Virus record (IMG/VR): IMGVR_UViG_3300032291_003166
Direction: 5' to 3' (one strand)
Length of the DNA stretch: 12,588 nt
Source: a virus
Taxonomy: Duplodnaviria > Heunggongvirae > Uroviricota > Caudoviricetes
The notes under the pieces were generated by a model. It was not told the origin of the DNA, searched no databases, and worked only from the letters and a program-made list of their open reading frames with translations. Made by a program: the position numbers and the translations under genes. The number at the start of each line of letters is the position of its first letter. The stretch's first letter is position 1. This document shows, piece by piece, positions 1 through 12,588 of the stretch.

Positions 1-97
1 CAAATGATGCTTTATACTGCTCTGTTTGAGTTTTACCTATTGTTTGAGATAATGCTAATCCAGGAATTAACAATAATGCTAATAATAACTTTTTCAT
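1..97 (-). CDS. 5' part of a secreted protein running off the left edge (not in the ORF track); possibly CsgG/HfaB-like
   Basis: ATG at 97, 2 nt after the stop of 100..315, open to the edge: MKKLLLALLLIPGLALS|QTIGKTQTEQYKASF. Sec/SPI signal peptide with Gln at +1. The CsgG-like guess rests only on recalled similarity of this N-terminus and on the operon context. Confidence 0.8.
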   Translation of the reverse strand, partial: MKKLLLALLLIPGLALSQTIGKTQTEQYKASF

Positions 98-99
98 AA

Positions 100-315
100 T
101 TATGGTCTTGATGGCCATGTCCATCCTTTTTGTTTACTTCTTTTTACTAATAATAAACCTAAAATTATAAACTGTGCTATCCAAACTAATCCCATCCATT
201 CTGTATTACGCATTTGTTCATCAAATACAAACATAAATGACATTAAATAAGCGATAACAAGATTAAATAATATGGCTTGTTCAAAAGCTAAGTACCATTC
301 TTTTAAATTTTTCAT
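100..315 (-). CDS. small two-TM membrane protein, unknown function
   Basis: Two hydrophobic stretches (AILFNLVIAYLMSFMFVF; WMGLVWIAQFIILGLLLV) and a basic C-terminus. A-rich start context, tight operon spacing. Confidence 0.75.
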   Translation of the reverse strand: MKNLKEWYLAFEQAILFNLVIAYLMSFMFVFDEQMRNTEWMGLVWIAQFIILGLLLVKRSKQKGWTWPSRP

Positions 316-335
316 AAATTGTTTTTATTGTTCAA

Positions 336-590
336 TTAACCTTCTTCTTCGTCTTGTTTTTTATCTTTATTTCTGCTTAAAAATTTATCTAAAGATCCAA
401 TACCTAATGAACCTAAGCAAATAGTTAAGAATGAATTATAAATAAATTCGTTAATAACTAAATCTTTACCAAAATATCCTGTTACTAAATCAACAATCAT
501 TGCTATCACCATTACGGCAAATGATGCAAATCCAATTACTGATTTTTCATTAATGTCATTAGTATCTTTAAAAATATCTAAAAATTTCAT
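336..590 (-). CDS. holin-like two-TM membrane protein
   Basis: 84 aa with two hydrophobic segments (VIGFASFAVMVIAMIVDLVTG; FIYNSFLTICLGSLGIG) and a highly charged C-tail (RNKDKKQDEEEG). Topology resembles small holins; function not established. Confidence 0.7.
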   Translation of the reverse strand: MKFLDIFKDTNDINEKSVIGFASFAVMVIAMIVDLVTGYFGKDLVINEFIYNSFLTICLGSLGIGSLDKFLSRNKDKKQDEEEG

Positions 591-611
591 ATCTTAATTA
601 TTTAAATTTGT

Positions 612-1178
612 TTATCCTATTTGTTCTGCGTCTTCATCTTTGATTTTACCACATTTTAAACATTCTTCATCTCCGTCTCCATCTAAGTCTCCCCAAACGT
701 GTTCGCATTGACGATGCTCAAAATATTCATCTATATCTCCGTCTCCATCTGTATCTAATCCATCCATTACTCCATCTCCATCTTCATCGATTTCAACTGG
801 TTTAAATGCTACTTTTGGTGATTCAGTAGTAACTACTGGTAATACTATTGGAGTTGGTTCAACTGGTGGAGTTACTGGCATATCAGCAGTATTGCTTAAT
901 GTTGTGCCATCTTCTTCATCCATTTTCTGAACTAACATCTTATCTTTATCAGTATCAGAGAACCAGTAATCAATTATTTTACCATATGAACCAATAAAGG
1001 CACCTAATAATAACAATAATAATTCTTTCCATTCAGTTGCCATAGGAGTATTTAGCTGAATAGCAGCAAACATACCTCCCATTATTAACATAAATCCACC
1101 TAAGACCATAAATGTGATATACCATCTACGTCTCATCATTGCATTTAGCAATTCTTTAAATCCTGTTTGTTCTTTCAT
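612..1178 (-). CDS. two-TM membrane protein with Pro-rich linker and DxDxDG Ca-binding-like motifs
   Basis: TM1 WYITFMVLGGFMLIMGGMFAAI, TM2 LLLLLLGAFIGSYG, linker PVTPPVEPTPIVLP, three DxDGDG loops (DEDGDG, DTDGDG, DLDGDG) and C-x-H...C-x2-C at the C-terminus. Confidence 0.85.
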   Translation of the reverse strand: MKEQTGFKELLNAMMRRRWYITFMVLGGFMLIMGGMFAAIQLNTPMATEWKELLLLLLGAFIGSYGKIIDYWFSDTDKDKMLVQKMDEEDGTTLSNTADMPVTPPVEPTPIVLPVVTTESPKVAFKPVEIDEDGDGVMDGLDTDGDGDIDEYFEHRQCEHVWGDLDGDGDEECLKCGKIKDEDAEQIG

Positions 1179-1185
1179 AATCTAA

Positions 1186-1500
1186 TTACCAAGCTGGTGT
1201 TTCGTTCAATGCTTCTTTTTCTGATTTCTTTTTAGGTGCTGCTGGTTTCTCTTTAGTAGCAGGAGCTGTTTGATTGATAATAACAGTCTTACTAGGAGCA
1301 GCTTGTTGTTGTTGTTGGTTGGAGTTAGTAATATTAATTACTGGAGCTGGAGCGGCTGCTGGAGCTGGTTCGCTTCCACCACCAAATAATGTTGATCCTA
1401 ACCATGCACCACCTGCTGTTACAACTGTAGCTACGGTACCCAAAATAGTTTTTTTTACTCCTGACCAGGTTCCTTCGTGTTCTTGTGTTTCTTCTGACAT
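1186..1500 (-). CDS. single-TM low-complexity (Pro/Ala/Gln) protein
   Basis: Hydrophobic/Gly-rich segment ILGTVATVVTAGGAWLGSTLFGG followed by PAPAAAPAP, QQQQQ and a Lys-rich tail. 7-8 nt gaps to both neighbours. Confidence 0.8.
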   Translation of the reverse strand: MSEETQEHEGTWSGVKKTILGTVATVVTAGGAWLGSTLFGGGSEPAPAAAPAPVINITNSNQQQQQAAPSKTVIINQTAPATKEKPAAPKKKSEKEALNETPAW

Positions 1501-1508
1501 ATTCTTAA

Positions 1509-1877
1509 TTATTTAATTACTAATGGATATTTAACTTCTTTACCATTTATATCAATAAATATTAAATCATAGTCGCTCCTTGATAAATCTGATAAATCAT
1601 AGGTTTTTGTTGTTAAATTATCAGTAGCTGTAAAACTATATTTTTTAATTGGTTCTTCACTACCGAACGGAACGATTTGAACTGCATATTTTGATCCTGC
1701 TGTTGTTTCAAATTGAGCAACTACTGTATTATTAATTTGTTGGATTGACTTAATTGCGGTTGATGTTGATTTTACTCCTAAATCAATTTTAGGTGTAGGA
1801 ACGATATCAACTTTACGGCATGAAGCTACTCCTACTATAAAGGTTAAAATTACTAATATTACTTTTAATTTTTTCAT
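1509..1877 (-). CDS. lipoprotein with Ig-like domain resembling a T9SS C-terminal sorting domain
   Basis: SPII signal MKKLKVILVILTFIVGVAS|C. The C-terminal pattern YDLSDLSRSDYDLIFIDINGKEVKYPLVIK resembles the ID(L)SxLxxGxYx..KxVIK end of type A T9SS CTDs. CDS is solid; the fold call is tentative. Confidence 0.65.
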   Translation of the reverse strand: MKKLKVILVILTFIVGVASCRKVDIVPTPKIDLGVKSTSTAIKSIQQINNTVVAQFETTAGSKYAVQIVPFGSEEPIKKYSFTATDNLTTKTYDLSDLSRSDYDLIFIDINGKEVKYPLVIK

Positions 1878-1882
1878 TTTTG

Positions 1883-4006
1883 TTATTTATTAAAGTTATT
1901 ATATCCGGTTAATTTAATTTGAGTTGAATTTAATGTAATGCCTAATTGATTTCCTTTATCATCTGAAGCATCCATTGTTTTTGTAACTTTAATTGATGTT
2001 AATATATCTACACCATTGCCAATAGTAGAGAATTTTAATTTAAATGGAATATTATTTCCTGTAAATGGAGTTTTAGCATTTTGATCTAATGCTCCAAATT
2101 TTACTTTACCATCTTTTGAATGTGCAAATATAAACCAGGTATTAGGTAATTCAGATTTTAATTCATCAAATTTAATTTTAGTAGCATCATAAGTAAATTC
2201 AAATTGAACACCAGCTACTTTATTACCATTAGTATTAATTGTGATTGGTATTTCAATAACATTAGATGTTACTGTTGAATTTGATAAATTAACATCAATT
2301 GCAGGTATGTTGTTTGGAGTATTAATAAATTCCATAACTGCTGAATTATTAAAAGCACTATTAGTTGCTAAACTACTTAAAGCATTTGTTTTTATTAAAA
2401 TACCACCATTATTATTTATTGTTACTACTTGAGATGAATGTGATCTATTAACATCACCCCATAGTAAGTATTTTAAATCTAATACTGTATTAGTACCTAA
2501 TATTCCAGTTGTAATTGTTACTTTAGGATTTGTAATATCTTTCCAATTAGTACTAGTAATAGAACCCCATGATTTAGAAGGATCTGCACTAAATTCAAAT
2601 TCAGCTCTTAATCCAAAAGTATTACCTCCTGCATCTCTAATAAATCCAGGGTATGTTGAAGTAGCTATTGTGTTAAAATCTGAAGGTACTTTATAAGTTG
2701 CCCATGTTCCATTTTGAGAAACATATTCTACAGGACCTGAGTATAAATCGAATAATTGGAGACTTTTTATTTGGTCAGGATTAACTCCAGTACCGGTAAA
2801 TTCTCTCATATCAATATCTACTTTACTAACTCCTTGTCCGTATGTGTTTAAATAAAGAACACCCCATTCTACTTGTCCTGCAGTTGTAGTTGCATCAGTT
2901 GATCTCCAAGTAGGTAATGACATAAATCCATTACTACCAACATTATACTGTGCTGGGAGAGTAAATAATGTATCTAAACCAATTACTTGAGCTAATAATT
3001 GAGGTAAGTCGCCTCCATCAATAGTTTTATTTCTATTAATATCAGCAGCAAATAAAGATTGTCCTGTTTTTAGAATTTGTCCGTTAGAACCATCTAATCC
3101 CATTGTTGTAAATTCATTTTGCGCTGTAGTGAAATCAGATAATGTAATAGCATTATTATATGTATTATACATTTTATCCATTTCATGCATTATAGTTACA
3201 TCATATGTTTTATTTTCTTGTAATTGAGATTGATTAATATCTACAGTACCATCAGAATTTACATTAAATAATGCTCCTTGGTTTGTTGCTATATCTCTAA
3301 ATGAAACTTTAAGATTAGTTAATGCTAATAGATTAGAGTTAACATCTACTTTTGCAGTTACTAATTTACCAACGTTTTGATTCATATTAACTGTATTAGC
3401 TAATGGAGTACTTAAAAAAGTATCATTATATCCACCACTTGCATTCCAACCAGCTACAAAGTTTAATTTAATAGGATTAAATGTATATGCTGTAGATGAG
3501 GTTTTTAATCTAAATCTTACAATAATTAATCTATCAAATCCACCATAAGGCATTCCTGAATTTGTAGCCCATGTTAAAGTTGCTCTTAAAATAGCATTTG
3601 GACCTCCATTTTGATATGTATAGCTTAAGCCTGAGGTATATCTACTAGTACCATTAGTACTAGTTGTATTGCCGTTATATGTGTAATTAGGATAATTTTG
3701 CCAAGTTAATTGAATATTTGAACCACCAGGTAAAACACCACCATTACCTCCAGTACCTGTATGATTTACTGATACTACTTCAAAGTTATTTTGGTCGTAT
3801 TGGAAATCAAATAATAATTGACGAGTAGTAGTGTTTCCATTACCATTTGCATCAACTATAATATCAAATTCATCGCCTCTATTAATAGGCATACCGTTGA
3901 TATTAGTGTTTGTTGTTCCGTACTTAAGTTTAAATTGAATAGGGTTTTGAGCGAATGCTGTGAATCCTAAAGTTAAAGATGTTAGTAATACTAATAATTT
4001 TTTCAT
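1883..4006 (-). CDS. secreted cohesin-dockerin-cohesin domain protein (707 aa)
   Basis: SPI signal ending AFA|Q. N-terminal cohesin-like GDEFDIIVD..LLFDFQYDQNNFEVVSV; dockerin/EF-hand-like NAITLSDF...AADINRNKTIDGGDLPQLLAQVIG; LWGDVNRS; C-terminal cohesin-like IEIPITINTNGNKVAGVQFEFTYDATKIKF. Confidence 0.8.
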   Translation of the reverse strand: MKKLLVLLTSLTLGFTAFAQNPIQFKLKYGTTNTNINGMPINRGDEFDIIVDANGNGNTTTRQLLFDFQYDQNNFEVVSVNHTGTGGNGGVLPGGSNIQLTWQNYPNYTYNGNTTSTNGTSRYTSGLSYTYQNGGPNAILRATLTWATNSGMPYGGFDRLIIVRFRLKTSSTAYTFNPIKLNFVAGWNASGGYNDTFLSTPLANTVNMNQNVGKLVTAKVDVNSNLLALTNLKVSFRDIATNQGALFNVNSDGTVDINQSQLQENKTYDVTIMHEMDKMYNTYNNAITLSDFTTAQNEFTTMGLDGSNGQILKTGQSLFAADINRNKTIDGGDLPQLLAQVIGLDTLFTLPAQYNVGSNGFMSLPTWRSTDATTTAGQVEWGVLYLNTYGQGVSKVDIDMREFTGTGVNPDQIKSLQLFDLYSGPVEYVSQNGTWATYKVPSDFNTIATSTYPGFIRDAGGNTFGLRAEFEFSADPSKSWGSITSTNWKDITNPKVTITTGILGTNTVLDLKYLLWGDVNRSHSSQVVTINNNGGILIKTNALSSLATNSAFNNSAVMEFINTPNNIPAIDVNLSNSTVTSNVIEIPITINTNGNKVAGVQFEFTYDATKIKFDELKSELPNTWFIFAHSKDGKVKFGALDQNAKTPFTGNNIPFKLKFSTIGNGVDILTSIKVTKTMDASDDKGNQLGITLNSTQIKLTGYNNFNK

Positions 4007-4494
4007 TTAGTTAAGTTTTCTACTAATTTAATACATGCTTTTTTTACTGCTTGTCTAGCAGCTTGTTGATTAAAACCTCCACCAGAGTCGATGGCTATTG
4101 TAGAACTGGAGATTTCGGATGAAGATTCTTCAACGATTGTTTCTTTAATCTTCTTATCTCCTTTATATAGAGTACCTTTTATTCTAATAATCGTTTCTGC
4201 TTCATTTTTATGAAATACAGATAAATTAGAACTAGTATTTACAATATCAAAATAAATTAATTCAGCCTGTAATACATAATCAGATGAATCCTGAGTTGTT
4301 GCTAATGCATATTCTTTATCTGCTAATGCTTCTGATAGAATATTTTTAACACCTAATGTTAAATTAACATTGCCTGCTAACAGACCCATTCTAATACTAT
4401 TTTTAACAGGAAGAATATATACTTTTTTATTTATTTCTCTACCACCTGTTAATAAAATGGATATAAGTAAAAATAATACTATTAAATATTTCAT
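4003..4494 (-). CDS. exported protein with CsgG/LptE/TolB-N-like alpha/beta fold
   Basis: Signal peptide MKYLIVLFLLISILLTG, then KVYILPVKN (beta), helix GVKNILSEAL, DYVLQAELIYFD, and C-terminal helix AARQAVKKACIKLVENL, which is the CsgG-like pattern. 4-nt ATGA overlap with the next gene. Confidence 0.6.
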   Translation of the reverse strand: MKYLIVLFLLISILLTGGREINKKVYILPVKNSIRMGLLAGNVNLTLGVKNILSEALADKEYALATTQDSSDYVLQAELIYFDIVNTSSNLSVFHKNEAETIIRIKGTLYKGDKKIKETIVEESSSEISSSTIAIDSGGGFNQQAARQAVKKACIKLVENLTK

Positions 4495-4584
4495 ATACGA
4501 TTTTAAGTTTTATATTTTTCAAAACAACACTAACCTAAATTATAAAACCGTATTTTAATACTTGTCCATAAATATGAAGTAAAT

Positions 4585-4617
4585 AAAGAACAACAAAAGC
4601 CCCGAATGGAGCTTTTG
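4585..4617 (-). terminator. intrinsic terminator downstream of tmRNA
   Basis: Minus strand CAAAAGCTCC-ATTC-GGGGCTTTTG TTGTTCTTT: stem with one G-U pair followed by a U-rich tract, starting 6 nt after the tmRNA discriminator. Confidence 0.8.
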
Positions 4618-4623
4618 ATTTTG

Positions 4624-5031
4624 TGGAGGTGAAGGGATTCGAACCCTTGTCCTGTTACAGCAGTTATAAAACAATTTATTACAAGCTTAGATCTGATAAA
4701 ATCTGATCAGTAAGGGCCGACCGTTTTTGGATGATCGAGTTCCACCATTTAATTTTTAAGGAATTAAAAAACCTTTAAATACCTAGTTACGTTGCTAAGC
4801 AAGAGGCTTTACTAGGCCAACGTGTAACCCTTATGTTCCTAGGTTGGTTACCACCTGATTGAATTAAGCAGCTACTGCTAAATCCGCTCCTACGAATGCC
4901 ATAGCATCTTCGAAAGAGAAAGTTGACTTGTTGTCGTTTATTATTTGAATATACATTTTATAGTGCTATACTATTCATCGCACTGCTTGTTGTCTCACAC
5001 TTTCATTGCCCAGTCAATTCCGGACACCCCC
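4624..5031 (-). ncRNA. ssrA: tmRNA (transfer-messenger RNA), 408 nt
   Basis: 5' GGGGGTG pairs with 3' CACCTCC-A, including the G3-U70 alanine identity pair. D-loop-like GGAATTGAC, T-arm AAGGG-TTCGAAT-CCCTT, helix 2 ACAAGC/GCTTGT, internal tag frame ending LAVAA-stop. CCA is not encoded (discriminator followed by CAA). Confidence 0.95.
4864..4938 (-). other. tmRNA proteolysis tag reading frame: (A)NDNKSTFSFEDAMAFVGADLAVAA*
   Basis: Frame read directly from the sequence; TAA at 4866-4864. Resume codon placed at AAC because UA sits at -5/-4 (UAAUA|AAC) as in E. coli UAGUC|GCA. The resume position is inferred. Confidence 0.8.
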
Positions 5032-5042
5032 GTGTTTTAGAG

Positions 5043-5071
5043 AATAAAATTAAGCCGCCCGAAGGCGGCTT
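5043..5071 (-). terminator. GC-rich UUCG-tetraloop hairpin, terminator-like
   Basis: Minus strand AAGCCGCC-TTCG-GGCGGCTT then AATTTTATT, directly after the stop of 5077..5271 and about 20 nt before the tmRNA 5' end. The U tract is imperfect on minus (TTAATTTT) and TTTT on plus. Confidence 0.7.
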
Positions 5072-5076
5072 TTAAT

Positions 5077-5271
5077 TTACTTTGCAGATGAAATATCACC
5101 TGCATTCACCTGAAGTGAATCATTTAATTTAGTAGAATCAGTTGAAACTGATGTGGTGTCTACTAATGTTGAGTCAACAGTAGTTGAATCTGTTGATGTA
5201 GTACTAACATTTGAACTAGTACATGCTGCAAACATACATACTGCAGCTAAAGCGATAAACATTGTTTTCAT
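5077..5271 (-). CDS. small Ser/Thr/Asp-rich lipoprotein
   Basis: SPII signal MKTMFIALAAVCMFAA|C; the 48-aa mature part contains DST, DST, DTT, DST, DSL. Confidence 0.85.
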   Translation of the reverse strand: MKTMFIALAAVCMFAACTSSNVSTTSTDSTTVDSTLVDTTSVSTDSTKLNDSLQVNAGDISSAK

Positions 5272-5293
5272 ATATTTGTTTTTTTTATTTGAT

Positions 5294-5325
5294 TAAATAT
5301 AATAAAATATTTCGGGTCAGAAAAA
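5294..5325 (-). promoter_or_regulatory. candidate Bacteroidota-type promoter (TTTT-N20-TATATTTA)
   Basis: -7-like TATATTTA at 5301-5294, 22 nt upstream of the lipoprotein ATG; the -33 element is imperfect. Confidence 0.45.
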
Positions 5326-5327
5326 TA

Positions 5328-5759
5328 TTATATTGATTTTATTTTATATAATTTTGCTTTATTATACGATATAGCTTTTTCATTTGGATTAATTAAGATA
5401 TCAATTTTCTTTTTCCATCTTTTATTCATCAAATCTCTAACCGTATAAATTCCACTTCTTTTTCCTATTCCCTCTACTCTTACTTTTTCGCCATATTTAA
5501 ATTTTCTTTTCAAATCATGACTCACAGCTATTATCCTATGTTTTTTAGGATTGGTTTCACTAATTATAAAACCACTTGCTGTTTCTGTTGGTGTACTATC
5601 TGTTTGTTTTTCATCCACTGTATACATGGTTGCTTTAACCCGATAGAATTCTTCTACTTCTACTTTTTCTTTTTCAAGTGCTCGTTTATGAATTTTATTT
5701 CCAATTGCCATTGGTATTATTAATAATGACCAACTTAAAAACATAACTATTTTTTTCAT
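5328..5759 (-). CDS. 3D (three-Asp)/RlpA-like double-psi beta-barrel protein, putative peptidoglycan-binding or lytic transglycosylase-like
   Basis: N-terminal hydrophobic signal/anchor, then VKATMY..QTDSTPTETASG..IIAVSHDL..GEKVRVEG..YTVRDLMNKRWKKKIDI, the characteristic 3D-domain pattern. Confidence 0.8.
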   Translation of the reverse strand: MKKIVMFLSWSLLIIPMAIGNKIHKRALEKEKVEVEEFYRVKATMYTVDEKQTDSTPTETASGFIISETNPKKHRIIAVSHDLKRKFKYGEKVRVEGIGKRSGIYTVRDLMNKRWKKKIDILINPNEKAISYNKAKLYKIKSI

Positions 5760-5771
5760 AACTATTTTTTT
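5742..5771 (-). repeat. perfect 15-bp tandem repeat AAAAAAATAGTTATG x2 spanning the 3D gene start
   Basis: Plus strand cataactattttttt at 5742-5756 and 5757-5771; gives in-frame ATGs at 5759 and 5744 (MKKIVM). Confidence 0.9.
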
Positions 5772-5775
5772 AAAT

Positions 5776-5803
5776 TTGAGCGAGAGATATTACTCCCGCT
5801 CAA
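5776..5803 (-). other. 11-bp hairpin after groEL (3' stabiliser or U-less terminator)
   Basis: Minus strand TTGAGCGGGAG-TAATAT-CTCTCGCTCAA. One G-U pair forms only on the minus strand; there is no U tract. Confidence 0.65.
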
Positions 5804-5812
5804 TAATTAAAT

Positions 5813-7462
5813 TTAATAACCCATTCCTGGATCTCCAAATTCATTTTCATTTTTCTTATCCTTAGTTGGTTCTTCAAAAATAACAGTCTCAGTTGTTAAT
5901 ATTGTACCTGCTACAGCAGCTGCATTTTCAACGGCTAAACGAGTTACTTTAGTTGGATCCAATATACCTGCATCTAACATATTAACGATTAATTCAGACT
6001 TTAAATCATATCCTAACCATGTATTTTCTAACGCGGTCTTCAATAATTCGTAAATATAAAAACTTGGATTATCATAACCAGCATTTGTTAAAATTTTCTG
6101 GAATGGAGATGATAATGCTTTATAAACAATTTGTTTACCTACATTAAAGTCAACACCATCAGATTTAGCTTGAGTAATTGCTTCTCTAGCGTATAATAAA
6201 GCAGCACCACCACCTGGTAAAATACCTTCCTCATTAGCAGCACGAGTTGCAAATAAAGCATCTTCTACTCTATCTTTATATTCTTTTAACTCGATTTCAT
6301 TATTACCACCAACATTAATAATAGCTACTCCACCTGCTAATTTAGATAATCTTTCTTGTAGTTTTTCTTTTTCAAACATTGATTGAGCATTATCAATCTG
6401 TAACATGATTTCTCCTGCTCTAAGATTAATTGCTTCTTCATTGCCTTTACCATCAATAACAGTTGTTTTTTCTTTGCCTATAGTAGCTGTTCTAGCACTA
6501 CCTAAATATTCTGTTAATTGAGATGGTGTTAATTTATCTAATTTAATACCTTTTTCTTTAGATATTACTTGACCACCAGTGATAATTGCTAAATCTTCTA
6601 ATAATAATGTTTTGCGTTCACCAAAGTCAGGTGCTTTAACAGCACATGCTTTAACAATACCTCTCATTTTATTAACAATTAGAGTTGCTAATGCTTCGCC
6701 TTCAATTTCTTCTGCTACAATTAATAATGATTTATTCTCACTATTAACCTTTTGAAGAACATTTAAAATTTCTGATGCGGTAGTAATACGACCATCATAT
6801 ATCAAAATAAGTGGTTCATCTAAAACAGCTTGCATTGTATTGTTATTGGTAACAAAATATGGTGATTTGTAACCTCTATCAAACTGAATACCTTCTACTA
6901 CTTCAAGTGATGTTTCACCTGTTTTACTTTCTTCAATAGCCACAACTCCTTCTCTACCTACTTTCTCAATTGCTGTTGCAATTAATTCACCAGTTGATTC
7001 ATCATTGTTAGCTGATATTGTTGCTACTTGTTTTAGTTGTTCTTCAGATGAAATATCTTTACTATTTTCTCTTAAAGCACTAACTACTTGTTTCACAGCA
7101 GCGTCAATACCTTTTTTAATCTCAACCGCATTTGCTCCTGATCTTACACTAGATAATCCTTCATTTATCATAGCATAAGCTAACAATGTAGTAGTTGTTG
7201 TACCGTCACCTGCGGTATTAGCAGCTTTAATAGCTGCTTGTTTAACAACCTCAGCGCCGATGTTTTCAATTGGATCTTTTAAGGTAATTGACTTTGCGAC
7301 TGTGACCCCATCTTTAGTTGACTGAGGTAACTCATTTGATTTCTCTATAATAACATTACGACCAAATGGACCTAATGTAGACGAAACTGCATCTGATAGT
7401 TTTTTAGCACCATCGGCTAATTTCTGTCTTGCTTCTTGATTGTACTCTATAATCTTACTCAT
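5813..7462 (-). CDS. groEL: group I chaperonin GroEL (Cpn60), phage-type
   Basis: STLGPFGRNV, TKDGVTVA, AGDGTTT, GIQFDRGYKSPYF, KAPDFGERK, RVEDALFATRAA, GILDPTKVTR. The GGM-repeat tail is reduced to DPGMGY. Confidence 0.97.
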   Translation of the reverse strand: MSKIIEYNQEARQKLADGAKKLSDAVSSTLGPFGRNVIIEKSNELPQSTKDGVTVAKSITLKDPIENIGAEVVKQAAIKAANTAGDGTTTTTLLAYAMINEGLSSVRSGANAVEIKKGIDAAVKQVVSALRENSKDISSEEQLKQVATISANNDESTGELIATAIEKVGREGVVAIEESKTGETSLEVVEGIQFDRGYKSPYFVTNNNTMQAVLDEPLILIYDGRITTASEILNVLQKVNSENKSLLIVAEEIEGEALATLIVNKMRGIVKACAVKAPDFGERKTLLLEDLAIITGGQVISKEKGIKLDKLTPSQLTEYLGSARTATIGKEKTTVIDGKGNEEAINLRAGEIMLQIDNAQSMFEKEKLQERLSKLAGGVAIINVGGNNEIELKEYKDRVEDALFATRAANEEGILPGGGAALLYAREAITQAKSDGVDFNVGKQIVYKALSSPFQKILTNAGYDNPSFYIYELLKTALENTWLGYDLKSELIVNMLDAGILDPTKVTRLAVENAAAVAGTILTTETVIFEEPTKDKKNENEFGDPGMGY

Positions 7463-7745
7463 AAACTGCTAATATTTCTGTTTCTTTAGTTATGTAATAA
7501 TCTTCTCCATCAACAGTAAGTTTCATTGATCCCATCTTAGGAATAAGTACCTTATCACCTGCTTTTAGTTGAGATGGATACAATGCACCTGTATGCCAAT
7601 TGTATGTATCACTAGATTCAATTACTTCACCTATTTCAGGTTTCTCTTTCCCCATATCGGGAACTACAATGTTGCCATAAGTTTGTTCTTCTTCTTCAAT
7701 AGGTCGAATCACAACGTGGCCATTTAGTGGTCTTATTTTGCTCAT
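7455..7745 (-). CDS. groES: co-chaperonin GroES (Cpn10)
   Basis: IRPLNGHVVI, mobile loop TYGNIVVPD, GEVIES, LKAGDKVLIPK, EILAV; 8-nt overlap with the groEL start. Confidence 0.95.
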   Translation of the reverse strand: MSKIRPLNGHVVIRPIEEEEQTYGNIVVPDMGKEKPEIGEVIESSDTYNWHTGALYPSQLKAGDKVLIPKMGSMKLTVDGEDYYITKETEILAVYE

Positions 7746-7763
7746 ATATCTCTTTTATTTATA

Positions 7764-7795
7764 TAAATGTAATTAATTTTCTTTCGGTAACCAAG
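7764..7795 (-). promoter_or_regulatory. candidate promoter for groES-groEL (CTTG-N20-TACATTTA)
   Basis: TTG at 7794-7792 and TACATTTA at 7771-7764 with a 20-nt spacer, the same spacing as upstream of hsp20 and pol. Resembles the Bacteroidota TTG/TTTG...TAnnTTTG consensus. Confidence 0.6.
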
Positions 7796-7985
7796 CAATT
7801 ACTTCAGCTTCTTGTATTTCTTCTAAAAAATATAAATAGCCTTCTTTTCTTAACACTCGATTTGCTCCGTAATGTTCTTTTAAAAATGTTAAAGCATCTC
7901 CAACGTATTTAGGATCATCTAATTTACGATACTTTAATACGTGTAATGTGTCCTGAAAATTTATTAATTGACTTGATGATATCAT
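7773..7985 (-). CDS. hypothetical protein (70 aa)
   Basis: Fills the gap between hsp20 and groES with an AGTT-ATG start context like other genes here; no family recognised. Confidence 0.75.
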   Translation of the reverse strand: MISSSQLINFQDTLHVLKYRKLDDPKYVGDALTFLKEHYGANRVLRKEGYLYFLEEIQEAEVIAWLPKEN

Positions 7986-7995
7986 AACTAAGATT

Positions 7996-8008
7996 TATGG
8001 TAGGTCTC
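7996..8008. repeat. left arm of 13-bp perfect inverted repeat flanking hsp20 (TATGGTAGGTCTC)
   Basis: Exact reverse complement of gagacctaccata at 8741-8753. Confidence 0.9.
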
Positions 8009-8014
8009 TTTTTA

Positions 8015-8680
8015 TTATCCTTTGATTAAGGATTTAGCTGTTTTGATTTCGATTTTTTTAGGTTTATTTTCTTTAGCGAATGGAATCTCTAATGTTAATA
8101 ATCCTTTATCTAAACTAGCTATTAATTTAGCTAATTCATACTTAGAAGATACCTTCCAAGCAATATCGAATCCTGCCTTTTTAATTGAACGATGTAAGTA
8201 TCGGTACTCATTTTTCTCCTTTTCTTTATCGTCATCTGTTTTACGATAAGCTACTCTTAAAGTTTCTGAGTCTACAATAATATCGATTTCTGAGTCCTCT
8301 AATCCTACTGCGGCAATTTCAATTTTTAAACCGTTATCGGTTTCTTGAATGTCAACTGGGTGTTGAACTGCTTTTTCTGAGATTGGTCTGTAATGTGCAT
8401 TTTTATCGAAGAAAGACTTCCATAATAAATCCATTGTTTCATCAAAGTTCCAATAATCGTTATAGGTTTGAGGTATTTGGTGGGGTTGTTGCCAGATGGC
8501 TGTTGTACCAATATTTGATAAACCTGTTAAATATCCTGCTGTACCATGTGTACTTGTTAGAGTCGTACCTGAAGTGTACGTTCCGTTTGTTAGTGATGTT
8601 GTAGAGTTGGGATATCCAGTTGTTATTGTACCAGATAAATCTTCAAATACTACGAACACGTCTGTAGTTTGTTTTTTCAT
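8015..8680 (-). CDS. hsp20: small heat shock protein (Hsp20/alpha-crystallin domain) with Thr/Gly-rich N-terminal extension
   Basis: HPVDIQETDNGLKIEIAAVGL..IDIIVDSETLRVAY..RSIKKAGFDIAWKVSSKYELAKLIASLDKGLLTLEIP..KKIEI (I-x-I motif). The start could alternatively be the Met at 8434. Confidence 0.9.
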   Translation of the reverse strand: MKKQTTDVFVVFEDLSGTITTGYPNSTTSLTNGTYTSGTTLTSTHGTAGYLTGLSNIGTTAIWQQPHQIPQTYNDYWNFDETMDLLWKSFFDKNAHYRPISEKAVQHPVDIQETDNGLKIEIAAVGLEDSEIDIIVDSETLRVAYRKTDDDKEKEKNEYRYLHRSIKKAGFDIAWKVSSKYELAKLIASLDKGLLTLEIPFAKENKPKKIEIKTAKSLIKG

Positions 8681-8740
8681 TTTTTGTCATTTATGTTCCC
8701 CTAAGGTGAACAGTTAATAATTAATTGTTTTTCATAACTT

Positions 8741-8753
8741 GAGACCTACCATA
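8741..8753. repeat. right arm of 13-bp inverted repeat flanking hsp20
   Basis: gagacctaccata, the reverse complement of 7996-8008; lies in the hsp20 leader downstream of the candidate promoter. Confidence 0.9.
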
Positions 8754-8771
8754 GTATCTCTTTTATATATA

Positions 8772-8803
8772 TAAATATACTAGTTATCAGAAAGACGAAC
8801 AAG
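8772..8803 (-). promoter_or_regulatory. candidate promoter for hsp20 (CTTG-N20-TATATTTA)
   Basis: TTG at 8802-8800 and TATATTTA at 8779-8772 with a 20-nt spacer. Confidence 0.6.
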
Positions 8804-9514
8804 ATAGTAAATAGATTCTACCTCTTCTTCTTTAAATGTTAATTTCATTAATCCTTCATTACTAATCTGAATTAATGCTTCACTAGCATCTTCATTTGCT
8901 TTTAATACTTCAGTCATTATATCAGCAGGAAATGGTAATTCACTTAAACCAAATAATGCCTCACATGGTGTTTTAAATTTAATTTTATTAGCATAGCCTG
9001 CTCCATCTCCTAATACAATTACACATTCCATACCTTCACCCTCAGTATATTCTGCTTTAACAGAGAATTGTTTAATATCACCTAATGCTTTTTTAGCATT
9101 AATAAATTTACTAATAAATTCTTTACTAACTGGAACTTCAGCATCATAGCCATTTGGTTCATTAATCACAGGTACTGTTTCAATTAAATTTAAATCTGAT
9201 AGATAGTAATTTAAGTCATATTGATTATCAGCTATTGTTAATTCAAGTGGTGTTCCTCTTCCACTTTTATTTAAGTTTAATACAATAGTAGAATCCATAA
9301 TCTTAATTAATTTAGAAAATTGACTAGTATTGTAAATACCAATTTCACAATTTTCTAGATCAAAATTAGGACTAGTCACTTTACCCACTAGATTTTTAAA
9401 CGGACTTATAAAGTCAACAGTAATGTTTTTTTTATCTACTGACCATTTAACTGATTCAACTATACCATTTAGATAATATTTTTCGAGAACTGATACGATA
9501 GTGTTTTTATTCAT
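8780..9514 (-). CDS. DNA polymerase sliding clamp (T4 gp45/PCNA-like)
   Basis: 244 aa with alternating beta/alpha pattern, a PCNA-like ending (LMKLTFKEEEVESIYYLVRL), directly downstream of a family B polymerase. Confidence 0.75.
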   Translation of the reverse strand: MNKNTIVSVLEKYYLNGIVESVKWSVDKKNITVDFISPFKNLVGKVTSPNFDLENCEIGIYNTSQFSKLIKIMDSTIVLNLNKSGRGTPLELTIADNQYDLNYYLSDLNLIETVPVINEPNGYDAEVPVSKEFISKFINAKKALGDIKQFSVKAEYTEGEGMECVIVLGDGAGYANKIKFKTPCEALFGLSELPFPADIMTEVLKANEDASEALIQISNEGLMKLTFKEEEVESIYYLVRLSDN

Positions 9515-9518
9515 GATG

Positions 9519-9550
9519 TTAATATAATAATCTTTTTAGAATGAGAAAAA
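9519..9550 (-). promoter_or_regulatory. weak candidate promoter for the clamp gene (TTTT-N20-TATATTAA)
   Basis: TTATTATATTAA just upstream of the clamp ATG resembles the other leaders; both elements deviate from consensus. Confidence 0.3.
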
Positions 9551-12124
9551 CTTATTTACATAAGCGTTTAATGAAGGAAATGACCATTTTAAATCTTCAT
9601 ATATACCTTGTAGTTTATTTAATAATGTTGAATTAAACCCAGCTTCTTTATCGATAAACTTAATTATAAAATCAGTTATAAATTCTGGATCGTTACCTGT
9701 GAAACCTAATACTTCTATTTTATATGGGTTATCTTTTAATTGAACATAATACATTTTATCACCTTCAGTAAAACACGGATATTGTTTATCTAATTTTTTA
9801 AATCGCAATAAATCATTATGCCATATAGCTGCTTTAGTATTAATAGGACATTTTAATTCTAATTTAGAAAATATTTGACCAGCTTGAGGAGGTGACTTAA
9901 TATATTTTTTAATATTTCTAACACCAGTTGGTTTTGCTATACTTTTAATAGGAACAGAATCTAATGTTTTCTTAAAATCAATAATCTTTTTATCAATATC
10001 TGTTTTGGTTTTACCATACATTATATCTAATAAAATACCTTCACCAAATTTACGATACATTGGATTCATGTTTGATTTCATTACATCCATTCCTTTAATA
10101 TCTAACTCTTCAGTTGGTACACCTTCTTTATTTACAATGAATTGAGCGTAACGTCTTTTACCTGCAAAGTAACCTCGTTCAAGTACTACTTCTTGTTTTA
10201 ATTCAAAATATTCATTATCAACATTGAATAAATCTTTACATAAATTTTGTAAGAACGGACCAGTTTTATCTTGATATTCTTTAGTTATTTCAAGTGCTAT
10301 TGGTACTACTTCTTCTCTACTATTAATATTAATATCTGGTTTACGTTTTAAAATTAAATCCTTTAATTCAAAAAATAAACTATCTGTATCAGCGGTAATA
10401 ACATAATCTCTTTCAACACCTAATTCAGTACTAACTTCTTTATTTATAAAATCAATTGATTCTTGATCCAACCTTTGACCAGTTAAAGTAATTGCTTTAC
10501 TAATAAATAAATTACCATCACTATATCTCCACCCGTTTTGAGCAAATACACCATAAACGTCATTTAATTTAATTTTAAATGTATGTTGTAAACGATTATA
10601 ATGCTCTCCCTTAGCAGTGTCGCCCGCTTTATATGCTTGCTTCATTAAGTCTTTATATTGTTTTCTCTTATTAAACCAATCGTTTAATATTTCCACTACA
10701 ATACTTGACTTATCTTTTCTAAATAAAGTTCCATTAGCTGATATAATTAATTTATTAGTTTCAACTAATTGAATCATATCTTTTACTTTGATATAAGTTA
10801 ATTTAACTCTTCTATCTGATGTAACTTTTTCAATTGGTATTTCTTCCTCACCATCCATTTTCTTTAAATCACCTAAACCCCACTGGTTATCATACTTATG
10901 ACTATTTTGTATTCTACCAATTAATGTTTCTATACCCATATTTAAATTACGAATAATAGATGGATATAGTGATGTAAAATCTAAATCGGATACCCACTCA
11001 TATAAACCTGGTACTGGATCTTTAAGATACCCACCAGCGTATTCTTCATTTGCTTCTCTTAATGCTGGATTATAAGTAGTAGGTTTATTTGGTGATACTA
11101 TATCTTCACGTTTTAGATAAGTGAAAATAGCACCTTCATTTAATGAAGTAGAGTAATAAATATTACTATATGGTGTATGACATAAATGACATATGTTAAC
11201 TGTTAAATCTATAAATTGTAATTTTTTATCTAATTCAATTAATATTTCAACATCTCGAATATTATAATCAATAAATTTATTTACATCTTCTTTAAATAAT
11301 CTATCTAATGATCCCTCATATTCAATCTTACCTAACTTAACATATTTTTCACCTATGTCTCCTAATTTATATGACGGTTCTTGCTTCATAATATATTTTT
11401 TATGAAGTAACATATAATCGAGATGGTTAACACCTGCTATATTAATTACAGATTCATTAGTTTGAGTTTTCTTATTAAAATAATCATGTACAGATACAAT
11501 ACCTAGTGGTGATAATTCTTTAGCTTTATGTTCACCTAATACTTTACAGATACGATGATATAGATAAGGTATATCAAAAAATTCACTATTCCATCCAGCA
11601 ATAATAGTTGGATCTGCTTCAACCCATAATGATACAAATTTATGTAATAAATCTGCTTCACTATCACATGGTATAATTTCTTTATTATCTTCTAAAGCAA
11701 ATTTTAATTGTTTTTTTTCATCTAAAATTAAACAGTAGTATTTTTTAAGAGTAACATCATATAAAGATATTGATGTTATTTTCATTGGTGCTGATTTAAT
11801 ATACTCAGTAGTTAATGCCCCACCAATTTCACACTCAATATCTAGAAATAGTACATTATGATATTGTGGTGCTTCATCTTCATTTTTATAAGCATCAACT
11901 AATATCCTAGTTTCCATAGGAACATCAATTTCATAGTAAGTTAAAGGATCGTTTTTATCACAAGTACGTGATGGAGATACTCGTTTACCATCTAATGTTT
12001 TATATTGGCCATTAGGATCGAGTTTATAATAGGTAGGATAATATTCAAATGATAACCATCCTTGTTTATCATCTCTTAGATGACACGTTTTTGTTTTATA
12101 ATCGTAATATATTCCCTGATACAT
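9536..12124 (-). CDS. family B DNA polymerase (T4 gp43-like) with 3'-5' exonuclease
   Basis: ExoI LFLDIE, ExoII GWNSEFFDIPY, ExoIII YNIRDVE, motif A DFTSLYPS, motif B KIKLNDVYG, motif C TADTDS, KKRY-like KRRY, IKGMD, and a hydrophobic clamp-binding-like tail NKFFSF. Confidence 0.97.
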   Translation of the reverse strand: MYQGIYYDYKTKTCHLRDDKQGWLSFEYYPTYYKLDPNGQYKTLDGKRVSPSRTCDKNDPLTYYEIDVPMETRILVDAYKNEDEAPQYHNVLFLDIECEIGGALTTEYIKSAPMKITSISLYDVTLKKYYCLILDEKKQLKFALEDNKEIIPCDSEADLLHKFVSLWVEADPTIIAGWNSEFFDIPYLYHRICKVLGEHKAKELSPLGIVSVHDYFNKKTQTNESVINIAGVNHLDYMLLHKKYIMKQEPSYKLGDIGEKYVKLGKIEYEGSLDRLFKEDVNKFIDYNIRDVEILIELDKKLQFIDLTVNICHLCHTPYSNIYYSTSLNEGAIFTYLKREDIVSPNKPTTYNPALREANEEYAGGYLKDPVPGLYEWVSDLDFTSLYPSIIRNLNMGIETLIGRIQNSHKYDNQWGLGDLKKMDGEEEIPIEKVTSDRRVKLTYIKVKDMIQLVETNKLIISANGTLFRKDKSSIVVEILNDWFNKRKQYKDLMKQAYKAGDTAKGEHYNRLQHTFKIKLNDVYGVFAQNGWRYSDGNLFISKAITLTGQRLDQESIDFINKEVSTELGVERDYVITADTDSLFFELKDLILKRKPDININSREEVVPIALEITKEYQDKTGPFLQNLCKDLFNVDNEYFELKQEVVLERGYFAGKRRYAQFIVNKEGVPTEELDIKGMDVMKSNMNPMYRKFGEGILLDIMYGKTKTDIDKKIIDFKKTLDSVPIKSIAKPTGVRNIKKYIKSPPQAGQIFSKLELKCPINTKAAIWHNDLLRFKKLDKQYPCFTEGDKMYYVQLKDNPYKIEVLGFTGNDPEFITDFIIKFIDKEAGFNSTLLNKLQGIYEDLKWSFPSLNAYVNKFFSF

Positions 12125-12128
12125 ATTT

Positions 12129-12160
12129 TAAATATAACAAACATTATCTGGTTATACAAA
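12129..12160 (-). promoter_or_regulatory. candidate promoter for DNA polymerase (TTTG-N20-TATATTTA)
   Basis: TTTG at 12160-12157 and TATATTTA at 12136-12129, both inside the 40-nt intergenic gap; the ATG is only 4 nt downstream, implying a near-leaderless mRNA if real. Confidence 0.55.
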
Positions 12161-12164
12161 CTTA

Positions 12165-12588
12165 TTATAATCCATAAGTATTTTTTACCGTGTTATAGTT
12201 TTGAGTGATTTCGGCTCCAGATAATGCTCTATTATATAATCTCATTTGATAGAATACAGGTTGTAGCGATGGGTTTGAGTTATTCAATACATCTCCAAAT
12301 CCTGTACCTTCATTAGCGTGTCTTGCGCCAAAATAGAAATTATTAGATGTGAATAGAGTTTGAATATTCACTGTGTCTGTAGTACCAAATTGTGAACCAT
12401 TTAAATATAAACTATGTTGTGTACCATTAAGGACAAAAATCCATTGTCTTACAGCATTGCTAGCCGTTATAGTTTTTGAGGATTCAGAAGTTGGCTTACC
12501 GTAATTTATTGTTGTTGAGCTATCCATGTAAGCAAAGTAGCCAGCATCAGAGTTGTAAAATTCATTACCCCAAATAACTCCCCAAAAT
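12165..12588 (-). CDS. C-terminal part of a LamG/concanavalin A-like lectin domain protein (probably virion structural), 5'-truncated
   Basis: The frame stays open from 12527 to the window edge (FWGVIWGNEFYNSDAGYFAY-MDSS...), so the ATG at 12527 is internal. LamG pattern SLYLNG...FYFGAR...MRLYNRALSGAEITQNY. Confidence 0.85.
   Translation of the reverse strand, partial: FWGVIWGNEFYNSDAGYFAYMDSSTTINYGKPTSESSKTITASNAVRQWIFVLNGTQHSLYLNGSQFGTTDTVNIQTLFTSNNFYFGARHANEGTGFGDVLNNSNPSLQPVFYQMRLYNRALSGAEITQNYNTVKNTYGL

Follow-up and report, generated by a model that had tools for sequence, protein, structure and literature searches.

The window, i.e., the whole 12,588-nt stretch of phage DNA analysed here, carries a co-conserved phage module of exported and membrane proteins at positions 1–4494. 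With about even confidence, we read this block as the larger part of a conserved phage operon whose products are distributed over all layers of the infected Bacteroidota cell's envelope. Its putative function is envelope remodelling and surface display, with co-transcription of lysis genes.

Gene layout and conservation of the module

By sequence, the contig is that of a large T4-like phage infecting Flavobacterium-type bacteria. The best matches of its PolB are T4-type cyanophage polymerases, which bears out the phage origin. Eight tightly spaced genes, all on the minus strand, extend from position 4494 down to the left edge (Table 1). The first-pass annotation had described a run of at least eight consecutive genes located downstream of a tmRNA terminator, with gaps of -4, 5, 8, 7, 21, 20, and 2 nt. 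ORF calls confirmed the run and the first six gaps; the gap of 2 nt, between G71 and H, is obtained if H begins at ATG 97, while a start at 124 gives a 25-nt overlap. The placement agrees with the hairpin found 3′ of the tmRNA gene. This gene matched the Rfam model RF00023 with 77 bits (cutoff 47, E = 7e-29) and was not called by ARAGORN.

Table 1. Features identified in the window and the evidence used for their assignment.
Feature	Position	Strand	Basis
H 5′ end, signal peptide and first residues	2–124	−	start 97 or 124; runs off left edge
G71, small protein with two TMs and translational coupling to H	100–315	−	hydropathy
F84, holin-like, two TMs	336–590	−	hydropathy
E188, two-TM protein, most conserved gene of the block	612–1178	−	alignment, hydropathy
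D104, bitopic inner-membrane protein	1186–1500	−	alignment; hydrophobic segment at residues 18–40
C122, small lipoprotein	1509–1877	−	lipobox VASC
B707, Sec-exported, cohesin domain(s) and invariant dockerin-like Ca-loop module	1883–4006	−	Pfam, alignment
A163, secreted PelC/LptE/GNA1162-fold protein, CsgG clan, non-lipoprotein	4003–4494	−	AF2 and Foldseek
Promoter-like region at module head (putative promoter)	4539–4575	−	consensus scan, 11/12 matches
Terminator-like hairpin 3′ of tmRNA	4594–4617	−	10-bp stem, then T-run
tmRNA gene, upstream boundary of module	4621–5031	−	Rfam RF00023, full-length model match
64-aa lipoprotein, further exported product	5077–5271	−	lipobox FAAC; Ser/Thr-rich mature part; 5′ of tmRNA
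143-aa protein, N-terminal signal or anchor, further exported product	5328–5759	−	phrog_21574, E 9e-22, function unknown

The hydropathy scan revealed a hydrophobic segment, N-terminal or internal, in all eight module products. Cleavable-type signals were detected in A163, B707, and H; there are two TMs each in E188, F84, and G71 and a single weaker one in D104. Such hydrophobic export or membrane segments are absent from all seven replication and chaperone products encoded in the window. The earlier claim that every product carries a signal peptide, a lipobox, or membrane helices was thus confirmed, and the fact that all products are exported or membrane-bound supports the view that the module acts in the host envelope. 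Two further genes, located 5′ of the tmRNA gene, also encode predicted exported products, so that the exported block is longer than described before. One of them, coding for a 64-aa lipoprotein, has its own terminator at 5052–5071. The 143-aa product of the other has no match in Pfam, NCBIfam, or PDB.

The promoter-like region contains ATATTTAT at 4568–4575, overlapped by TGGACA-18-TATAAT. A related motif, GGGATATTTAT, occurs once per locus in 10 related loci, always just 5′ of the first module gene. The 8-mer by itself is not enriched within the window. This region may serve as a promoter of the module.

The gene order A163-B707-(C122)-D104-(E188)-H recurs in 21 of the 22 IMG/VR loci, among which at least nine distinct lineages are represented. 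This synteny demonstrates the co-conservation in other phages for which the first-pass annotation had proposed a search. In relatives, the conserved module extends to two further genes, I and J, and a rearranged version is present in the cultured Flavobacterium phage immuto (gp13–gp19). Orthologues of A163 (43–66% identity) and D104 were each found in 21 of the 22 loci, the latter also as immuto gp16. E188 is present in 18 loci and absent from L001, L002, L004, and immuto (L023). C122 is confined to the window and L001–L003, i.e., to 4 of about 10 lineages. The absence of E188 from the closest relatives and of C122 from most lineages indicates that the module composition is not fixed. G71 has orthologues in L001 and L002 only, where it is also located directly 5′ of H.

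Products of the module

H, whose gene is truncated at the left edge, is a protein of roughly 245 aa at full length. A start at ATG 97 yields an MKK... signal peptide, and the fragment in the window matches the N-terminus of H in related loci. The full-length orthologue from L002 was used in the fold and profile tests. In Foldseek, the 24 best PDB matches of its AF2 model (pLDDT 83.5) are without exception CsgG (lowest E 5e-8, highest TM 0.60), and the family profile aligned to E. coli CsgG in hhalign with a probability of 91.9% (E = 7e-7). H itself has no Pfam match at E < 0.1; PF03783 was detected in 14 of 37 phmmer-linked homologues (best E = 1.9e-17). On the basis of fold and profile, H is a divergent CsgG-family protein. 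The family comprises >5,500 clusters at 90% identity, and the nearest Atlas clusters are all viral.

The phage members of this family have no lipobox Cys and possess signals of the signal-peptidase-I type, while the consensus of the bacterial homologues carries a Cys at the lipobox position. The segments aligned to the TM1/TM2 hairpins of CsgG are 4–8 residues shorter and have conserved charges on both faces, as exemplified by Glu158 in 28 of 35 sequences. The absence of a lipobox and the polar nature of the would-be membrane hairpins make a pore doubtful, and H may be neither an outer-membrane pore nor a platform.

The predicted fold of A163 is that of PelC/LptE within the CsgG clan. The top Foldseek matches of its AF2 model (pLDDT 82) are PelC, Cj1090c, GNA1162, LptE, and CsgG (E 6e-7 to 1e-4), with TM values of 0.45–0.57 for PelC, LptE, and GNA1162. 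No sequence match was found in Pfam, NCBIfam, or PDB. A signal-peptide Cys is absent across 11 orthologues, which argues against a lipid anchor of the PelC/LptE type. The CsgG/LptE-like protein of the first-pass annotation thus corresponds to A163 with regard to the clan fold, but the true CsgG-family member, by fold and profile, is H.

Pfam Cohesin (PF00963) matched residues 583–696 of B707 with 20.7 bits (E = 5e-4), below the cutoff of 24.1; the orthologue from L003, which is 50% identical to B707, scored 40.2 bits. The annotated cohesin of immuto, gp15, aligns to residues 546–662. A search of the B707 family profile against PDB sequences gave no matches. B707 probably belongs to the cohesin-domain family. 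The loop D-x-N-x-N-x-x-x-D-G-G-D is invariant in all aligned B orthologues. Pfam Dockerin (PF00404) does not match B, and weak Dockerin matches (E 0.016–0.03) were obtained for the C-terminal module of J, which is homologous to B. Accordingly, the cohesin part of the proposed cohesin-dockerin scaffold probably stands, while its dockerin part is reduced to a conserved Ca-loop motif.

In most lineages, B orthologues end in a type A sorting domain for type IX secretion (T9SS). Those from L007, L013, and L019 terminate in Por_Secre_tail, which scored above both cutoffs (Pfam, 31–34 bits vs. 27; TIGR04183, 25–28 vs. 23). This suggests that B is handed to the host T9SS for surface display. Pfam and TIGRFAM scans detected no such domain (PF18962/TIGR04183) in B707 of the window, and alignment revealed that an 85-aa C-terminal extension is missing here and in L001–L003. 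Surface display of B707 is therefore suggested by orthology.

C122 is restricted to the clade in which B is devoid of the sorting domain. Of the earlier description as a T9SS-CTD-like lipoprotein, the lipoprotein part agrees with the lipobox of C122; kinship with the sorting domain was rejected, as hhalign against the domains of B orthologues gave a probability of 1.4%. No family match was found for C122 in Pfam, PHROG, or TIGRFAM. In D104, the N-terminus is conserved, the periplasmic part is extended and rich in P/A/Q, and the C-terminal Trp is invariant. D104 and C122 were also considered as a two-component spanin. This candidate was rejected: the periplasmic part of D104 is of low complexity and not a coiled coil, and the two genes are not co-conserved, D being universal and C122 occurring in the 4 lineages named above.

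E188 is 71–75% identical to orthologues from loci where A163 keeps about 45%, and its residues 49–91 are invariant. It contains acidic DxDGDG loops and a C-x-H...C-x-x-C motif and has no family match in Pfam, PHROG, or NCBIfam. Among the membrane proteins previously called holin-like, E188 does not fit this description given these loops and its Cys/His motif, while F84 alone does. The latter is an 84-aa protein with two hydrophobic segments and a charged, K/D/E-rich C-terminal tail. In L001 and L002, its orthologues precede a GH19 endolysin gene within the module by a few nucleotides, and the orthologue from L003 stands two genes ahead of one at the module head. No endolysin gene occurs beside F84 or inside the module block of the window, and no holin family was matched in Pfam, PHROG, or NCBIfam. 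With its small size, membrane segments, charged C-terminus, and, in relatives only, endolysin adjacency, F84 looks like a candidate holin.

The gene located 3′ of H in relatives, I, encodes a barrel protein of the outer membrane that carries a tethered head; its C-terminus matches DUF2490/OMP barrels (TM 0.66–0.74). J, which follows H and I, is a lectin/Ig protein with Lectin_C and Ig_7 domains, and its C-terminal 180 aa are homologous to the centre of B.

Putative function and alternative readings

Since all products go into the host envelope, infection probably includes a rebuilding of the cell surface by the phage. D104 and E188 would be the inner-membrane parts, with D104 reaching across the periplasm, and A163, H, and I may form an outer-membrane platform. 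The displayed output would be B, together with J where present, as a Ca-dependent sugar-binding assembly of the cohesin/dockerin type. Such an assembly could alter what the infected surface sticks to or exposes, resulting in adhesion or receptor masking. F84 would be a holin included in the transcript because the operon belongs to the envelope and lysis programme of the phage. The clade of the window would have lost the T9SS tag from B and gained the lipoprotein C122.

It is unlikely, in our view, that the block is instead a cassette for lysis and outer-membrane disruption, with F84 as the holin and with D104 plus A163, H, I, or C122 replacing spanins, or, in a variant speculated for phage Melnitz, with the CsgG-fold protein timing lysis. 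We know of no spanins recognised in Bacteroidota phages. The position of F84 relative to endolysin genes in L001–L003 fits such a cassette, but in most lineages no endolysin gene lies at a distance of 8 kb or less from the module. Like an i-spanin, D104 shows type II topology, and it adjoins the lipoprotein C122; its periplasmic part, however, is no coiled coil, and C122 is missing in most lineages. An overlapping gene pair just 5′ of A in L002 (one product with a TM and a coiled coil, the other with a signal peptide) and the lysis role proposed for phage CsgG (PMC9004378) also speak for this reading. It is not obvious what the lectin, cohesin, and T9SS-cargo parts would do in lysis, and about 10 kb of coding sequence is far above any known lysis system.

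Superinfection exclusion, i.e., closure of the receptor or route of entry used by the phage itself through a TraT/Llp/Cor-like outer-membrane block, would be one particular form of surface remodelling and appears decidedly unlikely. Consistent with it are the envelope location of all products and the fact that receptors of Flavobacterium phages are often T9SS- or gliding-dependent surface proteins. Foldseek also gave weak matches of A163 to TraT, a lipoprotein of surface exclusion (E 7e-5; TM 0.42 query/0.32 target; rmsd 16.6 Å), but the similarity to TraT is far weaker than those to PelC and LptE, and the known exclusion proteins are encoded by single small genes.

Curli-type (type VIII) secretion, in which H would be a CsgG-like pore exporting fibre-forming I or B, is very unlikely. 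The family assignment of H, the long low-complexity region of the protein encoded beside it in relatives, and the known phage CsgG/CsgF clusters (PMC7029224) are in line with this option. Scans with Pfam, PHROG, and NCBIfam, however, detected no CsgE, CsgF, or CsgA/B among the neighbours in the window or the loci. H lacks a lipoprotein signal, its hairpin equivalents are short and charged, and pre-pore CsgG (TM 0.58–0.60, rmsd 4–5 Å) is a closer fit to its model than CsgG in the membrane form (TM 0.50, rmsd 10 Å). The C-terminus of I is a barrel and not an amyloid repeat.

Finally, the block might be a fortuitous series of exported 'moron' genes that have nothing to do with each other, gathered in a variable region by tRNA/tmRNA genes. 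In many relatives, tRNA arrays or a tmRNA border the region, and insertions occur in it (in L001, a lipoprotein and a TonB-receptor-like gene; in L001–L003, endolysin genes). This reading is scarcely credible and appears already largely refuted by synteny: the order A-B-D-(E)-H-I is kept even where identity is down to about 45% for A and about 27% for B and the flanks are unrelated, the genes are 0–21 nt apart or overlapping, and H and E are very strongly conserved.

Comparison with known systems

CsgG/CsgF ('curli') gene clusters have been reported for pelagimyophages of the HTVC008M group and for the OM43 phage Melnitz, with adhesion ('sibling capture'), uptake, and lysis timing as proposed putative roles (PMC7029224; PMC9004378). 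Like the phage studied here, these are T4-like aquatic myophages in which a gene of the CsgG family belongs to a small operon encoding exported proteins, and Melnitz also possesses a tmRNA gene. Their CsgG, however, is recognisable by sequence and accompanied by CsgF, whereas H has no direct Pfam hit, no CsgF partner, no lipobox, and polar hairpin segments. The partners here are a PelC/LptE-fold protein, cohesin/T9SS cargo, a barrel with a tethered head, and a lectin, and the host phylum is Bacteroidota as opposed to Proteobacteria.

H shares its fold, in a full-length alignment, with the E. coli CsgG channel (PDB 4UV2/4UV3) and the CsgG/HfaB family. It differs from E. coli CsgG in being about 10% identical, non-lipidated, and devoid of curli partners, with shorter and charged TM1/TM2 equivalents. 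PelC and LptE are small CsgG-clan lipoproteins that partner the outer-membrane barrels PelB and LptD, respectively. A163 has their fold, and the module of relatives encodes the outer-membrane barrel I, with which A163 may pair; unlike PelC and LptE, it has an ordinary signal peptide, no lipid anchor, and no sequence similarity to them.

A cultured counterpart is the module of immuto (vB_FspM_immuto gp13–gp19, MW353177), annotated as lectin, hypothetical, cohesin, and hypothetical proteins. It includes a J-like lectin, the N-terminal half of B, a cohesin with a T9SS tail, D (64% identity over the N-terminus), H (50–57% identity to the H orthologues of the loci), I, and an A-like protein. In contrast to the window, B is split into two genes, A is located downstream, and E188, C122, F84, and G71 are absent.

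Cryophage, another phage of Bacteroidota, encodes proteins with type A C-terminal sorting domains, which implies that phage proteins are exported by the host T9SS (Bellas et al., 2020, PMC7468147). In Cryophage, glycoside hydrolases and a PA14 protein form the cargo; their genes are single and flexible, and the cargo varies between phage variants (PMC7468147). The cargo described here is, by contrast, a constant component of a conserved operon of several genes, and its sorting domain was lost in the clade of the window. The earlier statement that no characterised phage system has this composition is nearly right for the whole set of genes, while its parts have precedents in these phages (PMC7029224; PMC9004378; PMC7468147).

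Layout and conservation of the module

The block at 1-4494 on the minus strand of the window is a co-transcribable, co-conserved set of genes for exported proteins, which includes two proteins of the CsgG clan. All sizeable ORFs of the window are located on the minus strand. In transcription order, the module encodes A163, B707, C122, D104, E188, F84, and G71 (numbers are lengths in amino acids), followed by H, whose gene is cut by the left edge. The intergenic gaps from A163 to G71 are -4, 5, 8, 7, 21, and 20 nt, and the gap between G71 and H is 2 nt if H starts with the ATG at 97. In a hydropathy scan, each of the eight module products showed an export or membrane segment, unlike the seven replication or chaperone proteins of the window, which had none. 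A163, B707, and H have cleavable-type signals, and C122 has a lipobox; D104 has a single, weaker transmembrane segment, and E188, F84, and G71 have two each. The ORF map and the scan agree well with the first-pass annotation, which described at least eight tightly spaced genes with exclusively exported or membrane-bound products. Single-sequence searches of Pfam, PHROG, and NCBIfam gave no significant family match for these products, except for a sub-threshold cohesin.

Features of the window, in order of transcription
Feature	Coordinates	Strand	Basis or remark
T4-type PolB	9536-12124	(-)	best matches T4-like cyanophage polymerases, 29-35% identity
244-aa product, candidate sliding clamp	8780-9514	(-)	guess from translated ORF
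Hsp20-type protein	8015-8680	(-)	family search
GroES-like product	7455-7745	(-)	read from translation alone
GroEL-like product	5813-7462	(-)	read from translation alone
143-aa signal/anchor protein, phrog_21574	5328-5759	(-)	upstream of tmRNA
64-aa Ser/Thr-rich lipoprotein	5077-5271	(-)	upstream of tmRNA
tmRNA	4621-5031	(-)	Rfam 77 bits, full-length model match
Terminator-like hairpin, after tmRNA	4594-4617	(-)	
A163	4003-4494	(-)	
B707	1883-4006	(-)	
C122	1509-1877	(-)	
D104	1186-1500	(-)	
E188	612-1178	(-)	
F84	336-590	(-)	
G71	100-315	(-)	
H (5' part)	from 97 or 124 to left edge	(-)	

Both protein genes upstream of the tmRNA also encode exported products, giving ten consecutive envelope-directed protein genes. 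The 143-aa protein had no matches in Pfam, NCBIfam, or PDB; a first guess, a 3D-domain lytic enzyme, was backed by no family or PDB search. The tmRNA was missed by ARAGORN and detected by Rfam. An 80-aa ORF antisense to D104 (1274-1516, plus strand) is a by-product of low-complexity Pro/Ala/Gln coding and very unlikely to be a real gene.

No GenBank phage matched the whole window in megablast. The source is a large T4-like phage; the possibility of a bacterial chromosome segment, raised in the first-pass annotation, did not hold. The host was placed in the Bacteroidota because of domains for type IX secretion systems (T9SS) in orthologous proteins and the cultured relative, Flavobacterium phage vB_FspM_immuto (immuto).

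With B707 and A163 as queries, 22 IMG/VR loci on contigs of 5-310 kb were retrieved, and their gene content was compared by tblastn and ORF clustering. A, B, D, and H follow one common order in 21 of the 22 loci; the exception, L004, matched a short stretch of B707 only. E is present in 18 loci, C is confined to the window and three of the loci (L001-L003), and F, or an analogous 84-aa gene with two transmembrane segments, opens the block or is located within it. In the relatives, I (412-598 aa) comes after H and usually has J (580-764 aa) behind it; both I and J have signal peptides. Orthologue identity falls to ~45% (A) and ~27% (B), and the flanking genes of the relatives show no relationship to those of the window; therefore, the gene order is kept by selection and does not reflect recency. 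This synteny supports the earlier proposal of a module co-conserved across phages. Genes gp13-gp19 of immuto represent a rearranged module with a lectin, the N-terminal half of B, a cohesin with T9SS tail, D, H, I, and an A-like protein; the H protein is 50-57% identical to H orthologues of the loci. The module is very common, as the H family alone comprises more than 5,500 clusters at 90% identity in aquatic metagenomes (5,527 at E<=1e-3). The ESM Atlas clusters nearest to H are 100% viral.

Each of 10 loci has a single copy of the word GGGATATTTAT, in every case immediately upstream of the gene that opens the module, and the counterpart of this word in the window, ATATTTAT, is located at 4568-4575, after the terminator-like hairpin. 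We read this site as a candidate promoter region of the operon. ATATTTAT is not enriched within the window; neither is the T4 late-promoter word TATAAATA, of which no copy precedes the module. Three copies of GGATATTTAT were found in a 310-kb relative, the same frequency as for the control, and the two copies elsewhere in it are followed by genes that give no hint of timing. No RNA runs covering the region were found. In many relatives, the block adjoins either 21-26 tRNA genes arrayed divergently or a tmRNA, the latter being the case in the window. Such tRNA arrays were located beside the module head in several jumbo relatives (L007:60-7164, L008:331-7191, L009:311-7275, and L013:1614-7207), and locus L019 also has a tmRNA adjoining its module copy.

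The cohesin protein and the membrane proteins

Pfam Cohesin was sub-threshold in B707 (20.7 bits) and clear in the L003 orthologue (40.2 bits), which is 50% identical to B707. A D-x-N-x-N-x-x-x-D-G-G-D loop is invariant in all B orthologues and suggests a calcium-loop module of dockerin-like type, which no model confirmed. The B family profile had no matches among PDB sequences. Of the cohesin-dockerin scaffold initially proposed for B707, the cohesin is supported by way of the L003 orthologue, and the dockerin is suggested by the invariant loop.

The T9SS delivers proteins to the cell surface, and the cohesin protein of the module uses this system in most lineages. An 85-aa C-terminal T9SS type A sorting domain was identified, above Pfam and TIGRFAM cutoffs, in the B orthologues of L007, L013, and L019, and immuto gp15 bears a tail of this type. 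Judged by sequence, these B proteins are predicted cargo of the host T9SS. The sorting-domain extension is missing from B of the window and L001-L003, and exactly these four carry the gene for C122, so that loss of the sorting domain correlates with gain of a lipoprotein. The specific twist of the window is this loss of the T9SS tag together with the gain of C122. The latter has a good lipobox and no family match. Its description as a T9SS-CTD-like lipoprotein was not borne out: an origin as a split-off sorting domain was rejected, since hhalign gave a probability of 1.4% against sorting domains. The complex prediction for B707 and C122 (score 0.10, mark 0.32) counts neither for nor against binding.

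D104 is characterized by a conserved acidic N-terminus, one transmembrane segment, an extended stretch rich in P/A/Q, and, at the C-terminus, an invariant Trp; it is predicted to be a bitopic inner-membrane protein that could reach an outer-membrane partner. E188 has two transmembrane segments, with residues 49-91 invariant across lineages, followed by a variable linker and then by an invariant acidic region that contains three loops of the DxDGDG type together with a C-x-H...C-x-x-C motif. No other protein of the block is as well conserved, although L001, L002, and immuto lack it. The 43 residues at 49-91 (second transmembrane segment and juxtamembrane region) are 100% invariant where neighbouring proteins keep 27-45% identity. 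G71, another protein with two transmembrane segments, is coupled to H in the window, L001, and L002.

A holin-like gene, and sometimes an endolysin gene, is embedded in the module. Namely, F84 (84 aa) has two transmembrane segments and a charged tail. In L001 and L002, a few bases separate its orthologue from a GH19 endolysin gene downstream; in L003, the endolysin gene lies two genes downstream of the orthologue, and its GH19 product also has a peptidoglycan-binding domain. Among the membrane proteins initially called holin-like, F84 is the only convincing one. A module serving primarily for lysis or disruption of the outer membrane would explain this adjacency in three lineages, but not the lectin, cohesin, and T9SS parts; endolysins are also absent near the module in other lineages, and we regard this role as rather unlikely.

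A conserved 197-aa protein without family match, perhaps another enzyme acting on the cell wall, is encoded directly after the GH19 endolysin within the module of the closest relatives (L002:11724-12317 and L001:11682-12272). An overlapping gene pair just upstream of the A163 orthologue (L002:6635-7325), absent from the window, resembles spanins in arrangement: the 116-aa member has an N-terminal transmembrane segment and a coiled-coil-like region, and the 138-aa member a signal peptide, a heptad-like region, and a C-terminal hydrophobic segment. Inserted in the L001 module (L001:12364-15821), a TonB-dependent-receptor-like gene (Plug and OMP beta-barrel, 752 aa) and a gene for a 400-aa lipoprotein look like a SusC/SusD-like pair carried by a phage.

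CsgG-clan proteins and the products encoded after H

The AlphaFold2 model of A163 (pLDDT 82, 11-sequence alignment) had its best Foldseek matches with PelC, Cj1090c, GNA1162, CT253, and LptE (E 6e-7 to 1e-4), followed by CsgG; the match to TraT was weak. By its predicted fold, A163 belongs to the CsgG clan, and the CsgG/LptE-like assignment of the first pass is confirmed at this level. The family profile had no matches among PDB sequences. Unlike PelC/LptE-type lipoproteins, A163 has an ordinary signal peptide without Cys.

The part of H beyond the left edge was read from L001 and L002, and H was analysed using the L002 orthologue, whose N-terminus matches the 41 H codons of the window. It is a divergent CsgG-family protein, as follows from four lines of evidence. 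The Atlas feature search pointed to CsgG/HfaB/LpoB. An exhaustive phmmer search yielded 200 representatives, and of the 37 homologues aligned at full length, 14 matched Pfam CsgG (best E 1.9e-17) and six LpoB. The best 24 PDB matches of the AlphaFold2 model (pLDDT 83.5) were all CsgG, with E down to 5e-8. Finally, the family profile aligned with E. coli CsgG over 226 columns (probability 91.9%, E 7e-7), while its comparison with PDB sequences gave noise only.

In contrast to CsgG, H has no lipobox, the segments aligned with the CsgG membrane hairpins fall 4-8 residues short and have conserved charges on both faces, and the model is closer to pre-pore CsgG than to the membrane form. These features argue against a pore formed by H, which is doubtful. 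Relatives of CsgE, CsgF, CsgA, and CsgB were absent from every locus scanned. The CsgG family membership of H would favour a curli-like secretion pore; given the missing partners and the features of H, such a system is improbable.

A bacterial protein distantly homologous to H (30% identity) is encoded at L027:3675-8051 (GCA_029261835.1), flanked by a caspase-like Peptidase_C14/CHAT and a 243-aa protein, and by a 419-aa protein. The same neighbours were seen in a second contig, L028. Among the bacterial surroundings of distant H homologues, this was the one informative arrangement, and it gave no clue to function. This arrangement may be a bacterial module ancestral to the phage H-I pair.

In relatives, a barrel of the outer membrane and a lectin also belong to the module. 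In I, the ~195 residues at the C-terminus match DUF2490/OMP_b-brl barrels (TM-score 0.66-0.74 by target, from a low-confidence Atlas model). J contains Lectin_C and Ig_7 domains and ends in ~180 aa that share homology with the dockerin-like module in the centre of B.

Proposed function and comparison with known systems

The function we infer for the module, and to which we give about an even chance, is that of an envelope-remodelling and surface-display system. D and E would reside in the inner membrane and A, H, and I at the outer membrane, with B and J as the surface output. The altered cell surface could then promote adhesion to cells or particles, or mask the receptor of the phage. A dedicated exclusion device would overlap with surface display and, taken as an explanation of its own, has a low probability. 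That the genes form no system at all is very improbable.

A further reading, a self-contained envelope apparatus of a hitherto undescribed type built by the phage, is quite unlikely. Here, H would be a non-lipidated CsgG-fold ring, A163 its PelC/LptE-fold partner, and I a barrel with a tethered head, forming an outer-membrane station which D104 and E188 would connect to the inner membrane. The station would hold or export a calcium-dependent cohesin/dockerin-lectin assembly (B and J), which in this clade would be free of the host T9SS owing to the lost sorting domain and the gained C122. Infected cells might thereby stick to new hosts or particles, or the phage might mask its own receptor.

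Surface display in Bacteroidota depends on T9SS, and we know of no recognised spanins in the envelope of infected Bacteroidota cells. The module would account for how abundant freshwater phages of Bacteroidota manage this envelope. Since a version exists in a cultured phage-host pair, immuto and Flavobacterium sp. LMO8, the question is directly testable.

The first-pass statement that no characterised phage system is known with this composition largely applies to the whole; individual parts have published precedents. CsgG/CsgF clusters occur in pelagimyophages and the OM43 phage Melnitz, with roles in sibling capture, uptake, or lysis timing suggested (PMC7029224, PMC9004378), and the Bacteroidota 'Cryophage' encodes T9SS type A cargo (PMC7468147). 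No paper describing the module as a whole or its immuto version turned up in the literature searched. The module is therefore new as a combination of parts with precedents, and not something already characterised; it is real and widespread, with a function that is so far proposed. Phages alter the host surface by single genes, such as those for exclusion lipoproteins or O-antigen modification. To our knowledge, a conserved operon with about ten genes, covering inner membrane, periplasm, outer membrane, and surface, is far larger than anything characterised.

Follow-up and report, generated by a model that had tools for sequence, protein, structure and literature searches.

The window, by which we mean the whole 12,588-nt stretch analyzed here (IMG/VR record IMGVR_UViG_3300032291_003166, Caudoviricetes), carries an hsp20 gene whose coding sequence is bracketed by two complementary segments, one in the leader and one just past the stop codon, referred to here as the 5' and 3' arms (Table 1). 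Homologues of hsp20 numbered 379 at E <= 1e-5, and the N-terminal third of the gene is hypervariable. A promoter-like box precedes the 5' arm, and its consensus, TATATATTTATAT, stands 5' of this arm in the main-clade relatives that were read. The consensus is present in ∼12-14 copies per complete relative genome, with 11 of 12 copies on the hsp20-bearing strand in the genome G001. Of the 10 other box sites that were read, 9 have an ATG 0-24 nt downstream. We take the box to be a putative promoter. No promoter box was seen in the window sequence between the 3' arm and the next gene, so hsp20 and the 70-aa gene are probably co-transcribed; most of the arm-to-next-gene spacers inspected in relatives, which range from 4 to 54 nt, also lack a box. 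Nor was a local terminator found between hsp20 and the next gene, unlike groEL and tmRNA, which have ordinary terminator hairpins.

Table 1. Features of the hsp20 locus, listed in the direction of transcription, with positions in the window.
Feature	Position	Strand	Sequence or remark
Promoter-like box	8765..8779	-	TATATTTATATATAT; directly 3' of the stop codon of the upstream 244-aa gene; 4 nt ahead of the 5' arm
5' arm	8741..8760	-	GAGAUAC-UAUGGUAGGUCUC; pairing and covariation
5' arm, outer helix strand	8760-8756	-	GAGAU
5' arm, internal loop	8755-8754	-	AC
5' arm, core helix strand (half of the perfect 13-bp inverted repeat)	8753-8741	-	UAUGGUAGGUCUC
Mini upstream ORF in the hsp20 leader	8721..8735	-	AUG AAA AAC AAU UAA; AGUUAUG context common to the next gene
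Conserved leader hairpin	8694..8712	-	UGUUCACC-UUA-GGGGAACA; compensatory changes in RNAalifold
hsp20	8015..8680	-	221 aa; Pfam HSP20, E = 7.9e-9
hsp20, hypervariable N-terminal third	8442-8681	-	
3' arm	7990..8008	-	GAGACCUACCAUA-A-AUCUU; begins 7 nt past the hsp20 stop codon
3' arm, core strand (other half of the inverted repeat)	8008-7996	-	GAGACCUACCAUA
3' arm, unpaired A	7995	-	Between core and outer strand
3' arm, outer strand	7994-7990	-	AUCUU
Next gene	7773..7985	-	70 aa; without family match; AUG 4 nt past the 3' arm

The initial annotation had described a perfect 13-bp inverted repeat around hsp20, extendable to about 18 bp through GAGAU/AUCUU beyond a small internal loop, and the sequence matches this description. 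The 13-mer GAGACCTACCATA is present in exactly two copies in the window, one per strand, and RNAduplex joined the two arms through 13 bp, a 2x1 internal loop and a further 5 bp (GAGAU/AUCUU), giving 18 bp at about -27 kcal/mol. The predicted helix closes the hsp20 coding sequence into a loop of ∼730 nt in the window, and of ∼450-750 nt across relatives. By itself, the 5' arm can form an alternative 5-bp hairpin (GAGAU/GUCUC), and the 3' arm folds weakly (mean -2.0 kcal/mol vs -1.3 for shuffles). The leaders of hsp20 and of the next gene had also been described as direct repeats (ATAAAA... / ...AGTTATGA), which is true of the window and of the lineages L036, L017 and L018, but not of the family as a whole; the resemblance arises in part from the self-complementary arm ends (GAGA...UCUY) and from AGTTATG, a common start context in the phage. 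The mini upstream ORF is found in L036, L019, L042 and L038 and is absent in L012-L016, L024 and L025, and this patchy distribution indicates that it is not a conserved part of the element. The leader hairpin shows compensatory changes in RNAalifold columns 59-75 (CG in 21 sequences and UA in 3 at one pair; UA in 17 and AU in 6 at another). Hairpins of like architecture are also found in cyanophage hsp20 leaders.

In 12.6 kb, the mere presence of a 13-bp inverted repeat is unremarkable. When the 100 nt upstream of the hsp20 ORF were compared with the 60 nt downstream, the best match in 200 shuffles was 11 bp, and the flank-to-flank match of each of the other 14 genes in the window was 8 bp or less, so that hsp20 alone of 15 stands out. 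With G.U pairs allowed, the single-sequence p was ∼0.02. The decisive support for the candidate element is comparative, and lies in the conservation and covariation of the arms in all relatives.

Both arms were present in each of the 31 related hsp20 loci with usable flanks, all from uncultivated large freshwater phages. The 5' arm starts 1-19 nt past the promoter box where a box is seen and ends 24-66 nt upstream of the AUG, and the 3' arm starts 6-25 nt past the stop codon (6-10 nt in 11 of the 31 lineages, 14-25 nt in many). The arm duplex spans 14-22 bp in the 31 lineages; within the main clade, all 25 distinct arm pairs form 15-22 bp with energies of -24 to -36 kcal/mol. Cognate arms paired better than arms drawn from different lineages (mean -28.3 vs -22.4 kcal/mol), and none of 10,000 permutations was as good. 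RNAalifold on a MAFFT alignment of the whole locus caught only 3 long-range pairs and the 3' arms of four sequences were misaligned, so pairs were counted with anchored scripts. These gave UA in 8 and CG in 17 at column p1, GC in 5 and AU in 20 at p2, UA in 16 and CG in 5 at p4, and CG in 14 and UA in 8 at q2. The combinations GGU/ACC, GAC/GUC and GAU/AUC interchange inside single clades of the hsp20 tree, which marks several independent double compensations. In five lineages (L025, L027, L035, L041, L042) the terminal pairs suit local hairpins better than the long-range duplex. Covariation of both arms, proposed at the outset as one check on the element, was therefore found repeatedly, and no relative with usable flanks had lost an arm or its complementarity, a loss that had been named among the grounds for abandoning it.

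Distant relatives, with 41-47% protein identity, keep this architecture with arm sequences that are changed or unrelated. Lineage L061 has the arms GGUAGGCCCC/GGGGUCUACC, and in L068, where the locus adjoins a PolA-type polymerase, the arms are GCAGGGAC/GUCCCUGC, with four changed positions in the core and all four compensated. In L062 (GUUUACUGGCAAAAC/GUUUUGCCAGUAAAC, preceded by a canonical TATAAATA box) and L070 (UGACUUGACUG/UAGUCAAGUCA, followed by a canonical terminator) the arms are unrelated in sequence to those of the main clade, and sit at the same positions. Outside this group, megablast of the locus and tblastn of hsp20 gave no match among cultured phages, and the exact 5' arm sequence was absent from IMG/VR. 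A search of public sequencing runs listed the locus in no RNA run. The hsp20 flanks of the T4-like cyanophages P-SSM4, Syn33, S-H38 and ACG-2014f matched no better than expected by chance, and a match to 'Campylobacter phage A11a' was set aside: the record is unverified, and its gene, which is E. coli IbpA-like, lacks the helix.

In folding predictions, which leave aside ribosomes and co-transcriptional kinetics, the long-range helix appeared in both the minimum-energy structure and the ensemble for 31 of 31 full-length RNAs. For the window, the arm-arm pair probability was ∼0.99 in contexts of 782-1336 nt and held with longer flanks, and the fold z-score was -5.6. The leader hairpin and the long-range helix form together in these folds. 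RNAalifold found no conserved pairing of the arms with the start region, which lies outside the helix. The helix had been suggested to be possibly thermosensitive; this did not stand, as its pair probability in the window stays at ∼0.99 to at least 55 C, and the core remains at p >= 0.94 up to 75 C. The helix is thus not a thermometer, and the stable core together with the uncovered start led us to reject an RNA thermometer of the ROSE, fourU or cyanobacterial hsp17 type. No thermometer family came near threshold when positions 7700-9000 were scanned with Rfam; the Rfam 15 scan of this interval returned only chance-level matches, none near the gathering score, with covariance models that cannot span a loop of ∼450-750 nt. 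The sole Rfam family found in the window was tmRNA.

Pairing maintained by matching mutations in more than 30 phage lineages indicates a real RNA element, and we consider it very probable, from the comparative and folding results, that the arms are the two halves of a conserved long-range RNA duplex joining the 5' UTR of hsp20 to its 3' UTR. The element bracketing hsp20 has apparently not been described before. As to what the helix does, the reading that we favor, tentatively, is a stem of the RNase III type for processing and stability, by which hsp20 mRNA may be cut out of the RNA of a chaperone operon. In this scheme transcription of hsp20 would start at the phage promoter box, with upstream transcription probably reading through as well, and the polycistronic chaperone RNA would span hsp20, the small ORF, groES and groEL. 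In the main clade the 5' arm would first make its small hairpin, and the 3' arm, once transcribed, would pair with it to give the 14-22 bp duplex. Host RNase III, or a similar double-strand-specific nuclease, would then cleave the duplex and release a monocistronic hsp20 mRNA, much as rRNA is released from its precursor. The ends of the excised message would remain paired and protected, the downstream genes would end up on a separate RNA with a short leader, and the dosage and lifetime of hsp20 would be uncoupled from those of its neighbors. The short distance from the arm to the next gene, and the lack of a box in most of these spacers, place the 3' arm inside the operon, so that an hsp20 3' end at this position would need a nuclease cut. 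The duplex is close in length to RNase III substrates, and there is a precedent in icaR, where pairing between UTRs makes a site for bacterial RNase III (PMC3868564). However, some helices are bulged and only 14-16 bp long, short for an RNase III substrate, and neither an RNase III nor a double-stranded RNA-binding domain of the phages' own was found in the four genome records searched (G001 and G002, complete; G003 and G004, partial). In L070, where a normal terminator follows the arm, an hsp20 3' end could be made without cleavage.

The L070 arrangement would also suit a helix that is never cut. Here the closed loop itself would stabilize the message, hiding the 5' end from end-dependent decay and keeping the mRNA compact and long-lived, and terminating ribosomes may be held near the start site. 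We regard this as rather unlikely, though several features are in its favor. The 5' arm follows the box so closely that it would lie at or near the mRNA 5' end, and the long structured leader of hsp20 is unusual, since the leaders of other box-driven genes measure just 0-24 nt. Predictions give the helix high stability, and in L070, with its 3' arm just 5' of the terminator, the mature mRNA would have an arm close to each end. The difficulty is that most genomes have the 3' arm inside the operon with no terminator after it, leaving the hsp20 3' end unprotected unless it is cut there. In addition, the distance between box and arm varies, and the mRNAs of some lineages would begin with up to ∼15 unpaired nucleotides.

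A lock or timer like that of hok, in which the mRNA would be inert while the arms are paired and 3' trimming or terminating ribosomes would free the 5' arm for translation, seems to us doubtful. Full-length hok mRNA is locked by a comparable long-distance stem, tac/fbi (PMC9841398), the alternative local hairpin of the 5' arm shows covariation of its own, and in the 11 lineages with the shortest spacing from the stop codon the 3' arm could be reached by a terminating ribosome. Against this, the 5' arm ends well upstream of the AUG in all lineages and no conserved alternative pairing of the start region was found, in the predicted folds of the window the leader hairpin forms alongside the long-range helix, and the 3' arm begins 14 nt or more past the stop codon in many lineages.

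It is more improbable still that the helix acts as a long-range intrinsic terminator or attenuator, with a GC-rich core stem, the whole gene as its loop, and flanks, A-rich on the 5' side and U-rich on the 3' side (UAUCUUCAUUUU), serving as A and U tracts, so that read-through into groES-groEL would be reduced. U-rich sequence does lie 3' of the 3' arm in most relatives, and the junction has none of the local terminators seen at groEL and tmRNA. However, nucleation across ∼700 nt within the pause window is kinetically unlikely, the U-rich stretch belongs to the outer helix, a separate, canonical terminator lies directly past the arm in L070, and the downstream genes of genomes without a box there need read-through. 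An ordinary intrinsic terminator, with a local GC-rich hairpin and U tract, was rejected because the 3' arm alone folds so weakly that the stem needs the distant 5' arm.

The long-range stem proposed by the initial annotation for RNase III-type excision or circularization of hsp20 mRNA is, as a conserved and covarying stem closing hsp20, the reading that the comparative data favor; the circularization is another matter, as searches of G001 and G002 found neither RtcB nor an Rnl2-type ligase. We would give little credence to a version in which hsp20 mRNA is excised, like rRNA, from the late polycistronic transcript at the stem and then persists as an end-joined message, either base-paired and 'pseudo-circular' or ligated into a circle by a host enzyme, with the proximity of stop and start aiding translation in a host that initiates without Shine-Dalgarno pairing. 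If this version held, the eukaryotic closed-loop mRNA would have a counterpart in bacteria or phages.

The arms are, by their layout, inverted repeats around one gene with the promoter outside, and they could in principle act as DNA, either as sites at which recombination inverts or mobilizes an hsp20 cassette or as an asymmetric protein site in both orientations; both ideas had been raised initially. The evidence that strand matters is modest. With trimmed arms, stability was better on the transcribed strand in 17 of 29 pairs and worse in 9 (means -27.1 vs -25.8 kcal/mol; p = 0.025 by Wilcoxon test, uncorrected for relatedness), and interior G.U pairs numbered 16 on the transcribed strand vs 11 on the opposite one; an earlier version with 8-nt flanks and fewer lineages gave 12 for sense vs 10 for antisense (p = 0.09), and 19 vs 21 G.U pairs. 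Inversion is nevertheless unsupported at these loci: hsp20 has the orientation of polB, orf244, groES and groEL in 24 of 24 syntenic loci compared, contigs of four DNA runs, which can miss rare forms, held strain variants and no strand-switch joints, and the serine and tyrosine recombinase families (PF00239, PF00589) had no Pfam match in the complete genomes G001 and G002, though control genomes were matched. Moreover, the arms usually differ in length through one-nucleotide bulges and carry G.U-type mismatches. The operator proposal fares no better, since the core 9-mer has exactly two copies, the hsp20 arms themselves, in each of the two complete genomes (171-173 kb) and the two partial ones, and it is complementarity, not arm sequence, that is conserved across lineages. 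In L062 and L070, where the arms have been replaced with complementarity kept, a protein site would need three-way co-evolution. The genome-wide scan for further core copies, which had been advised, thus found none in the complete genomes beyond the two arms, and on this count a multi-copy repeat (MITE, regulatory repeat or operator family) was rejected as well. Taken as a whole, we consider a DNA-level role highly improbable.

The long-range RNA helix has likenesses among known systems. In rrn precursors, distant complementary sequences flank 16S and 23S rRNA and form the RNase III stem by which the rRNA is excised; there too the halves are separated by hundreds to thousands of nucleotides and enclose a functional RNA in a polycistronic precursor, but the rrn stems are much longer and surround non-coding rRNA, whereas the hsp20 RNA is translated and its cleavage is putative. 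Phage T7 has intercistronic double-stranded RNase III sites, where cutting yields and stabilizes individual mRNAs. If the hsp20 helix is cut, as predicted, it would likewise be phage double-stranded RNA between genes of a polycistronic transcript, although the T7 sites are local hairpins, one per junction, and the hsp20 helix consists of two distant halves around one gene. In Bacillus subtilis, pairing between the 5' and 3' UTRs of hbs mRNA is linked to mRNA stability; the likeness lies in the pairing of two mRNA ends, while organism, gene and sequence all differ and no homology is implied.

The statement in the initial annotation that no system of this type had been described was too strong, since icaR (PMC3868564) and hok (PMC9841398) are both known to pair the 5' UTR with the 3' UTR. 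The icaR mRNA of Staphylococcus aureus pairs its UTRs in cis to form a duplex that is an RNase III substrate, and initiation is blocked when its 3' UTR motif UCCCCUG base-pairs with the Shine-Dalgarno region (PMC3868564). In 31 lineages hsp20 likewise has a 5' UTR segment complementary to one in its own 3' UTR. In contrast to icaR, the hsp20 5' arm lies at the very beginning of a long leader and leaves the ribosome-binding site uncovered, and the duplex, of 14-22 bp, belongs to a phage chaperone gene in an operon, where cleavage is putative. In hok mRNA of plasmid R1, the tac/fbi stem joins the 5' end to the 3' end and closes the full-length message, as part of a switch that hides the mok SD and is opened by 3' trimming in a toxin-antitoxin system (PMC9841398 and references therein). 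The hsp20 helix resembles it as a long-distance, end-to-end stem closing an mRNA, but has no coupled alternative pairing of the start region, its sole alternative being the small hairpin within the 5' arm. The kind of pairing is thus known (icaR, hok, rRNA stems), and the phage hsp20 version is new.

To our knowledge, very few cases of functional end-to-end pairing are known in bacterial or phage mRNAs (hok, icaR, hbs), and these were mostly found gene by gene. Here, dozens of phage lineages, two of them with unrelated arms, share one architecture around a single gene and show textbook compensatory evolution, and this is strong comparative evidence that closure of the mRNA loop is under selection. 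Searches for structured RNAs that are confined to local folds overlook this long-range class. With two 20-nt arms and one gene, the locus is a small, testable system for the part played by 5'-3' pairing in the processing, stability and translation of phage late messages, and it bears on how phages set the dosage of a chaperone relative to that of neighboring genes.

The perfect 13-bp inverted repeat around hsp20 described in the initial annotation was recovered, and is genuine and far beyond chance. When the 100 nt upstream of hsp20 were compared with the 60 nt downstream, 13 Watson-Crick pairs were found, which 0 of 200 shuffles reached, and the window contains the arm 13-mer just once per strand. 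Only hsp20, among the 15 window genes, has a flank-to-flank match of this size; the others gave 5-8 bp, no better than shuffles. The suggested extension by GAGAU/AUCUU was also borne out, the window duplex comprising 13 bp, a small internal loop and 5 further bp, one of them G.U.

Features of the window around hsp20 (minus-strand genes in transcribed order)
Feature	Position	Strand	Remarks
Family-B DNA polymerase	9536-12124	minus	first in gene order
244-aa gene	between polymerase and hsp20	minus	no assigned function
Box TATATATTTATAT	8765-8779		upstream of hsp20; promoter-like phage motif
5' arm	8760-8741	minus	GAGAUAC-UAUGGUAGGUCUC
Inner-end motif copy	8727-8738		GUUAUGAAAAAC
Leader hairpin	8694-8712	minus	UGUUCACC-UUA-GGGGAACA
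hsp20	8015-8680	minus	Pfam HSP20, E = 7.9e-9
Variable segment	8442-8681	minus	hsp20 codons 1 to ~80
3' arm	8008-7990	minus	GAGACCUACCAUA-A-AUCUU
70-aa ORF	next after hsp20	minus	
groES box	7753-7770		upstream of groES; similar to TATATATTTATAT, with exact TATAAATA
groES, groEL	after 70-aa ORF	minus	
tmRNA	4621-5031	minus	phage-encoded; Rfam RF00023, 77 bits, E = 7e-29; not reported by ARAGORN

Every gene of the window lies on the minus strand, and no Shine-Dalgarno sequences were found upstream of window start codons. Judged by sequence, the source is an uncultivated, distantly T4-like phage, since its polymerase shares no more than 35% identity with that of any cultured phage (top match a Microcystis phage, then T4-like cyanophages); the runs containing this DNA are lake and freshwater metagenomes. 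The N-terminal third of Hsp20 is Thr/Gly/Ser/Asn-rich and hypervariable, being 43-60% identical, with indels, to that of the related locus L036, against 90-100% identity in the flanking genes. One contig from a different lake run has 159 other letters in place of 8468-8690. The pattern resembles fast diversification, or exchange of segments, restricted to the N-terminal arm of the protein.

To follow both arms across related phage hsp20 loci, IMG/VR and JGI metagenomes were scanned, yielding 35 loci with 25 distinct arm pairs. Both arms were present in every locus of this main set with usable flanks, the 5' arm 1-19 nt downstream of the conserved box and the 3' arm starting 8-25 nt after the stop codon, with duplexes of 15-22 bp and -24 to -36 kcal/mol. 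Five pairs (AGGUC/GACCU) are invariant, and the pairs adjoining them change Watson-Crick type with both sides altered (p1, UA 8 and CG 17; p2, GC 5 and AU 20; p4, UA 16 and CG 5; q2, CG 14 and UA 8). Mean pairing energy was -28.3 kcal/mol for cognate arms and -22.4 kcal/mol for arms swapped between genomes, and 10,000 permutations produced no mean as strong as the cognate one. In a phylogeny built from the conserved domain of hsp20, GGU/ACC, GAC/GUC and GAU/AUC alternate within single clades, the window and L036 differing in pair type from L012 and from L013-15 in one clade, and L026 from L039 and L041 in another, and the q2 pair also flips within one tight clade. Complementarity has therefore been kept through several independent compensations.

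Distant homologues were then retrieved with their flanks by an exhaustive profile search. L058-60, encoding a short sHSP of 47% identity in unchanged synteny, keep the arms. In L061 (GGUAGGCCCC/GGGGUCUACC), two pairs invariant in the main set are altered on both sides and one has become G.U. Arms were likewise found in L071 (UAGGCCUU/AAGGCCUA) and L068/69 (GCAGGGAC/GUCCCUGC plus flanking pairs). L062 has an entirely different perfect 15-bp helix (GUUUACUGGCAAAAC/GUUUUGCCAGUAAAC, ~21 bp with extension), its arm following a canonical T4 late-promoter motif, TATAAATA, and in L070 the arms (UGACUUGACUG/UAGUCAAGUCA) are followed by an ordinary terminator. Since pairing persists while arm sequences are changed or unrelated, it is the architecture that is conserved, and not the sequence. 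Because the hsp20-(small ORF)-groES-groEL module, with its UTR-UTR helix, adjoins a PolA-type (family-A) DNA polymerase in L068/69, it is common to phages with different replication genes. The helix is no general property of phage hsp20, since four T4-like cyanophages showed no such flank match. The hsp20-like match in L066 (MG065691.1, "UNVERIFIED: Campylobacter phage A11a") encodes an E. coli IbpA-like protein with GC-rich flanks, and is probably host or contaminant DNA.

The arm-to-arm helix was present in the minimum-energy structure of all 31 full-length RNAs, with expected arm-arm pairs in the ensemble about equal to the duplex length or slightly above. In the window, it persisted in folds up to 1336 nt (pair probability averaging 0.99), and the 782-nt RNA gave a z-score of -5.6. 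These data are best explained by conserved long-range pairing that joins the 5' UTR of hsp20 mRNA to its 3' UTR as a helix, and this explanation is very probably correct. The stem proposed in the initial annotation thus stands by covariation and folding, but not its possible thermosensitivity, because the core is predicted to stay paired up to 75 C. In the main clade, the arm ends are also self-complementary (GAGAU...GUCUC, GAAGA...UCUUC), giving two 9-11 nt hairpin loops complementary to one another; the local 5' hairpin averages -3.7 kcal/mol versus -1.8 for shuffles, and that of the 3' arm is marginal. End pairing is consistent with the local hairpins, but inconsistent with the long-range duplex, in L025, L027, L035, L041 and L042; the opposite is seen in L012, L013-15, L032 and L039. 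L062 and L070 have no local arm hairpins. We read these hairpins as a lineage-specific kinetic aid, with a co-transcriptional 5' hairpin and possibly loop-loop nucleation, whereas the long-range duplex is universal.

The box (also at loci L047-L057) occurs in 12-14 copies per genome, 11 of 12 on the hsp20-carrying strand in G001, a complete relative genome. Ten other sites were read, and in 9 of them ATG follows within 0-24 nt, so some box-driven mRNAs may be leaderless, and the 75-90 nt hsp20 leader is exceptional, placing the 5' arm at the start of the mRNA or close to it. The next gene varies (70-aa ORF, groES, or a 187-aa ORF beginning, by eye, like a GIY-YIG nuclease); its AUG lies 4-54 nt beyond the 3' arm and most such spacers lack a box, which would place the 3' arm inside a polycistronic transcript. 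The leader also holds a hairpin that covaries among relatives (a stem, purine-purine mismatch, CC/GG and UU(A/C)(G) loop); hairpins of the same architecture occur in hsp20 leaders of the T4-like cyanophages P-SSM4, Syn33 and S-H38, and the element is possibly ancient and common to many phage hsp20 mRNAs, with a regulatory or stabilising role. A conserved motif, GUUUUGAAA, always borders the long-range helix at its inner end, either just after the stop codon (L012-L016, L019, L022-L035, L039, L041-L044) or just after the 5' arm (L017, L018); as a single strand, it might serve for recognition or cleavage. An out-of-frame AUG at 8690 (minus), 10 nt upstream of the hsp20 start and 7 nt after the leader-hairpin GGGG, opens a 15-codon frame ending in UGA; it is probably non-functional, since it is missing in L012 and other relatives.

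The stem brackets the hsp20 cistron within the putative polycistronic transcript, and a duplex of such length enclosing a single cistron has the appearance of an RNase III excision stem, like those of rRNA precursors; the principle has been demonstrated for an mRNA, icaR (PMC3868564). Because searches of four relatives' records (G001 and G002 complete, G003 and G004 partial) turned up neither an RNase III nor a dsRNA-binding domain, the cutting enzyme would be a host RNase III-type nuclease. A closed loop that stabilises the message without cleavage is a less likely role, a hok-like translational lock is doubtful, and a long-range terminator is more improbable still.

Least credible are readings of the arms at the DNA level. 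The arms lie in both untranslated regions of a single transcription unit, are usually unequal in length by a one-nucleotide bulge, and show the same pair alternating among G-C, G.U and A-U. Of 29 arm pairs, 17 fold more stably as the transcribed strand and 9 as the opposite strand (mean energies -27.1 versus -25.8 kcal/mol; p = 0.025 without correction for relatedness), with 16 versus 11 interior G.U pairs, which is modest support for the RNA level. Evidence against inversion of hsp20 by recombination, as once suggested, comes from its co-orientation with the adjacent genes at all 24 loci examined, from the lack of strand-switch joints in contigs of four runs, and from the absence of serine or tyrosine recombinases from two complete relatives. 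An operator in both orientations leaves unaccounted for arms that are unrelated between lineages yet still complementary, and the proposed genome scan found the core 9-mer exactly twice, as the hsp20 arms, in each of two complete 171-173 kb genomes, which also argues against a DNA-level site.

No description of an hsp20 UTR-UTR element was found in Rfam or full-text literature searches; the earlier remark that no system of this type had been described is nevertheless too strong, since cis pairing between 5' and 3' UTRs is already known as a general kind (PMC3868564, PMC9841398). Tentatively, the most likely function of the helix is RNase III-type processing together with stabilisation, which would uncouple hsp20 from the remaining chaperone operon.
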